Part shown: positions 1 to 64,000 of the stretch, in pieces
Layout: every line of letters begins with the position of its first letter
How positions within the stretch are numbered: the stretch's first letter is position 1
Sequence record: KT184314.1
Length of the DNA: 64,000 nt
Direction: 5' to 3' (one strand)
Source of the DNA: Enterobacteria phage KhF2
The notes under the pieces: generated by a model
Databases searched by the model: none
Told to the model about the DNA's origin: nothing
Seen by the model: the letters and a program-made list of their open reading frames with translations, nothing else
Translations under genes and position numbers: made by a program

Positions 1-41
1 GCGGCAAAGATATCACCATTGATTATTTTTACAATACCCAT

Positions 42-332
42 TTAACATCTCTCCCAAGATTCTTTATCTTCTGAAGGTTTTACACGTTGCCCCTCATGGT
101 CTACCCAGATACATCCACAACCTTCACAGATTACTGGCATTGCATAACCAGCTTTAAAGTCATCTTCAGTGATAAGACCTTTTAAGTCACCTGTATCACG
201 TCCAAACATTTCTATAGAACAGTCTTTGCAGAAGTCAGCCATTGATAATTGCCTCTTGAATGATGATACCTTTACCACAACGGCTTTTAAAGTCTTCCAA
301 TGGTTGGGAGATGAAGCCACGCAAGCAATCAC
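42..332 (-). CDS. hypothetical protein with C-terminal Cys-rich motif (CEGCGC); true start probably internal (MADFCKDC, near 242)
   Basis: ORF track; Cys cluster; overlaps next ORF so N-terminus uncertain. Confidence 0.35.
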   Translation of the reverse strand: MIACVASSPNHWKTLKAVVVKVSSFKRQLSMADFCKDCSIEMFGRDTGDLKGLITEDDFKAGYAMPVICEGCGCIWVDHEGQRVKPSEDKESWERC

Positions 333-436
333 TAAATACTAAGTTTTTCCTGTAGGCTATCACATCGTTTGCTGTAAACGGGATGACTTCATTTCTTCCA
401 ATGAATACTGCTGACCGGATGAGTTTCCGTGTCTTT

Positions 437-763
437 TTATCTCTGGCTAGAATTACTCTCATAATTTACCTTCTCAGTTAGCTCATATAAATCAACATGC
501 TCAATACTATCAATGTTGATATCAATCTTTTTGAAGCGTTCTATCACTTCGTTGTCAGTCATCCATATCAGACACCAATGATTCTGAATGGATTCTTCAA
601 GAAGGTCAACACAATCTTTAAAAGTTTTTGTATCACTTCTCGTTCCAACTACTGCGATTGTTCCATATAGCCACCCACCATTGCCATAAGATACTTGCGC
701 TACGCCAACTTCTTTACCTTTCTCGTAGTAAACGGCTACAAAGTCTCTTCCATTAATCTGCAT
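437..763 (-). CDS. hypothetical protein
   Basis: 108-aa ORF tightly packed in minus-strand operon. Confidence 0.4.
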   Translation of the reverse strand: MQINGRDFVAVYYEKGKEVGVAQVSYGNGGWLYGTIAVVGTRSDTKTFKDCVDLLEESIQNHWCLIWMTDNEVIERFKKIDINIDSIEHVDLYELTEKVNYESNSSQR

Positions 764-765
764 AG

Positions 766-1038
766 TTACTTCCTCGTTTTGAGAACTGCTAAGATTTCTT
801 TAGAGTCTGGTAAGAACCATGTGTAGTGATTCTCTTTGATTTCTGGATGAGTGTCAACCTTTATTTTGCACTCTTTACCAACATGCTTAAGCTGTGCTGT
901 GATACCTTGCATAAAGATGTGACACATTACATTATCCATAATCGTAGGTAAGAAATCAATCCTCATGTAAGTATCTTTCGGTCTCGGTAGAAGTAAGTAA
1001 CCTTCTGTGTAGAAAGTTTCATCATTACTTTGTGTCAT
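766..1038 (-). CDS. hypothetical protein
   Basis: 90-aa ORF, abuts neighbours without gaps. Confidence 0.4.
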   Translation of the reverse strand: MTQSNDETFYTEGYLLLPRPKDTYMRIDFLPTIMDNVMCHIFMQGITAQLKHVGKECKIKVDTHPEIKENHYTWFLPDSKEILAVLKTRK

Positions 1039-1304
1039 TACTGCTTATTCCCTAATAAAATCATATCAATAAGGTTATTAGCTTTGATTGTGCACTGGTA
1101 AAATCCATCACGATAGAACTCAAGGGCTGCTGCCACATCACTACCAGTATTACCTTTGATAGTAAATCTTGAATCTTCTTGAGTGTACTTATCACTCTCA
1201 CTTACTTGGGAGTTTTTGAATGTACTGTTCACTTTGTTCGTTGAACACCCTGACATAATTATCAGTAACACAAACATTATAAAACTCTGGCTTAGTTTTT
1301 TCAT
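1038..1304 (-). CDS. putative o-spanin (Rz1-like outer-membrane lipoprotein)
   Basis: N-terminal signal peptide ending in lipobox-like IIMSGC; overlaps 3' end of upstream TM/coiled-coil ORF in another frame, the classic overlapped spanin layout. Confidence 0.4.
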   Translation of the reverse strand: MKKLSQSFIMFVLLIIMSGCSTNKVNSTFKNSQVSESDKYTQEDSRFTIKGNTGSDVAAALEFYRDGFYQCTIKANNLIDMILLGNKQ

Positions 1305-1545
1305 ACGTTAGTACCTCTTTTGTGTGCTTATTCTTAGCAAGCACATCTTTCAAATCATTTTTGTAATTGGTGCTGAGTGTGGCTAAACCTTCCTGATAAG
1401 CATCTTTGGCAACACTTATTAGTTTCTCATTATTTAGCTCAGTTTCAGCAACTTGGTAGTCTCTGTAAGAGTATCCTCCCCAGACACCTGTCCCAACTAA
1501 GAAAACAATTATGAAAGTAGCTTGACAGAACTCTTTAAATGTCAT
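1198..1545 (-). CDS. putative i-spanin (Rz-like)
   Basis: N-terminal transmembrane segment (FIIVFLVGTGVWGG) followed by charged, helical periplasmic region; overlaps lipoprotein ORF. Confidence 0.4.
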   Translation of the reverse strand: MTFKEFCQATFIIVFLVGTGVWGGYSYRDYQVAETELNNEKLISVAKDAYQEGLATLSTNYKNDLKDVLAKNKHTKEVLTYEKTKPEFYNVCVTDNYVRVFNEQSEQYIQKLPSK

Positions 1546-1564
1546 TTAACAATCTCCTGAAATG

Positions 1565-1585
1565 AAAAAGGCTCCCGAAGGAGCC
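1565..1585 (-). terminator. rho-independent terminator (GGCTCC-CGAA-GGAGCC hairpin plus T-run on minus strand)
   Basis: perfect 6-bp GC-rich stem with tetraloop; A5 on plus strand immediately 5' gives U-run on minus transcript. Confidence 0.55.
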
Positions 1586-1597
1586 TGTATCTTAACC

Positions 1598-2077
1598 TTA
1601 ACCGAGGACTTTAGCAAGGATATTCGCAGCCATCGAAGAAGCTTTTGCAGCAGCAACTACGCCAGCTTTGACAGTGCTATCCTTAATAGCAGATACCGTT
1701 GCAGCATCAGTAAAGAGATAAGTGATTGTTTTGGAACCACTTGTAAAGGAAAGCATAAGGGTAGTTTCCAGATTGAAAGAGCGATACGGAGCACCTTCTT
1801 TAACGATACCTTCAGCACCTAACTCTGAAGCCTTACCCATATCATAGATAGTCATCAGGTTTTCTTTGTGTGCAGTCGTTGAACCAACACCTTTTACGTG
1901 CTTCTTAACGTTCAACAATGCACGATATTCACGAATGCTGCCATCAGCTTTTACATTAACAGCACGGAAAATTTTACCTTCAAAGTTACCTTGAATCATT
2001 TTACGAACTACTTCAGATTTGTTTGCCGTATCGTCCAGTGCTACCGTAATGATATTGTTCATAAGTTCTTCTCTCAA
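1598..2077 (-). CDS. hypothetical protein
   Basis: 159-aa ORF between two terminators; no motif recognised. Confidence 0.5.
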   Translation of the reverse strand: MREELMNNIITVALDDTANKSEVVRKMIQGNFEGKIFRAVNVKADGSIREYRALLNVKKHVKGVGSTTAHKENLMTIYDMGKASELGAEGIVKEGAPYRSFNLETTLMLSFTSGSKTITYLFTDAATVSAIKDSTVKAGVVAAAKASSMAANILAKVLG

Positions 2078-2769
2078 TGTTTAACTAACATGGTTTTAAT
2101 GTGTGGAAGGATTCTGTTTACCTTCTGAACATTCTTCTCTGTATCTTCTATAAAGCATACTATATTAAAGTAAGGAAGAATGCAAGACTGAATCATCCTC
2201 ACTTTCAAACTTTCTGCACTTATAGAGTTAGTTCCAAAACCACGCATAAAAAGCAAGTAATCATGCTCTATATTGTGCCTTAAAAACATCTCAGTAGGTA
2301 TTCTCTGAGATTCACCTCTTGCTGTCAAGAGTCCAACTGCTGCATGATTTGCAATTGCATCAATAATGTTGAAAACATATGTTGGTTTTGCTCTTACAGA
2401 ATCAAGAAGATTAGTGTACTGTGAGAATGACCCATCAGTCAATTCCGTTGAGCAATCTTCGTGATTAAAATTTGTAAGAACACCATCAATATCTGCTAAG
2501 ATGAGGTTACCTTTTTCTACAAGGTCTTTATTGACTATCACTAAGCTATCACGCCTTACACCTATAGTTTGTCCAGTCTCTTTGTCCACAACGTTCACAA
2601 TGGGTTCTGATGTGTGGAACTCTTCAAGTGAACATACAACCTCTCTTGCAGTATCTTCAAAATCCCTGCACTGTTCTGGAGTCCATACACAGGAATCAAG
2701 ACCTAACTCATGAGGGTGCAAGTCGTAAGCATGGCACAGTACTTCATCAGACTTTCTTAATTTTTTCAT
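2074..2769 (-). CDS. HAD-superfamily phosphatase/nucleotidase-like protein
   Basis: C-terminal half carries HAD motifs: ILADIDGVL (motif I DxDGx), LLTARGES (motif II), FIEDTEK (motif IV); N-terminal 85 aa unassigned. Confidence 0.45.
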   Translation of the reverse strand: MKKLRKSDEVLCHAYDLHPHELGLDSCVWTPEQCRDFEDTAREVVCSLEEFHTSEPIVNVVDKETGQTIGVRRDSLVIVNKDLVEKGNLILADIDGVLTNFNHEDCSTELTDGSFSQYTNLLDSVRAKPTYVFNIIDAIANHAAVGLLTARGESQRIPTEMFLRHNIEHDYLLFMRGFGTNSISAESLKVRMIQSCILPYFNIVCFIEDTEKNVQKVNRILPHIKTMLVKH

Positions 2770-3295
2770 GGTTTACCTTAGAAATGTTTGTTGCAAATTC
2801 ACATTGAGCAATAACTTTCATGTTGTTATAGACATCTTGAGAATATTTCTTAGCTTTAGGGATTCTGTACGAATACCCAGCATTATATGATGCTAAAACT
2901 TTTTGTAAAGTCTTCTTTGACTTTGGCTGACCATGCACCTTTGTCCAAAACTCAAGCTCTTTGTGAGTTTCCTTCGCAGCATAGTCAAAGTCTTTTAAGA
3001 GTTTCTTTTTAGCCACATTAGGACTAATTTTGTTACGCTTTACAACAGTCTTCAAGTGATTCTGGAAAATACCATAATCATGTGTCTTTTTATTCTCTAC
3101 CTTCAGACCTAACTCTGACTCTTGTAAGGCTATAGCAGCTAGAGTGATACCCCAACCTTTACCCATGTTATTCTCACCATACTGGTAAGCTTTTAACATG
3201 TTTACTTTTTGGCTAATTGATAGCTCTGGGCAGTCAACTGCATAAGATAAGTGTGCTGTAAACATTAAGCACAAACCTAGAATCAATTTCTTCAT
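2747..3295 (-). CDS. secreted lytic transglycosylase (SLT domain), candidate endolysin or virion murein hydrolase
   Basis: cleavable signal peptide MKKLILGLCLMFTAHLSYA; SLT motifs AAIALQESELG (catalytic E-S) and SYNAGYS. Confidence 0.55.
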   Translation of the reverse strand: MKKLILGLCLMFTAHLSYAVDCPELSISQKVNMLKAYQYGENNMGKGWGITLAAIALQESELGLKVENKKTHDYGIFQNHLKTVVKRNKISPNVAKKKLLKDFDYAAKETHKELEFWTKVHGQPKSKKTLQKVLASYNAGYSYRIPKAKKYSQDVYNNMKVIAQCEFATNISKVNHEKIKKV

Positions 3296-3354
3296 TGGTT
3301 CTCCTGTTTAGTTTATCGTGACAACAATTATACAGTACTCTGCACAAAATACAA

Positions 3355-3380
3355 ATAAAAAAGGCCGCCGAAGCAGCCTT
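3355..3380 (-). terminator. rho-independent terminator after rIIB-like gene
   Basis: on the minus transcript a hairpin with UUCG tetraloop and one G-U pair followed by U6. Confidence 0.5.
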
Positions 3381-3395
3381 TTAAGAAATTACTTA

Positions 3396-4505
3396 TTAGA
3401 TTTCACGTTTACGCTGAGAGATAAGTTCACCAGCAGTGCCAACGATGACATGCAGAGCTTCAGTCTTGCCATCCCACGCTTTCAGTACCTTACGTTGATT
3501 ATCAACGATTGCTGCAACTTCATAACGAGACGAGCGCATCTTCATATCATTGTAATCAGTTGGAACAGATACAACATCTCGTGGATGGACACGAACCTTC
3601 AGAATTGTATCGCCTGAGAAGCAACGAACATAATCCCAAGCACCAACGTGAAGACCTTGAGAGCAAGTCACGTTACGGTTATTATCAACCATCCAACGTG
3701 GCATTTCTACAACGTTACCCAAATCATTAGGTACTTTGTAGGTGTGGGAGTCAACCAGCTTGCCTTCACGAGTGGATACTTTCTTCCAACCAATGATGTA
3801 GCCTTCCTCATCAATTTCGACATCAAGGTGAGATACGAAGCCCCAAAGTTGTTCTACAGAGTCTTTAGATGGGTTTTCCATCAGTTTTTCGAAGAACATC
3901 ACAAGGCGTTCAAAGCCTTTGTCTCCAGTCTTCATCATGTGAAGAATACGGTCAACCAGAGTAGAACGCATCTCAACAGCACCGTAGAATAGCTTGTCGC
4001 CTTTGATTGTGATAGCACCCTGAGTGAAGTTTTCGATAGACTTACGAATGTTCATCAGTTCAAATGCTTTCTTGAACTCACCTTTCACAACATGAACTAC
4101 AATCTCTTGATAGTTCGGATGAGTAGACTCAACAATTTCAGATTCTGAACCATAAGTCATAATTACAGAATCACCAGTAATCATGTACTCAATCTTGTCA
4201 TCTTTCTGCATAGCTTCGTGCAGTTTATTTACTGGAGCTTTCTGTACAGCGTCTTTAACTACCTTTTCAACTGGTTTTCCATCTTTCTTCTTAAAGGTCT
4301 TAGCAACTTGTTTCAAAGTCTTCGTAGCTGGTGTAGAAGTTGCCTTCTTATTCCCTTTTAAGGTTGCTTCATGACGCTCTACAGCACGACCGACTGAACG
4401 GGTTGAAGTATTAAATTTCTGTGCAATAGCTGTTTTAGTCAGCTTACCTTCTTTAACCAGTTTGTAAATTTCTGCGTCAATCTGTGCTTTAGTTTTAGTA
4501 GTCAT
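3396..4505 (-). CDS. rIIB: rIIB-like protein
   Basis: immediately downstream of rIIA in same orientation as in T4-type rII loci; N-terminal HTH-like segment; identity inferred from synteny not motifs. Confidence 0.45.
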   Translation of the reverse strand: MTTKTKAQIDAEIYKLVKEGKLTKTAIAQKFNTSTRSVGRAVERHEATLKGNKKATSTPATKTLKQVAKTFKKKDGKPVEKVVKDAVQKAPVNKLHEAMQKDDKIEYMITGDSVIMTYGSESEIVESTHPNYQEIVVHVVKGEFKKAFELMNIRKSIENFTQGAITIKGDKLFYGAVEMRSTLVDRILHMMKTGDKGFERLVMFFEKLMENPSKDSVEQLWGFVSHLDVEIDEEGYIIGWKKVSTREGKLVDSHTYKVPNDLGNVVEMPRWMVDNNRNVTCSQGLHVGAWDYVRCFSGDTILKVRVHPRDVVSVPTDYNDMKMRSSRYEVAAIVDNQRKVLKAWDGKTEALHVIVGTAGELISQRKREI

Positions 4506-4554
4506 CTTATTACTCTCTCTTGTTAGTTAATAAATCATTTTGTGATGCTATTTT

Positions 4555-4574
4555 AAGGGGCTTTGAAGCCCCTT
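4555..4574 (-). promoter_or_regulatory. intercistronic stem-loop between rIIA and rIIB (AAGGGGC-TTTGAA-GCCCCTT)
   Basis: 7-bp GC-rich inverted repeat; no adjacent U-run so more likely RNA stability/processing element or weak terminator. Confidence 0.3.
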
Positions 4575-4584
4575 GTCAAACACT

Positions 4585-6951
4585 TTAATCGTAAATTGTA
4601 GTCCCTTCTGGAACACATTTTACATCAAAACCTAAGAACTTACTCACTTCGATGGGTGACACTTTATTCCAATCTAAATGAGAAAGCAAGAAGTTTTCTT
4701 GTTTTCTTTTTGAAAGATAGTTTGTCACCTTAATAACCATACGGTCACCAGCTTTCTTAATTTTCTTGTAAAGCTTTGTATCGTTGTCAAGGCAGTCTTT
4801 CAAAGTTTTCAATACACTAATGGTATAAGTGTATGCAAATGGTGCAGCAACGTATTGGATTTTACCGAACATTGCCTCTACAGCCTCTTCATTTCCTTCT
4901 AGGAAGATAGTTTTGTTTGTATCCCTTGAATAACAATACCCGCGAGAAATCTTCCTGTTATTAAACGTAAAGTTTCTGGCAATAATCCAACTGCTTGTAA
5001 GGTCAAGGACACCATTCATATAGATACGCGTCATATATCTGTTATGGTTAATCCAGTGAACATCAGTTAAGCTGTCGTTCAAGAGTTTCTCATCTACTTC
5101 AATCCAATCTTCTGGTATCTTTTTCCAATTTGCTTTTCGGAAAACATAGACTGTCTTACCTGTAACATTAGCAACTGACTTAGCTACATCTTCTGGAGAT
5201 GAGCAAAAACATTCACCATCAACTGTGTCACCGATTGCCTTAATGTAAAGCTGAGGTTCTTCAATTGTGTCTAAGTCCTCTGACACCTCTTTGTAGGAGG
5301 CTACACCTTCTGCTGGAACAGCTTTCCAGAGTTTTACAACACCTCTTACAGCTTCTTTACGTTGGTAATGGTGTTCCTTATCAGACATTTTCACAATCTT
5401 TAACAAGCTTTTATCAAGTTTGTGCAGATTGATTAAGTCATCTAACTCTTTTTCAGTCGAGAATACAAAGACAATACCATTGTATCTGTGAAACAGACTT
5501 GACTCACTGGCATAGTCTCGACATGCACCACGCAAGATTTGGTTGCGTCCTACAGTCTTCTCAGTACCATTTTTATTGCGACGGTCATTTATAACAAACA
5601 AAAACTGTTCAATTTGGCTTTTACGCATTGCGCCAAAGATATTGAACATACTTGCCTCTTGAGTGTAGGAAAGTGCTGTTGCACGAATCTTACTCTCTAA
5701 AGAGTTGAACTTGACATAAGCAACTGGGTCATAAAGATAATCTACTTTAGGGATGTTGTTTCCGTTCCTATCAACCTTAATATTACCTTTACCGTCACGT
5801 TCATAAATGACTGAGCCGTCTTCTGCGTAGATAATTCCACGACGAATGTTTAGTAATTCTTCTTCCAGAGAATCAAGCTTAACGCCTCCCCACTCTAACT
5901 TTGGACACACAGCATTAAACATCTCTCGTGAGTTCAAACGTAACTCAGCATAAGCCTGTGCAGCATCCATGAGTGTAGGTTGACTGTTAACTTTCTTGAT
6001 AACATCCTTTGTAATTGCTTCAGTTATCTTTTTAGTAGCCTCAATGATAACATTTTTTGTCGTGTCATTCATCTGCAATGCTTCACGAGAAGCTGCAATA
6101 GCGACTGAACCAATAGGCATGTAGATGTTTACAAGGTCTACGCTCCTACGGAAAAATTCTGGCAATACTTTGAAGAAATCATCACCAAGTAATGCTTCCA
6201 TGTTAACAGGGTAGGCAATGTTACCCATCACCACATTAAACTCTGTCCTGTTATCACTAGAACGCCAGCTGTGCTTATGAATCATGGCATCATAAACACC
6301 TTCTTCACGGGCAATGACGTTCATATCTGCTAATACATCGTCGTACTCAATATTACTTTCTGGTTTTACAGTGAAGTATGAGTACACATTCCCAGCTTCT
6401 TCAAAGAACTTTGAGATACGGTGGTCAGCAACCGCCACACGTACAGCTAAACCATTAGGTTCTTTTGTTGGGTTAGTTGTCAGCTTAGTTACTTGAGGGA
6501 TACCATTCTCAAGATAAACAGAGTACTTATTAACAACACCATCAACATAGCTAGATACTGTGAATGACTGAGCAATTGCAAATGGTGACTTTGAGCCGAT
6601 ACCCATTGCACCAATGTAGTCATTAGAGTCATTCTTCGTAGAAGCTCCATAGTTTAGGTACAAACTCATAACTTTATCATGAGTCAATCCAGTTCCAAAA
6701 TCACGAACTTCGAAGTAAGGCTCAAAACGAGTAGGTAAATGCACATGGAACGGGATGTTCTCTTTTCCAGCCTCTTTCTGAGCATCTACTGCGTTACATG
6801 ACAGTTCACGAATCACTGCCCTTTCTTTAAAGGTATATACACCAGAACTCAAAAGGCTGAACATCTCAGGTGTCATTGTAATCTGTGCTTGAGACGTCTC
6901 TAAAGAAGTTGAACTCTTAATCACTTCTGCGTGGTCGTTTACCATGCGCAT
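4585..6951 (-). CDS. rIIA: rIIA protein (GHKL ATPase-like lysis inhibition/membrane integrity protein)
   Basis: 788 aa; N-terminal GHKL ATPase motifs RELSCNAVDA, RDFGTGL, GAMGIGSKSPF closely resembling T4 rIIA as I recall it. Confidence 0.8.
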   Translation of the reverse strand: MRMVNDHAEVIKSSTSLETSQAQITMTPEMFSLLSSGVYTFKERAVIRELSCNAVDAQKEAGKENIPFHVHLPTRFEPYFEVRDFGTGLTHDKVMSLYLNYGASTKNDSNDYIGAMGIGSKSPFAIAQSFTVSSYVDGVVNKYSVYLENGIPQVTKLTTNPTKEPNGLAVRVAVADHRISKFFEEAGNVYSYFTVKPESNIEYDDVLADMNVIAREEGVYDAMIHKHSWRSSDNRTEFNVVMGNIAYPVNMEALLGDDFFKVLPEFFRRSVDLVNIYMPIGSVAIAASREALQMNDTTKNVIIEATKKITEAITKDVIKKVNSQPTLMDAAQAYAELRLNSREMFNAVCPKLEWGGVKLDSLEEELLNIRRGIIYAEDGSVIYERDGKGNIKVDRNGNNIPKVDYLYDPVAYVKFNSLESKIRATALSYTQEASMFNIFGAMRKSQIEQFLFVINDRRNKNGTEKTVGRNQILRGACRDYASESSLFHRYNGIVFVFSTEKELDDLINLHKLDKSLLKIVKMSDKEHHYQRKEAVRGVVKLWKAVPAEGVASYKEVSEDLDTIEEPQLYIKAIGDTVDGECFCSSPEDVAKSVANVTGKTVYVFRKANWKKIPEDWIEVDEKLLNDSLTDVHWINHNRYMTRIYMNGVLDLTSSWIIARNFTFNNRKISRGYCYSRDTNKTIFLEGNEEAVEAMFGKIQYVAAPFAYTYTISVLKTLKDCLDNDTKLYKKIKKAGDRMVIKVTNYLSKRKQENFLLSHLDWNKVSPIEVSKFLGFDVKCVPEGTTIYD

Positions 6952-6979
6952 AATACTTTCCTCTTAGTTTACTGTTAAA

Positions 6980-7156
6980 TTACTTGTTAAACATTTTACC
7001 AGAACCACCACACATAGGGCAACAACCTGCTCTTGTATAACCTTCCCCATTACAGTAGTCACATTTTTTGTGCTCTGCATAGTACTTACAAAGAAGGTAA
7101 ACAAACACTGCTACGCCACCAAGTGACAGTAAAATTTCTATCCAATATGCTTGCAT
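6980..7156 (-). CDS. small membrane-anchored zinc-ribbon protein (58 aa), absent from ORF track
   Basis: ATG preceded by strong SD (GAGAGGTGA) 4 nt upstream; one TM helix then CDYC...CPMCGG; lies in the gap upstream of rIIA. Confidence 0.45.
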   Translation of the reverse strand: MQAYWIEILLSLGGVAVFVYLLCKYYAEHKKCDYCNGEGYTRAGCCPMCGGSGKMFNK

Positions 7157-7473
7157 GACTCACCTCTCATATTCTTGTAAAGGATAAAGCTTCTGTCATG
7201 GACGATACTTGTAGATACTGCAAAGTTACTTTCAAGCATCTGTTTATTTGGATTGTAGAAGCTTTCTTTAAACTCGTCAAGTGCAAATTGGTGATTGTCT
7301 GGAAGACCTTTTACACAGACCTTTATTGTGATTGCTGCTGCAATCTTACCAGTCAGTTCTTCTTTAGCTGCTACTAAAATTTTGTTAAGGAACTTATGAC
7401 CATTTTCAGGTTTCTTGATGTTCTCCCAACGTTCCTCTAAGACGATGTTGATGTTCATCTCTTTGATTTTCAT
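7138..7473 (-). CDS. hypothetical protein
   Basis: 111-aa ORF between Nampt-like gene and rIIA. Confidence 0.5.
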   Translation of the reverse strand: MKIKEMNINIVLEERWENIKKPENGHKFLNKILVAAKEELTGKIAAAITIKVCVKGLPDNHQFALDEFKESFYNPNKQMLESNFAVSTSIVHDRSFILYKNMRGESCKHIG

Positions 7474-7489
7474 AATCTTCTCCAGAAAT

Positions 7490-7511
7490 TAAAAAGGCTC
7501 CCGTAGGAGCC
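7490..7511 (-). terminator. rho-independent terminator (GGCTCC-CGTA-GGAGCC plus T-run) after Nampt-like gene
   Basis: perfect hairpin; A5 run 5' on plus strand. Confidence 0.55.
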
Positions 7512-7526
7512 TCTTATCATATACTT

Positions 7527-9308
7527 TTAAAGCTGCTTGTCAATATTATTTCGAATATCACCAAGAGTTGTGTATCCGAACTGCTCAGAGTCACTAAAGA
7601 CTAGACGTAAAGCACAAGCTGGATGTTCAAGTGCATCTGCAAAGCTCTGGAACCCATAGCCATCTACAGCTTTCAGATTTTCACCATCCCACATAGGTGC
7701 TACACCACCAAAAGCAGACTTCTTAACACCACTATCTGTTTTAGGGTCTTTTGCAAGCATAATCTCTTTACCACCAATGCTTGCAAGGGTTGCTTTGACA
7801 GCAAATGCAAAGGTGTCACGAGTCATGTACTGGTAAGTGTAAGAACCTACACCAAACACTACGTTAGAGCTTGCAAAACCCATTTCATACAAACGCTTCA
7901 GTATTTCATTTGCACGTTCCAACGTGATAGAGTCGCCATAAATAAGTCCAATATGCTCATCCAGTACCTTAAAACCTTTAGAGTTAATAGTTCCTCCAAA
8001 GATGTTATACAGTGTCTTGATAGCTCCATCAATCTCAGCTACAGGACGTGTTACAACGTTTGCAGAACCAACCATATAAGCATTTTTCAACATCACTGTA
8101 TCAGCAACTTCAAAGTCTTCTCTGTCAACAACCATCTCGTAGCCTTCTGACAGTAGCCATCCAGCAATACCATAGTTGATGTTCTCAAGCTTCATGTTCA
8201 GAACAGCATTCAACATTGTGTCACTGGCTTCCAGCTTGCTTAGGTGCTCGTAATAAGCCTTCTTAGCACATTCTAAGTGGATTGCTTTATAACCTGTGAC
8301 AATATGTACAGGGTCTCCAGAGTCAGGGCGAATTACCAGTTTGCCATCACGTCCCATAATTTCTTTACGAAGTGCTGGTAAGATTTCTGACACAGTTCTC
8401 CAGAAGTTATAAGTATCTGAAACAATGCTTGCAATACCTGTTGGGTAAGTTTCTGTTAAGAAACGACGGAAGGTTTGTAACTCACCTTTAAAGCGTCTTT
8501 CTTCTTCAATCAACTCATTACCACCTTCCCAAGCAATGTTTGCACACATTACAGAGTGCTCAGTGGCTGGTACAGAACTACCAATATCAGAGATTGGGTA
8601 GGACTGTCCATAGATTCGTTTAGCCGTGTATACAGCAGGGAAGCTATCAGTCCCTTTAAAGCTGGTTAAGTGACCTACAGCGTTAAATGCGTCATCAGTA
8701 AAGCCGGACATACCACGCATAGCAAAATCATGGCACTGATAAGGTAAATGTAAGTCATTGTCACAAGTAAGGTCAGCCCACTTCTTACAGATGCGTTTGT
8801 AATGCAATGCAATAGTTGCAATGGTGCAAGCCTTCCAAATTTCAGCAGAGAAAGCATCTTCCAGATAACCTGCTACCCAATGAAAACCTGAAACAGTGTT
8901 CTGAAAGACAATCATCGGGACACGCATTGGAACAACTGTGCCTTCTTCTACAGCGTATACTTCAACTGGTAGATAACCTAAGTCGTGAAGTGCTTCCCAA
9001 TGCTCTCGACCGATAGCATCTTTACCCAGAACACCATTCATGACTTCTAAGATTTCATCAATGGCTTCTTTTTTATCACGTTCAAAGAAAGTGGCATTCC
9101 AGTGGTCTATCAAGTAATCTTTAACAAAACGTTGAATACCAAAAGCCACTACACCGTCAATTGCTAAGGGGCTGTTAAACCATTTGTCGCTACGTGGTGT
9201 CAGATTGAACATCAAGTACTCTGTTGCGCTAGGATACTGGTAAACATGACCAGATTTGTAAGCATCTGCATTTAAACCTGCTGGTACTGCATAAAGTGAT
9301 TTAGTCAT
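7527..9308 (-). CDS. nicotinamide phosphoribosyltransferase-like enzyme (Nampt/NadV family; possibly Namat of NARP1)
   Basis: 593 aa; Nampt-family signatures IASIVSDTYNFW and VIRPDSGDPV, GDSI motif; adjacent to Prs-like gene. Confidence 0.8.
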   Translation of the reverse strand: MTKSLYAVPAGLNADAYKSGHVYQYPSATEYLMFNLTPRSDKWFNSPLAIDGVVAFGIQRFVKDYLIDHWNATFFERDKKEAIDEILEVMNGVLGKDAIGREHWEALHDLGYLPVEVYAVEEGTVVPMRVPMIVFQNTVSGFHWVAGYLEDAFSAEIWKACTIATIALHYKRICKKWADLTCDNDLHLPYQCHDFAMRGMSGFTDDAFNAVGHLTSFKGTDSFPAVYTAKRIYGQSYPISDIGSSVPATEHSVMCANIAWEGGNELIEEERRFKGELQTFRRFLTETYPTGIASIVSDTYNFWRTVSEILPALRKEIMGRDGKLVIRPDSGDPVHIVTGYKAIHLECAKKAYYEHLSKLEASDTMLNAVLNMKLENINYGIAGWLLSEGYEMVVDREDFEVADTVMLKNAYMVGSANVVTRPVAEIDGAIKTLYNIFGGTINSKGFKVLDEHIGLIYGDSITLERANEILKRLYEMGFASSNVVFGVGSYTYQYMTRDTFAFAVKATLASIGGKEIMLAKDPKTDSGVKKSAFGGVAPMWDGENLKAVDGYGFQSFADALEHPACALRLVFSDSEQFGYTTLGDIRNNIDKQL

Positions 9309-9323
9309 CTTTTAATCTCTCTC

Positions 9324-9344
9324 AAAATGGGGCTTGGAAGCCCC
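9324..9344 (-). terminator. rho-independent terminator after Prs-like gene
   Basis: GGGGC-loop-GCCCC hairpin followed on minus transcript by AUUUU. Confidence 0.5.
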
Positions 9345-9353
9345 TATAAAGTT

Positions 9354-10250
9354 TTAATCAAGGTTTGCTACAGTAACTTGGCTATAATGTGTTAAGCCAC
9401 GGTCTTTAGCTTCCCCTAAAGAGTTTGTAGTGTAGATATGGTCAATACCATTGTCAAGCAAGTTTTCAACATCTTTAGAGAAAATACCATGAGTTACATA
9501 GAGTTCCACACGTTTTGCACCTGCTTCACGAAGATGTTTGGCTGCTTCTATGAAGGTTCGACCTCCATCACAAATATCATCCAGAATCATGACAGTTTTA
9601 TCTGTCAAATCAACATCGTCAAGGATTCGCATACCAGTAATTTCACCAGTCTTAAGGTTACGCACCTTAGACATTGTGATGTATGGTTTATCCACCTCTT
9701 TAGCAGTCTCTGCAATCTTCTTAGCAGCACCTGCATCTGGGGCTACTAAGTAATCAATCAGTGGGTCATTTGCGTAGTGAACTGCAATCTCCTTTTGAGG
9801 AATACTCTGGAAGCAGTTAAACAGGTTATCTGGAACGTAACTGTGAGGGTCAACTGCACAGACTGCACCAAATCCCATTGCATTTACCTGTTTAGCAAAA
9901 ACCTTTAAAGCTGCTGCGTCGCCTTTAAACATGTGACGGTCATAACGTGCATTTGGTAAGTAGTAAAAGATGACAGTCTTTAAAGCATAATCATGAGGAA
10001 TTAAATCATCAATTGCTTCTTTAGCAAGTGCCACAGCAAACAATGTATCCTTATCATAACCTTTTACAATCATAATCACATTGTTGATGGATGATGCTGC
10101 ATAAGCAGTGAAATCAACAAACTCTGGCGAAAAGTGTCCACCAATCTCACCAGAAGGAAATTGGATGATGTTAAACTCTTCTTCATGAGTTCCTTTAGTT
10201 GGTGAATGAACTGTAACACGGATAGATGTTTTCATAGTTTTCTCTCTCAA
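9354..10250 (-). CDS. ribose-phosphate pyrophosphokinase-like enzyme (PRPP synthetase family; possibly Adps of NARP1)
   Basis: 298 aa; Prs motifs LVAPDAGAAKK and ILDDICDGGRT (PRPP-binding loop). Confidence 0.8.
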   Translation of the reverse strand: MREKTMKTSIRVTVHSPTKGTHEEEFNIIQFPSGEIGGHFSPEFVDFTAYAASSINNVIMIVKGYDKDTLFAVALAKEAIDDLIPHDYALKTVIFYYLPNARYDRHMFKGDAAALKVFAKQVNAMGFGAVCAVDPHSYVPDNLFNCFQSIPQKEIAVHYANDPLIDYLVAPDAGAAKKIAETAKEVDKPYITMSKVRNLKTGEITGMRILDDVDLTDKTVMILDDICDGGRTFIEAAKHLREAGAKRVELYVTHGIFSKDVENLLDNGIDHIYTTNSLGEAKDRGLTHYSQVTVANLD

Positions 10251-10525
10251 TCAAAAGTTACGTTTGTTACTGCCATTGCAGATTTGCATTTTGCAGGGTC
10301 TACAACGTGATAAAGTACACTACAGTTACCTGTGCTGTCTGGTACAGGTTTAACCCATTGTTGCTTGACAGTTGGTTCGCCTAAGTCTTTGTAAGAACCA
10401 TCTGTAAAGTTGTTTACCATCTCAAGTGCAATTGGCTCTGGAACATGACCACGTATCATGTACATTTCACAACCATTACCTCCTTCACTGACTAATGGTA
10501 AAATCTCCCACTTTTCTTTAGCCAT
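10247..10525 (-). CDS. hypothetical protein
   Basis: 92-aa ORF, stop/start overlap with neighbours. Confidence 0.5.
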   Translation of the reverse strand: MAKEKWEILPLVSEGGNGCEMYMIRGHVPEPIALEMVNNFTDGSYKDLGEPTVKQQWVKPVPDSTGNCSVLYHVVDPAKCKSAMAVTNVTFD

Positions 10526-11033
10526 TATAAGTTGCCCTATAAACTGTCTCGAACTTCAACAGGAGAGATATTGCCAAATCTGTATAGTTGTTGTCAAGCA
10601 CATCTGGCATATTATTTTTGATATATTTCTCTTGCTCTTCATAGGTCATCTTAGGGATACTTAGGAGGCTATCTCCTTGCTTCTGGTTATCAGTTTTAGT
10701 TTGGATAAACCAGTTCGCACAGTGATGTTCACCACCTTTTGTAACAGGTTTGTGGTGGCCTAGTGTAAATGTTTGCTTACCCGTATACCTGCAAAGATTG
10801 TTCAGTGTTGCAATGGTGTTCTTCACAACACACCATTCATACAGGTTATCTATTGTGTAGTGTGGGTAATAACGGACAAGTGCTCTTTCACGGAAGTTAT
10901 CACGATTCCAAAGAACCATGTGATTAGAATTTGAAGGGTCATATTTGTGGGAGTCTATAAACTCTTGACGCTCATCAAAGCTGAGTCTTAGAACTGACAT
11001 TGCAACCGAACGTTTCAGGTTTGACAGATACAT
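10518..11033 (-). CDS. putative HNH (His-Me finger) homing endonuclease
   Basis: motif GHHKPVTKGGEHHCANW resembles HNH core (HH...GG...N); free-standing between metabolic genes. Confidence 0.4.
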   Translation of the reverse strand: MYLSNLKRSVAMSVLRLSFDERQEFIDSHKYDPSNSNHMVLWNRDNFRERALVRYYPHYTIDNLYEWCVVKNTIATLNNLCRYTGKQTFTLGHHKPVTKGGEHHCANWFIQTKTDNQKQGDSLLSIPKMTYEEQEKYIKNNMPDVLDNNYTDLAISLLLKFETVYRATYNG

Positions 11034-11084
11034 TTTACCTCCAAAATAAAAAGGGAACCTTTACAGTCCCCTTATAGTATCTGT

Positions 11085-11405
11085 TTACTGAGCTACTTTC
11101 AAGATGCTTGTGAATGAAATATCACTCTCATCCATAAACTCTTTTGCTTCTCCAGTAACTTTCACAAAGTTATCTAGGCAGATAATCTTCTTATCTTTCT
11201 TGCTGTAGGTTAGCTTAACCTTTTCAATATCTTTCTTAGAGCTTTTCTCTTCATTAAAGAGTTTTACAGCTTCTTTGAATGGGAGGTATGAGCCATCATC
11301 ATCGCTAATAAAACCTGTACCACAATAGTAGAAGTTGTATTCTTTAGCCATAAACTGGCACAGTACGAAAATCTGTAATTTACGAGTGTTATAAACTTTG
11401 CTCAT
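11085..11405 (-). CDS. hypothetical protein
   Basis: 106-aa ORF. Confidence 0.5.
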   Translation of the reverse strand: MSKVYNTRKLQIFVLCQFMAKEYNFYYCGTGFISDDDGSYLPFKEAVKLFNEEKSSKKDIEKVKLTYSKKDKKIICLDNFVKVTGEAKEFMDESDISFTSILKVAQ

Positions 11406-11407
11406 GG

Positions 11408-11674
11408 TTATTTAACCTTCTTGTTACGTTTACGGTTACGAGCTTTCTTAGCTGCTCGTTTAATAGCTGCTGCACCAGATTGGCGGTGGGCTTGTTTCTT
11501 ACCACCTTTACCACGTCCTACGTAGATGTAAGGATGCTGTTCAATTTGGCTTGCAAGAACCTGTGCAACCGCTGAAGCATCTACACCGACCTGCTTTCCA
11601 GTCATAGAAACAATTGCTGCTGCTTTTTCCAGTGCCTTCAAGAATCCAGCTTTCATATTACCTAAAATTCCCAT
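11408..11674 (-). CDS. hypothetical protein with strongly basic C-terminal tail
   Basis: 88 aa; C-terminus KRAAKKARNRKRNKKVK suggests nucleic-acid binding. Confidence 0.5.
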   Translation of the reverse strand: MGILGNMKAGFLKALEKAAAIVSMTGKQVGVDASAVAQVLASQIEQHPYIYVGRGKGGKKQAHRQSGAAAIKRAAKKARNRKRNKKVK

Positions 11675-11770
11675 TTTTAGTCTCTCTCATTAAAGTTTAA
11701 TACAGAACTTATGAAGTTCTTCTTCAGTGATACCAATTGGAGTTATACCTTAGTCCATTTGCCAGAATAA

Positions 11771-12256
11771 TCACTCTGCTCTCCACTGACAATCACCTTG
11801 CCATCCGTACTCTTTTCTCCAGAGGTTTTGGTTATCTGAACCACGATACGGTTTAACTGTTGGTTTAGATGAATCATACTTACCATCAATCACCACGTCA
11901 ACATATTTCATCACATCAAGGTGAATTTTTTCATGTAACTGAAAACCTGTCCAGAGCCAGATAGATTTTTCTGGGTAAACGGTTTTAATACGTTTGCATA
12001 TGTTGGTAACCTCTTGAATGTTTCTATCATCCAGAGGTTCTCCACCAAGTATTGACAGCCCACTGATGGCATTATCATCCATTAACTTAATGATGCCATA
12101 AAGGTTTGCATAAGTGAACTCTTTACCAGCATTAAACTTCCAAGATTCCTTATTAAAGCAACCTTCACAGTGATGCTTACAACCAGCTACGAAGAGGCTT
12201 ACACGAACCCCTTCACCATTAGCTGTGTCAAATGGTCGAATCTCCATGTAATTCAT
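11771..12256 (-). CDS. nrdG: anaerobic ribonucleotide reductase activating protein (radical SAM)
   Basis: 161 aa; radical-SAM cysteine cluster CKHHCEGC near N-terminus; located near nrdD. Confidence 0.8.
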   Translation of the reverse strand: MNYMEIRPFDTANGEGVRVSLFVAGCKHHCEGCFNKESWKFNAGKEFTYANLYGIIKLMDDNAISGLSILGGEPLDDRNIQEVTNICKRIKTVYPEKSIWLWTGFQLHEKIHLDVMKYVDVVIDGKYDSSKPTVKPYRGSDNQNLWRKEYGWQGDCQWRAE

Positions 12257-12265
12257 CTAGTTACC

Positions 12266-12565
12266 TCACCAATACATATAAGTGTTCTTAGCGGCTTTCT
12301 TTGGAGACTTGCTATCAATATCAAAATCTTCATCTAAGAAGGATGTCTTAGAAAGCTGCCTTATTTGTGTTCTTGTAAGACGTTTAGTGGCCTTCTTAAT
12401 CTCTCTACAAGGCTGGCTTGTGAAGTCGTAAGAGCCACCTTTTCTGGACATCATATCAGAATGGAAGTAGACATCTGAAGCATTTTCTCTGTTACGTACC
12501 TCATTTCTCCACTCATAGAGTCCATGAACGTTCTTTAAACCTTTTCTTCGAATTGTTTTACTCAT
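12266..12565 (-). CDS. hypothetical protein
   Basis: 99-aa ORF. Confidence 0.5.
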   Translation of the reverse strand: MSKTIRRKGLKNVHGLYEWRNEVRNRENASDVYFHSDMMSRKGGSYDFTSQPCREIKKATKRLTRTQIRQLSKTSFLDEDFDIDSKSPKKAAKNTYMYW

Positions 12566-12957
12566 TCAAACACCACCTGACAAGGAACCTGTTTAGTAAT
12601 AAATTCTTCACAGTGCTCTTTAATGAAGTTTTGTAGTGGCACACAGTCTTGTGCACAAGTCATTAGCATAATGTACTCTGGATTCATAATATTTTCAAGA
12701 CTGTAGAAGACAACATCGTCAGATAGCTCGTGACCATCTTCTTCACTCCACGTTCCAGTGACTACAGCTAATTTATCAAGCAATTCATTAGGCAATGCTA
12801 CACCATCTTCTACGGAATCGCTTAGAACGTTGTCGCTGATATACAATGTGAAGGCCGTATGGAATGTTGAGTATTTTACGTGATTCTTTTCGCAAGAGCC
12901 ACACTCTGAGGCGTAATCTTTAATCCACTCTAACTGTTTTTGGTTTAACTTAATCAT
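12562..12957 (-). CDS. hypothetical protein
   Basis: 131-aa ORF, start/stop overlaps. Confidence 0.5.
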   Translation of the reverse strand: MIKLNQKQLEWIKDYASECGSCEKNHVKYSTFHTAFTLYISDNVLSDSVEDGVALPNELLDKLAVVTGTWSEEDGHELSDDVVFYSLENIMNPEYIMLMTCAQDCVPLQNFIKEHCEEFITKQVPCQVVFE

Positions 12958-13154
12958 AATTTCACCTTAGTTGGTAATGCACTGAATGCTATAGCTAACC
13001 CTAAAAATGGTTTGAAGCATGACCATAAATCCATCTGACCATGATATGATAAACTCCATTGTGGGTCTGAAAAACCCCATAACATAACACTAACCCCAAA
13101 GAAGAAGATTAGAATGTGGAGTATGTATATCATCGTTTTTGATATCTTAAACAT
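12954..13154 (-). CDS. small two-TM membrane protein (holin-like topology)
   Basis: 66 aa with two hydrophobic helices and charged C-terminus. Confidence 0.4.
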   Translation of the reverse strand: MFKISKTMIYILHILIFFFGVSVMLWGFSDPQWSLSYHGQMDLWSCFKPFLGLAIAFSALPTKVKL

Positions 13155-13260
13155 TTTAACTTATCTCTCAATTCACAATAAGAGAGTCCTAAAAAGAACC
13201 CTAGTAAGACAGAACCTATGAATAGGCCAATGATGTTCTCTGCCATATCTAACATCCAAT

Positions 13261-13299
13261 AAAAAAGGTGATGCAAGCCTATCAAGACCCACATCACCT
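13261..13299 (-). terminator. putative terminator after nrdD
   Basis: 9-bp stem AAGGTGATG/CATCACCTT with long loop, followed on minus transcript by U6. Confidence 0.4.
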
Positions 13300-13308
13300 T
13301 GTCAAGTT

Positions 13309-15453
13309 TTACATAGAAATTCTGTCACGAATCTCAGCGATTTTTGCATCATTCATTCGAGATTCACCTTTAATCTTAGTCCACCCAAGATATCCGCACA
13401 CCCTGTTAATCACAGAGATGTCGTGTGAATGGCAAACCTCACATTCTTCAACATCAGCCTTTGGTCTGTTACCACAATGTTCACAGATTGCTAAGTCAAA
13501 GTTAAGTCCCTGATAAAAACCCTTCAACATCCCTCTGGTAATACAACTTTTAAGTGCTGGCAAGTTTTCTGGGTTAGCTACCCTTACATACTGGATTCTG
13601 CCGCCTCTACAGATATGGAAGAATGGCTCTTCTAAGTCCTGCTTCTCAAATGGTGAGATGTCTGCTGCAACATTCATATGGAAACTGTTTGTAAAGTATT
13701 CCTTGTCAGAGACACCTTTAATGACGCCAAACATATCTCTGAACTGTTTTAACTGAGTTCCACAAAGTGATTCTGCTGGAGTGCCATATACCGCATACAA
13801 GAAGCCATCTTCGTTCTTAAACTCTTCAGTTTTCATGTTGATGTATTCCAGAACATCATATGCAAAACTATAGCCTCCAACTTCATGAAGTCGTTTACCT
13901 TCAGCAAGAACAGACAGCTCATCAAGAGCAGTAACCCCAAAAGAAGCTGTGAAGGACTTCACGATATCCCAACCAACCTTGTCAGTAGGTTTCTTAGTCC
14001 CTTTGTACAGACCACCTTGTGTGAATGCAAGAGGGTTAGAACTTGCTGGCATATTAGCAATCATTTCGTAGCGTTTCTTGTGGAAGCTGCGAATCATCTC
14101 TAGGTACTTATCAAGCTCTTTCCAGAAATCTAAACCATTCTCTTTAGAATACTGGTAAATCATTGGTAAGTTCAAAGATACAGCACCAATGTTAGCACGA
14201 CCAACGTAGAACTCTTCCCCATCCTCGTTAAGATATGGAGATAAGAAGGCTCTACAACCCATCGGCGAGATTACCTTGCCAGAACGCTCAAAAGCTTCTG
14301 CTACAGCACCATGACCAGATACACTTAAGAAATCTGGATACATCGCTTTAGAGCAACACTCTATAGCTTTACTGTACAGGTGGCCTTGACAGATATTCTC
14401 ATTATGTCTCTTCTGGTCATAAATATAAACCAGTTTAGGGAATACAACAGGTTTCTTGCTCTTACCTTGTCCATTCATACGAACATCTAGGAGAGTACTT
14501 GCAATCATATATTGCAGTCGGTTATCTTCATTAGACATATCTGAGTCAAGTAACCCGAATGTCAAAGTTGTAAATGCAAAATCCCCACGGCTACAAGGTA
14601 CGGTATTTAGTTTCATTTCAAGTGACTGGAAACCTTGAGTTAGTTCAATCTGTAGCTGCTCCATTACATAATTGTGGTAATGCTCTTTAGGAATACCATA
14701 AGATGATGCTTTCTCAGCATGATAGCGTAGAGACTTCTTAGCATACGGTACAAGTACCTTATCAATCTCTGCTAAAGTAAAACCACCAAATTGCTGTGCA
14801 GTTGCTGAAAGTACTACGTCACCAATAACCTGCAACGCTGACAGTACAGATTTAGGTTCACAGTACTCAATGCCGGACATTTCAAAGCCACCTTTTAGTA
14901 CTTTACCAATGTCAAACAGGCAACAGTTAATACCACCAAAAATCAGGTCTCTCAAATCGTGGATATAGATAAAGCCTTTCTCAATGGCTTCAAGTTCCTC
15001 TGGTGTTAGATGATACTGTTTAAATATTTCTTTAGTCAGGTAACCACGGATAATTGAACCTTTCGTAGAAATTAAACTGCTGTCAAAGTTAGCATTTTCA
15101 CGGTCACCTAAGAAGAGTGTATCTTTAGTCTTCTGGTAGAGTTCGTCCCAATTTTGAGCAACCTCTTTACGGTAATTTCTGTATGTTGAGTAAGACTCAT
15201 AAATCTCGTGATTGACCTCTGCCAAAGCACCTTCAACAATACTGTGAATATCATTTACCGAGATAAGCAAATTATTCTGCTTAGTGGACTTTACCAAAAT
15301 CCTCATGAATGCTGACTCAAGAGCTTGGGTAACATCTGGTGGAAGTTCTTTATATCCAACCCTGTTAGCTGACTTAGCTACTGCTGCTAAAACTTTTTTG
15401 ATATCGGGTTCTTCAAGTGAGCCGTTCTTTTTAATAATCTGTACTTTGTTCAT
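13309..15453 (-). CDS. nrdD: anaerobic ribonucleoside-triphosphate reductase
   Basis: 714 aa; C-terminal Zn-ribbon CEHCG...CEVCHSHD and glycyl-radical motif RVCGYLG. Confidence 0.85.
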   Translation of the reverse strand: MNKVQIIKKNGSLEEPDIKKVLAAVAKSANRVGYKELPPDVTQALESAFMRILVKSTKQNNLLISVNDIHSIVEGALAEVNHEIYESYSTYRNYRKEVAQNWDELYQKTKDTLFLGDRENANFDSSLISTKGSIIRGYLTKEIFKQYHLTPEELEAIEKGFIYIHDLRDLIFGGINCCLFDIGKVLKGGFEMSGIEYCEPKSVLSALQVIGDVVLSATAQQFGGFTLAEIDKVLVPYAKKSLRYHAEKASSYGIPKEHYHNYVMEQLQIELTQGFQSLEMKLNTVPCSRGDFAFTTLTFGLLDSDMSNEDNRLQYMIASTLLDVRMNGQGKSKKPVVFPKLVYIYDQKRHNENICQGHLYSKAIECCSKAMYPDFLSVSGHGAVAEAFERSGKVISPMGCRAFLSPYLNEDGEEFYVGRANIGAVSLNLPMIYQYSKENGLDFWKELDKYLEMIRSFHKKRYEMIANMPASSNPLAFTQGGLYKGTKKPTDKVGWDIVKSFTASFGVTALDELSVLAEGKRLHEVGGYSFAYDVLEYINMKTEEFKNEDGFLYAVYGTPAESLCGTQLKQFRDMFGVIKGVSDKEYFTNSFHMNVAADISPFEKQDLEEPFFHICRGGRIQYVRVANPENLPALKSCITRGMLKGFYQGLNFDLAICEHCGNRPKADVEECEVCHSHDISVINRVCGYLGWTKIKGESRMNDAKIAEIRDRISM

Positions 15454-15472
15454 TATTGCCCCTTTACATGCT

Positions 15473-15493
15473 AAAAAGGTCTCCGAAGAGACC
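15473..15493 (-). terminator. rho-independent terminator (GGTCTC-CGAA-GAGACC plus T-run)
   Basis: perfect hairpin with A5 5' on plus strand; sits between 68-aa ORF and nrdD. Confidence 0.55.
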
Positions 15494-15501
15494 CTTTCAT
15501 T

Positions 15502-15708
15502 TTAAATCTTTTTAGAAAACTTAGAAACGAGTTTTCTCAGTTTTTCAGTGATGCCTAGCTGTATCTCTAATATTTCGAAGATAACCCATAGTAACATGGC
15601 TCCAAACAATGAACCTTGTTCAAAGTCAGTAAATAGGTTAACAATAAGCATACCAATCACAATAGCTGGTGCATCAACAACCAAACCTTCCCAAAGGCGT
15701 TTAAGCAT
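15502..15708 (-). CDS. small two-TM membrane protein (holin-like topology)
   Basis: 68 aa, two hydrophobic segments, basic C-terminus KLRKLVSKFSKKI. Confidence 0.4.
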   Translation of the reverse strand: MLKRLWEGLVVDAPAIVIGMLIVNLFTDFEQGSLFGAMLLWVIFEILEIQLGITEKLRKLVSKFSKKI

Positions 15709-15943
15709 TATTCACCTCTGCCATAAAATTCTGTAGCGTTCCAACAGGTTTTAGGTTTTGTCCATCAGTTTTCATGATGAACGGCATCTGACGAACTGGC
15801 ATCTGTGCAATATCCATCAGGTCTGACAGTTCATAATCCTGCCCTAACATTCTCACAACATGGTCAATACCACGAGCTTTTGCAAAATTCTTTGCAGTCT
15901 CACACTGAGGGCATCCAGTTTTGGAGTAAATCACATAAGTCAT
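15701..15943 (-). CDS. glutaredoxin-like redoxin (NrdH/NrdC-type hydrogen donor for RNR)
   Basis: 80 aa; CPQC active-site motif at residues 11-14; immediately downstream of nrdB. Confidence 0.7.
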   Translation of the reverse strand: MTYVIYSKTGCPQCETAKNFAKARGIDHVVRMLGQDYELSDLMDIAQMPVRQMPFIMKTDGQNLKPVGTLQNFMAEVNNA

Positions 15944-17016
15944 TAAGGAACCTCTAAAAATCCACTATTCAAATCATCTACAATAGTATTCAACAGGTAC
16001 GCACCGTTCTGTTGCTCCTGATTAGCATTCTGCTCTTTATCAATTTCCATCTTCTTAATCATATACTTCAAAGGTGGTTCTTTAGGAGCTACAAAATCTC
16101 TGGGAATGCCAAACATATCATACAGTGGGGCAGCATTATAGTAAACCCACTCATGAAGAAGCTTTGTATTTAAGCCAACTACAGCACGTCCTTCGGAGAA
16201 GATATAATACGACCATTTCTCTTCACTTTCAACTACTTCATCTAAGATTACTTTAATCTCTGGAAGAATTTGTTGAAAAGCTTTCTGCCACTCATCATCT
16301 CTTAAAGTTTCTTTTAAAACTTCAATATCAATTTTAGTGTGAAGGATTTCATCAAGCATAATCTTCTGCACAGCTTGAGCAATACCCTGAAATTTATCTT
16401 GAGCATCAAGTGCAAAAGTACATGCAAAGGATGCCATAAAAGATATACCTTCCAGTGCAGTCACTGCAAATAGACCTTTTAGAATCACTTTATGGAAGTG
16501 TAAAGGGTCTTTGTCCAGAAGCGAATCACGCACATAACTCAGGCGATAGTTTATACCTTCATCCAGTAATTCTTCAAGAACACGATTCACAGTTTTTAAT
16601 CGGTCTTGCACAGCAACATTCTGGTTAATCTCATCTAAGATTGTTTCAGGGTTTTTAATACATTGTCTTACAATCTCTGAGTAAGTAAGAGCATGTAGGT
16701 TTTCAATCTCAGACTGCTTCATAATTGCAGTTGCATAGATGTCATCAGAGATAAAGGGTGCAAAGGCAAATGCCAAGCTCTTAGCAACTTGAGTGTCTGC
16801 TTCCCATTGCCACTTAAGAATCTCAAGCATTACACCTGACATTGATGCTGGAACACTCTCAAAATCAAGACGTGATTGTTCAAAAGGGAACTCATCTTCT
16901 GACCAGTCTTGTGCTTTTTGTTGTTTATAAAGTTCAAAGATTTTTGGGTAGTGCTTATTAAGTGAGTCAAAAGTTTTTCTCTCACCACCTAAAAAGATTG
17001 GGTGCTGGTTAATCAT
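15943..17016 (-). CDS. nrdB: ribonucleotide reductase class I beta subunit
   Basis: ferritin-like di-iron protein length; start set at MINQHP immediately after stop of upstream ORF (track ORF extends 20 codons further). Confidence 0.8.
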   Translation of the reverse strand: MINQHPIFLGGERKTFDSLNKHYPKIFELYKQQKAQDWSEDEFPFEQSRLDFESVPASMSGVMLEILKWQWEADTQVAKSLAFAFAPFISDDIYATAIMKQSEIENLHALTYSEIVRQCIKNPETILDEINQNVAVQDRLKTVNRVLEELLDEGINYRLSYVRDSLLDKDPLHFHKVILKGLFAVTALEGISFMASFACTFALDAQDKFQGIAQAVQKIMLDEILHTKIDIEVLKETLRDDEWQKAFQQILPEIKVILDEVVESEEKWSYYIFSEGRAVVGLNTKLLHEWVYYNAAPLYDMFGIPRDFVAPKEPPLKYMIKKMEIDKEQNANQEQQNGAYLLNTIVDDLNSGFLEVP

Positions 17017-17270
17017 AGCGTGATTTCTCCTTTCTTTATCATTTCTAAGGCTTGTTTTCTGTCTAAAACTTCCCAATTTTCTTTGTTAAACATCTCATAA
17101 GGTCTTGCGTAAATTTTACCATCTGCTGTAGAGATATAAGAGGCTCCAGTGACCCATAAGTCATCATTCTGCTTTATCATGATACCTGTGCTGCTCACAT
17201 AGTACAATGTTTTGCGGGGTTTGTAGAGCAAGTATATTGGTCGCTCATGTTTTTCTATTAAATCTTTCAT
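17013..17270 (-). CDS. hypothetical protein between nrdA and nrdB
   Basis: start MKDLIEK preceded by SD GGAGAG; upstream part of track ORF overlaps nrdA. Confidence 0.45.
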   Translation of the reverse strand: MKDLIEKHERPIYLLYKPRKTLYYVSSTGIMIKQNDDLWVTGASYISTADGKIYARPYEMFNKENWEVLDRKQALEMIKKGEITL

Positions 17271-17325
17271 GGTCTCTCCAAAGTTATTTTTAGAGGGTCT
17301 TTTACGACCCTCATAATTGTTAAAA

Positions 17326-19560
17326 CTAAACACCACAACCCTCGCAATAAGCATCTTGCAGTGCAGATTTACCTACACCAATGCGACTGTTAAGGTAGTA
17401 CATAGTTTTCATACCTACTGAGTTAGCATAAATCATGTACTTCAAAGCTTGAGCCAATGATACCTTCTTAGCTTTTGCGTAGTCAACATAGAAATCTGAA
17501 GAGATAGCTTGACCAGTGAACTTTTGAACAATTGCATAACAATCAATCAGGTCAAAGGTGTCAATATCCCAAGCAATTTCATAGACATACTTCAACTCTT
17601 CGTAATCTGGAACAATAAACAGTACGTTACCAGTTGCAGACTTTTTAGTTAAAATAAAGTCACGAATTGGGTACAAGCCGTTTGTCGTATTAGTTGCCAG
17701 TGAAGAACTCTCATTAGGCATGTAAGCCTCTAATACAGAGTTACGGATTCCACCATTTTCTTTAATACGTTGTGCTAAGTCATCCCAATCATAACGAAGT
17801 TTTGCATCATGCTTCTCATCAATCTTCTTGTTAGCTGTCTTTGGAGGAACCCAGCCTTCAGGATACTTAGTGAACTGCATATACTCAGGTACACCACGTT
17901 CTTTAGCAAGTCTTAAAGAAGCTTCGTGTAAGTAGTAAGAGTGCATTTCAGCAAGCTCATGAAGCTTCGTCTTACCTGCTCTTGAAGAGTAGTTCACGTA
18001 GTTTTTTGCAAGGTAATGAGCCACATTTGTAAGGCCAATACCAACAGAACGACGCTTCTGAACATGGTTACGCATCGACGGATACGGATAATCCATAAGG
18101 TCAATAACGGAGTCAACCATTGCAAGAGCATAATAAGCAACGTCAGCGTATTCATCTTCTGAAATTCTCCCTGCAACCAAACTAGCTAGGAAGCAAAGAG
18201 CTACCTCACCATCCTCTTTCACAGCATCATCTCTGTAAAGGTCTGTCTCTTTCTCAAAGCCGTACACTGGCAACACAATTTCCATACAAAGATTTGACAT
18301 CTTCAAAGGTTCTTTAAATGGCGTATGTGTGTTTGCATTATTCGTGAAGAATGGGTACACACGGCCTGTTGCATAACGCTGCTGGATAAACAGTTTAGCA
18401 ATTTCACGAGCCTTTACTCGTCTGTGCTTAACACCTGAATGGACTGCGTGACCAACTGCCATAGCAAACTCATCAGCAGATGCTGTGTAGAACATGTCAT
18501 AGAGTTTTGGTGCATCCTTGTAAGAGAATAGCAACCAGTCTGTATCATATTGAACACACTGCCAGAAATAATCATTTGTACCAAATGAGTAGTCCATCTC
18601 GTTAATACGTTTCGAAGGAACCGTTGTAGGGTGCTTCAAACGCAGTAAATCTTCAATCTGCGGGTCTAGAGCAGTATAGAAGTTGTTAGCTGAACCACCA
18701 CGACTCTTCTGTTTGTTTGCCTCTACAGATGAACGTACAAGCTTGTAATAAGGTAGCTTACCCATGTGTTCAATAGTATTTTGACGGATACCATCACCAA
18801 TAGTGCGAGTCTCCATCAGCATCCCGATACCAGCTTGCTTTGTAGTCATATCATAAGCAACCTTTGCAGCAATACCGAGAGATTCAGCGGTATCATTCGC
18901 CTTAATCAAACAGCATGACGCATAACCTGATTTAGTGGCTCTTAAACCATTCAGGTAAGGAGTAGGAGCGTTAATCTTCAGGTCAGATAGGTAAGTGTAC
19001 AGCTTGATAACATCTTGCAGTCTACGGTGCTTTGGTTGCTTCTCAAAGGCTTTCATAGCCATACCCATAAACATAAATTGTGGTGACTCAAAAAGTCTTC
19101 CCGTTTTAATATCACGGATACCATACTTGTCTCTGAACTGTTTCAGGACTGCATAACCATAAGAGATATCTTTTGAGTGCACAATGTACCCTTGCAGGTA
19201 TTCAAGCTCTTCCTGAGAATAGTCCATCTTCTCCCAAAGTCCTGCTCTCTCCATATTTTTAACGAAGGTAACCAGCGTAGGAACCTTAGTAAAACCTCCA
19301 AAGGCTTCTTTGTAGATAATTCCCAGAAGTAGCCGTCCAGCCATATCTGAGTACTCTTGAGTTTGTTTATCAACACAAACATCAATCATGGCTTGGTGCA
19401 TCTCTTTTGTAGTGCAACCTTCATAGACACGTTTCATGGCTTCCATAGTGACTTCTGACCAGATGATTCCGCGCTTATCTGCCCATGATGCCCACTTATT
19501 CAGTCTTTCTGGGTCAAAGCTTACTACTGTACCGTTTGATTTTTTAATTGTCTTAATCAT
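17326..19560 (-). CDS. nrdA: ribonucleotide reductase class I alpha subunit
   Basis: 744 aa; N-terminal ATP-cone-like region; C-terminal Cys pair CEGCG; adjacent nrdB. Confidence 0.85.
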   Translation of the reverse strand: MIKTIKKSNGTVVSFDPERLNKWASWADKRGIIWSEVTMEAMKRVYEGCTTKEMHQAMIDVCVDKQTQEYSDMAGRLLLGIIYKEAFGGFTKVPTLVTFVKNMERAGLWEKMDYSQEELEYLQGYIVHSKDISYGYAVLKQFRDKYGIRDIKTGRLFESPQFMFMGMAMKAFEKQPKHRRLQDVIKLYTYLSDLKINAPTPYLNGLRATKSGYASCCLIKANDTAESLGIAAKVAYDMTTKQAGIGMLMETRTIGDGIRQNTIEHMGKLPYYKLVRSSVEANKQKSRGGSANNFYTALDPQIEDLLRLKHPTTVPSKRINEMDYSFGTNDYFWQCVQYDTDWLLFSYKDAPKLYDMFYTASADEFAMAVGHAVHSGVKHRRVKAREIAKLFIQQRYATGRVYPFFTNNANTHTPFKEPLKMSNLCMEIVLPVYGFEKETDLYRDDAVKEDGEVALCFLASLVAGRISEDEYADVAYYALAMVDSVIDLMDYPYPSMRNHVQKRRSVGIGLTNVAHYLAKNYVNYSSRAGKTKLHELAEMHSYYLHEASLRLAKERGVPEYMQFTKYPEGWVPPKTANKKIDEKHDAKLRYDWDDLAQRIKENGGIRNSVLEAYMPNESSSLATNTTNGLYPIRDFILTKKSATGNVLFIVPDYEELKYVYEIAWDIDTFDLIDCYAIVQKFTGQAISSDFYVDYAKAKKVSLAQALKYMIYANSVGMKTMYYLNSRIGVGKSALQDAYCEGCGV

Positions 19561-19578
19561 TTTTGAATCCTACAGATG

Positions 19579-19600
19579 AAAAGAGCCTCCGAAGAGGCTC
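19579..19600 (-). terminator. rho-independent terminator (GAGCCTC-CGAA-GAGGCTC plus T-run)
   Basis: perfect 7-bp hairpin, A4 5' on plus strand. Confidence 0.55.
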
Positions 19601-19606
19601 CCTAGT

Positions 19607-19942
19607 TTAAATCTTGAAAATTTGCTCATTCTGCCACATATCGTAAAACTTATCACTTACTTTTGTGATAGACGAAGCGTGCATACAATTTAAGAGCCAT
19701 GATGGAGTCTTGCTATCCATGATTATTTTGAGCTTTTGTGCGACGTTGCCATCCATATCTGAAACAACATAATTACCGCGTATTTTACATACAACTTTTC
19801 CAAACAAGATTGCACTTCTTCCTCTTCGGTCATCACAGTACATAACTGTGTCTCCGTGTTTAACGTCCCGTCCGAGACTGTCAACACCTAATTTAGCACC
19901 AGAGATAATGGCATCGTAATCTAACTTCTTTGCTTTAAACAC
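19607..19942 (-). CDS. hypothetical protein
   Basis: 111-aa ORF. Confidence 0.5.
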   Translation of the reverse strand: MFKAKKLDYDAIISGAKLGVDSLGRDVKHGDTVMYCDDRRGRSAILFGKVVCKIRGNYVVSDMDGNVAQKLKIIMDSKTPSWLLNCMHASSITKVSDKFYDMWQNEQIFKI

Positions 19943-20267
19943 GGTATTTCTCCAAGTTTCTTTTTAGATATAACCAACCGTAGTCAGTCCTTTCTACACC
20001 CATAAAAAGTGGAGCCATCACAACTTTACCAAAAGTATTCCTGTGTTGGCAGATTTCAAAAGAATACTCTTTCTCAATGTCAATCCCGTATTTGTACAGG
20101 ACTGCTTTTAAAACTTGTTCATTATCCAGAAGTGTATCTGGAGTCTCACCATACTTTTCAAGTAACGGGTCATTCATAAACACCGTCATAGAAATATTGT
20201 AGTTTGAGAAGTGGCTCTTCTGAGCCACACCTTCTTTATTAATGTTCTGTGAATCCATTATAACCAA
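19935..20267 (-). CDS. hypothetical protein
   Basis: 110-aa ORF. Confidence 0.5.
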   Translation of the reverse strand: MVIMDSQNINKEGVAQKSHFSNYNISMTVFMNDPLLEKYGETPDTLLDNEQVLKAVLYKYGIDIEKEYSFEICQHRNTFGKVVMAPLFMGVERTDYGWLYLKRNLEKYRV

Positions 20268-20994
20268 CCCCTTTTAACCAGCACTTCAGGTTATTAGCAT
20301 CATAATTCAGTTTCGGGTATGAGGTTACATGGAACTGCTCACCATCATAGTAGACAATATCTGCAATCCATAGTCCATTCTCTTTACAGAAGTCTTTATC
20401 TGCTTTAGAGGTAATTGGATTAACTTCTACAAAACCATCTACACCCAAATCCTTTAAGCTACATACAATACCTTTGCAGATAACGCATGTGTCAGATACT
20501 ACCACAAAAAGTTCTTGGCTTTCAAGTTCTACAATGTATTCACCAAGCTGAACTTTAGGGAGATTAGATTGCTTCATAATCTTCCCATCGGCTGCGCGAA
20601 CAATTGCATACCACTCTTTACCATCAACTACTGACATTCTGATGATACACTCTTGACCAGTACGCTTCTCAATATCTGCAAGACGTTTTAAAGCTTCTTC
20701 ATAGTCGTCTGTGTACTTCAGGTCATTATTATGGCAAACGGCTTCCATAGCGCCATTGTGGTCATGCTGTGACAGATAAATCAGACCGTCAAGAACATAT
20801 TGCAAATCTGCCTGAGCATCCAGTGTCTCAATGGGGTCTTTCTCTTCAATTGCTTTTACAAGCTCTTTTGCTTCTTCAAGCATACATAGAGATTGAGATT
20901 TCAAAGACTCCCAATACTCATCACTGTAAGGTTGCTTTTGAGTGTTTCCACAACGAAGATTCCAGTTTTTTACTGATTCTCTTGAGTTAAACAT
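20239..20994 (-). CDS. protein with N-terminal MazG-like (all-alpha NTP pyrophosphohydrolase) domain fused to unknown C-terminal domain
   Basis: N-terminal EEAKELVKAIEEKDPIETLDAQADLQYVLDGLIY resembles the MazG/HisE EExxE...D helix pair; weak. Confidence 0.35.
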   Translation of the reverse strand: MFNSRESVKNWNLRCGNTQKQPYSDEYWESLKSQSLCMLEEAKELVKAIEEKDPIETLDAQADLQYVLDGLIYLSQHDHNGAMEAVCHNNDLKYTDDYEEALKRLADIEKRTGQECIIRMSVVDGKEWYAIVRAADGKIMKQSNLPKVQLGEYIVELESQELFVVVSDTCVICKGIVCSLKDLGVDGFVEVNPITSKADKDFCKENGLWIADIVYYDGEQFHVTSYPKLNYDANNLKCWLKGVGYNGFTEH

Positions 20995-21233
20995 TTGGAC
21001 TCCTTAAAATATCTGTTAACCTTTAGCTCTCGTGTTTCAATATATTCCAGATGTTCACGTAGCTCTTGACGTTTAAGCATTAGGTGCTGCATTTGAGATT
21101 CAACAGCTTCAACCTCTTTAATTATTGACTCTCTGGCATTTGCAAGAATGCGCTCAAGTTCTTCAATCTTGCTGTCAACTTTTGCTACATGACTCACAGC
21201 TTTACTTTTGTTAAACATTTTATTCTCTCTCAA
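20970..21233 (-). CDS. hypothetical coiled-coil protein
   Basis: 87 aa, heptad-rich, charged. Confidence 0.45.
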   Translation of the reverse strand: MRENKMFNKSKAVSHVAKVDSKIEELERILANARESIIKEVEAVESQMQHLMLKRQELREHLEYIETRELKVNRYFKESKCLTQENQ

Positions 21234-21239
21234 TAGTTA

Positions 21240-21737
21240 TCAAGCACAGTTTGCTTTCATTACCTTATGGATTCTTTTTTCAGCATCTTCATAAGTTTCT
21301 TTAGTAATAAACTTAATTGCTGCAATATTGGCATTGTAGAAGAGCCTGAGCTTCGAGTCAATCCTTTTTGTCATTACATCGAATTTATGTTGAAGGTTTG
21401 CTTCACCATAGACTAGACCACCTTTTGTGTAGTAGGTTTGAATAATGTAAAAATCAAAAGATTCTTTTCCAAAGCTTTCAATATCTTTTTTAATATACTC
21501 AGAAGAGGTTTCGTAAGTCATCCAATCACTCTCCTTAGTGACTACCTTCTTCCGAGTCTTCCCAGCAACTTTTCTTTTTGTCACACTGTTAAGCTGTTTC
21601 TTTCCGATATAATATTGTCCAGTCTTCTTACAGTGCACTAAATAGACAAAGCCAAAATGTTTAGTGGGGTCAACTTCCCCACATAAAGATACCCAATGAC
21701 CGTAGGTAGGGCAATTGCCAAATCCTTTAATCTTCAT
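21240..21737 (-). CDS. putative GIY-YIG homing endonuclease
   Basis: N-terminal FGFVYLVHCKKTGQYYIGKK matches GIY...YIG spacing. Confidence 0.5.
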   Translation of the reverse strand: MKIKGFGNCPTYGHWVSLCGEVDPTKHFGFVYLVHCKKTGQYYIGKKQLNSVTKRKVAGKTRKKVVTKESDWMTYETSSEYIKKDIESFGKESFDFYIIQTYYTKGGLVYGEANLQHKFDVMTKRIDSKLRLFYNANIAAIKFITKETYEDAEKRIHKVMKANCA

Positions 21738-22767
21738 TCATACACGGCTCCCAATTATATTTCTTGAAAGAGAAATTGTCTTTTGGATTTCTCTCTTGAT
21801 ATGCTATCCAGAAATGCTGTTCCATTAACTCTAATGGTGTTTTGGTAACAGTCTGTCCATCCCATGACACATAGGTATAAGAATCTTTTTTAGCATAAAG
21901 TTCATAGATAGCGTCAAGACACTCTTTGTAGGTCTCTTTACCCTCTAAAGCATTCATCACAGCTACTTTACCAGCACCTTTTAGGCCGAAGTAGTTGTCT
22001 GCATTATCTCCAGCAACAGCCTGATAGCACAAGAATTTAAAACCTACACCAACTGTTTTTGCAGCTTTTGGTTTTGATTTGATAGGACAATCCCAGATAT
22101 CACCAACATTATTGTCAGCAATAAAGATTAGTGGTGATTTTTCATAGGTCATATCAATGCAGTAAGTCCCTTCAGCTTGTCGAAGGTCTTTGTCAATGCT
22201 CATAAGAGCAGCTTTCTTACCCATCTTTTCAGCTTTAGCAATTACGATTGAATCGGCTTCGAAGCCACCCTTTAAGAGTTTGAATTCTGGTCTTGACAGA
22301 AGATACTCACGACAAGCAACTAAGTGTGTTGGTGTGACAGCATCTTTACGGTTACCTTGATATTGGTGCTCAAGACCTTTAATGTCTTTATGTTTATGCA
22401 CACCTTTCTCTGTTAAATAACCTACCCAAGTTCTCTCTTTACCAACAATCTTAAGCCATTCCTGAAGCACCTGTTGAGTAGCCATGATAGCTTCTTTTTC
22501 ACTCTTAGCTTCTTTCCAAGTCTGTCTTTCCCATTCATCTTCATCAAATGCTAGGCCAAGCTCTTCTACAAGGATTCTCTGGTCTGCTAACCATCTTGCA
22601 GCATCTTTTGCATTATCAAATGATTCAGATTCTTCTGCTGTGAGTTTATTAACGTATTTATATTTTGCTTTCTCAACTACACAAGCACCTTTATAGGCAA
22701 TACTGTCAGAGTCAATAAAAACATGTGTAACTGAATCGGGAAGTTTTGTTAATGTGTACTTCTCCAT
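21727..22767 (-). CDS. RNase H / 5'-3' flap exonuclease (FEN family)
   Basis: 346 aa; acidic clusters (FIDSDSIA, SIDKDL, GDNADNYFG) consistent with FEN/RNase H metal sites; adjacent to SSB as in T4 rnh-32 region. Confidence 0.55.
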   Translation of the reverse strand: MEKYTLTKLPDSVTHVFIDSDSIAYKGACVVEKAKYKYVNKLTAEESESFDNAKDAARWLADQRILVEELGLAFDEDEWERQTWKEAKSEKEAIMATQQVLQEWLKIVGKERTWVGYLTEKGVHKHKDIKGLEHQYQGNRKDAVTPTHLVACREYLLSRPEFKLLKGGFEADSIVIAKAEKMGKKAALMSIDKDLRQAEGTYCIDMTYEKSPLIFIADNNVGDIWDCPIKSKPKAAKTVGVGFKFLCYQAVAGDNADNYFGLKGAGKVAVMNALEGKETYKECLDAIYELYAKKDSYTYVSWDGQTVTKTPLELMEQHFWIAYQERNPKDNFSFKKYNWEPCMNED

Positions 22768-22781
22768 TATGGCTCTCCATA

Positions 22782-22812
22782 TGAAAAAGCCCCATACTAA
22801 GTACAGGGCTTT
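22782..22812 (-). terminator. putative terminator after SSB gene
   Basis: 7-bp stem AAAGCCC/GGGCTTT with 13-nt loop, followed by U-run on minus transcript. Confidence 0.35.
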
Positions 22813-22829
22813 AAAGTAACTTTTAGAGA

Positions 22830-23687
22830 TTAGTCTTCTGTATCGAAGTCTTCATCTTCTTCGTCATCTGGGTCTGGCAAGTCTTCATCGTCACCATCAT
22901 CAGAATCATTCGAAGGTTTGTGGTCTTTTGCGTCTTCTTCAGTGATTTCACCGTTATCTTCAACACCATCAAGACCAAGCATAGCCAGTTCGTCTTCATC
23001 CAGTTCAGGTTCACCGTTAGCACCGTTGCCACCAGTGTAAGGTACAAGAGTATCAATGATAAACTGTTCCTGAATAGGTTTTGTCAGAACATTGTTCTCA
23101 AAAGTGTAGAAGTGAGTAGAAAGAATCACACTACCAAAAGAACCGTTACCGACTGCAATATCTGGATGAATTACATCATAGTTCTTGTCATCTTCATGTT
23201 TATCAGATGCTTGAGCTTTGATTTTCTTCATCGGCTGTTTAACAGCTACACGTTTACCATTTACTTCTTCAATCAGCATTACAGGGAATGACTGTTTAGC
23301 TGTCCACACAGCACCATCTTTATAAGCTGCTGCACGACTTACTTTCAAGATGTAGTAAGTGTCTGCTTCAAAAGGTGGTTTACAACCAAACTTCTCTTCG
23401 AAGTCGTCTGCATCAACTGCTTCAGTAGTAACTTTATCCCATCCTTCTGGATTTTTCTTAGACTTAGTAAACTCTTTAAACAGTTTGTTACCGTCTTCTG
23501 CCAGAATTGATACGCTGTAGTTACAATCTTTTCCTGGGAATTTCTTATCAATAGACTTACCTTTTCCCGGACGTGGTGAAGTATTCAGGTAATAAAACCA
23601 GACATCTTTCAGCAGGTAACGCAGAGTTTGACGTTCAGTACCGTTGTACTTCTCTACCGGAGCTTTCATTTTAACAACTTTAGACAT
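22830..23687 (-). CDS. single-stranded DNA-binding protein (gp32-like) with acidic C-terminal tail
   Basis: 285 aa; long acidic C-terminus (DDGDDEDLPDPDDEEDEDFDTED) typical of phage SSB interaction tails; replication-gene neighbourhood. Confidence 0.55.
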   Translation of the reverse strand: MSKVVKMKAPVEKYNGTERQTLRYLLKDVWFYYLNTSPRPGKGKSIDKKFPGKDCNYSVSILAEDGNKLFKEFTKSKKNPEGWDKVTTEAVDADDFEEKFGCKPPFEADTYYILKVSRAAAYKDGAVWTAKQSFPVMLIEEVNGKRVAVKQPMKKIKAQASDKHEDDKNYDVIHPDIAVGNGSFGSVILSTHFYTFENNVLTKPIQEQFIIDTLVPYTGGNGANGEPELDEDELAMLGLDGVEDNGEITEEDAKDHKPSNDSDDGDDEDLPDPDDEEDEDFDTED

Positions 23688-23760
23688 TATTTTAAACCTC
23701 TATCTCAATTTATGAAGAGTACCAATTCTAATTTGTTGATACTCTATTGTCAAACATTAA

Positions 23761-23910
23761 TTACTGGAAGTTGTGCTTATCTTTAGAAGCTGCTTTACGT
23801 GCAGTTTTTCCAGTTCTTACACGTTTTTCTTCATAGTATTTTGCTGGTTTTCCAACAGTGGCTTTTAAAGAGTCCCCAAAAACTTTTTCAAATGCTTTAG
23901 AGTGTTTCAT
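23761..23910 (-). CDS. small basic protein (49 aa), absent from ORF track
   Basis: ATG overlaps stop of upstream ORF (ATGA coupling); SD GGAGAA 6 nt upstream. Confidence 0.4.
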   Translation of the reverse strand: MKHSKAFEKVFGDSLKATVGKPAKYYEEKRVRTGKTARKAASKDKHNFQ

Positions 23911-24200
23911 GATATTCTCCGATATACTTGATATTCAAACACATTTTCTTTCATTATAAACAGCCAACCAATATTATGTTCAGGTATAGTAATAGTGACT
24001 GTGATAATACTGTGATGGAACTTTTCTTCTACCTCAACACCCCCATCACATTTCATGTAGAGCATTCTATAGAACCTATCAATCTTTGTCAAACACTCTT
24101 CCTGAAATTTATTTAAACTTTTTTCTTCAAAGAAGGGTGTGAACCCCTCTCTTTTATAACTATCACTCAGTTTCAAACGGGCAGTCATCTGCATCCTCAC
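23907..24200 (-). CDS. hypothetical protein
   Basis: 97-aa ORF downstream of primase-helicase. Confidence 0.45.
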   Translation of the reverse strand: MRMQMTARLKLSDSYKREGFTPFFEEKSLNKFQEECLTKIDRFYRMLYMKCDGGVEVEEKFHHSIITVTITIPEHNIGWLFIMKENVFEYQVYRRIS

Positions 24201-26148
24201 TTAATACAGGTGGAATCGTTGAGCTTTGACGTTGTTCTTCAGTATAGACTTCACCAGTCTCACGGTCAAACACTTCATCCTCATAATGAGGCAAAGAGTC
24301 ATCATAATGGTCTTCAGCTTCACCAATACCAAACTGTTGACGAATATTTTCTGCTGCGCCATCAATGTCAACACCACATCCAGAAGCTTTAATAAGACGT
24401 CCTGTATCTGGATTATACCAAGTATGACCAGCAATACCTGTTGACTTACCATGACGACGACACTTAGTTAACTTGATTTTTGTCAAGTTTTTCTTAACTG
24501 GGTCTGGGTCAACCTTGTTACGCATTAACAGAATGTTATTCATAGAAATCTGAAAATACGCACCAGAACCTTTGATATCCTCTTCAGAGATATCTCCACC
24601 TTCAGAGTTAGCTTTCTGACCACCTGCACTCTTACGAACGTGACATACGTTTACCTGCGCATACTGGTAGCGTTTGCAACGACGCAATAGCTCAGACAAA
24701 ACTTCTTCTTCATCCGTATCAGAACGTGACAGGGCTAACGTGATAGGGTCAAGAATGATAATCTTACAGTCTAAACTGTTAACAAGATAGTCAACAAACT
24801 CTAGCAGGTTATCTTGGTCAATTGCCCCTTGATGGTCAACGATATGGATACGACGGCCTTTAGATAGTTCTGCGTGTGCTCCTTTTAATTCATCCCAATC
24901 CCGTTCATCATAAGGAATCTCAGAAATCTGCTTGCTCAGGTGGATTGCACAGAGCATCTCCATCAACTCTTCATAGGTATCTTCTACAGGAATTACACCG
25001 ATATTATAATCAGTTTCTTTCCAAGCTGAGTAAATCATCTCACGAGTGTAAGCTGACTTACCTACTGAAGATGGTGCTGCAATAGTTGTAATCTCACCTA
25101 AACCGTAACCACCATAAGTCAGCCTGTTCAAATCTCCGAAAGATTCTGGGAAAGGAATCAATGGAATCTGACCACGATTCTTCATTGCCTCAAAACCATC
25201 TGCGAAGTTCTTGATACCAGCAGGGCAGTAACGGGGTGCATTGTAGATACGCTGCTTAAATCCTTCCAGAACTGTATCTTTTTCTTTATAGAACTTTGTC
25301 CACCATTCGTTAAGGTCTTTTACACCTTCTGGATACTGGAATAAACGAACCTTCTCAATAGGTAGGATACCAGCAGCCTCTTTAGTGGCTTTAGCACCTG
25401 CTTCATCGTTATCAAAGCACAAGTAAATCTCATCAAATGATGTAATGTACTGATAGTTATCCTTGATAGACTTGATGTTTGCACCTGATGGAACAGATAC
25501 GTGACAGTAATTCTTACGACGAGATTTGTCCTTAATCGCAAGAGAAGTCATATAGATTGCTGTCGCACATTCCATCTCACCTTCCCAGATGAATAGACGG
25601 TTACCACCTTCTGGAGCAATCCATGAACCGAACATTGCCAGTTCACCTTTAATGTCTCCAACACCACCAGAAAAGTCTTTTAACTTACCTCGTAGGTGCT
25701 CTTTTGGATGGTCTTCTGGGTAACGGTGACGAACACGATATCCAACATGCTCTAGCTTGCCATCTTCATTGCGTTTGTAAGTTGGGTAGAAATGCGCGTC
25801 AATTTCACCATCACTGTCAATGTCAACCTTGATACCCAAACGCTCAAGAACTTTTGCAGGAATCTTCCTGTCTTTCAAGTCCATCGCTTCAAGGTTTTCT
25901 TTCACATCGTCTAAATCCATTCCACGGAAAGTACGGTTTTTATTGTCTGAACCAGTAGAATAAGTGCTCACGATTTGTCCTTTATCAAAATCCCACTCTG
26001 GGAAACCTTTGTTACAACTAAAGCAAGTCATTGAATAAGAACCATCGTCATGATGATAGATTGAACCAGCATCTGATGAACCACAACGTGGACATGCGCA
26101 ATGACCAACAAACTGACCAGCCTCTTTCAATTTACGACCTTTAGACAT
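24163..26148 (-). CDS. bifunctional DNA primase-helicase (T7 gp4-like)
   Basis: N-terminal Zn-ribbon CPRCGS...CFSC, TOPRIM-like middle, C-terminal DnaB-type helicase with Walker A SSVGKSAYT; start set at MSKGRK with SD AAGAGGTG. Confidence 0.75.
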   Translation of the reverse strand: MSKGRKLKEAGQFVGHCACPRCGSSDAGSIYHHDDGSYSMTCFSCNKGFPEWDFDKGQIVSTYSTGSDNKNRTFRGMDLDDVKENLEAMDLKDRKIPAKVLERLGIKVDIDSDGEIDAHFYPTYKRNEDGKLEHVGYRVRHRYPEDHPKEHLRGKLKDFSGGVGDIKGELAMFGSWIAPEGGNRLFIWEGEMECATAIYMTSLAIKDKSRRKNYCHVSVPSGANIKSIKDNYQYITSFDEIYLCFDNDEAGAKATKEAAGILPIEKVRLFQYPEGVKDLNEWWTKFYKEKDTVLEGFKQRIYNAPRYCPAGIKNFADGFEAMKNRGQIPLIPFPESFGDLNRLTYGGYGLGEITTIAAPSSVGKSAYTREMIYSAWKETDYNIGVIPVEDTYEELMEMLCAIHLSKQISEIPYDERDWDELKGAHAELSKGRRIHIVDHQGAIDQDNLLEFVDYLVNSLDCKIIILDPITLALSRSDTDEEEVLSELLRRCKRYQYAQVNVCHVRKSAGGQKANSEGGDISEEDIKGSGAYFQISMNNILLMRNKVDPDPVKKNLTKIKLTKCRRHGKSTGIAGHTWYNPDTGRLIKASGCGVDIDGAAENIRQQFGIGEAEDHYDDSLPHYEDEVFDRETGEVYTEEQRQSSTIPPVLSEDADDCPFETE

Positions 26149-26341
26149 TAGCACCTCTTCGTTGTAGTTCTTCCTTCAATCCATTTTCAATCTTGTCCAG
26201 TTCATGAATTTCATCTGCAATCTCTTTCCTTCGTGATTCAACTCTCTTAAGACGTTCAATCATTACCTCATTGGAAAGAGATGAGAGTTCCACTAAACGG
26301 TGGTCAATAACTTTAAAATTGTCTTTTACTCTCATCTTCAT
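26141..26341 (-). CDS. hypothetical coiled-coil protein
   Basis: 66-aa ORF. Confidence 0.4.
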   Translation of the reverse strand: MKMRVKDNFKVIDHRLVELSSLSNEVMIERLKRVESRRKEIADEIHELDKIENGLKEELQRRGANV

Positions 26342-26349
26342 TCTCTCTT

Positions 26350-27093
26350 TTAAACTTTAATGATGGCTCTTAGCTTGTTCTCAAGGTCTGCAAGAGTACC
26401 ATTATTATGAATAATGTCACGCTCATATTTTGTAGAAATCCCATTTTCTGAAACATGTGATGAAACTTTGTCCACATTGTCTCTTTTTACTTCAATAGTT
26501 TGGTGTGCAAATCTACTCAGCCATTCAGCTTCAGAGTCAAATCTTAAATCACTGATTAAGACAAAACCATATTGGTTTCTAAGTGAGCACATTTCATGGA
26601 ATCTAACCATTCTTTTTTCAAGGTCTTTAGACCAGAACTTGTCGCCCATTACTTTACGGACAACTTCAGTACCCCAAACCTGTTGAATTTGTCTTGATGA
26701 GAATTTATACTTTTTACTAAACCCCAGACGTGTCAATAGAGTCGGTTTAGCAACCTTCTTAAGCTCCATGATTAATCGTCCGGTTAACTCTGACATAAGC
26801 TTGAAGTCCATATGGTAACGTTCATCTCTGAAGGTGAACTCCATAGCTTCCGTAACTTTAAACATCAGTTCAGAGTATGATAAGTCAAAAACCTGTGGAG
26901 TCTCTTTAGTTTCACCGTACAGGTCATTCCAAGTCAAGTCAAATATCTTTGATGCAGATAGTTTAAGGTTGTCTGCAAAGGCCATTACAGCAACATTGTA
27001 GCCAAACTCATCCTCTAAGATGTTCTTCACAATAGAACATGAGGTGTCTTTTCCAGAACGTGCCTTTCCAGTAAATGCGATAATATTACTCAT
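26350..27093 (-). CDS. deoxynucleoside monophosphate kinase (T4 gp1-like)
   Basis: P-loop GKARSGKDT at N-terminus, similar to T4 gene 1 product as I recall it. Confidence 0.65.
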   Translation of the reverse strand: MSNIIAFTGKARSGKDTSCSIVKNILEDEFGYNVAVMAFADNLKLSASKIFDLTWNDLYGETKETPQVFDLSYSELMFKVTEAMEFTFRDERYHMDFKLMSELTGRLIMELKKVAKPTLLTRLGFSKKYKFSSRQIQQVWGTEVVRKVMGDKFWSKDLEKRMVRFHEMCSLRNQYGFVLISDLRFDSEAEWLSRFAHQTIEVKRDNVDKVSSHVSENGISTKYERDIIHNNGTLADLENKLRAIIKV

Positions 27094-27154
27094 TTTATCT
27101 CCCTTAATTACTAAAAAGCCCCCAACTAAGGAGGCTTGTAAGATTTATAAAGAC

Positions 27155-27955
27155 TTAGTGCAGTTGCTCAGCAGACTCTTTTTCAGCCATAGCTGAGATT
27201 TGCTTCACAAAATCATCACCGAAGTTAATGCGTAGTTTCTCTTCAATGATTGAAGCACCAATGTTCACCAAAACATCATTGATTGCTTGCATACTAACGC
27301 CACCAGTCATTTCCTCAATGAACTCAATACTCACACCCATCATCTGTGACAGTTGGATTAGTGCAACGATATTCATCATCGTAGAGATAGCTGGAATCAT
27401 CAGTGCAACTTTCACCTGAAGTGGTTCAATGTCAGCTACAGAGTCATTTTCAACAGCTTCTTCCAAAGACTCTTTAGTTTGCTGGATAATCTCTTTGATT
27501 CGTGGGTTTAATTCTTCTACGCCCCAATCAAGTTTTTCATATCGTGAAAGTTTCTCTTCCATACGCTTCTCAAGAACAGCCATAACAGCACTCGTTGATG
27601 AGATAAGCGTATCAATAATGAAATCAGTGTCCTTAGTCAGCAACAGTTCCTTATCTTCGTCTGACATCCTGATATAGTCATTCTTTTGCATTTCATAAAA
27701 AATGAACTCAGCAAGTGCATCAACACCAACCGCAATAGATGCCAGAGCAAGTGTAGTGTCTGTTAACATCATGTTGACCTGTTCTGCAAAAGCACCGTTA
27801 TCAGACTTGTCTTCAGGCAAGTTATAGCTTGCAGGCATAAACTGTTCTGTGTAGTTGTTACCACGAAGAATCATAGCCATGCTTTCTACGGCATTGATTA
27901 AGAATGCTTCATCAACACCTTTCTCTTCAAGCATCTTTTCTACATCGATATTCAT
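27155..27955 (-). CDS. highly acidic hypothetical protein (early gene)
   Basis: 266 aa, large D+E excess; second gene of leftward operon from divergent region. Confidence 0.5.
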   Translation of the reverse strand: MNIDVEKMLEEKGVDEAFLINAVESMAMILRGNNYTEQFMPASYNLPEDKSDNGAFAEQVNMMLTDTTLALASIAVGVDALAEFIFYEMQKNDYIRMSDEDKELLLTKDTDFIIDTLISSTSAVMAVLEKRMEEKLSRYEKLDWGVEELNPRIKEIIQQTKESLEEAVENDSVADIEPLQVKVALMIPAISTMMNIVALIQLSQMMGVSIEFIEEMTGGVSMQAINDVLVNIGASIIEEKLRINFGDDFVKQISAMAEKESAEQLH

Positions 27956-27956
27956 A

Positions 27957-28379
27957 TTATTTCTCTCTCAGTTGGTTAAGTTTCTTTCTAGAACATTTTA
28001 AGTTTTCAGATGAAGAAAAGTCAAGTGTCTTTTCAGAACGTGGATAATAGTGCCTATCCCAAGAAGTTTCAACATCGTTAATCAGTGATGCTAGATTACA
28101 CAGGTCTGTACCACTTTGCAACCTCTTTTTAAGAGAATCTAGTAAAGCAACTGTGTCTTTAGCTTTACGTCTCGCTGTAGCAACATCTTTCATATGCTCA
28201 AATACAGAGCATTTTAAGTCATCTTCATAGTCTTCAGACAACTCTATTTCATGTTGTATATCAACCATTCTCCTGTGATGGTGAGCATATTCCCGTTGAG
28301 CAGCAATGTCAAGTTCTTCCAACTTCTGCAAAGCTCTAACAAAGTCAGCTATGTCTGGGTGAACAAACATTTTCTGCAT
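27957..28379 (-). CDS. hypothetical protein (first gene of leftward early operon)
   Basis: 140-aa ORF at the divergent intergenic region. Confidence 0.5.
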   Translation of the reverse strand: MQKMFVHPDIADFVRALQKLEELDIAAQREYAHHHRRMVDIQHEIELSEDYEDDLKCSVFEHMKDVATARRKAKDTVALLDSLKKRLQSGTDLCNLASLINDVETSWDRHYYPRSEKTLDFSSSENLKCSRKKLNQLREK

Positions 28380-28636
28380 GTAAGCCTCTTTTAAGTAGCT
28401 ATTAAGTTTTAATCTTTTATCTTAACGTATTCTATACGTTATACTTTAAAGCTTTTTAAAAGCTATTAAATAATCTTTTAAGAATTTTAAAGTATCTGTA
28501 TAGTTAAACTGTTAAGTAACCTTTTAAGTAAAAACCCACTTCGCAAAGATTAACACCTTGTCAAGTGCATTGTCAACTTGCTTTTTATAATTTTTTGCAG
28601 TAATGTATGAGGTTAATGATTTTAGAGGGAGTAAAA

Positions 28637-31336
28637 ATGGAAAACGTAGATTTTAAAAACTTACATTTAGTTGGTGATACAGAAACTGATGGTTTACTCC
28701 TTGAGTTCACTAAAGTGCACGTAATGGCCTTTGCAGACTATAAATCTGACGATGAAGAGCCACCTGTATGGGTCTTTACAGATGAACCTATTCTCGGTCA
28801 CAAGTACACCAAGTACATCAAGGGTGGCTTACGTGAAGGTATTGAGTTTGCGTTAAAGGCAAAACGTCTTTGCATCCATAATGGTCTCGGTTATGACTGG
28901 TGGGTTTTCAATCACATTGCACCTGATTTATGGAACTTTGATAATCCAAAGTGTAAACCGTGGAGTAATTTCTTTCAGGATTCTCTTATCCAGTCTCGTG
29001 TTCAGTGGATGGATAGACCAACTCCAAAGGGTTATAAAGGTGCTCATGGTTTGGCTGCATGGGGTGCTCGTGTTGGTGTTCGTAAACCAGAGATTGAACA
29101 CTGGGGTGTGTGGAATGCAGAAATCTTCACTCGTGTTGTAGAAGATATCCGTATTAACGCCAAAACTAAACGGGCACTTGATAACGAGTATCTCAAGCTT
29201 AAGAAGTGTGGCATAGACACTTATGAAACTTACATGAGAGCTAAAGAGACATCTTTCTGGATGAGCCAACAAGCTATCAATGGTTGGAAAGCTGATAAAG
29301 AGCTTATGGAGTTTCATGTAAAGGAACTTGACAAGTTGACTAATGAGCTTGCTTCAGAGGTTGAACCACATCTACCTCCAACTATTAAGACCAAAGGTAA
29401 AGTCACTGGAGAAGAGTTTGCAAAAGCTTGGAATGAGTATGTTGAAGCATTTGGTCATGCAGATGGACTGAAAAGAATTACCAAGTACCCTAAGACGAAG
29501 TATCGTCAGCAGGTTCGTAATGGTGAGATGCAGACTTACGCTATCAAACCTTTTGGTAAACCAACTACCAAGATTTTCAACATTGAGAAGCGGAACTGCT
29601 ACACTCCAACTAACACAGTTACTGGAGAAGAGTACAAGGAAGGTTTTGTAGCAATGAAGGATGCTCGTGCAATTTGCAACGAGTTGAATGCAAAGATTGG
29701 TAAGAAATGCAAAGACTGGAAGCCAGTAAAAACAGTCAAAACTGTGAAGTACTACAACAGTCATGTTGTTAACCACTTTGAACTTGAGTCAAGTCGCTAT
29801 ACAGGTTTGATTGATGCACCATATACACCAATTGAGTTCGAAGTTTCTCGTATGACTCAGGTAGCAGTTGTTAAAGACTACTTGAAATCAGTTGGTTGGA
29901 TTCCAGATGACTGGAACTACAAGAAAGACTCAGATGGTCGCCCTGTCAAAGTTTGTCGTTTCAAAGACAACAAAAAGATGATTACAAAGCATCCTAAGTG
30001 GCAGGAGATGGTTGAACGGTGTGGCTTGAGTTATGTTGAACATGAAGGTGTCCAGTACATTGAGCATAACTGGTCTGTGAAGAAGTACACAGATTTGCTT
30101 GAGCCTTGCTTAATCCGTACTTCACCAAAACTTACTGAATCATCTTATGATACGATTGAAGGCGAGCTTGGACAGAAGATTGCTAAATACTATACTTTGA
30201 TGCACCGACGTAGAACTATTGAGAACTCAAAGGATGATGAAAAAGGTTGGTTGAACCAGATTCGTCCTGATGGTCGCCTTAGTGCTGGTGCAATGGTGTT
30301 TGGTACTTCAACTGGACGTATGACACAATATGGTATTGTAAACGTACCGTCTGGTGCTGCTGTCTATGGGGAACCAATGAGGGCAGTGTGGATTTGTGAA
30401 GAAGGTACTAACGTCGTCTCTGTAGACATGAACTCAGCCCAGCTAGTTCTTCTTTGTAACTTTATGGGTGATAAAGAGTTCACCAAAGCGGTAACGCAAG
30501 GTAAAGAAGAGATTGAGTTTATTCGTCAAGAAGATGGACGCTATTACTGCAAACATTTTGATGAGTACCTCAACCCAGAGATTGATAAGTACCTTCGCTA
30601 TGACTCTGAGAATGACCTTTACGTTGTCTATTCAGGGACTGATGCACACACACTGAACAGTATTTACTTTAGCTTGAATGATGAGCAGGATATCTTGACT
30701 TGTCGAGCTACTCAGGATGAGAATCTTCTTCATGAGATTAGTAAAGGTCGTAAGAAAGCTAAGAATGGTATCTATGCACTGCTGTTCGGTGCAGGGGATG
30801 AGAAGTTTGCTAAGACGATTAAAGCTGCAACTACTCAGGAAGGTGCACTGACTAAACAAACTTACTTTATTCGTTTGCCTAAAATTAAGAAGCTACTAGA
30901 TGACTTGGAAGCTGACTACAAAGCAACTAAAAAGGCACTTGAAGAGGTGTTTGGTAAGACTGCTGCAATCTCTAAAGGGGGTTTTGTAAAGGTTGCTGGA
31001 GCTTGGTTGTGGTGTAAATCTCCACACAAACTGTTGAACTACCTTTTGATGGGTTCAGAGGCCCAGATTCAAAATGAGGCAATTAACCTTGCTTGTCGTC
31101 GCATGATTGCCGAAGGGTTGATGAAGCTAAATGGGCGTAAACCAGCTATAGGTGCTCGCTTATTGTGCGCATATCACGATGAGACTAGCTGGGAATGTCC
31201 AGAGAGTATGACGGCAGAAGTAAAAGCAGTTACTGATTGGTATTACGGGCAAGCTTCTAAGAACTTAGGTCTTAAGAAAGAAACACTTGTAACTGGTACA
31301 GGTAAGGTTGGAAAGAGTTGGCTTGAGGTTCACTGA
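28637..31336 (+). CDS. DNA polymerase, family A (T7-like) with 3'-5' exonuclease domain
   Basis: start at ATG 28637 with SD GAGGGAG; exo motif VGDTETDGL; polymerase motif C YHDETSWE; about 900 aa. Confidence 0.85.
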   Translation: MENVDFKNLHLVGDTETDGLLLEFTKVHVMAFADYKSDDEEPPVWVFTDEPILGHKYTKYIKGGLREGIEFALKAKRLCIHNGLGYDWWVFNHIAPDLWNFDNPKCKPWSNFFQDSLIQSRVQWMDRPTPKGYKGAHGLAAWGARVGVRKPEIEHWGVWNAEIFTRVVEDIRINAKTKRALDNEYLKLKKCGIDTYETYMRAKETSFWMSQQAINGWKADKELMEFHVKELDKLTNELASEVEPHLPPTIKTKGKVTGEEFAKAWNEYVEAFGHADGLKRITKYPKTKYRQQVRNGEMQTYAIKPFGKPTTKIFNIEKRNCYTPTNTVTGEEYKEGFVAMKDARAICNELNAKIGKKCKDWKPVKTVKTVKYYNSHVVNHFELESSRYTGLIDAPYTPIEFEVSRMTQVAVVKDYLKSVGWIPDDWNYKKDSDGRPVKVCRFKDNKKMITKHPKWQEMVERCGLSYVEHEGVQYIEHNWSVKKYTDLLEPCLIRTSPKLTESSYDTIEGELGQKIAKYYTLMHRRRTIENSKDDEKGWLNQIRPDGRLSAGAMVFGTSTGRMTQYGIVNVPSGAAVYGEPMRAVWICEEGTNVVSVDMNSAQLVLLCNFMGDKEFTKAVTQGKEEIEFIRQEDGRYYCKHFDEYLNPEIDKYLRYDSENDLYVVYSGTDAHTLNSIYFSLNDEQDILTCRATQDENLLHEISKGRKKAKNGIYALLFGAGDEKFAKTIKAATTQEGALTKQTYFIRLPKIKKLLDDLEADYKATKKALEEVFGKTAAISKGGFVKVAGAWLWCKSPHKLLNYLLMGSEAQIQNEAINLACRRMIAEGLMKLNGRKPAIGARLLCAYHDETSWECPESMTAEVKAVTDWYYGQASKNLGLKKETLVTGTGKVGKSWLEVH

Positions 31337-31397
31337 TTAGTATTGACAAGGTTCTCATGGAAGAGTACCTTATACTGTATCTTATATAGGAGGGCTT

Positions 31398-31607
31398 ATG
31401 AGCCACCGTGGAAGAACTCATGCAGCAATGATGAAAGGTGCTTCAAAGGAGACTATCAAGAATCGTAAGCAAAAGTTGTTTGAGAGAATGAATAGACTCA
31501 TTGATAACACTTCCCTGTCTGGTGGTGAGAAAGTTTTCCTTAAAAGTAACCTTAAAAGCATTGCACAAGAACTTATAGACATTGAATATTGGAGATATCA
31601 AAAATGA
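31398..31607 (+). CDS. hypothetical protein
   Basis: 69 aa, SD GGAGGG upstream. Confidence 0.5.
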   Translation: MSHRGRTHAAMMKGASKETIKNRKQKLFERMNRLIDNTSLSGGEKVFLKSNLKSIAQELIDIEYWRYQK

Positions 31608-31822
31608 CACTTGCAGACGTTATTCAGCAACTTCATGATAACTGCTATACTCCAGAGCTGATTCAGGAGATGTGCATTGTAGTCATGCCTAGTAGGTTCG
31701 TAAAAACCTTTAACAGCGACACTTTAAGGTCTGCACACATTCTTATTGTTGAAGGTAAGATTGCAAAAGACCGTACTGGAGTACTCAAAGGTGAACGTAT
31801 TGATATTCTGGAGTTGCTATGA
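31604..31822 (+). CDS. hypothetical protein
   Basis: start at MTLADV with SD GGAGAT; overlaps previous stop. Confidence 0.45.
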   Translation: MTLADVIQQLHDNCYTPELIQEMCIVVMPSRFVKTFNSDTLRSAHILIVEGKIAKDRTGVLKGERIDILELL

Positions 31823-31954
31823 AGAAAATGTACAGTCTCTGGGGGAGGGTTGGTAAAGGTTTTGACTGGACACTTCTTCGTTCAAACGTTAAACGTAGTG
31901 AATTACCAGAACTCATCACTCACTATTTAAAAACATACAGAGAGGTAGATTATC

Positions 31955-32215
31955 GTGAACAATAAGGTTAAGAGTTGTGTGAAAGCAATGGTTGCACTTG
32001 GAGTAATTTTTCTGGCTGGCTGTAACCCATCTTATGAAAACAAAGATGCCTCTTACAGCCTCCCTCCAGAGATGCAAGACTGCAAAATCTACAAACTCAA
32101 TGGGGATGCTATAAGCAGGGATATTGTTGTTGTCAGATGCCCAAACTCTCAAACAACAACATCTTATAGATATGGCAAAAATGGTCAATCACACACTACT
32201 GTTATTGATGGATGA
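31955..32215 (+). CDS. putative lipoprotein (GTG start)
   Basis: signal peptide with lipobox FLAGC; SD AGAGGTAG upstream. Confidence 0.5.
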   Translation: MNNKVKSCVKAMVALGVIFLAGCNPSYENKDASYSLPPEMQDCKIYKLNGDAISRDIVVVRCPNSQTTTSYRYGKNGQSHTTVIDG

Positions 32216-32429
32216 GACTAATATGCAAGTTTTAATACACTATATCTACTGCTACGATGTTGTTTATTCCACTGCAACCGTGGCCCAACGTAACCCAATC
32301 GTACCGCGAGAAGGTGAATTGGTTCGCATTGAGGGTTGGACTTACACTGTGGAAAACATCATTCATAAGTTTGATGTTGCTGGTGATGTTCAAGTTATTG
32401 ACGTAGAGATTGGTGGTAAGAGAAAATGA
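32208..32429 (+). CDS. hypothetical protein
   Basis: start MDETNM overlapping previous stop; alternative ATG at 32223. Confidence 0.4.
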   Translation: MDETNMQVLIHYIYCYDVVYSTATVAQRNPIVPREGELVRIEGWTYTVENIIHKFDVAGDVQVIDVEIGGKRK

Positions 32430-32617
32430 ACAAAGAAGATAAGCATAAAAATGCTGTACGGACTCCTGATGGAAAGGTTCAATCCTTCATCCTGACAGTT
32501 GGTGGAAAGCCGTTTCGTTGCCACTGCGGAGCAAACTGTTTTCATAAACCAGATAAAAATGACTTAGAGCTTTACGCATGTAATGCTTGCAATACTTGGT
32601 ATCACTCAGAGGATTGA
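32426..32617 (+). CDS. small zinc-ribbon protein
   Basis: 63 aa, CHCG...CNACN Cys/His cluster; ATGA overlap with upstream ORF. Confidence 0.45.
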   Translation: MNKEDKHKNAVRTPDGKVQSFILTVGGKPFRCHCGANCFHKPDKNDLELYACNACNTWYHSED

Positions 32618-32619
32618 TT

Positions 32620-33144
32620 ATGATTGACAATAGGCGCAGAAATATAATCATCAAAAACTTCCGCGAAGTGTCGCAAAATTTAAGACTAGATGATGTCAGA
32701 CTTAGGAAATCTTGGTATGACATGAAGGTATTAGAATATTCTAAAAATCAGCCAATTAAGTTATCTATCTTAGAACATTGGTATACAAACTTTGCAACAC
32801 CTGAAAATCATAATAAATTATACAAAAACTATGTAGATGTTTGTAAAAAGTTTGGTGTAGCAATAGTCGACGACAGTATTGGATTGCTTTATGACCTGTA
32901 CACAAGGTTCTCTGAATATGCTTTTAATGTTCAGTTCAAGAACTACTTAAAGTATGATGATGGTTCATTAAAGTTGTACAACTATGGTTATGGAAAACTA
33001 GCCTGCAAACAAGATGATGGTTCTTTTATAGACTTCTACACAGGGGTTTTTGTGTACTTACCTGAACAGTGTATGTCACTATCTGATTTAGCAGTCTCAC
33101 AATTTGGTATCTTTATTCCAGTAAAATCACACATGCTAAGGTAA
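32620..33144 (+). CDS. hypothetical protein
   Basis: start MIDNRRR with SD GAGGA 7 nt upstream. Confidence 0.5.
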   Translation: MIDNRRRNIIIKNFREVSQNLRLDDVRLRKSWYDMKVLEYSKNQPIKLSILEHWYTNFATPENHNKLYKNYVDVCKKFGVAIVDDSIGLLYDLYTRFSEYAFNVQFKNYLKYDDGSLKLYNYGYGKLACKQDDGSFIDFYTGVFVYLPEQCMSLSDLAVSQFGIFIPVKSHMLR

Positions 33145-33149
33145 TTTGA

Positions 33150-34250
33150 ATGACAATTCTATACAAACAAAATAAAGATGGCTCTTTTAACGTCTGGTCA
33201 TGTGTCGCTGTAGGTGACAAAGTTATTACAACCTATGGTAAAGAAAATGGCAAGATGATGTTTGAAGAGTATACAGCAGAACCTAAAAACATCGGTAAAA
33301 AGAATGAGCGTAACGCTGAACAGCAAGCTCTCTTTGAAGTTGCTGCTAAGTATAAAAAGCAAGTTGACCGTAAAGGTTATGCTTACACAAAAGAGTCTGC
33401 ACAGAATACTGAAAAGGTAGGTGTACAGCTTGCTCATGATGCTGCAAAGGTTAGTCACGCAAAGTATCTGAAGTTCCCTGCTGATGCTCAACCGAAACTT
33501 GATGGTGTCCGTTGTAGGATTTCAAGAGATGCTGATTTAGTTAACTTCACGGCTTATTCTCGTGAGAATACTATTTACAACGTCCCAGAAGAACTAATCC
33601 CAGATTTGCTTTTGTTGCTTAAATTGCATCCACAAGTAGAAGACTTTGATGGTGAGATTTATGCTCATGGTTGGGACTTAGAAGATATTGTGTCTATGAT
33701 TAAGAATGCTGACAATCCAGACCGACATCTACTCCAGTTCTACTGGTACGATATCTGTGACAGCACTAAGACGTGGCCTGAGCGTAGAGATATTATTGAG
33801 ACTTCACCTATTGTTGAGCTTGGTGATACCTGTAGAGTGGTTCCTGTACAGACTATCCGTGTAAATTCTTGGGAAGAGTTTGATGAAGCCCATGATAAGT
33901 GGGTTGAAGCTAAGTTTGAAGGTGCAATGTACCGTTCAATCTCTGAAGACTCCTTCTATGAGTGTGGTCACCGTTCATACTTCTTGATTAAGCACAAGAA
34001 GATGCACACTGAAGAGTTTAAAGTAACTGGTGTAAAGACTGATAAACGTGGTCATGGTAAGTTCGTCGTAGAGACTCTTCCTAACGTCTTTGTAGATGTC
34101 TCATGGAAGACTACTCATGAGAAGAAACAGTATCTTGCTGAACATCCTGAAGAGTTTATCGGGAAACCTTTAACTGTTCAGTTCCAGAAGATGACTCGTA
34201 AGGGTTCTTTACAGTTCCCTGTTGGGTTAGTTATTCGAGATTACGAATAA
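33150..34250 (+). CDS. ATP-dependent DNA ligase (nucleotidyltransferase superfamily)
   Basis: motif I KLDGVR, motif IV FEGAMYR, motif V LIKHKK; SD AAGGTAA. Confidence 0.65.
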   Translation: MTILYKQNKDGSFNVWSCVAVGDKVITTYGKENGKMMFEEYTAEPKNIGKKNERNAEQQALFEVAAKYKKQVDRKGYAYTKESAQNTEKVGVQLAHDAAKVSHAKYLKFPADAQPKLDGVRCRISRDADLVNFTAYSRENTIYNVPEELIPDLLLLLKLHPQVEDFDGEIYAHGWDLEDIVSMIKNADNPDRHLLQFYWYDICDSTKTWPERRDIIETSPIVELGDTCRVVPVQTIRVNSWEEFDEAHDKWVEAKFEGAMYRSISEDSFYECGHRSYFLIKHKKMHTEEFKVTGVKTDKRGHGKFVVETLPNVFVDVSWKTTHEKKQYLAEHPEEFIGKPLTVQFQKMTRKGSLQFPVGLVIRDYE

Positions 34251-34257
34251 AAAGTTG

Positions 34258-34285
34258 TTGACATAAAAAATTTGGTGAGTATACT
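34258..34285 (+). promoter_or_regulatory. sigma70-like promoter (TTGACA-16 nt-TATACT)
   Basis: consensus -35 and near-consensus -10 with 16-nt spacer immediately after ligase stop; would transcribe into the repeat elements and gene 34646. Confidence 0.4.
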
Positions 34286-34318
34286 GAGCAGCATAAACCA
34301 ACGGGTACTCACCAGCAT

Positions 34319-34445
34319 CACTTAAGAGTCTTTTAAAAGGGTTTTTAAGTGATGTTTGGTAAAGTATGGTTCTGTCCGGTAATGCGATGTATGCTATGGT
34401 TTGGTGTGGGTAGTTAGTCTCAGCTACATTAAAATGAGACTTACC
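34319..34445 (+). repeat. G+T-rich intergenic element, copy A (hairpin - GGT-rich core - hairpin)
   Basis: starts with CACTTAA...TTAAGTG hairpin, C-poor GGT-rich core, ends with AGTCTCA-loop-TGAGACT hairpin then T-run. Confidence 0.5.
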
Positions 34446-34569
34446 TTTTTAAAAGGTCTTTAAACAGGGTCTTTTAATAAGGTCTGGTCGTGTCCGGTTC
34501 GGTAGTGTTGGGCTTGGCTTGGTCTGGTCTGGTAAGGGTGGATGGTAGTAGCCACGTTAAAAATCTACC
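34446..34569 (+). repeat. G+T-rich intergenic element, copy B
   Basis: begins TTTTTAAAAGGTCTTTAAACAGGGTCTTTTAAT nearly identical to copy C; GGT-rich core; ends GGTAG-loop-CTACC hairpin with A-rich loop. Confidence 0.6.
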
Positions 34570-34627
34570 AAGTTTCTAAAGAGTCTTCTGTTGAGGGTTC
34601 TTTACAAACAACTTAACAATCAACTAA

Positions 34628-35233
<606 letters not shown>

Positions 35234-35235
35234 TT

Positions 35236-35676
35236 ATGAATACGAAAGCATTAGCAGCAAAGTTTAGTTACGGTGACACTGTATCACATTCTGAGATGGA
35301 CACCTTCTTAGGTATTGTGAAACCAACTTATCAAGGTGACATTGTTAAGTACGAAGATGAAATGAAGGCTTATGCGCTTACACGTCTAAACCGACTTGAG
35401 AAGTTTATTGAGAAGCTTCTTAAAGAAGAGAAGATTTATCTGGTTGCTTCAATGGGTGTTGGTTATCGTGTGGTTGAACCTAAGCATCAAGCAACTATTG
35501 CAAAACGTAAAATGTCTGGTAAGATTGGTCGTGCTTTAAAGCAAGCCACTCAAGCAATTGAGAATGTGAACACTATGGCACTTAGTCATCAAGAACGTTC
35601 ACGGTTGATTGAACAGCAAAACCATTTAGCTGCTATGAAAGCTAACATTAACAAGCAACGCAGAAAACCTTTCTAA
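35236..35676 (+). CDS. hypothetical protein (second gene of repeat-flanked cassette)
   Basis: 146 aa, SD AAGGTAACG; basic C-terminus. Confidence 0.55.
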   Translation: MNTKALAAKFSYGDTVSHSEMDTFLGIVKPTYQGDIVKYEDEMKAYALTRLNRLEKFIEKLLKEEKIYLVASMGVGYRVVEPKHQATIAKRKMSGKIGRALKQATQAIENVNTMALSHQERSRLIEQQNHLAAMKANINKQRRKPF

Positions 35677-35688
35677 GTTGACTAGGTA

Positions 35689-35710
35689 GCCTCTTCGGAG
35701 GCTCCTTTTT
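35689..35710 (+). terminator. rho-independent terminator (GCCTC-TTCG-GAGGC plus T5)
   Basis: perfect hairpin with UUCG tetraloop followed by TCCTTTTT on plus strand. Confidence 0.6.
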
Positions 35711-35823
35711 AAAAGGTCTTTAAGAGGGTCTTTTAATGAGGTACGGCGCGGTTAGGTAAGGTCTGGTAGGGTAGGGTGAGGTTTGGTATGGAAGGATGGC
35801 AGTAGCCTTATAAAAAATCTGCC
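35706..35823 (+). repeat. G+T-rich intergenic element, copy C
   Basis: 5' 36 nt about 90% identical to copy B; GGT/GGG-rich core; ends GGCAG-loop-CTGCC hairpin (compensatory change relative to copy B). Confidence 0.6.
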
Positions 35824-35915
35824 AAATAAGCTATAAAATCTGTTGACAAGTCAGGTGTTATAGCTTATTTTTATACTCAATGTAATACAAAATTTAATAT
35901 AACTTTGAGGTCATT

Positions 35916-36299
35916 ATGAAAAAGATTTTATTAGCTGCTGCAATGGTTATGGTAATGAATTTACCAGTCAATGCAACAGAACTTCCAAATGTGGACTTAT
36001 CAGGTGTTCCAGAAGACACTTGCCAGATTGTTAAAGGTGTTGCCCTATCTAAAGGTGAACTACTTAAACCAATCTCTGAAGAGTCTTTAACAGAGATGAC
36101 TGATAAGGTAACTGACTATCAGTATCGTGTTCTTGCAGAGTATTTCCTGCAATCTGCAAATATTAAAGAGAAGCACCCTGATGATATTGATGTACAGGCT
36201 ATGCTCAATCATCGTATCCAGTTTAAAGAAGATTTGATGCAAAAAGCTATGTATGGTGTTGAGTATTTCTTAGAAAACAGAAGCTGCACAGGTATTTGA
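35916..36299 (+). CDS. secreted/periplasmic hypothetical protein
   Basis: N-terminal signal peptide MKKILLAAAMVMVMNLPVNA; SD GAGGT. Confidence 0.55.
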   Translation: MKKILLAAAMVMVMNLPVNATELPNVDLSGVPEDTCQIVKGVALSKGELLKPISEESLTEMTDKVTDYQYRVLAEYFLQSANIKEKHPDDIDVQAMLNHRIQFKEDLMQKAMYGVEYFLENRSCTGI

Positions 36300-36300
36300 T

Positions 36301-36513
36301 ATGGCTCTTAAAAAGTTACATCCCAGAAGCGGTTATGGTAAGATAATTGACGATACAGACGGCTTTACAGTCTTTACAGTCATCTGTCAGGATGATTCAC
36401 AGATTGAAAAGGCTCTTGACGATTATCTTAATGATGAACGTGAAAAGGTCAGAGCTACAAACATAGACTCATTAATTGATACTTCACGTAAACGGAAGAA
36501 GAAAGATGAATGA
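36301..36513 (+). CDS. hypothetical protein
   Basis: 70 aa; start overlaps previous stop. Confidence 0.45.
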   Translation: MALKKLHPRSGYGKIIDDTDGFTVFTVICQDDSQIEKALDDYLNDEREKVRATNIDSLIDTSRKRKKKDE

Positions 36514-36805
36514 GGTTTTTGACCCTTATGCTCCACAAGATGATTGGGAGGCTGATAGAGAGGCTGAAATGGAGAGTTATATTTGTCCAATGGATGTAGA
36601 CGAGATGAGGGATTTCGTTGCACATCGTTTTAAGAGAGAGATTAAATCCAGAGGTCTTTCTCAAGAGCAAGTTGCTAAAATTTGTGGTATCTCTCAAGCT
36701 CGTGTATCCAACATAATCCACCTCACTGGGAATGTCTCTCTTGAGTATATGTTGGGTGTCTGTGAAAAATTTGGTGTTAATTTTAATTTAAGGTTGGCAG
36801 ATTAA
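36506..36805 (+). CDS. XRE/Cro-type helix-turn-helix transcriptional regulator
   Basis: HTH segment LSQEQVAKICGISQARVSNI; start at MNEVFD. Confidence 0.55.
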   Translation: MNEVFDPYAPQDDWEADREAEMESYICPMDVDEMRDFVAHRFKREIKSRGLSQEQVAKICGISQARVSNIIHLTGNVSLEYMLGVCEKFGVNFNLRLAD

Positions 36806-36806
36806 T

Positions 36807-37166
36807 ATGAAACGTGAAAACATTATCCACTCTGAAAACTTTGCATTAGGCTTTTATGGTGTACCTACTCACCTTGAAAAGTATTATGGTGTGAAGATTC
36901 TCTCCAATCTCATTATGGCTTACAAAGATGGTAAGATTAAGCATACTGAGAAGAAACGTGTCATGGGCTATATGGCTGTAGGTTCAGCAATCTCAAACAT
37001 TAAGCTGGAAACAACTAGCAGCCAGATTGTAAAAGACCACTTCATCAAAGAGCTTTACCACAACCTTGATGGTGTAGATGTTCAGGCTGTTTGGCTGGAT
37101 GTTGATGGTCATAACTACACAAGTTTTGTTTTCAAAAATGATGACATTAAGTGCTTGTTCCCATAA
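36807..37166 (+). CDS. hypothetical protein
   Basis: 119-aa ORF. Confidence 0.5.
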   Translation: MKRENIIHSENFALGFYGVPTHLEKYYGVKILSNLIMAYKDGKIKHTEKKRVMGYMAVGSAISNIKLETTSSQIVKDHFIKELYHNLDGVDVQAVWLDVDGHNYTSFVFKNDDIKCLFP

Positions 37167-37179
37167 TAGGTGATTAACT

Positions 37180-37695
37180 ATGATTGATATCTACTTACAA
37201 GATGCTCATGCAGATTTCCTTAAAGAAATGCTTAAAAAGTTTATGGCTTCACAGTATGAGAATGAAGCATCTTTTAAAATAGTTACATGTGGCGACGAAG
37301 CTGGTTTTGTTGAGATTGAACATGAAGGTACTGGAAAGACTGTTTGTAAGCTACCTGATAGCATGTTCTCTAAAACGTTCTTAACAAAGACTAGTATAAA
37401 TGTTAAGCTTGTTCCTCAGATTGAAACATACTCTGGTACAGGTTACCCTAAAGGCTTCAAGTCACTGATGAAACACTTCTTAGATGACTTTGTGAGTAAT
37501 CTTCTAAGTGAGGTAACAGAAAGCCGTACAATATTAACTGTAGAGAATATAGGGAACACTATCAGGGTTACTTCTGACCGATATTCTATGAGCCTCTTCG
37601 ACTTTGTACCTAAGAACTTTGATGGTATTCTGGATGAAGAAGATGTCTGTGTAGACTTTATATTGGTTCTTGAACCAGTTTTTGAGGTTAAATAG
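37180..37695 (+). CDS. hypothetical protein
   Basis: 171-aa ORF. Confidence 0.5.
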   Translation: MIDIYLQDAHADFLKEMLKKFMASQYENEASFKIVTCGDEAGFVEIEHEGTGKTVCKLPDSMFSKTFLTKTSINVKLVPQIETYSGTGYPKGFKSLMKHFLDDFVSNLLSEVTESRTILTVENIGNTIRVTSDRYSMSLFDFVPKNFDGILDEEDVCVDFILVLEPVFEVK

Positions 37696-37956
37696 ATGAA
37701 AATTGAACACTGCTATGAGTCTGATGGGACACCTATCCGATGTCCACATTGTGGGTGTACAGACTTACAAGGTGAAGTTCATGTGATTGTTAATGGTCAT
37801 ATAGCTGAAGAAAGTACTACATGTGTTGGTTGTGGTGAGCATCTATCATTCTGGGCTTATGGTTCATACCAACCTACACCACACCTAATATACCATAGCA
37901 ATAAAGCCGTGAAGAATGTTATCAACTGGTTCATTAAGAAAGGATTTACAAAATGA
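37696..37956 (+). CDS. small zinc-ribbon protein
   Basis: CPHCGC...CVGCGEH four-Cys ribbon. Confidence 0.45.
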   Translation: MKIEHCYESDGTPIRCPHCGCTDLQGEVHVIVNGHIAEESTTCVGCGEHLSFWAYGSYQPTPHLIYHSNKAVKNVINWFIKKGFTK

Positions 37957-38498
37957 TTAAATTAATCTTTGCAAGTGGTGAAAATGGGGAGTTTGGTACT
38001 CCAACTGGTATGCCGTGGCCTCGACATAAACAGGACATGCAAGAGTTTAAGAGACTCACTAAAAACAACTTAGTAGTGATGGGTAACGAGACTTTCAAGA
38101 CTCTGGGGAGTAAACCTTTACCAGAACGTGCAAATCTCATCTTAACAAATTCTGTACCATACTTAGGCATAGACTTTGGCAAAGATGAGGTAATGTATGC
38201 TAAGGCCAGCAAAGAATCCTTTGGAGCATTTTTGAAGTATCTTGATAGCTCTATTGATGAAGATGTCTTTGTAATTGGTGGTGCAGGTGTCCTTGTCAAT
38301 GCTTTACCGTATGCTGGTGTGGTGTTCCATACAGTCTTCCATAAAGTTACTGAAGAGGTCACTGTGCATTTACCTTTTGAAAACTTCTTTGAGAAGCTGT
38401 ATGATAACCGTGTATTTACAAAGGTACAGTCAAAACCATCAGAGGATGGTAAAGCAACTTTTGAAATTTATGTTCCACAAGTAAAAGGACACTTTTGA
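37953..38498 (+). CDS. frd: dihydrofolate reductase
   Basis: 181 aa; DHFR motifs GMPW, LVVMG, VIGGAGV; immediately upstream of thymidylate synthase. Confidence 0.8.
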   Translation: MIKLIFASGENGEFGTPTGMPWPRHKQDMQEFKRLTKNNLVVMGNETFKTLGSKPLPERANLILTNSVPYLGIDFGKDEVMYAKASKESFGAFLKYLDSSIDEDVFVIGGAGVLVNALPYAGVVFHTVFHKVTEEVTVHLPFENFFEKLYDNRVFTKVQSKPSEDGKATFEIYVPQVKGHF

Positions 38499-38499
38499 T

Positions 38500-39399
38500 A
38501 TGTCACAAGCAGATTCAAGTTACAAAAATATCCTGAACCATGTTTTATCCGTTGGTGAACTGCGTACTACACGAACTGGAGATGTTATCTCTGCATTTGC
38601 TCCACCTCAGTTTCGTTTTGATATGCGAACTGGTTTCCCACTCTTAACATCTAAACAGGTGTTTACACGGCAAGTTATCGGAGAAGCTTTATGGTTCCTG
38701 AATGGTGAGAATAAACTGGGTGAACTCCGTTACCGCACTTGGGGTGAAAATGACGGAGAACGTTGGACTATCTGGTCAGATGATTTTAAACGTTGGTTAA
38801 GCTCTAACTATTCTTCTGAGCAAGACTGGTTAGAAGATGCAGGTGGGAGAATCTACGGGGTTCAGTGGAGAAACTTCGAAGGTCATAATGGTTGTGTTGT
38901 AGACCAGTTAGAGGCCTTAGTAACGAAGATGAAGGGTGATATCACAGACCGTTACATGCTTGTTAATGCTTGGAATGCAGCAGATATTGCAGCAAACTCA
39001 ATGGCTTTAGCACCTTGTCATGTTCTGTTTCAGATTTATATCACTAATGAAGGTGAAGTGGATTTGCAATGGTATCAGCGTTCTGTAGACACCTTTTTAG
39101 GACTTCCATTTAACATTGCGTCTTATGGCTTCATCTTAGAAGTTCTTTGCAAGATGACTGGATACACTCCACGGTACTTGATAGGTGTCTTTGGAGATAC
39201 TCAGATTTATCAGAACCATATGAAGCAGGTTTATGAACTGATGAACAATGAAGAGTTCCATGCACCTACTTTTGAGATTGGTGTACAGCTTAACACTTTA
39301 AGTGACTTAAAACATCTTACTGCAAGTGACTTTATTGGTGGAATTAACAACTACCAACATGCAGGGAAGATTGAAGCACCTCTGTCAGTAGGCAAGTAA
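38500..39399 (+). CDS. td: thymidylate synthase (ThyA family)
   Basis: active-site ALAPCHVLFQ, DTFLGLPFNIASYG and GDTQIYQNHM closely match ThyA. Confidence 0.85.
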   Translation: MSQADSSYKNILNHVLSVGELRTTRTGDVISAFAPPQFRFDMRTGFPLLTSKQVFTRQVIGEALWFLNGENKLGELRYRTWGENDGERWTIWSDDFKRWLSSNYSSEQDWLEDAGGRIYGVQWRNFEGHNGCVVDQLEALVTKMKGDITDRYMLVNAWNAADIAANSMALAPCHVLFQIYITNEGEVDLQWYQRSVDTFLGLPFNIASYGFILEVLCKMTGYTPRYLIGVFGDTQIYQNHMKQVYELMNNEEFHAPTFEIGVQLNTLSDLKHLTASDFIGGINNYQHAGKIEAPLSVGK

Positions 39400-39402
39400 A
39401 AC

Positions 39403-39435
39403 AAAAAAGGCTCCCGTAAAAAGGAGCCTTAAACT
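39403..39435. terminator. bidirectional terminator between convergent plus-strand and minus-strand blocks
   Basis: AAGGCTCC-8 nt loop-GGAGCCTT hairpin flanked by A-run 5' and T-rich 3'. Confidence 0.6.
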
Positions 39436-39807
39436 TTATTTTTCAGTATTCTTTGTGTTCTTTTCAGTAATAGCTTGCAAGGCTGATACTGATTGAGCCA
39501 GATTATTCACACTGTCAGAGAATTTATCAAGAGTTTTGGTAAGTTTTGCATTCTCACCCTTAACGTTCTCTAACTGAACTTTCTGGTTCTCCATCCCTAG
39601 CTGAATCAGTCTCATGTCAGACTGTAAATCACGAATAGCTGAATAGTTACTTTTGGAATAATTATCTAGCTGCTGTAACTTTGTTGTGACAGACACTTCT
39701 TGCTTACCACTTGAAACTTGCATAGTGGTATACATCCCAATAACACTAAAAATACCAACAACAATTGCACCAATATTATTTTTAAAAGCTTCCTCTAGCC
39801 ACTTCAT
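39436..39807 (-). CDS. membrane-anchored coiled-coil protein
   Basis: N-terminal TM (IGAIVVGIFSVIGMY) then heptad-rich region. Confidence 0.45.
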   Translation of the reverse strand: MKWLEEAFKNNIGAIVVGIFSVIGMYTTMQVSSGKQEVSVTTKLQQLDNYSKSNYSAIRDLQSDMRLIQLGMENQKVQLENVKGENAKLTKTLDKFSDSVNNLAQSVSALQAITEKNTKNTEK

Positions 39808-40001
39808 TTATTCTCCCCCTTAAAAGCTTTTTCTAAGTTATCTACGAACTCATCATCAATAGGTGTGTCTGTTTTACTCGCAAGGTATCTTGCAAGCCTA
39901 AAGAACACTTTCTCAATCATGTATTCACTTAGAAGGGATAAAATGAGTTTCCAGAAGAAGCTACCTAGATTTTTTAGAAGAATTGCTAGGATTGTAGGCA
40001 T
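39804..40001 (-). CDS. small hydrophobic protein
   Basis: 65 aa, one hydrophobic helix, acidic C-terminus. Confidence 0.4.
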   Translation of the reverse strand: MPTILAILLKNLGSFFWKLILSLLSEYMIEKVFFRLARYLASKTDTPIDDEFVDNLEKAFKGENK

Positions 40002-40080
40002 TTAATCACCTCATCAGCCAAGATGGTGAGAATACCCATAAAGAATATTAACACCATCTTAACAATCAGTCAACAAGGGA

Positions 40081-42459
40081 TTAAGCAGTTCTCACCCAAG
40101 CCATTAACTTGTAGAACTGGTTAGTAACACTAAATGCTGAACCAGAACCTGTACCACCAGTGTTACCACTAACTGTATGAGTGTGAGCACCAATACCTAC
40201 AGAGTGGGAATGGTCGCCAGCACCGCTTGTAGTACCAGACCATGTATGTGTATGGTTGCCAGTTGTGTTAGTGTTAGGGAATTTATTGTCCTTTCTGTCA
40301 AGCCAGTCAAGAGTTCTCGTCTTGTTATTACTAACAGTTGTATATCCGTACTGAGCATCACCACCATTAACCAATAGCAGACCTAAGTGGTGAGCGTGGT
40401 TACCAGCAGCACTTGTTGTACCACTTACAGAGTGAGTATGACCACCAGTGCTATTAGTGTTCTTCGTACCATAATCAAAAGAGGAAGTGGTAGCAGAGAA
40501 ACTATGGGTGTGTGATGGTAAGTTACCAACAGCTAACGTCACAGAATCTGAACCACCTGTTGTAGCAACATCTGAACCGTTTGCTGCTGCAATTCTGATA
40601 GTTCTACCAACACCATTGTTCAGGTACGTCCAAGTTAGACCAGGAAGTGCTGTATTAGGGTTAACGTTGCTGTTAAACCACGTTACAATACCTACTGGAT
40701 AGATTTTATTAAGGTCTGTAGAGTCACTAATTGCTTCTGCAATCTTCTGGTCAGTCTCTGCTTTAGTGTATGCACCGATATCTGAAGGGGTTGGTTTAAA
40801 ATCAGTTGTGTAAAGCTGTGCCTCTCCGGCATAGTCACCATTTTTGTCATAGGCATAGGTAAATGTTGCCAGTCCATTTGAGCCATACACAAAAGAGATT
40901 CCTCTTGCATGTGCAGCAGTCTTATTAGAGTGAGCAACATGAATTGCCAATTCTCTCAGTCCACTAGCAACCTGATTGTTTCTGACAAAACCTGAATATC
41001 CAAGATTAAAACCTGAAGGGTTTTCAAGGTTATCTACAGAAACAGTCATTAAGGATTGGTTTAATAACTGAGTTTTAACAAAATATCTAGCATCTAAGTT
41101 AGACCAATCAGAAGGTTGAACTTGACCAGTAATGGTTAGGTTCTTATTAGCCTTAATCGCTGAAGGCATAAGAGTAATTTGAGTCCCAGAGTAGCTGTTG
41201 TTTAATGCCACATCAGTAGAATTTGTGCCACCCACACCTACCCACCACCTAGATACATTCTGGGTATCAACACCACGGATATACAAAGGTTGATTTTGTG
41301 TTAAATTCTTTACAATCAACCCTTCATTGTTAGCAACAATAGTTTGTGTATTCGTGAAAGTATTAGACACATTAAGTTTAGGGAGATTACTCAAAGTTCC
41401 TGCTGGGATATATCTAGAATCGATATTAGTCCAATCAGATGGTTGAACTTGACCAGTGATTTGGACTGTTCTGCTCATGGCAATGGTGTTACCTAGTGAG
41501 ATTTGTGTGTTTGCTAAGTAGTTATAGATGTTTACAGTGTTTTCATCGGTATCATTACCAATATACCACTTACGAGTTCCATCTGATTTTTTTGCTTGGA
41601 TATACAAAGCAGCAGTTGTATCTACATTTTGCAGAGTGATAGCATTAGCATTCTTCTTAACAACAAAGTTAGTGAAAATATTAGAGCCACTAAAAGTATT
41701 ATCACCAACCAACTGTGCAAATCTCTGATTAGCTACTGTCTGAGTAAAATATCTAGCATCTAAGTTAGAGAAGTCAGATGGTTGAACTTGACCAGTGATT
41801 CTTAGTGTTTTGCTAATAGCAGCAACACTAGACAGATTAACTTCACAACCTGTCTTGTAGTTGTGGATAATAACATCATCATTCCCTGAACCATTACCTA
41901 CATACCACCTATTAGCACCAGTGCTATCCTGACCCCTAATATACAACGGGGAGTTCTCAGAAGAGTTTTTTAGTCTAATAGCTTCGCCATTTGCTTGAAT
42001 AACCTGTTGGAAGGTAAAGATGTTATTTGCAGCTAATCTTGAGTATCTCGCATCATTCTCTTCATTAGTTCTCATCCCAAGCTCATTAGGACTTGGTTTA
42101 TTCAGAGTATGGTAAACAGTTGCTGACCTTGAAGCATCTGCAATAGTTAGTTTAAGACCATTTGCGTTAATTTTAAAAGTCTTTAAAACATCCCCGATAT
42201 TAATCTCAGAAGAGCCTGTCGGGTTAAATACTACCTTACCACCATAAAGTAACTTAACAATCCCTAAATCACCCGTCATGGTACTACCAATAATCTGAAC
42301 AAATCTCTCAAGCTTAAAAGATGCTAAGAAGTCTTGATAGGTCATTCGACGGTCTTCATCACCCAGCATTTCAGGTCTCTTTTTAACTCTGACATGAAGA
42401 AGGTCATCTGAACGGATTGTATCGATTGAGTTTAATTCACTCAATTTGTAATCTGCCAT
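40081..42459 (-). CDS. tail fiber protein (long) with three internal repeats and His-rich C-terminal tip
   Basis: start MADYKL with SD GAGAGGAAAA; repeated ITGQVQPSD(F/W)(S/T)N(L/I)D(A/S)RY motif three times; C-terminal HTHS/GNHTH/GAHTHT HxH motifs. Confidence 0.65.
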   Translation of the reverse strand: MADYKLSELNSIDTIRSDDLLHVRVKKRPEMLGDEDRRMTYQDFLASFKLERFVQIIGSTMTGDLGIVKLLYGGKVVFNPTGSSEINIGDVLKTFKINANGLKLTIADASRSATVYHTLNKPSPNELGMRTNEENDARYSRLAANNIFTFQQVIQANGEAIRLKNSSENSPLYIRGQDSTGANRWYVGNGSGNDDVIIHNYKTGCEVNLSSVAAISKTLRITGQVQPSDFSNLDARYFTQTVANQRFAQLVGDNTFSGSNIFTNFVVKKNANAITLQNVDTTAALYIQAKKSDGTRKWYIGNDTDENTVNIYNYLANTQISLGNTIAMSRTVQITGQVQPSDWTNIDSRYIPAGTLSNLPKLNVSNTFTNTQTIVANNEGLIVKNLTQNQPLYIRGVDTQNVSRWWVGVGGTNSTDVALNNSYSGTQITLMPSAIKANKNLTITGQVQPSDWSNLDARYFVKTQLLNQSLMTVSVDNLENPSGFNLGYSGFVRNNQVASGLRELAIHVAHSNKTAAHARGISFVYGSNGLATFTYAYDKNGDYAGEAQLYTTDFKPTPSDIGAYTKAETDQKIAEAISDSTDLNKIYPVGIVTWFNSNVNPNTALPGLTWTYLNNGVGRTIRIAAANGSDVATTGGSDSVTLAVGNLPSHTHSFSATTSSFDYGTKNTNSTGGHTHSVSGTTSAAGNHAHHLGLLLVNGGDAQYGYTTVSNNKTRTLDWLDRKDNKFPNTNTTGNHTHTWSGTTSGAGDHSHSVGIGAHTHTVSGNTGGTGSGSAFSVTNQFYKLMAWVRTA

Positions 42460-42474
42460 TATAAATTTTCCTCT

Positions 42475-42495
42475 CAAAAGGGGCTATAAAGCCCC
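42475..42495 (-). terminator. terminator between the two tail-fiber genes
   Basis: GGGGCT-ATAA-AGCCCC hairpin with U-run on minus transcript that overlaps the next gene's RBS. Confidence 0.45.
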
Positions 42496-42505
42496 TGTAA
42501 AGAAA

Positions 42506-43693
42506 TTAAGCTGTTCTCTGCCATACATACAGTACGAAGGATGGCTGCTCAATGTTGAAAGCTTGTCCACCACCAACACTGTTAGTGTTCCCGCTATGCG
42601 TATGCTCAGAAGAAGAAACTGTTACAGTGCCATTATGTGTATGCGAACCAATACCAACTGTGTGGCTGTGAGCACCAATACCTACTGTATGGTTGTGGTT
42701 ACCAGTTGTGTTGGTGGTAACACTGAAAGAGTGGGTATGTGCACCAGCGACTTCACAGACAGCATCTGCTGAGTACCACGATTGGTCATTTCTTGTAGAC
42801 CAAACCATTGCAGGTCTTTCCGATAGGCCACCGCCTGCTTCATATGTCAATCTGTGGTTGTGAGCACCAGCAGCACTTGTTGACCCACTACCAACATGGT
42901 TGTGGTTACCTGTTGTGTTAGTAGTCTTTGTTCCATAGTCAAAAGAATTGGTAGTCTTAGTTCCATAATCAAAAGCTGAAATTGACACCGTTGCATTATG
43001 GGTGTGACCACCACCACTAAGAGATACAGAGTGTGAGTGTTGTGGCATGTTATTAACTGACAAAGTGACAGTTGAAGCACCAAATACAGAGCCTGCTGGT
43101 CTTGTATCAGAGTCATAACCAACCAATGCTCTACCTTTTGAAACTAACTCCCAAGTTCCTCCACAAATTAAGTATGTAGAAGGGTTTGCAGAGTTCATAG
43201 AAAGATGGATAGTACCTACTGGATAAGAAGCCTGAACAGCCTTGTACAAGTTATTTACTGCTCTCGCTGTAGCATACTTATCTGCATCTTCATTATAAAG
43301 GTTAGATGTTGTCCAGTTCTGGACATTACTCAACCCTACCTGTGCCTTAGTTGTATTATGTGGATTGCTCTTATCCTGAATATGCTGTTGGACAAGATTA
43401 TTAACCTCTTCTGAAGACATAATCTGTAGATTTGCTCTTGCCTGAGCTACATTAGTAACGTCTGATAAGTTATTTGCAGCAACTAACTGAAGAGCATTGA
43501 TAACGTTATCTAAACCAATTTGTGTTTTAGTAACACCATGTGGGTTATTTCTTAGGCTTGAGTGTGGAGCAAGTAATTGCTCAAGAGTACATCTCTTATC
43601 CTCAATACCCTGCTTAAGATGGAAGATATCACTAAGGTCAATTGGTAAGGCTGCTTGAGGCAAGGCACTAATTTGAATTTCACCTACCGCCAT
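42506..43693 (-). CDS. tail fiber protein (short paralog) with His-rich C-terminal tip
   Basis: 395 aa; tandem FDYGTKTTN duplication; multiple HxH motifs; C-terminus VWQRTA parallels MAWVRTA of the long fiber. Confidence 0.65.
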   Translation of the reverse strand: MAVGEIQISALPQAALPIDLSDIFHLKQGIEDKRCTLEQLLAPHSSLRNNPHGVTKTQIGLDNVINALQLVAANNLSDVTNVAQARANLQIMSSEEVNNLVQQHIQDKSNPHNTTKAQVGLSNVQNWTTSNLYNEDADKYATARAVNNLYKAVQASYPVGTIHLSMNSANPSTYLICGGTWELVSKGRALVGYDSDTRPAGSVFGASTVTLSVNNMPQHSHSVSLSGGGHTHNATVSISAFDYGTKTTNSFDYGTKTTNTTGNHNHVGSGSTSAAGAHNHRLTYEAGGGLSERPAMVWSTRNDQSWYSADAVCEVAGAHTHSFSVTTNTTGNHNHTVGIGAHSHTVGIGSHTHNGTVTVSSSEHTHSGNTNSVGGGQAFNIEQPSFVLYVWQRTA

Positions 43694-43695
43694 TA

Positions 43696-51720
<8,025 letters not shown>

Positions 51721-51721
<1 letters not shown>

Positions 51722-51960
51722 TACATTTTTCCTGCTCTTCTAAGTTCGTTGTAAGCAATTTCCTCTTTATACGACCTCTGAATTTCAAGAAATTGTCTCA
51801 ATGATAATAAATCAGAGAATGTCATAGCAAAGAGTTGGTCAAGTGTTTCTTTACACCCTTCCATACCATAAATAGCAAGCACAAATTTCATCTCGTCTGC
51901 TTCTTCATAGGTTGCCTCTACAGCAGCATCAGTCAGTGGTGTCTGTAGAGTGTTACCCAT
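51721..51960 (-). CDS. tail assembly chaperone, frameshift-extension ORF (T-like)
   Basis: -1 frame relative to upstream chaperone ORF with open overlap and slippery heptamer. Confidence 0.45.
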
Positions 51961-51962
51961 GT

Positions 51963-52361
51963 TTACTGAGAAGTTAGGCTTTTGAAAATGCTTGCTTCGA
52001 AAAAACTTCCGAAGTTTGCCTCCAGCGCAAATGCTAAGTAATCAATAAACTCACCGTAGTTTGCTTGGAAGTACGTATCAATATTAAGTGGGAAGTCATC
52101 AACAGTTGCCCCTTGAAATAATAGGGTAGCCATTTCTTCAAGGTTAATTTCTTCAATTCTGTCAAAACAAGCTTCAACAAGTTCTTTAAATGGAACCATT
52201 GGAGCTTCTTTCTTACCCTTGTCAGTCAGACTTGACAGCATCTGTGCAAAAGTTGGAACAACAATTTTACCCAACTTCATAGACATCTTAATACCATCTC
52301 TTGCCCCAAGCAGAACGATATTTACTTTCTTACCATTAATTACTCTAGATTCTGTTTTCAT
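51963..52361 (-). CDS. tail assembly chaperone (G-like)
   Basis: 132 aa between tail tube and tape measure. Confidence 0.5.
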   Translation of the reverse strand: MKTESRVINGKKVNIVLLGARDGIKMSMKLGKIVVPTFAQMLSSLTDKGKKEAPMVPFKELVEACFDRIEEINLEEMATLLFQGATVDDFPLNIDTYFQANYGEFIDYLAFALEANFGSFFEASIFKSLTSQ

Positions 52362-52388
52362 TGTGATTCCTTAATACTTTTAAAAGAA

Positions 52389-52422
52389 ACAAAAAAGGGG
52401 AAGACCTTTTAAAGTCTCCCCC
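52389..52422 (-). terminator. terminator after tail tube gene
   Basis: imperfect GGGGAAGAC/GTCTCCCC hairpin followed by U6 on minus transcript. Confidence 0.45.
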
Positions 52423-52434
52423 TTATAGGATTTA

Positions 52435-52881
52435 TTAAACACTTGACGCTGGAATTGTAGAAGTGTAGTCTAGCTTCTCACAACCAAAAATCCAAGTTTT
52501 AGAGTTCTGGTCACGACCAAGTTCAATCTGCGGTAATTCCTGCAACCAAGCATTAATACCAGTTGCCAGAACAGAGCCTGATGGGTCGTAGATTACGAAG
52601 TTAGAAGAGATATCTTCTTCAAGTTCCATATTGTCTTGTTTAGCTTGAATTGCAGAAAGCATCTGGTTAGAGAGAGAAGTCTGCATTAGCTCAATCTCAA
52701 TAGTACCTGTCTTGTCTGCATTTCTTGTCAGAGCAACCTGACCACCTGCACCAACAACTGGTGTCACAAGCGGTGATGTTCTCTGTAGACGCAAGAATGA
52801 ATCTGGGGCAAAGCCTTCAATGGCAATACCATTCCAGCTACATACAACGTCTTTAGGGGAATATTGCTGATACATAGCCAT
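52435..52881 (-). CDS. tail tube protein
   Basis: 148 aa immediately downstream of sheath. Confidence 0.6.
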   Translation of the reverse strand: MAMYQQYSPKDVVCSWNGIAIEGFAPDSFLRLQRTSPLVTPVVGAGGQVALTRNADKTGTIEIELMQTSLSNQMLSAIQAKQDNMELEEDISSNFVIYDPSGSVLATGINAWLQELPQIELGRDQNSKTWIFGCEKLDYTSTIPASSV

Positions 52882-52896
52882 TCCAATTTACCTCTA

Positions 52897-54249
52897 TTAT
52901 TCGTAAGCCACTGTACCTTTCAAGTCAACATCCAAGATAGCACCTGCTAAGATACCTGCGAAGGTAACGTCTTTCAGGATACGAGCTTTCTTGTCTGCCA
53001 AAGCAACTTGAGAGGCTTTAGGAACATTAACTGTGTAAGATGACAGGAAGTTTCTGTTGACTGCTCTTTGCAGAGAGGTTTCAATGACTTGACGAATACG
53101 GGTAATACCAGTATCATCATAAGTAATCTTACCACCCTTCTGGTTAATTAGCAAGTCTCTCAGAGAAGTTTTCAGGTCTGATTCTAACCAGTCAACGCCA
53201 CGGACGATATCAATCCATTCCCCACCAGAAGTAATCCCTCTACGAACCACTGGAACACCACCATCAAGGTCAATAAAGTTACAGTGACGTACATCTAAAG
53301 CAGACTTCTGAATACTTGTCAGAGGTCTCTGATTAGATGGTTGTAGAGAAGCTGCTACACCAGTTAGCTGAGCATTACCCCAAGCAATTGAACCTGCATC
53401 ATATGGAGCACCATAAGCAATGTATGCCATCTCTGGATAATCTTCTGCTGCTGCGTGATGCCACAAGCAAACTGTACGAGTGTACATATTCTTAGCAAGC
53501 TGTGCTGGAACATCATTTGCACTGGCTAATTCTGTACCTTGCAGGGCTGTTACATCGGAGTTAGCTGTAAAGAAGATTTTCTTGCGAGCCTGAATCTCAG
53601 AAGCCATTGCTAAGACAAACTGTTGAGTTCTGTCTTCTGCTGCAATGAAATACCAGTCAGTAGAGTAAGCTTCGATAGCTGCCAGAGCAGTTGATGCTGT
53701 ATCGGCAGTTGTACTTGCAATATACACAGTCTGTGCTGTAGTTGTTACTTTCACAAAGTCATTATCACCAGCTTTGGTAATAATCATTGTGGCAGAGCCA
53801 TTGCTACCAGTTACATTCACAGAAACCTTATCTTTGATTGTTGGGTCAGCTTCAATCTGTGTTTTAAACTGTTGCAACACTACCTCAGCAGTGTCTGAAT
53901 CTTGTGCTGTGTACTGGTATGGTTGAGAAATTCCACCGCCAGCAGCTACAGTAATTGAGTAGTCTGTGCTTTCGGTAACGGCATCAGGAATTGATACAGT
54001 GTACTGCATAGCGCGTCTACCAATATAAAGCTGAGTTACTTTAGGAGTCTGACTCCAAAGTTGTTTAGCAGCCTTATATGCAGCAGTATTTTCATCGAAA
54101 TCTTCAGCAACTTCAGTTAAGGAAGTGTAACCACGTACTCTTTCTTCAAAATTATCTGTTGAAGCTAAGAATAGTGGCAAACCAAAACCTTCTCTTGTAG
54201 TTCCTGCGGTGTTCAATGTAATATCTACATTAACAATTGGATTCCACAT
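52897..54249 (-). CDS. tail sheath protein
   Basis: 450 aa, position upstream of tube. Confidence 0.7.
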   Translation of the reverse strand: MWNPIVNVDITLNTAGTTREGFGLPLFLASTDNFEERVRGYTSLTEVAEDFDENTAAYKAAKQLWSQTPKVTQLYIGRRAMQYTVSIPDAVTESTDYSITVAAGGGISQPYQYTAQDSDTAEVVLQQFKTQIEADPTIKDKVSVNVTGSNGSATMIITKAGDNDFVKVTTTAQTVYIASTTADTASTALAAIEAYSTDWYFIAAEDRTQQFVLAMASEIQARKKIFFTANSDVTALQGTELASANDVPAQLAKNMYTRTVCLWHHAAAEDYPEMAYIAYGAPYDAGSIAWGNAQLTGVAASLQPSNQRPLTSIQKSALDVRHCNFIDLDGGVPVVRRGITSGGEWIDIVRGVDWLESDLKTSLRDLLINQKGGKITYDDTGITRIRQVIETSLQRAVNRNFLSSYTVNVPKASQVALADKKARILKDVTFAGILAGAILDVDLKGTVAYE

Positions 54250-54849
54250 TTATTTTACCCCTTTGGAGTCTACATCTAGATGGATAGTATATTCTGGTGG
54301 CTCTTGTCCTTCTTCATAAACCAACTCACCATCAACAATGACACGCTCAATAATACTTCCACGTTCATCTTTCAGGACTGAATTTTTTACAAGAGTTACA
54401 ACAAGAGGCGCAGAATTTTCGAAATCTGTATTGAGATAAGTGTAATCATTTGGGATTGCTCCAGTATCTAAAACTGTTGCCCCTGTTTCTTCAAGGATTA
54501 AATCTCTGACTGAACTCATCTCTAATCGTTGTTTAAGCTCAAGCATAATACTGTGAGCACCTTTACCATTCACCGTAATTAATACTGGAATCTGAAAAGC
54601 AATTCTGTAGCAAACTACATCATCCTCAACAAACTTATCAAGAACCCAACCATAAGGTGTTGCAGCATCTTGACAATATACGGTAATAAATGGCTGGTCA
54701 GGTTTTAAACCTTTGTCATTTGAGTTATCAGAAGGGTAAGCTCTAATTACATTTGGTCTATTATTCTTATCACGAGCTAGTCTGTGACCAATAACATCCA
54801 CTAAGGTTCTAACTAGACCTTTTTCAAGTTCTGCTGTTTCTAACTGCAT
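54250..54849 (-). CDS. tail completion/neck protein
   Basis: 199 aa, position between head and tail genes. Confidence 0.4.
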   Translation of the reverse strand: MQLETAELEKGLVRTLVDVIGHRLARDKNNRPNVIRAYPSDNSNDKGLKPDQPFITVYCQDAATPYGWVLDKFVEDDVVCYRIAFQIPVLITVNGKGAHSIMLELKQRLEMSSVRDLILEETGATVLDTGAIPNDYTYLNTDFENSAPLVVTLVKNSVLKDERGSIIERVIVDGELVYEEGQEPPEYTIHLDVDSKGVK

Positions 54850-55225
54850 TCATTTTATCCCTTCTAATAATGATATATTCATAATGGGACGTATGGGCTA
54901 ATTGCTGTGACCAATCCATAGTCATAAATACTTCATACTCATGACCATCAATCATAACAATGTCAGACTCATTCCACTCTACATCATCTGAAGTTCTAAG
55001 CTTATATGTGGTATACAGGATTCTCGTATCAGTAAGTCTAATACCTTCCGGTAAAGCAATCTGTGTACCATTCTTTACAGAACCTTTGATATATGGTTGG
55101 ATATTACCTTTACAGTTAACCTCTACAATATCTTGTGAAGCTACCCAATCACCATCATCGTTATAATAACCGTCTTCAGAGACTTTACGCTTTACTACAA
55201 AGCTGTGTCTGTTTAAGAGTCTCAT
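54824..55225 (-). CDS. head-tail joining protein
   Basis: 133 aa, position. Confidence 0.4.
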   Translation of the reverse strand: MRLLNRHSFVVKRKVSEDGYYNDDGDWVASQDIVEVNCKGNIQPYIKGSVKNGTQIALPEGIRLTDTRILYTTYKLRTSDDVEWNESDIVMIDGHEYEVFMTMDWSQQLAHTSHYEYIIIRRDKMNAVRNSRT

Positions 55226-55704
55226 TTTTTAATACCCTTCTTAGTAGAAATTTTATAAGCAAGGTTATCCCTTAAGTCACCTGTCTCAACAAGAGGTGCA
55301 TTAAAGCCTTTTTTCTTGACTGTGGAAGGTGCGTTAGGAGGGAGGATAGCAGAATTACCAAAACCTCTTTTAATTGCCTTCTGAGCATTCTTTGCAAATG
55401 CTTCTAAGGTATCTGAAGGGTCTGTGTTGAGACTGCTAAGTTGCTTATATAGATTCTTCTTAGTCTGCTCTAACAAGGTCTGTTTGTTTAGCATCATAGT
55501 GATTTCAAACAACCTACGATATACTTTACCAGAAGCTGAAGGAACCCCAATAACTTCTTGTAAATACATTAAAGCAGGATAAGAAAAACCAGAGCTATGT
55601 TGACCTTGTTCTTGAAAATACCCAACTTGAGCATTAGCCGTTTGCAAGTTCTTCATAGCCCCGACTAATTTTGCTCTAGCGGGGTGAATAACCCTTTTAA
55701 CCAT
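55222..55704 (-). CDS. head-tail connector protein
   Basis: 160 aa, position. Confidence 0.4.
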   Translation of the reverse strand: MVKRVIHPARAKLVGAMKNLQTANAQVGYFQEQGQHSSGFSYPALMYLQEVIGVPSASGKVYRRLFEITMMLNKQTLLEQTKKNLYKQLSSLNTDPSDTLEAFAKNAQKAIKRGFGNSAILPPNAPSTVKKKGFNAPLVETGDLRDNLAYKISTKKGIKK

Positions 55705-56153
55705 TATTCATCTCGCTCGATAATAAATACGCCATTAACACGGTTGCAGTAATCTCTGCCTTCGTATCTGGCAGCATCACCATATTCTGTGTATTTCTTG
55801 ACAGAGCAAGGATTCTGACGACGCATGTCAATATCACACTGATTAATACCACCTGCATAGGGTAGTCCTGAAACAGAGCTTTTAACAAGGTCGTCATAAA
55901 CAGCTTTCAGAGATTTGAATCTGGAAGAGTTACGTAAATAAACACCACCAACCTTCTCATCTCCCATCTTGGCTACTTGAAAGAGTAAATATTTAAGAGC
56001 TTTGATGGCTGCTTTCTTTTCATCCTTTCCAGATTCTAGATAGAACCACTCTAGCACAGACTGTTCAATAAGAATTTCATCATTATTGGTGTCTGTGCAG
56101 AGGATTCTTACTCTATCAAGAGGGTTATTGGCTGGGTCGCCTGTATAGCACAT
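55704..56153 (-). CDS. head completion/adaptor protein
   Basis: 149 aa, position. Confidence 0.4.
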   Translation of the reverse strand: MCYTGDPANNPLDRVRILCTDTNNDEILIEQSVLEWFYLESGKDEKKAAIKALKYLLFQVAKMGDEKVGGVYLRNSSRFKSLKAVYDDLVKSSVSGLPYAGGINQCDIDMRRQNPCSVKKYTEYGDAARYEGRDYCNRVNGVFIIERDE

Positions 56154-56174
56154 TCATAACCCTCCTTAAGAATA

Positions 56175-57281
56175 TTAGTCTGGTTTAGCGTCAGAACGAA
56201 CGTCTACCAGCAACTGAGGACGTGTGCAGTATGGCAGCATGTAAGAGTGAGCTTCAAAGTCAATACCTTCGTCACGGTCTTTTTCGTATTCGAATACGTA
56301 CAGTTCCTGACCAAGTGTATTTGCATAACCCATCTTAGGACATGGACCATATGCCACTTCGAAGATGTTGTTTGCTTCACCCAGCATAGAAACGTTAGGG
56401 AAAGCATGACCTACACCAACAGTTGCTGCTACACTATCAATACTCACCAGAGTGTGAACCTTACCACGCTTGTCTTTGAACTTACCGTTGTACTGGACAA
56501 ACTTAACACCACCGTAGTAGAAAGTGTTCATGTGAGCCTGAACGCCGTCAGTACCACCAGTTCTCAGAGAACCAGTAATCTGTTGCCAAGCCAGCGGAGT
56601 CTGCTGTGCAAGATAAGCATCACGAATCTTAGGGTGCTTAGTCAGTTTGCTGAAGAATACACGGTCAACAACTACGTGAATTTCTTCACCGTTAATTACA
56701 GTGCCAGTCTTAGCTTCGTCTTCCATGTGCATACGCAGTTCTTCAATAGAAGCGTCGATGTCAGCATTAGGATTGTCAAGGTCGAAGTAAATAGTCTTCT
56801 TCTCAACGTCGAACTGCTTGTACAGGTCAGCATACAGAGTACCACGAGCATCAACAACTTTACCCTTCAGAGCTTGCATAAACAAGAACTCACGAGTAAT
56901 ATCGAATTTGGTACGAATCTTCATCAGCTTCTTAGCACGTACTACAGCTTCAGTAGTCAGTTCGTTTGCAGTGCCTGGCTGACGTACACCCTGAATCTCA
57001 TCAGGAGTAATGCTTTCAACTTCTTTGAAGTACATCATTGGGAAGCTGATTTGACGAACACGCTCAGGTGCGCTAGTCTCTGCTTTACGGCTATCACGGT
57101 CTACCGCATCAAGCAAGCTAACATCCCAATCAGTCAAGTCCATAAGGAAAGTAGTTTGGGTGATTGGTGCTGAACGGAACAGACCTAAGTTGGAAATATA
57201 CCCATAAGTATTAGGGATAGACTGGACTTCACCAGTCAGGTCAGCAAGGAAAAATCTGCTTTTTTCAGAATTAGTCAACAT
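56175..57281 (-). CDS. major capsid protein
   Basis: 368 aa downstream of protease/scaffold and decoration genes. Confidence 0.7.
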   Translation of the reverse strand: MLTNSEKSRFFLADLTGEVQSIPNTYGYISNLGLFRSAPITQTTFLMDLTDWDVSLLDAVDRDSRKAETSAPERVRQISFPMMYFKEVESITPDEIQGVRQPGTANELTTEAVVRAKKLMKIRTKFDITREFLFMQALKGKVVDARGTLYADLYKQFDVEKKTIYFDLDNPNADIDASIEELRMHMEDEAKTGTVINGEEIHVVVDRVFFSKLTKHPKIRDAYLAQQTPLAWQQITGSLRTGGTDGVQAHMNTFYYGGVKFVQYNGKFKDKRGKVHTLVSIDSVAATVGVGHAFPNVSMLGEANNIFEVAYGPCPKMGYANTLGQELYVFEYEKDRDEGIDFEAHSYMLPYCTRPQLLVDVRSDAKPD

Positions 57282-57314
57282 TGTAAAATTCTCCAGAATG
57301 TCTTATTATTGTTA

Positions 57315-57692
57315 TTACAGGCCAGTTGGTACGAAATCAATACCTTTAGCAGCCAGAGCTGCCTTAACACTATCAGCATTAACACTTGCTTCAAGAGTAA
57401 GCATGTCTTTCAGTTCTGCATCGCGGTAGATGCCTACCACTTTCAACTGACCATGATAAGACAGTTGTGAGTCTGCGTAGAAGTTAACGATACATACAGA
57501 GTCAGCCTGAGCTTCTTCCCCTGCTGCAACTTTAGTACCGTCTGCTTTCAGAACTTCACCTACACGGTATTCTGTTGAAGCAACTGGAGTGTACTCTTTA
57601 CGAGAGTGACCTGTTGGGGTAATCTGTTCCCAAAGAATGATATCATTCAGAGGTTCTCTGTTACCTAACTTAGTAAAACCTTGATATGCCAT
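57315..57692 (-). CDS. putative head decoration protein
   Basis: 125 aa between protease-scaffold and capsid genes. Confidence 0.4.
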   Translation of the reverse strand: MAYQGFTKLGNREPLNDIILWEQITPTGHSRKEYTPVASTEYRVGEVLKADGTKVAAGEEAQADSVCIVNFYADSQLSYHGQLKVVGIYRDAELKDMLTLEASVNADSVKAALAAKGIDFVPTGL

Positions 57693-57703
57693 TATTGTGT
57701 TCC

Positions 57704-59050
57704 TTATTTGATAAGAGATTTGAGAGCATTCTGGAGAGCCAGTTTGCGTTGTTCAGCGGTGTCTTCGGAAGCATTCTTAGCTGGTTCTTTTTCTTCTTCA
57801 ACCAAATCAGCTTCGCCGTCATTACCCATTTCTTCCATAGCATTAGAATGTTCAAGAACAGCACCAGCAGTTTCTTTCAGCTTGGTAATTTCTGATTCTT
57901 TTTCTTCCATTGCAGAAGCATGGGACGCGATAGTTTCATTAAGTTTCTGGTTAGCACCTTCCATAGCATTCATAAACAGAACACTCAGAGGGTTATCAAG
58001 ACCAGCACCTAAAATAGTCGTTGCAGCTTCTTTTGCATCAAATCCAAAAGCTTCAGCAGAAGCAGAAATCTTATTAGTCAAATCTGACAAAGCAGCTTCC
58101 TGTTCTTTAGCTTTCATTTGAGCAACCTGAAGACGCAAAGCTTCTAGTTCTTGCTTTTCTTGTTCAGTCATTTCTTCACCTGAATTGTTAACGTTTAAAC
58201 TTACAGGAGCCTCTTCAGAACCTTGTAAGTAATTTAAGAAATCATCTTGAGACATGATTGAGTTAATTAAACCAAGTTCAAGAGCTTCCTGAGCAGAATA
58301 AACATTCGCCTCAGTATTCTTTACAGCTTCTTCAGAGAGATTACGAGATTCGGCTACAAAACCTGTAAAGGTTGCGTAGGTATCATTAATTCTCTTTTGA
58401 AGTCTTTCTTTGCTTTCTTCTGAGAGTGCTTGGAATGGTGAACCCATCCCTTTAAATTCACCAGCTTTAATGACGTTAATTGTTACGCCATTCTTTTCAA
58501 ATGCCTTAGTTAATTCCTGATGAACCATAATTACACCAATAGAACCAACATCTGCATCTGGTGATGCAATAATTTCTTCAGCAGAAGATGCAAGAGCGTA
58601 TGCAGCGGAACAAGCGAACTCATCTACATAAGCAATAATTTTCTTTTGGCCTCTTGAAGCCATAATGTGACGTGCTAATTCAAAGCAACCTGAAGCTTCA
58701 CCACCACCAGAATCGATGTGCAGAACAATAGTCTTGATTGACTCATCTGCTAAAGCTTCGTCAAAGCCTCTACGCAAACCTTCATAAGAGCTTAATCCAC
58801 CTGTACACATTGCATCAATGAATGTCATACGATGGGTTAAACCACCCATAATAGGGATAATAGCAATGTCATCTTTTACTTTTAAAAGACTTCTTGCTTC
58901 ACCTTTGGGTTTATCAAAGTTTACTGCTGCTTGGACATCACCCAGCAATCTGTTATTCACATAAGTTGCTGCTGAGTGAGCTAATGATTCAGTGGCTAGT
59001 AAAGGTTGGTTGAATAATCTATCAGCAAGTCTGAAGATATTCGAACTCAT
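57704..59050 (-). CDS. prohead protease (S49/ClpP-like) fused to scaffold-like coiled-coil domain
   Basis: S49 peptidase core VLHIDSGGGEASG...AYVDEFACSAAY...GSIGV; C-terminal Ala/Glu/Lys-rich coiled coil. Confidence 0.7.
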   Translation of the reverse strand: MSSNIFRLADRLFNQPLLATESLAHSAATYVNNRLLGDVQAAVNFDKPKGEARSLLKVKDDIAIIPIMGGLTHRMTFIDAMCTGGLSSYEGLRRGFDEALADESIKTIVLHIDSGGGEASGCFELARHIMASRGQKKIIAYVDEFACSAAYALASSAEEIIASPDADVGSIGVIMVHQELTKAFEKNGVTINVIKAGEFKGMGSPFQALSEESKERLQKRINDTYATFTGFVAESRNLSEEAVKNTEANVYSAQEALELGLINSIMSQDDFLNYLQGSEEAPVSLNVNNSGEEMTEQEKQELEALRLQVAQMKAKEQEAALSDLTNKISASAEAFGFDAKEAATTILGAGLDNPLSVLFMNAMEGANQKLNETIASHASAMEEKESEITKLKETAGAVLEHSNAMEEMGNDGEADLVEEEKEPAKNASEDTAEQRKLALQNALKSLIK

Positions 59051-59061
59051 TTTTACTCACC

Positions 59062-59394
59062 CTATTTGTTTAAATCTACAGAGACTGAAGAGATAACATA
59101 GATACCTTCTTCAGCAAAGAATTGAGGTTTGCTAAGAGCACCAGTTGCCACGCATTTATCGTTAGCATCCCACAAGCTATAGTGTGAGACCGTTGCAGAA
59201 GCTGGAACAGTAATATTAACTGTATCTTCTGAGGCAATTAAGCCATTATCCGGTTCAGAAAAATAAATAGCCACTGGCTGAGTAACCTTATTTGCTGTAG
59301 GGTCTGCCGTTGGGTCTACATTGTGTAAAATAATAGTCGTTGGGGTTAGCGTGGCGAGGATTTTATTCTTACCATCAATAGTTAATGTTCCCAT
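59062..59394 (-). CDS. hypothetical virion protein
   Basis: 110 aa. Confidence 0.4.
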   Translation of the reverse strand: MGTLTIDGKNKILATLTPTTIILHNVDPTADPTANKVTQPVAIYFSEPDNGLIASEDTVNITVPASATVSHYSLWDANDKCVATGALSKPQFFAEEGIYVISSVSVDLNK

Positions 59395-59894
59395 TAATTA
59401 AACCTTACTTTTTGTTTAAGGACTGTTGAATGGTTACCAGATTCATCTACCACATTTACAATCATATCATATACTTTACCTTTGACAAGTACTTTGTAAT
59501 CATTTTGTGAAAAAATGTACTCAAGTCTGTTTGTTTCTTTATTAACTGTCATTGGAGATTGAAATGCAGTGTCGAGGGTAATGAAAGCGGCTTCAATGCT
59601 ATTAACATTGATACGTTTATTCTCGCAGTTATATAACTTTACACCCAAAAGGCATGAACTGTCAAATGGAATTTTAACAATTTCACTACAATTTCCTGAA
59701 ATAAACGGTTTTCCACTCATTGGAGCATCAAGTAACCTGCAAATAGTGAAAACGTCAGAGGTTCCACCATCACTTACATAACCTGAAAGGCTGACCCTTG
59801 AGCCAGCCTCTACAGATAACTTGTCAGTAATGATAAGGACACCCCTATACGAATGCACTCGTGTAGCATTTGAAATAGAGATAACTTCAGCCAT
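59394..59894 (-). CDS. hypothetical virion protein
   Basis: 166 aa between portal and protease. Confidence 0.4.
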   Translation of the reverse strand: MAEVISISNATRVHSYRGVLIITDKLSVEAGSRVSLSGYVSDGGTSDVFTICRLLDAPMSGKPFISGNCSEIVKIPFDSSCLLGVKLYNCENKRINVNSIEAAFITLDTAFQSPMTVNKETNRLEYIFSQNDYKVLVKGKVYDMIVNVVDESGNHSTVLKQKVRFN

Positions 59895-61369
59895 TATTTA
59901 TTTGCCTTATTTGCTGTGCTTGGGTCTTTCGCTGAAGGTGTCTTTGCAGTACCTTCTCCAGCGGTCTTATAACCATCTCCTGAGCGGCTTTGGCTATTTG
60001 GAGAAAGCTTTTCAGATACTGGCTGAGACTCATCAGCAGGAGGGAGACCAATATGCTCTCTAAGTTTGTTAGATAGCTCTTTGTCAACTTCCAAAGCACC
60101 TACTGCAACAGTCTTCTGAATATAAGAACCAATTGCTTCAAGGTCTGGAGTTTCGATATCATCATATGTGATTTGTACATGTTCTTCATCATCCCACATA
60201 TTAAGAGCATAAGTCTGTGCAACTAAATCACGGTTAATTACGTTCTTAATTTGCTTCAGCAGAATATCTACTGACATTGCTAGTAAACTCGTCTTAGAAT
60301 CTGCAAGAGAGAATGAACCATATTTTGACTGACCCATAGCAAGAACATCTGACATAAATGCCATCATAATCTGCTTGGAATATCTGTCAATAATAGAACC
60401 TGTATCGTATGCTTTAGCACCCTGTCTAGAAACTAATGAGAACTCAAAAATATCCTCTTTAGTATCTGGGTCGATATATCTAGGCCAGATTAAACCTGCT
60501 CTATCATTAGCAATCATATCGTTAACAACAGTTTTGCAGTATTGTACGAAAGCTTTCTTTTCAGGTTCTGCATTTTCATCTAGATAGTCTGGTGGTAAAC
60601 CAATCTTTGGCATACCTACTAAGTCTCTTGAAACGCCAACAGCCTCATACTCTTCAATCTGTACTTTATATTTCCACGGTACATAAGCATTAAGTAGTGG
60701 TGAACGACCTTCTGGATTTCCATATTCATCGTCATACTTAAACAGCATGAATTTAGCTCGTGGAAGTTTTCTTGTTAGAGGTCTTTCTCCAAGATTAATT
60801 GCTCCAGCAATATGTGAAACATTTCTCAGATTCTGTCTAACACCAGTAACTTTCCTAAAGTCTTCGTCAAAATACCACTTATCAAGTGTTGACTGGTTTC
60901 TGATTGGTAATTTAGCCCACCCAATTAGACCATCATCAAATTTTGACTGGTACTTTCCTTTTTTACCCTGACGTTTCTTATAAACCTTTTCGTTAACACA
61001 GAACCCATAAGTGCAGAATGACATTACAGAGTTAATAAAATCTGCCCAATCATGCTCCATGTCATCCATTAAAGAATTAAAGAAGTCTGCTCTTTCAAGC
61101 ATTTTAGGGTCTTGCTCTTTTCCCTTTGGAGGTACGAATCTCCAGTTGACTTTTCTGACAAACATCTTAATAATATTCACAGATGCTGCTACAGCAGGGT
61201 CACGCATCATTAATTGGAAAGTTTTAATACTTTCAGGGAACCTTAGTGCCTGACGAGGTTCTTCATAGATTCTTCCATTCTTAACCTTCAGACCCAAAGA
61301 ACCTACTTCACCCATTCTAAATGGTGGTAAGCTTTCTTGTGTTTCTGTAATTTCTGCCATTCTTCTCAC
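59894..61369 (-). CDS. portal protein
   Basis: 491 aa immediately downstream of large terminase. Confidence 0.7.
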   Translation of the reverse strand: MRRMAEITETQESLPPFRMGEVGSLGLKVKNGRIYEEPRQALRFPESIKTFQLMMRDPAVAASVNIIKMFVRKVNWRFVPPKGKEQDPKMLERADFFNSLMDDMEHDWADFINSVMSFCTYGFCVNEKVYKKRQGKKGKYQSKFDDGLIGWAKLPIRNQSTLDKWYFDEDFRKVTGVRQNLRNVSHIAGAINLGERPLTRKLPRAKFMLFKYDDEYGNPEGRSPLLNAYVPWKYKVQIEEYEAVGVSRDLVGMPKIGLPPDYLDENAEPEKKAFVQYCKTVVNDMIANDRAGLIWPRYIDPDTKEDIFEFSLVSRQGAKAYDTGSIIDRYSKQIMMAFMSDVLAMGQSKYGSFSLADSKTSLLAMSVDILLKQIKNVINRDLVAQTYALNMWDDEEHVQITYDDIETPDLEAIGSYIQKTVAVGALEVDKELSNKLREHIGLPPADESQPVSEKLSPNSQSRSGDGYKTAGEGTAKTPSAKDPSTANKANK

Positions 61370-61376
61370 CTAGCTA

Positions 61377-62978
61377 TCAACGTCTAAGCCCCTCATATGG
61401 GTTTCCTCTCACTAAGTCTGTGTGAGCACCCATTGATGGTGGCTTGAATAATTTAACTTCGTTAAGACTGTTGAAAGCATCACTGGTAGCATCCACTTGG
61501 TCATCTTTAGTTTTGCCATCACCACAAAAGCCTTCAAGCTCTTGAAAGTAAGCTTCATTCCAACTACCTCTCAAGACTTTTACAAGTCCAGCTTCAGAAG
61601 CAGCAGAAAACCCCGCAAATCGGGTAACTTTATCTTTATTTGTTGGTTTAGCTCTTGCACGATAGCCTTTCTCGGCAAGTTTCCTGATGAGGGATGTTGC
61701 GTAGGATTTACCAGCAGCGCCTGGGTCTTGAGGGATAAAAATACCAGTTCGCTTACCGTCACTTTCAGCAGTCAAATTAATTTGTGTTTCGACTCCAGAG
61801 GGTCTATCTCTAAATCTTACTACATCAATGATATAATAGCAACCGTCTTTTTTAGATTTACCCATCTTAACACCTGCTGTCCAGTCTGGATTAGGGTTAA
61901 CCTCAGATGGTAAAGTTGCTGCTAAGTCCCATGCTCTAACATCGAATACATCTTCTGGGAGTGAATCAACAATCTCACACCATTGTCTTTGCCAATAGTT
62001 TGAACCTTCTGCACGAGCCTTCCAGTTACCGAAACGAAGTCTTGCAACGTTTACAGGGGTGTTGTTTTCCAACTTACCACGGTACTTAGGCTCTAAGAAG
62101 TCAAGGATTGGGTTATCATCAATCGTACCAGAGATAAAGGTGTATGTTTGAGGAATCTCAAGAGGGAACATTTCAAGAATCTTGTCTCTCTCCCAATCAG
62201 AAACCATCACACCGTCATTCATTACATACCAACGAATACGACCACACTTTTCAGGGTCTGGATAACCTTCTTCATCTAAGAATGGTTCTACCCAATCGTA
62301 AATAAAGTGGTCTCTGTCTGGGTTCATGGAAATCTTCATGTATGAATCACCTTCAGCACCAGAACGTAGACGTGTTTGTAGGTATGAAATCTGTGAAGCA
62401 GAGAAATGTGTACCTTCGTCAAAGTAAATAGCTGAGTATTCAATACCCTGATGACCTTCAGCGTGCTTTTCAAGTTCTAGGTAGGTAAACTTAATAGTTG
62501 CCCCAGAAGGGAATGTAATAGTCATTTTCTGCTCGTGAGGAATCCCACCAAACTTACCAAATAGTTTCTTTGCAGCAGGCCATAAACCACCTTGTAACTG
62601 TGTTGTATTTCGACGGAAATATACAGCATTATAGTTAGGGTCTTCAATAAATCTTAAAGAGTCCATTAACAATGCAGCAGTTTTACCAGCACCAGCAGCA
62701 CCACCATAAAGAACCAAGTCAGCATTAGTATTTAAAAAGACCTCTTGAGAACCCGGCTGAGGGGCTACATAGTTCTTATCAGTCATCAATTTAAAGATAA
62801 GGCGAACTTGGTCTGGTGTGTATCTTAATAAAGTCAGAATTTGAGTTGGAAGGAATTTAGAGGGGTCTTTACCGAATGATTTGATAATTTCTTTTACTTC
62901 ATCAGAAAGCCCCAACTCTCCAGCTAGGACTTTCCTAACATCTTCCACTCGCTTCTGCTTAACAGCATTTAAGTCCAT
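61377..62978 (-). CDS. terminase large subunit
   Basis: Walker A GGAAGAGKT; start at MDLNAV with SD GGAGGTG. Confidence 0.8.
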   Translation of the reverse strand: MDLNAVKQKRVEDVRKVLAGELGLSDEVKEIIKSFGKDPSKFLPTQILTLLRYTPDQVRLIFKLMTDKNYVAPQPGSQEVFLNTNADLVLYGGAAGAGKTAALLMDSLRFIEDPNYNAVYFRRNTTQLQGGLWPAAKKLFGKFGGIPHEQKMTITFPSGATIKFTYLELEKHAEGHQGIEYSAIYFDEGTHFSASQISYLQTRLRSGAEGDSYMKISMNPDRDHFIYDWVEPFLDEEGYPDPEKCGRIRWYVMNDGVMVSDWERDKILEMFPLEIPQTYTFISGTIDDNPILDFLEPKYRGKLENNTPVNVARLRFGNWKARAEGSNYWQRQWCEIVDSLPEDVFDVRAWDLAATLPSEVNPNPDWTAGVKMGKSKKDGCYYIIDVVRFRDRPSGVETQINLTAESDGKRTGIFIPQDPGAAGKSYATSLIRKLAEKGYRARAKPTNKDKVTRFAGFSAASEAGLVKVLRGSWNEAYFQELEGFCGDGKTKDDQVDATSDAFNSLNEVKLFKPPSMGAHTDLVRGNPYEGLRR

Positions 62979-62999
62979 TAAGCACCTCCGCAAATAGAA

Positions 63000-63200
63000 T
63001 TATTCAGAGTCTGTAGCAGTCTCTTCTTTCTTAACTTCGAACTTTGCATCAACAGCATCAAGAAGTGCATCCATAGATGCTTCTTTAATATCAATGCCTG
63101 TTGCTACAGATAATCTGTCTGCAATTGCCATGATAGTATTCTGCATAAATTCTAGCTTCTTGTTAGCTTCATAAAGTTCTTTATAAACGGTCTCGCTCAT
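63000..63200 (-). CDS. hypothetical protein upstream of terminase
   Basis: 66 aa; too small for a typical small terminase. Confidence 0.4.
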   Translation of the reverse strand: MSETVYKELYEANKKLEFMQNTIMAIADRLSVATGIDIKEASMDALLDAVDAKFEVKKEETATDSE

Positions 63201-63236
63201 TATGTTTTCTCCAAATAATTAACCATGTTTCCCCTT

Positions 63237-63260
63237 AAAAAAGACGGCACAGAGACCGTC
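63237..63260 (-). terminator. rho-independent terminator (GACGG-8 nt loop-CCGTC plus U6)
   Basis: A6 on plus strand immediately 5' of hairpin. Confidence 0.5.
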
Positions 63261-63325
63261 AAGGAGAAACCACAATGTACGTCAGAGACATACTGTATAA
63301 GTCTTCTTATAAAGTATAGCTCTGT

Positions 63326-63385
63326 AAAAAAGCCCTGTCTAAAAATACTCTTCGGTAGCGAAAGGAAGAATACTTATAGCAGGGC
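63326..63385 (-). terminator. long imperfect hairpin plus U6 downstream of tRNA pair
   Basis: outer stem GCCCTG/CAGGGC and inner TACTCTTC/GAAGAATA pairing; A6 5' on plus strand. Confidence 0.45.
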
Positions 63386-63422
63386 ATTATTATTATTTTA
63401 ATTGAGAGAGAGTAAAATAACT

Positions 63423-63498
63423 TGGAGAATCCGAAGGGACTCGAACCCTTATAAACCTGTTTTGCAGACAGGCACATAGCCATTTCTGTCACGGATTC
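63423..63498 (-). tRNA. tRNA-Cys (anticodon GCA)
   Basis: 76 nt cloverleaf folded by hand: acceptor GAATCCG/CGGATTC, T-arm AAGGG-TTCGAGT-CCCTT, anticodon arm CCTGT-CTGCAAA-ACAGG, encoded CCA. Confidence 0.8.
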
Positions 63499-63502
63499 AA
63501 AT

Positions 63503-63595
63503 TGGAGGAAGATACCAGACTTGAACTGGTACACCGATTTCTCAGCTACTGGCAGTTTAGCAAACTGCTCCCTTACCTTTTAGGGTTAATCTTCC
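63503..63595 (-). tRNA. tRNA-Ser (anticodon GCU), type II with long variable arm
   Basis: 93 nt: acceptor GGAAGAT/ATCTTCC, 3-bp D-stem, anticodon arm GCAGT-TTGCTAA-ACTGC, variable arm 5-bp stem with GAAA loop, T-arm ACCAG-TTCAAGT-CTGGT, encoded CCA. Confidence 0.8.
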
Positions 63596-63596
63596 A

Positions 63597-63956
63597 TTAT
63601 TTCTGTAATGCGTTCTTCATTTCTGGTGTTGCAATAGTGTCAATCACACCAGTTTTACAAGCATCATCAAACCAGTCTGGTAAGATACCTGCTAAGAACC
63701 CATTGATATTCGTTTTAAGGTACTCTGCAATAAGAGCAGCTTCTTCTTCAATCATCTGCACAACTTCATCTGCATAAGCTGTAATCTTCGAAATACCTTC
63801 ATTAATCTTACTAACAGCTTGGTTAGCTAAATCAGAAATAGTATCAAGACCTTTGTCAATAGCATCTTGTAAGTCACTTAATACATCATTAACGACATCT
63901 AGTGCACTGTTAATTGTGTCAATAGCTTTTTGACCATATTCTGTAGCAACGCCCAT
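63597..63956 (-). CDS. hypothetical coiled-coil protein (N-terminus may lie beyond window)
   Basis: 119-aa ORF ending just upstream of tRNA-Ser. Confidence 0.45.
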   Translation of the reverse strand: MGVATEYGQKAIDTINSALDVVNDVLSDLQDAIDKGLDTISDLANQAVSKINEGISKITAYADEVVQMIEEEAALIAEYLKTNINGFLAGILPDWFDDACKTGVIDTIATPEMKNALQK

Positions 63957-64000
63957 AATACCACTAAACGGTGTACAGCCAACTTGTTCCCCTGCTGCAC

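Follow-up and report, generated by a model that had tools for sequence, protein, structure and literature searches.

A very probable NARP1 counter-defence operon, encoding Adps and Namat, in the Felixounavirus KhF2

The DNA analyzed here, a stretch of 64,000 nucleotides from Enterobacteria phage KhF2 (KT184314.1; the window), belongs to a Felixounavirus and shares 99.7% nucleotide identity in the region described with phage LF82P5; related phage records number 253–257. Two neighboring genes lie co-oriented on its minus strand, separated by a 45-nt spacer. A sequence-only reading had recognized them as a Prs-like and a Nampt-like gene, and both ORFs are present on that strand at the positions it gave. 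We name them here by their predicted functions and list them with the features that surround them.

10247..11033, minus strand: two small upstream genes, positional orthologues of Bas63 gp78 (10247-10525) and gp77 (10518-11033), from gene order
9354..10235, minus strand: adps, predicted ADP-ribose pyrophosphokinase (Prs-like), 293 aa from the ATG
9329..9344, minus strand: adps-namat intergenic hairpin GGGGCU-UCCA-AGCCCC followed by AUUUUG; 6-bp GC stem, z -1.84
7527..9308, minus strand: namat, predicted nicotinamide ADP-ribose transferase (Nampt-like), 593 aa
7485..7515, minus strand: intrinsic terminator 3' of namat, ending the transcription unit; hairpin 7515..7492, then a U-run

The family assignments of both proteins are far beyond chance, and three profile collections agree on them. 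The Prs-like protein matches Pribosyltran and Pribosyl_synth in Pfam, ribP_PPkin in NCBIfam (7.7e-36) and phrog_619 in PHROGs (4.7e-97), and the Nampt-like protein matches NAPRTase and NAMPT_N, PRK09198 (4.3e-140) and phrog_448 (1.4e-201), respectively. All four peptides quoted in the earlier reading (LVAPDAGAAKK, ILDDICDGG, SIVSDTYNFW, and VIRPDSGDPV) were found. The mechanical ORF for adps begins at a TTG at 10250 (9354..10250, minus strand, 298 aa). We consider the ATG at 10235 the likely start, giving 293 aa: a GAGAG ribosome-binding site precedes it by 8 nt, the stop codon of the gene upstream overlaps the TTG, and the annotation of gp79 in phage Bas63 begins at the same ATG.

Each gene had been thought to carry its own terminator, which holds for namat only. 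The terminator scan found a 10-bp stem with five GC pairs and a U-run 3' of namat, with a folding energy of -16.6 kcal/mol (z -3.76) that was equaled by 0 of 200 shuffled sequences; the scan called no terminator in the 45-nt spacer, which holds just the uncalled 6-bp hairpin listed above. Between the same two genes, other Felixounaviruses carry an HNH homing-endonuclease gene. Upstream, the gp78 and gp77 orthologues, so named by a positional match of gene order to the Bas63 map, abut adps with no terminator between them, and the nearest terminator-like site upstream of the gp77 orthologue is at 11073..11051 in the same scan. These two genes are probably co-transcribed with adps. Across the eight flanking ORFs, the only Pfam matches were two domains of unknown function, and PHROGs returned families of "unknown function" and, for the gp77 orthologue, a weak HNH-like match.

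The closest studied relative of the locus is operon 79-80 of phage Bas63 (JohannRWettstein; MZ501086), which is in the same genus, has the same gene neighborhood and encodes proteins of the same lengths (293 and 593 aa). The shared order runs nrdG, four small genes, gp77, gp78, 79, 80 and, further on, rIIA and rIIB. The Prs-like protein is 78% identical to Bas63 gp79 over 293 of 293 aa, and the Nampt-like protein is 98% identical to gp80 (584 of 593) over its full length, both without gaps. NARP1 was discovered and genetically validated in these Bas63 genes, whose loss sensitized the phage to SIR2-HerA and was accompanied by lowered NAD+ (bioRxiv 10.1101/2024.02.11.579819). In an independent Bas63 knockout screen, either single deletion caused a 1e4-1e6-fold loss of plating on Sir2-HerA, and complementation rescued it. 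Bas63 Adps could not be purified; the evidence from this phage consists of genetics and infected cells rather than in vitro assays.

In the mechanism proposed for the pair, NAD+-depleting defenses (SIR2-HerA/Nezha, type I Thoeris, DSR1/2, SEFIR, and similar systems) break NAD+ down to ADP-ribose plus nicotinamide. With its Prs scaffold, Adps would transfer the beta-gamma pyrophosphate of ATP to the distal ribose of ADP-ribose to form ADPR-PP, and Namat, built on a Nampt scaffold with an adenine-recognizing entrance clamp, would combine ADPR-PP with nicotinamide to yield NAD+ directly. Such a route would bypass both the NMN intermediate and host NadR/PncC. Under the other reading considered earlier, the pair would carry out canonical salvage, with a true PRPP synthetase and a true Nampt producing NMN that host NadR/PncC then convert to NAD+. 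The names in use favor salvage: GenBank records all label the pair ribose-phosphate pyrophosphokinase and nicotinamide phosphoribosyltransferase, and the Pfam, NCBIfam, and PHROG names read likewise. Against it, Bas63 keeps its protection from SIR2-HerA even when the host is deleted for both pncC and nadR, and infected cells accumulate ADPR-PP, which was seen only with wild-type Bas63 plus defense (bioRxiv 10.1101/2024.02.11.579819).

The residues of Adps bear on the same choice. Two sites could be placed by alignment with Adps of Vibrio phage ICP1, for which structures and kinetics are available (PMC13586617).

9552..9581, minus strand: Adps donor-binding PP-loop DDICDGGRTF, residues 219-228, aligned with ICP1 Adps D212-F221 (DDICDGAASF)
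9666..9668, minus strand: Adps Lys190, equivalent of the essential ICP1 Adps Lys185

The role of the PP-loop has been described for the ICP1 enzyme, in which the K185A substitution abolished ADPR-PP formation (PMC13586617). ICP1 Adps is a PRPS-like two-domain enzyme, like window Adps, and although the two are only 32% identical, they have in common the DDICDG motif and, at ICP1 positions Arg87, His121, Asp161, Lys185 and Asp212/213/216, the catalytic set R97, H131, D167, K190, D219, D220, and D223 of the window protein. ICP1 Phe92 is replaced by Met102 in both window and Bas63 Adps, and Phe18 has no secure equivalent in the window, where the N-terminal alignment is poor. E. coli Prs (b1207) shares the PRPP-synthetase fold and conserves R96, H131, D170, and the DD...D acceptor-site residues, but it is 22% identical to window Adps and has DDMIDTGGTL at the PP-loop position (DDMIDTGGT versus DDICDGGRT). 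The C-terminal alpha11-alpha12 segment of Prs is missing from window Adps, leaving a gap of ~19 residues against E. coli Prs, and is also missing from ICP1 Adps. Window Adps fell far short of all NCBIfam Prs equivalog cut-offs (103.6 versus 296, 63.7 versus 438, 62.1 versus 518 bits, and others likewise); the sole Prs model passed was the broad subfamily TIGR01251 (123.6 versus 113).

Window Adps shows 100% identity to its counterpart in phage KhF3 and carries an allele different from that of Bas63. Identity to the Bas63 protein is 59% over residues 1-92, 67% over 1-160, and 92% over 161-293, and the 5' ~485 nt of the gene form a mosaic patch of 62-80% nucleotide identity between flanks of 91-100%. 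The window type, at 90% or more amino acid identity, occurs in 154 phage records, and proteins at 60-80% identity in 91; the Bas63 allele is the less common one. This patch raises the possibility that the N-terminal region has lost or changed its function, leaving the window phage with a crippled or altered NARP1, the more so as the genetic tests cover the Bas63-type allele only. We regard this as very improbable: the ORF is intact, neither allele has lost any of the catalytic or acceptor-site residues that were mapped, and the greater frequency of the window type argues for maintained function. The patch does not resemble decay; it looks like the product of old divergence followed by recombination, because it is gap-free and colinear at low nucleotide identity.

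Namat was examined for the two elements of the published selectivity clamp.

9162..9194, minus strand: Namat selectivity-clamp loop RSDKWFNSPLA, residues 39-49, identical to Bas63
7815..7847, minus strand: Namat selectivity-clamp helix motif GSYTYQYMTRD, residues 488-498, a published Namat signature

The helix has Tyr at both clamp positions and, as in Bas63, Met at its eighth position, where the paper lists mainly Asn or Val. The non-Namat counterparts read GGALLQKVDRD in Xanthomonas Nampt and GAQTYQRNTRD in H. ducreyi NadV. According to the published rule, the loop has either Arg at its third position or Lys/Tyr there followed by a stacking fourth residue, and the published example of Lys followed by a stacker is Bas63 itself. 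The window loop, S40-D41-K42-W43, fits this rule, and W43 is predicted to be the adenine-stacking residue.

The best structural match for Namat comes from the NARP1 system of SPbetaL1 (PMC12774641; 9W5W, 9W5X), which has the two-gene architecture, the Namat fold, and the clamp-helix motif in common with the window. In a sequence search of the PDB, window Namat matched 9W5W/9W5X best (1e-127), with mammalian NAMPT at ~1e-41. Its AF2 model (pLDDT 93.2) had 9W5X as the top Foldseek match, with a TM-score of 0.95 on the target, and sequence and fold both ranked Namat above bacterial NadV and NadV above mammalian NAMPT. The identity of 38% to SPbetaL1 Namat comes from the Foldseek alignment and includes insertion gaps. 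Each of the 19 ligand residues of SPbetaL1 Namat has a counterpart in the window protein that is either the same or a conservative replacement (D15, Y17, F195, R198, D221, A248, R327, D329, G458, D459, S460, G488, S489, Y490, Y494, T496, R497, D498, plus K42/W43), the stacking residue of the clamp loop being Arg40 in SPbetaL1 and K42-W43 in the window; the catalytic histidine maps to H251. Window Namat also passed PRK09198 (467.5 versus 405), a model that we judge not to discriminate Namat from Nampt because its best-aligned solved relatives include Namat. The profile and fold comparisons proposed with the earlier reading thus ranked Namat first by fold and left the Prs equivalog cut-offs unreached. 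Its caution that sequence alone cannot separate Prs/Nampt from Adps/Namat proved too strict, since the clamp-helix motif, the clamp loop, the DDICDG loop, and orthology tell them apart.

SPbetaL1 is also the biochemically reconstituted Adps/Namat pair, and its Adps took ADPR and not the Prs substrate. This finding speaks against canonical salvage, as do the Namat clamp of the window protein, its Adps loop in place of DDMIDTGGT, and the failure to reach any Prs equivalog cut-off, and we hold out only a very slim chance for that reading. The enzymology of NARP1 (ADPR + ATP to ADPR-PP, then ADPR-PP + nicotinamide to NAD+) has been demonstrated with homologues from SPbetaL1, ICP1, DyoEdafos, and P. 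foliorum only.

A second use of the pair has to be weighed alongside NARP1, in which Namat would act in NARP1 under NAD+ depletion and also make relevant amounts of NMN from host PRPP in ordinary infection. The Nampt-type catalytic core is intact in window Namat (D15, Y17, F195, R198, D221, H251, R327, and D329), SPbetaL1 Namat makes NMN from PRPP in vitro when ADPR-PP is absent, an activity that clamp mutants retain, and the effects of g79 and g80 in the Bas63 screen extended to plating on two other systems, the Ec86 retron and hhe. When offered both substrates, however, Namat strongly favors ADPR-PP; ADPR-PP appeared only with a defense system, and NARP1 is described as acting only after NAD+ cleavage. 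Moreover, no NMN adenylyltransferase was found among the listed annotated Bas63 genes. Such dual use is distinctly unlikely in our estimation.

Other NAD+ reconstitution systems were compared with the pair. The NARP2 system (Nampt plus Nmnat of Vibrio phage KVP40) and the Nampt/NadV enzymes (H. ducreyi 9KE8, Xanthomonas 7YQO, and human NAMPT) share the Nampt fold, its core, and the use of nicotinamide with window Namat; unlike the window pair, they use PRPP to make NMN and have neither an adjacent Adps nor the aromatic clamp. In the published Namat/Nampt phylogeny, Adps-associated Namat stands apart from NARP2 Nampt. NARP2, consisting of Nampt and an NMN adenylyltransferase without Adps, does not fit the window pair with its adjacent Adps, and NARP3 (a PnuC/NadR pair) was rejected as unrelated to the window pair. 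NARP1-AP, which adds the Macro-domain phosphatase Adpp (bioRxiv 10.64898/2026.01.28.702374), and RyDEP-containing NARP1 loci, which add an RyR-domain glycosidase (bioRxiv 10.64898/2026.05.28.727677), have the same Adps/Namat core, whereas the window has no such third gene. These extended forms were rejected as there is no room for them in the 45-nt spacer and the eight flanking ORFs gave no Pfam match to a Macro/Adpp or RyR/RyDEP gene.

Of the two readings originally put forward, NARP1 is thus the one supported by orthology to Bas63 79-80, by gene order, and by the Adps and Namat signatures, and we conclude that the pair is very probably a NARP1 counter-defense operon (Adps plus Namat) of a Felixounavirus. 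As such, it is already known, its genes being close copies of characterized Adps-Namat. By analogy, we infer that the window alleles, in particular the divergent N-terminal allele of Adps, would act like their characterized homologues, and the pair would be expected to protect the phage against NAD+-depleting defenses.

The only detail not previously described is a domain inserted in Namat.

8025..8297, minus strand: lineage-specific inserted alpha/beta domain of Namat, residues 338-428, ~85 residues, ~72-77 of them extra relative to insertion-free forms

The length of the Nampt-like protein had been singled out earlier. The figure of 593 aa is correct, but it is not anomalous: Bas63 Namat also has 593 aa, and all Ounavirinae forms have 582-610. 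The length is normal for the lineage and arises mainly from this domain, which is located just after the RPDSGDP active-site strand and, among phage genomes, was found only in the FelixO1-like group and phages related to it. SPbetaL1 Namat (crystallized chains of 491-496 aa) lacks both this ~77-residue domain and a ~15-residue insertion after residue 257, and its loop at the site of the inserted domain reads GDPEAKDELVRK. Independent folding of the domain is a high-confidence prediction, and a search for fold relatives detected none. In other clades, the same Namat loop carries unrelated insertions. Bas63 Namat shares the domain together with both clamp elements, and the window and Bas63 copies differ at 2 of 91 positions despite their different Adps alleles; this result ruled out a co-variation of the Adps N-terminal allele with the insertion that would have hinted at contact. 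We think it unlikely, though conceivable, that the domain is a functional add-on and not decoration; if so, it might dock Adps for the hand-over of ADPR-PP, gate access to the active site, or protect the enzyme against an inhibitor of the host, and the loop would be a site of recurrent innovation in a counter-defense enzyme.

The main value of the assignment lies in annotation, and it raises no new question, NARP1 having come to light in a sister phage within the genus and its enzyme structures having been solved since. More than 250 FelixO1-like phage records still label the pair ribose-phosphate pyrophosphokinase and nicotinamide phosphoribosyltransferase, and they include many candidates for therapy or biocontrol directed at E. 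coli, Salmonella, and Shigella. The window module, lacking an Adpp phosphatase, would probably give no protection from aRES-type depletion that yields ADPR-1P. Re-annotation of the pair as a counter-defense module predicts resistance to NAD+ depletion of the SIR2, TIR, and SEFIR types.

Both open reading frames described from the sequence alone were present on the minus strand, and all four quoted peptides were found in their translations:

9354..10250, minus strand, Prs-like ORF (adps), 298 aa from TTG
7527..9308, minus strand, Nampt-like ORF (namat), 593 aa
9309-9353, minus strand, adps-namat spacer of 45 nt, with a short GC hairpin and then AUUUUG (z -1.84)
7515..7492, minus strand, strong intrinsic terminator after namat (-16.6 kcal/mol, z -3.76)

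Profile searches placed the first protein in the PRPP-synthetase/phosphoribosyltransferase superfamily (Pribosyltran, 1.2e-11; Pribosyl_synth, 4.5e-10; TIGR01251, 7.7e-36; phrog_619, 4.7e-97) and the second in the Nampt family (NAPRTase, 2.3e-34; NAMPT_N; PRK09198, 4.3e-140; phrog_448, 1.4e-201). The two-gene observation was therefore confirmed, with small corrections. Translation of adps probably begins at an ATG (10235; 293 aa), because GAGAG precedes this codon and the TTG lies across the stop of the gene before it. Each gene had been credited with its own terminator, which holds for namat but not for adps, as the terminator scan called nothing in the spacer.

The NARP1 pathway of NAD+ reconstitution was discovered in the Felixounavirus Bas63 (Escherichia phage JohannRWettstein) as genes 79-80 (bioRxiv 10.1101/2024.02.11.579819). 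In the Bas63 genome (MZ501086), these genes measure 882 and 1782 nt and lie in a neighborhood shared with the window: nrdG, several small genes, 79, 80, three small genes, rIIA, and rIIB. The window Adps is 78% identical to gp79 and the window Namat 98% identical to gp80 (584/593), both over the full length and without gaps. The Nampt-like protein, noted earlier as long, has the same length in gp80, and 593 aa is normal for the lineage.

The sequence-only reading held that Adps and Namat could not be told from canonical Prs and Nampt by sequence, a view that our comparisons overturn for both proteins. In the Adps of Vibrio phage ICP1, the acceptor site comprises Arg87, His121, Asp161, Asp212, Asp213, and Asp216, Lys185 on the catalytic hairpin is essential, the remodelled donor-binding PP loop (Cys215-Ser220) is conserved among Adps homologues, and the C-terminal alpha11-alpha12 module of Prs is missing (PMC13586617). 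In an alignment with Bas63 gp79, ICP1 Adps, and Escherichia coli Prs, the window protein keeps every listed residue (R97, H131, D167, K190, D219, D220, and D223). Its PP loop reads DDICDGGRTF as compared with DDICDGAASF in ICP1 Adps and DDMIDTGGTL in E. coli Prs, and it lacks the C-terminal Prs segment. In profile searches, the protein fell far short of all NCBIfam Prs equivalog thresholds and passed only the broad subfamily model. The weak points are ICP1 Phe92, which is Met102 in both the window Adps and Bas63, and ICP1 Phe18, which could not be placed in the unreliable N-terminal alignment.

Namat is distinguished by a selectivity clamp consisting of a helix motif (GS-X-phi-X-phi-X-phi-TRD), whose aromatic residues 3 and 7 stack on the adenine of ADPR-PP/NAD+, and a variable loop with an extra stacking residue, which is either an Arg at position 3 or, as in Bas63, the residue at position 4 after a Lys/Tyr (PMC12774641). 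The window Namat carries the helix GSYTYQYMTRD (residues 488-498) and the loop S40-D41-K42-W43, whereas the aligned helix segments are GGALLQKVDRD in Xanthomonas Nampt and GAQTYQRNTRD in Haemophilus ducreyi NadV. The SPbetaL1 Namat sequence was rebuilt from the PDB alignment, reproducing 19/19 residue numbers quoted in PMC12774641. By alignment mapping, all 19 residues are identical or conservative in the window protein (D15, Y17, F195, R198, D221, A248, R327, D329, G458, D459, S460, G488, S489, Y490, Y494, T496, R497, D498, plus K42/W43), and the catalytic histidine maps to H251. A PDB sequence search ranked Namat entries 9W5W and 9W5X first (1e-127), ahead of H. ducreyi NadV (2.6e-104), Xanthomonas Nampt (5e-52), and mammalian NAMPT (about 1e-41). 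The structural comparison agreed: with an AlphaFold2 model (44 homologues; pLDDT 93.2, pTM 0.92), Foldseek returned the same order, with a TM of 0.95 on the Namat target. All database annotations imply canonical Prs/Nampt salvage, a reading that is very improbable.

Namat-type proteins of about 495 aa with a GS[YF]TYQYNTRD clamp motif also occur on large chromosomal contigs of Klebsiella, Cronobacter, Kosakonia, Phytobacter, and Erwinia, annotated as nicotinate phosphoribosyltransferase. They fit a recent report of bacterial NARP1 homologues.

Given orthology to Bas63 79-80, the Namat clamp, and the Adps loop and residues, the NARP1 interpretation was correct, and the pair is very probably a NARP1 operon; we infer the activity of the window alleles from orthologues and homologues. 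Orthology and residue conservation come from this analysis, and chemistry and phenotype from work elsewhere. Adps would pyrophosphorylate ADP-ribose and Namat would ligate ADPR-PP to nicotinamide, so that NAD+ destroyed by SIR2/TIR/SEFIR-type effectors would be restored from its own cleavage products. When Bas63 lacks 79-80, plating on SIR2-HerA drops and NAD+ collapses; protection persists in a host without pncC and nadR, excluding the NMN route, and ADPR-PP (m/z 720.010) was seen only with wild-type Bas63 plus defence (bioRxiv 10.1101/2024.02.11.579819). The SPbetaL1 homologues convert ADPR and ATP to ADPR-PP, and then ADPR-PP and nicotinamide to NAD+ (bioRxiv 10.1101/2024.02.11.579819). Type II Thoeris withstands NARP1, which does overcome type I Thoeris, DSR1, DSR2, SIR2-HerA, and SEFIR. 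In an independent genome-wide Bas63 knockout study, either single deletion caused a 1e4-1e6-fold plating loss on Sir2-HerA, restored by complementation. Since SPbetaL1 Namat shows PRPP-dependent activity in vitro (PMC12774641), a secondary activity of this kind is possible, in addition to the NARP1 function and not replacing it.

The operon has the plain two-gene form, its spacer leaving no room for a third gene, and no Macro (Adpp) or RyR (RyDEP) domains were found in eight flanking ORFs. NARP3, a PnuC/NadR pair, is unrelated. The window spacer is endonuclease-free, with its hairpin, whereas several Felixounaviruses carry a 163-aa HNH homing-endonuclease gene between adps and namat:

2097-2588 (locus positions), Salmonella virus VSe102, HNH homing-endonuclease gene
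2096-2587 (locus positions), Salmonella phage ST11, HNH homing-endonuclease gene

In ST11, NARP1 may be damaged, because adps is shortened and namat is annotated as two CDSs.

Further genes nearby match Bas63 by position:

10518-11033, minus strand, gp77 orthologue, upstream of adps
10247-10525, minus strand, gp78 orthologue, adjoining adps
4585-6951, minus strand, rIIA (g84)
3396-4505, minus strand, rIIB (g85)

The gp77 and gp78 orthologues abut adps with no terminator between, the nearest upstream terminator-like site being at 11073..11051, and an anti-defence transcription unit of four genes may end in NARP1. In the Bas63 knockout screen, gp77, described as GIY-YIG, counters the Ec67 retron; its window counterpart has no Pfam match and only a weak HNH-endonuclease-like PHROGs match (2.2e-06). 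According to the same screen, rIIB/rIIA counter qatABCD, which places a cluster of counter-defence functions within about 8 kb of NARP1.

Two insertions set the window Namat apart from SPbetaL1 Namat and from bacterial forms of ~495 aa: one of ~77 residues (about 351-427) that follows the RPDSGDP strand, and one of ~15 residues after residue 257. In the phage collection, the large insertion occurs only in 253 Ounavirinae-type records, with 45-54% identity in Moogle/Susp-like phages; the large protein database holds related long forms (582-610 aa) from Yersinia, Pectobacterium, and Salmonella phages. Other Namat clades have unrelated insertions at the same loop. Modelling predicts that the large insertion folds as a compact alpha/beta domain (pLDDT 93-96 in context; pLDDT 95 and pTM 0.83 alone), which may, with low probability, be a functional add-on. 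The main text of the Namat paper does not mention it, although Bas63 Namat was modelled there (PMC12774641), and we found no description in the searchable literature.

The 5' ~485 nt of adps form a mosaic patch (window ~9750-10290, minus strand) with 62-80% nucleotide identity to Bas63 and no gaps, between flanks at 91-100%. At the protein level, identity is 59% over residues 1-92 and 92% over 161-293. FelixO1-like phages carry two Adps N-terminal alleles, for which the searchable literature yielded no description. The window type is commoner (about 154 records at >=90% versus about 91 of the Bas63 type at 60-80%); genetic testing has been limited to the Bas63 type. Both alleles keep all mapped catalytic residues, and a comparison of the window with Bas63 shows no co-variation of the Namat insertion with the Adps allele.

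Felixounavirus LF82P5 matches the region at 99.7% identity, and roughly 200 FelixO1-like phages of Escherichia, Salmonella, Shigella, and Citrobacter match it at 90-99%. The remaining window follows the Felixounavirus layout (terminase, portal, capsid, tail, DNA polymerase, nrdAB/DG, rIIA/B, and the first tRNAs). At its edge, tRNA-Cys(GCA) and tRNA-Ser(GCT) lie side by side (63423-63595, minus strand), presumably where the tRNA cluster typical of these phages begins. An unbroken 714-aa ORF (13309-15453, minus strand) occupies the position of Bas63 nrdD (large subunit, anaerobic ribonucleotide reductase), whose annotation there consists of two pieces joined across a homing-endonuclease gene; matched by position, nrdD is another site of variable homing-endonuclease presence.

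The operon is already known: NARP1 was first described from this operon in this phage genus. The remaining value lies in the re-annotation of FelixO1-like phages and in two small points, the inserted domain of Namat and the Adps alleles.

Follow-up and report, generated by a model that had tools for sequence, protein, structure and literature searches.

The ORF97 and ORF98 Genes

The window analysed here is the whole stretch of 64,000 nucleotides from Enterobacteria phage KhF2 (KT184314.1). It is 99% identical to phage KhF1, which places it in Felixounavirus. On the minus strand, a 140-aa ORF (27957–28379) and a 266-aa ORF (27155–27955) lie exactly where an earlier note on this DNA had placed them by reading frame and translation. 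They are, as that note had also claimed, the first two genes read leftward from the region 28380–28636, and they head the leftward unit. The right-hand boundary of the region agrees with our reading as well, since the best Shine-Dalgarno start of the DNA polymerase is the ATG at 28637.

The 140-aa protein matches phrog_4039, labelled as of unknown function, over its full length (residues 1–140 of 140, E 4.4e-83). The 266-aa protein matches phrog_4251, labelled "minor tail protein" (residues 2–265 against profile positions 1–264 of 266, E 4.3e-145). These are the families of ORF97 and ORF98 of phage Felix O1, and the identity to the Felix O1 proteins is 99.3% and 96.6%, respectively. Judged by sequence, the two ORFs are direct orthologues of Felix O1 ORF97 and ORF98 with no sequence-level difference to set them apart, and we use these names below; the error lies in the name of the ORF98 family.

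ORF97 starts with an ATG preceded by AAGAGG. The ATG of ORF98 lies one base past the ORF97 stop codon (TAA-T-ATG), and therefore ORF97 and ORF98 are translationally coupled. Over 200 phage records contain conserved DNA of both genes, and the dN/dS of the 266-aa gene is 0.07–0.15, which indicates that ORF98 is under purifying selection. In Felix O1, transcripts of both ORF97 and ORF98 were detected by RT-PCR (PMC3185647). Conservation, dN/dS and the detected transcripts show that both ORFs are real genes rather than chance reading frames. Together they form a translationally coupled two-gene cassette that heads the leftward DNA-replication operon of a Felixounavirus.

Control Region and Terminator

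The divergent control region between ORF97 and the DNA polymerase (28380–28636) was read from the sequence. On the minus strand, it contains tandem TTGACA boxes at 28576–28571 and 28564–28559 and a candidate −10 element TAATCT at 28552–28547; a TATAAT is found on the plus strand at 28586–28591. The block TTGACA-N6-CTTGACAAGGTGTTAATCTTTGCGAAGTGGGTTT is conserved in phage Bas63 and in locus L006, and largely conserved in the distant locus L002. A consensus promoter scan called no promoter in the control region, and promoter-like sites between 26000 and 29000 are no commoner than chance. The promoter function of the region is thus putative and is assigned by conservation alone. The same region carries four CTTWWAAG octamers (28388–28528) and an 8-bp inverted repeat (28423–28441). 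The octamer occurs 24 times in the window against 9 expected, and 4 of the 24 copies lie in the control region.

Between ORF98 and the dNMP kinase gene, the scan revealed a hairpin with a U-tract that resembles an intrinsic terminator (27113–27137, minus strand). It is annotated as a terminator in KhF1. The hairpin AAGCCUCC-uuaguu-GGGGGCUU-UUU occurs at the equivalent place in Bas63, L006 and L002; in L002, both arms of the stem are changed yet still paired (GCCCCU/AGGGGC). There is no space for a promoter between the terminator and the dNMP kinase start, and therefore the downstream genes would need read-through.

Composition and Fold of ORF98

ORF98 contains 50 Asp/Glu residues against 21 Lys/Arg (net charge −29, pI 4.2). 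Its charge density of −0.109 per residue is the most negative among the window ORFs longer than 150 aa in a rough longest-ORF selection. ORF97 is not acidic (26 Asp/Glu against 24 Lys/Arg and 7 His, net −2, pI 6.4), so the description of one of the two proteins as strongly acidic holds, and it holds for the 266-aa protein only. In distant ORF98 homologs, the net charge falls to −14, or −0.05 per residue, and no more than 11 acidic positions are shared by five or more of six diverse members. Conservation involves 58 hydrophobic core positions and only 10 invariant residues. Charge and overall hydropathy suggest that ORF98 is soluble. Two conserved hydrophobic helices at about 67–86 and 181–205 (Kyte-Doolittle 19-residue mean 1.6–1.96) make a membrane-related role possible.

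Neither protein gave a match reaching the threshold in Pfam, NCBIfam or PDB sequences, in agreement with the note's statement that no enzymatic motif is recognisable. PDB profile searches with either protein found nothing, and scanning all family members against Pfam yielded nothing but coiled-coil noise below the threshold. Among 1.84 billion proteins, ORF98 has a family of just 10 representatives; wherever the genomic context was inspected, the carrier was an Ounavirinae-like phage.

An initial AlphaFold run with a 13-sequence alignment (at least 43% identity) was unusable, with a pLDDT of 46.8. Adding four distant members from an exhaustive HMM search raised the pLDDT to 88.8 (pTM 0.88) and gave a confident all-alpha bundle of 13 helices. 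This model has no fold relative in the PDB or BFVD. No fold similarity was found to known tail or baseplate proteins, to Ocr or ArdA in the PDB comparison, or to replication accessory proteins (clamp, loader, SSB); neither sequence nor fold similarity to replicative helicase loaders (T4 gp59, lambda P, DnaC) was seen. ORF98 also showed no sign of a DNA-binding fold, whether helix-turn-helix, sigma-like or other. The note had named structural resemblance to an ordinary replication or structural protein as an outcome that would refute its host-takeover or DNA-mimic reading, and none was found. ORF98 is an acidic all-helical protein whose predicted fold is lineage-restricted.

Conservation and Synteny

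ORF97 is 98.6–99.3% identical across Felixounavirus contigs, and it is still 40–50% identical where PolA is 52–63% identical. Its conserved motifs are HHRRxVDxQHEIELSE, RRKAKDT and W.R.Y.PR. A weak PHROG match of ORF97 to a "gam-like host nuclease inhibitor" was not significant (E 0.024) and was dropped. ORF98 turned out to be the fastest-diverging gene of the replication module: its identity is 28% where that of PolA and the primase/helicase is about 90%, and 37–44% where theirs is 92–96%. The order PolA, (ORF97) ORF98, dNMP kinase, small ORF, primase/helicase is kept in all relatives examined, down to 20–28% ORF98 identity. The position of ORF98 is fixed in all relatives examined to a PolA identity of about 78%, and the gene is undetectable in more distant ones. 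In the distant locus L037, a 284-aa acidic ORF occupies the position of ORF98; at an hhalign E value of 0.21, homology is not demonstrable.

These features bear on a possible function in gene regulation. ORF98, perhaps with ORF97, would act as a transcription or timing regulator: a co-activator, an anti-repressor or a factor at the control-region repeats. Both genes adjoin the conserved array of palindromic CTTWWAAG octamers with its inverted repeat, ORF97 is rich in basic motifs as well as very strongly conserved, and loss of a late-gene activator would produce a strong fitness defect. Moreover, no RNA polymerase modifier has been recognised in Felix O1-type phages, and there is no explanation of how these phages time their gene expression (PMC3185647). 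However, L002 keeps the repeat array and lacks ORF97 at the locus examined, a DNA-binding fold was not seen in ORF98, acidic proteins bind DNA poorly, and knockdown of an ORF97 homolog has no fitness effect (see below). We therefore regard a regulatory role as improbable.

The Minor Tail Protein Label

RefSeq and PHROG label ORF98 a minor tail protein, which would make it a component of the tail or baseplate. The label is widespread, and well over a hundred records in the databases give this wrong name to the gene next to the DNA polymerase. The gene is "hypothetical" in most original GenBank submissions, and the tail label is found in RefSeq copies and in other records with PHROGs- or RAST-type-derived labels. 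We found no experiment from which the label stems, and its earliest appearance that we saw is in phage SBA-1781.

In Felix O1, ORFs 96, 97, 98, 99 and 101 all reach their maximum at 25 min by RT-PCR, a class that includes the DNA polymerase, dNMP kinase and primase/helicase; the tail fibre and other morphogenesis ORFs (72, 73, 76, 77) peak at 60 min (PMC3185647). ORF97 and ORF98 are thus "middle" genes and do not belong to the 5-min class, and the idea that they are expressed first does not stand (PMC3185647). Late expression, which would have told against the note's host-directed reading, is likewise not seen in Felix O1. ORF98 is located among replication genes, with the DNA polymerase on one side and the dNMP kinase and primase/helicase on the other, and it is co-timed with them, not with the 60-min tail genes.

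Virion data point in the same direction. ORF98 is absent from the list of 17 proteins obtained by shotgun mass spectrometry of the Felix O1 virion and is not one of the 22 proteins modelled in the Bas63 virion by cryo-EM. The authors of the VpaE1 study, who had virion mass spectrometry data, keep the homolog (ORF97 of that phage) as "hypothetical". Cryo-EM of Bas63 leaves one C3-symmetric helical density at the spike tip without an identity, and ORF98 could in principle be this unassigned density at the tip of the puncture apparatus. However, the authors assign it to a gene of the baseplate module, and two helices are visible per 120-degree repeat. Also in favour of a tail role, the genes called Fit in a knockdown screen of phage SUSP1 are mostly structural.

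Thus, none of the marks of a minor tail protein was found in ORF98: neither presence in the virion, nor location in the morphogenesis module with late expression, nor a tail fold, the model being unlike any tail protein structure. The "minor tail protein" label conflicts with the virion data, with the place of the gene and with the timing of its expression, and there is hardly any chance that it is correct. The agreement of these three lines bears out the view of the acidic protein as non-structural, despite its database label.

The label matters, because Felix O1-like phages are mainstays of diagnosis and therapy against Salmonella and E. coli, and it already steers interpretation. In the SUSP1 study, the ORF98 homolog appears under the name "tail protein" in a list of Fit genes that are mainly structural. 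In a Citrobacter phage study, a difference in plaques and lysis was ascribed to a variant of a "minor tail protein" affecting adsorption. This gene is probably an ORF98 homolog, because the homolog is the sole gene so labelled in the 50 kb examined of a similarly annotated genome.

Knockdown Fitness and Restriction

The laboratory host NEB10Beta lacks the K-12 restriction systems hsdRMS, mcrBC and mrr and is recA1, RecBCD+. In a CRISPRi-ART screen of SUSP1 in this host, the ORF98 homolog agp048 is among only 19 fitness-critical (Fit) genes (score 1.58, p 0.029, 7 guides). Nearby, PolA (agp046), the ORF104 homolog (agp054) and an exonuclease (agp055) are also Fit, and the Fit class as a whole is dominated by structural genes. 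The flanking genes agp047 (the ORF97 homolog), agp049 and agp050 were scored Not Fit, and this speaks against a polar artefact. The result comes from a single pooled knockdown screen in one relative, and no single-guide validation of agp048 was found in the text examined. For Bas63, the text of the PhageMaP paper lists no essentiality value for genes 48 and 49, the latter being the ORF98 homolog. The ORF98 homolog is needed for normal SUSP1 growth in a restriction-deficient laboratory host, and ORF97 is not called fitness-relevant in the one available screen.

The earlier note had suggested a host-takeover or DNA-mimic anti-restriction factor; the latter would be a protein of the Ocr/ArdA type. 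The acidic helical composition of ORF98 and its place among the first two genes of a transcription unit are what such a protein would have. However, per residue it carries less than half the charge of Ocr, this density is not conserved, the fold has no match in the PDB, and the timing is middle, not immediate-early. Several restriction-modification systems restrict Bas63 even though it carries the ORF98 gene, and Bas63 has a separate Lar-like restriction-alleviation gene. Finally, agp048 is Fit in a host without hsdRMS, mcrBC and mrr. By charge density, fold, protection from restriction and dispensability, ORF98 does not belong to the Ocr/ArdA class. This suggestion is largely refuted, and we give it next to no credence. 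ORF98 is fitness-relevant and is not an anti-restriction decoy.

A role in triggering host defence was also considered. The DRT7 trigger in Bas63 is Bas63-035, and the papers on retron Eco2 and VIPR concern other genes.

Another form of host takeover deserves more weight. ORF98 may inhibit a conserved host factor, for example RecBCD or another nuclease, during the replication phase; its acidic surface could then act as a loose DNA mimic, by analogy with T7 gp5.9 or lambda Gam. The protein is acidic, non-enzymatic and helical, and its charge density lies between those of T7 gp2.5 (−0.065) and gp5.9 (−0.154). Its sequence changes fast while the fold and a net negative charge persist, which is the expected outcome if surface charge outweighs exact residues. 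The T7 host-factor inhibitors gp5.5 and gp5.9 also sit within replication genes. In a recA1 RecBCD+ host, losing a RecBCD inhibitor can be costly, and the Fec phenotype of lambda red gam mutants provides the analogy for such a cost. Against this, distant members carry less charge (net −14) with few acidic positions conserved, ORF98 has no fold likeness to Gam, gp5.9, Ocr or other PDB entries, and T7 gp5.9 is itself annotated as "not essential". The fixed gene position is more typical of a core function. In addition, targets of the RecBCD type are conserved among enterobacteria, which leaves the rapid divergence of ORF98 without explanation. On balance, inhibition of a host factor is a serious but rather unlikely explanation.

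A Putative Role in DNA Replication

The explanation that we prefer, tentatively and without considering it probable, is that ORF98 is a stoichiometric, non-enzymatic accessory of phage DNA replication. Synteny, co-expression in Felix O1, the SUSP1 fitness result, purifying selection and absence from the virion sets lead to this reading. Transcription would begin between the polymerase gene and ORF97, at a putative promoter of host type whose tandem TTGACA boxes are conserved, and would meet the conserved hairpin terminator directly past ORF98. As a consequence of the terminator, ORF97 and ORF98 would outnumber the products of the dNMP kinase and primase/helicase genes, to which transcription would extend by read-through. 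Translational coupling and the conserved terminator suggest that the product is needed in stoichiometric amounts. ORF98 would act by binding without catalysis, since it matches no family or motif and conserves a hydrophobic core with few invariant residues; it may serve replication or recombination. Its partners might be the T7-like polymerase, the primase/helicase, the candidate SSB (ORF104) or replicating DNA ends. ORF97, small and highly conserved, may assist or regulate the same process.

Several observations speak against an accessory role. ORF98 diverges far faster than its putative partners, which is unexpected for an obligate replisome subunit, and its predicted structure is unlike that of a clamp, loader or SSB. 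The origin of the fitness result in one pooled screen of one relative and the two conserved hydrophobic helices weigh against it as well. It is an unlikely further step that ORF98 founds a new structural class, either as a subunit of the T7-type replisome or as a nuclease-blocking protector of replicating phage DNA, with ORF97 as its co-translated partner. If this is true, the class is a fitness-critical acidic 13-helix bundle, so far seen only in Ounavirinae-like phages. With the label corrected, the replication machinery of Felix O1-like phages may include a component without a known counterpart. ORF98 is also a specific gene to consider when these phages are engineered or their host range is interpreted.

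Comparison with Known Systems

T7 Ocr (gp0.3) and ArdA are like ORF98 in being acidic, helical and without an enzyme motif. Ocr has 29% Asp/Glu and −0.239 charges per residue, against 19% and −0.109 for ORF98. T7 expresses Ocr before any other gene and can do without it where restriction is absent. ORF98, by contrast, has middle timing, contributes to fitness in a restriction-deficient host and leaves Bas63 open to restriction.

T7 gp5.9 and lambda Gam share with ORF98 an acidic, helical, non-enzymatic nature and synthesis during replication, and the gp5.9 gene adjoins the polymerase and exonuclease genes. In contrast, gp5.9 has only 52 aa, a fifth of the length of ORF98, and its annotation is non-essential; the charge density of ORF98 is lower, and no fold similarity to gp5.9 is detectable.

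ORF104 (22830–23687) has a gp2.5-like tail and is a better SSB candidate than ORF98. T7 gp2.5 has an OB fold and an acidic C-terminal tail ending in Phe, whereas ORF98 is all-helical and has no such tail (...EKESAEQLH). A blastp comparison of ORF98 with gp2.5 was not significant (E 4.3), and ORF98 does not qualify as a gp2.5-type SSB. Nevertheless, the two proteins are of similar size (232 and 266 aa for gp2.5 and ORF98), have an acidic pI and are non-enzymatic. T7 gp2.5 is stoichiometric, growth-essential and encoded among the T7-type polymerase and primase/helicase genes, and the neighbourhood of ORF98 is alike.

Identity, Fold and Divergence of ORF98

The KhF2 sequence belongs to a myovirus of the Felix O1 type, genus Felixounavirus. 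Enterobacteria phage KhF1 shares 99.2% identity with region 26000–29000, which matches 255 phage records. A few records with this Felixounavirus sequence carry the names "Staphylococcus phage SA1" (UNVERIFIED_ORG) and "Campylobacter"; these entries are probably contaminated or misassigned. ORF translation gives proteins of 140 aa (27957–28379) and 266 aa (27155–27955) on the minus strand, exactly where the earlier note had placed two leftward genes. We call them ORF97 and ORF98 after their Felix O1 orthologues (99.3% and 96.6% identity); the orthologues are genes 48 and 49 in phage Bas63 and agp047 and agp048 in phage SUSP1. Both ORFs are already known from databases, which they entered with the sequencing of the Felix O1 genome. 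The acidic member of the pair is ORF98 (50 Asp/Glu against 21 Lys/Arg, net charge −29, pI 4.2); ORF97 is near neutral (net −2, pI 6.4). By a rough longest-ORF selection, ORF98 has the most negative charge per residue among window ORFs longer than 150 aa.

Searches of Pfam, NCBIfam and PDB sequences with single sequences and family profiles placed neither protein above threshold. Exhaustive comparison of the ORF98 profile with 1.84 billion representative proteins gave only 10 matches, six full-length (about 266–277 aa) and four short fragments; the genomic contexts examined all belong to Ounavirinae-like phages and share one gene order. With a shallow alignment, the AlphaFold model failed (pLDDT 46.8). 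It turned out that adding four distant members to the alignment yields a confident model of 13 helices (pLDDT 88.8, pTM 0.88), which matches an independent BFVD model of the homolog from phage Moogle with a TM of 0.94. Foldseek of this model against the PDB found no relative (best E 0.2, TM ≤0.24), and a BFVD fold search returned its own family and no outside relative. The confidently predicted fold, without a known relative, is new. Phage EC6 has its homolog in two parts, of 181 aa and 87 aa (BFVD K4HYY2, K4I3I5; RefSeq NC_027369), both called "minor tail protein" in RefSeq; this split is a frameshift or sequencing error.

We compared the relatives' proteins with those of the window. Within Felixounavirus, identity is 91–99% for the polymerase (PolA), 98.8–99.8% for the primase/helicase, 98.6–99.3% for ORF97, 90–99% for the dNMP kinase and 84–99.6% for ORF98. 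The corresponding values are 93–95, 92–96, 62–76, 55–71 and 37–44% in SUSP1- and Moogle-like relatives, and 90, 89, 58, 56 and 28% in the metagenomic relative L006. The three most distant contigs compared retain PolA (52–63%), primase/helicase (58–70%), ORF97 (40–50%) and dNMP kinase (27–29% or none), and ORF98 is not detectable there. A profile search recognises an ORF98 homolog of about 20% identity in the distant relative L002; ORF97 is absent from L002 within the locus retrieved. The dN/dS of ORF98 (0.07–0.15) indicates purifying selection, and the polymerase and helicase (0.01–0.11) are under tighter constraint. Family-wide, invariance is limited to 10 residues, hydrophobic character is conserved at 58 positions, and the net charge is always negative, weakening from −29 to −14. 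The family preserves the fold and general acidity, not surface detail. In every relative where ORF98 is recognisable, its place within the replication module is fixed. It is the fastest-evolving gene of this module, though fitness-relevant, which is new here.

At the distant locus L037 (4401–5862; PolA 63% identical), the ORF97 homolog and the dNMP kinase gene are separated by two genes, whose products have 204 aa and 284 aa. The 284-aa product is acidic, helical-looking from sequence and collinear with the C-terminal 100 residues of ORF98 (hhalign E 0.21, not significant); it may be a diverged positional equivalent of ORF98. Phage LinBro (L040, 29852–33373) has two "DNA polymerase" CDS on either side of an "endonuclease VII" gene. 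The best PolA tblastn segments are 714 aa, not 899 aa, in five IMG/VR contigs (L010, L022, L024, L025, L031) and 752 aa in L013. Interruption of the polymerase in these relatives is probably due to homing-endonuclease insertion; the window gene is intact.

The Tail Protein Annotation of ORF98

PHROGs (phrog_4251), RefSeq and many GenBank records label ORF98 a minor tail protein. The original submissions mostly read "hypothetical", and the tail label stands on their RefSeq copies; the earliest among the records examined is phage SBA-1781. We found no experiment supporting the label, and three sets of virion data speak against it. The term "minor tail protein" occurs nowhere in the Felix O1 genome paper, whose shotgun mass spectrometry of virions identified 17 proteins, gp98 not among them (PMC3185647). 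The authors of phage VpaE1, with MS data on 22 virion proteins, kept the ORF98 homolog (their ORF97) "hypothetical" despite a tail-named best BLAST match. Of the Bas63 virion gene products, which number at least 23, the cryo-EM study modelled 22; gp48 and gp49 are unmentioned. One helical density at the spike tip has no assigned protein, which would leave room for a tail role; the authors ascribe it to a baseplate-module gene. We consider it very improbable that ORF98 is a tail protein. The label is unsupported, and this correction is new.

The near-identical Felixounavirus isolates Eifel1 and Eifel2 (PX596620, PX596621), which are Citrobacter phages, differ by one extra ORF and a 12-bp deletion in a "minor tail protein" (Pharokka/Phold) with a C-terminal alpha-helix; the deletion was tied to adsorption or DNA injection (PMC12892995). 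In the first 50 kb of LinBro, annotated like the Eifel phages, the ORF98 homolog is the only gene so labelled. Therefore, the Eifel variant probably lies in the ORF98 homolog.

Operon Layout and Control Elements

A strong Shine-Dalgarno precedes ORF97, and ORF98 starts one base past the ORF97 stop (TAA-T-ATG), so that the pair is translationally coupled; the coding regions share 14 nt in one distant relative. Farther left lie the dNMP kinase, a 66-aa ORF, the primase/helicase, small ORFs, the acidic ORF104 and the exonuclease. The rightward neighbour (plus strand) is a T7-type family-A DNA polymerase with its best-supported start at ATG 28637. The ORF finder begins it at 28607 (909 aa), and KhF1 and Felix O1 at 28616 (906 aa). 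The only good Shine-Dalgarno in 28607–28637 (plus strand), GAGGGAG, lies ahead of ATG 28637 (899 aa), and this start agrees with the 898–899 aa gene calls of L002 and L006.

The 257-bp polymerase–ORF97 intergenic region (28380–28636) contains two perfect TTGACA hexamers on the minus strand (28576–28571 and 28564–28559, N6 between), with a weak candidate −10, TAATCT, 18 nt past the first box on the same strand. It also contains a perfect TATAAT (28586–28591, plus strand), four of the window's 24 palindromic CTTWWAAG octamers (28388, 28444, 28475, 28521) and a perfect 8-bp inverted repeat, TAACGTAT-tct-ATACGTTA (28423–28441). The TTGACA block is near-identical in Bas63 and L006 and recognisable in the far more distant L002, which has the same tandem boxes and at least seven octamers. 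Such an architecture may represent an array of operators or an origin of replication. A consensus promoter scan called none in 28380–28636, nor did Whichard et al. find one at this Felix O1 region (PMC3185647); thus, it is only conservation that points to a leftward promoter.

Directly 3' of ORF98 is a terminator-like hairpin with a U-tract (27113–27137, minus strand), annotated as a terminator in KhF1. Bas63, L006 and L002 all have the hairpin at this point; the two stem arms are changed in L002, with pairing preserved. The space between the hairpin and the dNMP kinase start is too small for a promoter. Conservation of the hairpin suggests regulated read-through into the dNMP kinase and primase/helicase. 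ORF97 and ORF98 would form a leader cassette produced in excess, and read-through would supply the downstream enzymes.

Expression, Fitness and Possible Function

In Felix O1, RT-PCR places the maximum of ORFs 96, 97, 98, 99 and 101 at 25 min ("middle"), and neither the 5-min class nor the 60-min tail-gene class includes them (PMC3185647). This supports neither the "first-expressed" of the earlier note nor the late expression that it had named as speaking against its reading. Transcriptome-wide CRISPRi-ART of SUSP1 in E. coli NEB10Beta called only 19 genes "Fit", including agp048 (ORF98; score 1.58, p 0.029, 7 guides), named "tail protein (ambiguous)" by its authors. In this region the polymerase agp046, the ORF104 homolog agp054 and the exonuclease agp055 are also "Fit"; agp047 (ORF97), the dNMP kinase and the small ORF are "Not Fit". 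The primase/helicase is a false negative, as the authors concede. A polar artefact for agp048 is unlikely because the genes on either side are "Not Fit".

The ORF104 homolog of the window (22830–23687, minus strand), a 285-aa member of phrog_3877 (function unknown), terminates in a long acidic stretch, ...DDGDDEDLPDPDDEEDEDFDTED, resembling the C-terminal tail of T7 gp2.5 (...EEADEDGDF). It is a plausible single-stranded DNA-binding protein for this phage group, not annotated as such to date.

By its sequence, model and published data, ORF98 is an acidic helical, non-virion, middle-expressed protein with a lineage-restricted fold, and its homolog matters for fitness when the host is permissive. 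We tentatively regard it as a possible accessory of phage DNA replication or recombination, which would act by binding, not catalysis, and in stoichiometric amounts. So fast a divergence speaks against its being a tight subunit of the replisome. The main rival reading, rather unlikely though conceivable, is that ORF98 inactivates some conserved factor of the host, for instance RecBCD, while the phage replicates: losing a RecBCD inhibitor can be costly in a recA1 RecBCD+ host such as NEB10Beta. The fixed position, presence in every relative where the gene is recognisable and fitness defect disfavour a typical accessory anti-defence gene. Neither the replication accessory nor the host-factor inhibitor explains everything, and a regulatory role appears distinctly unlikely. 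ORF97 poses a puzzle of its own. This protein shows very high conservation, carries basic and His-rich motifs and is co-translated with ORF98; its homolog was not called fitness-relevant in the sole screen and is missing in the retrieved part of one lineage. For ORF98 this amounts to a helpful correction, and the gene is well suited to experimental work, but the discovery is not a startling one.

The acidity of ORF98 had led to the suggestion of a DNA-mimic anti-restriction factor, which now seems barely credible. The genes hsdRMS, mcrBC and mrr are presumably missing from NEB10Beta, so anti-restriction cannot be what makes agp048 necessary there. The charge per residue of ORF98 (−0.109) is also far weaker than that of Ocr (−0.239), and lies between those of T7 gp5.9 (−0.154) and gp2.5 (−0.065).
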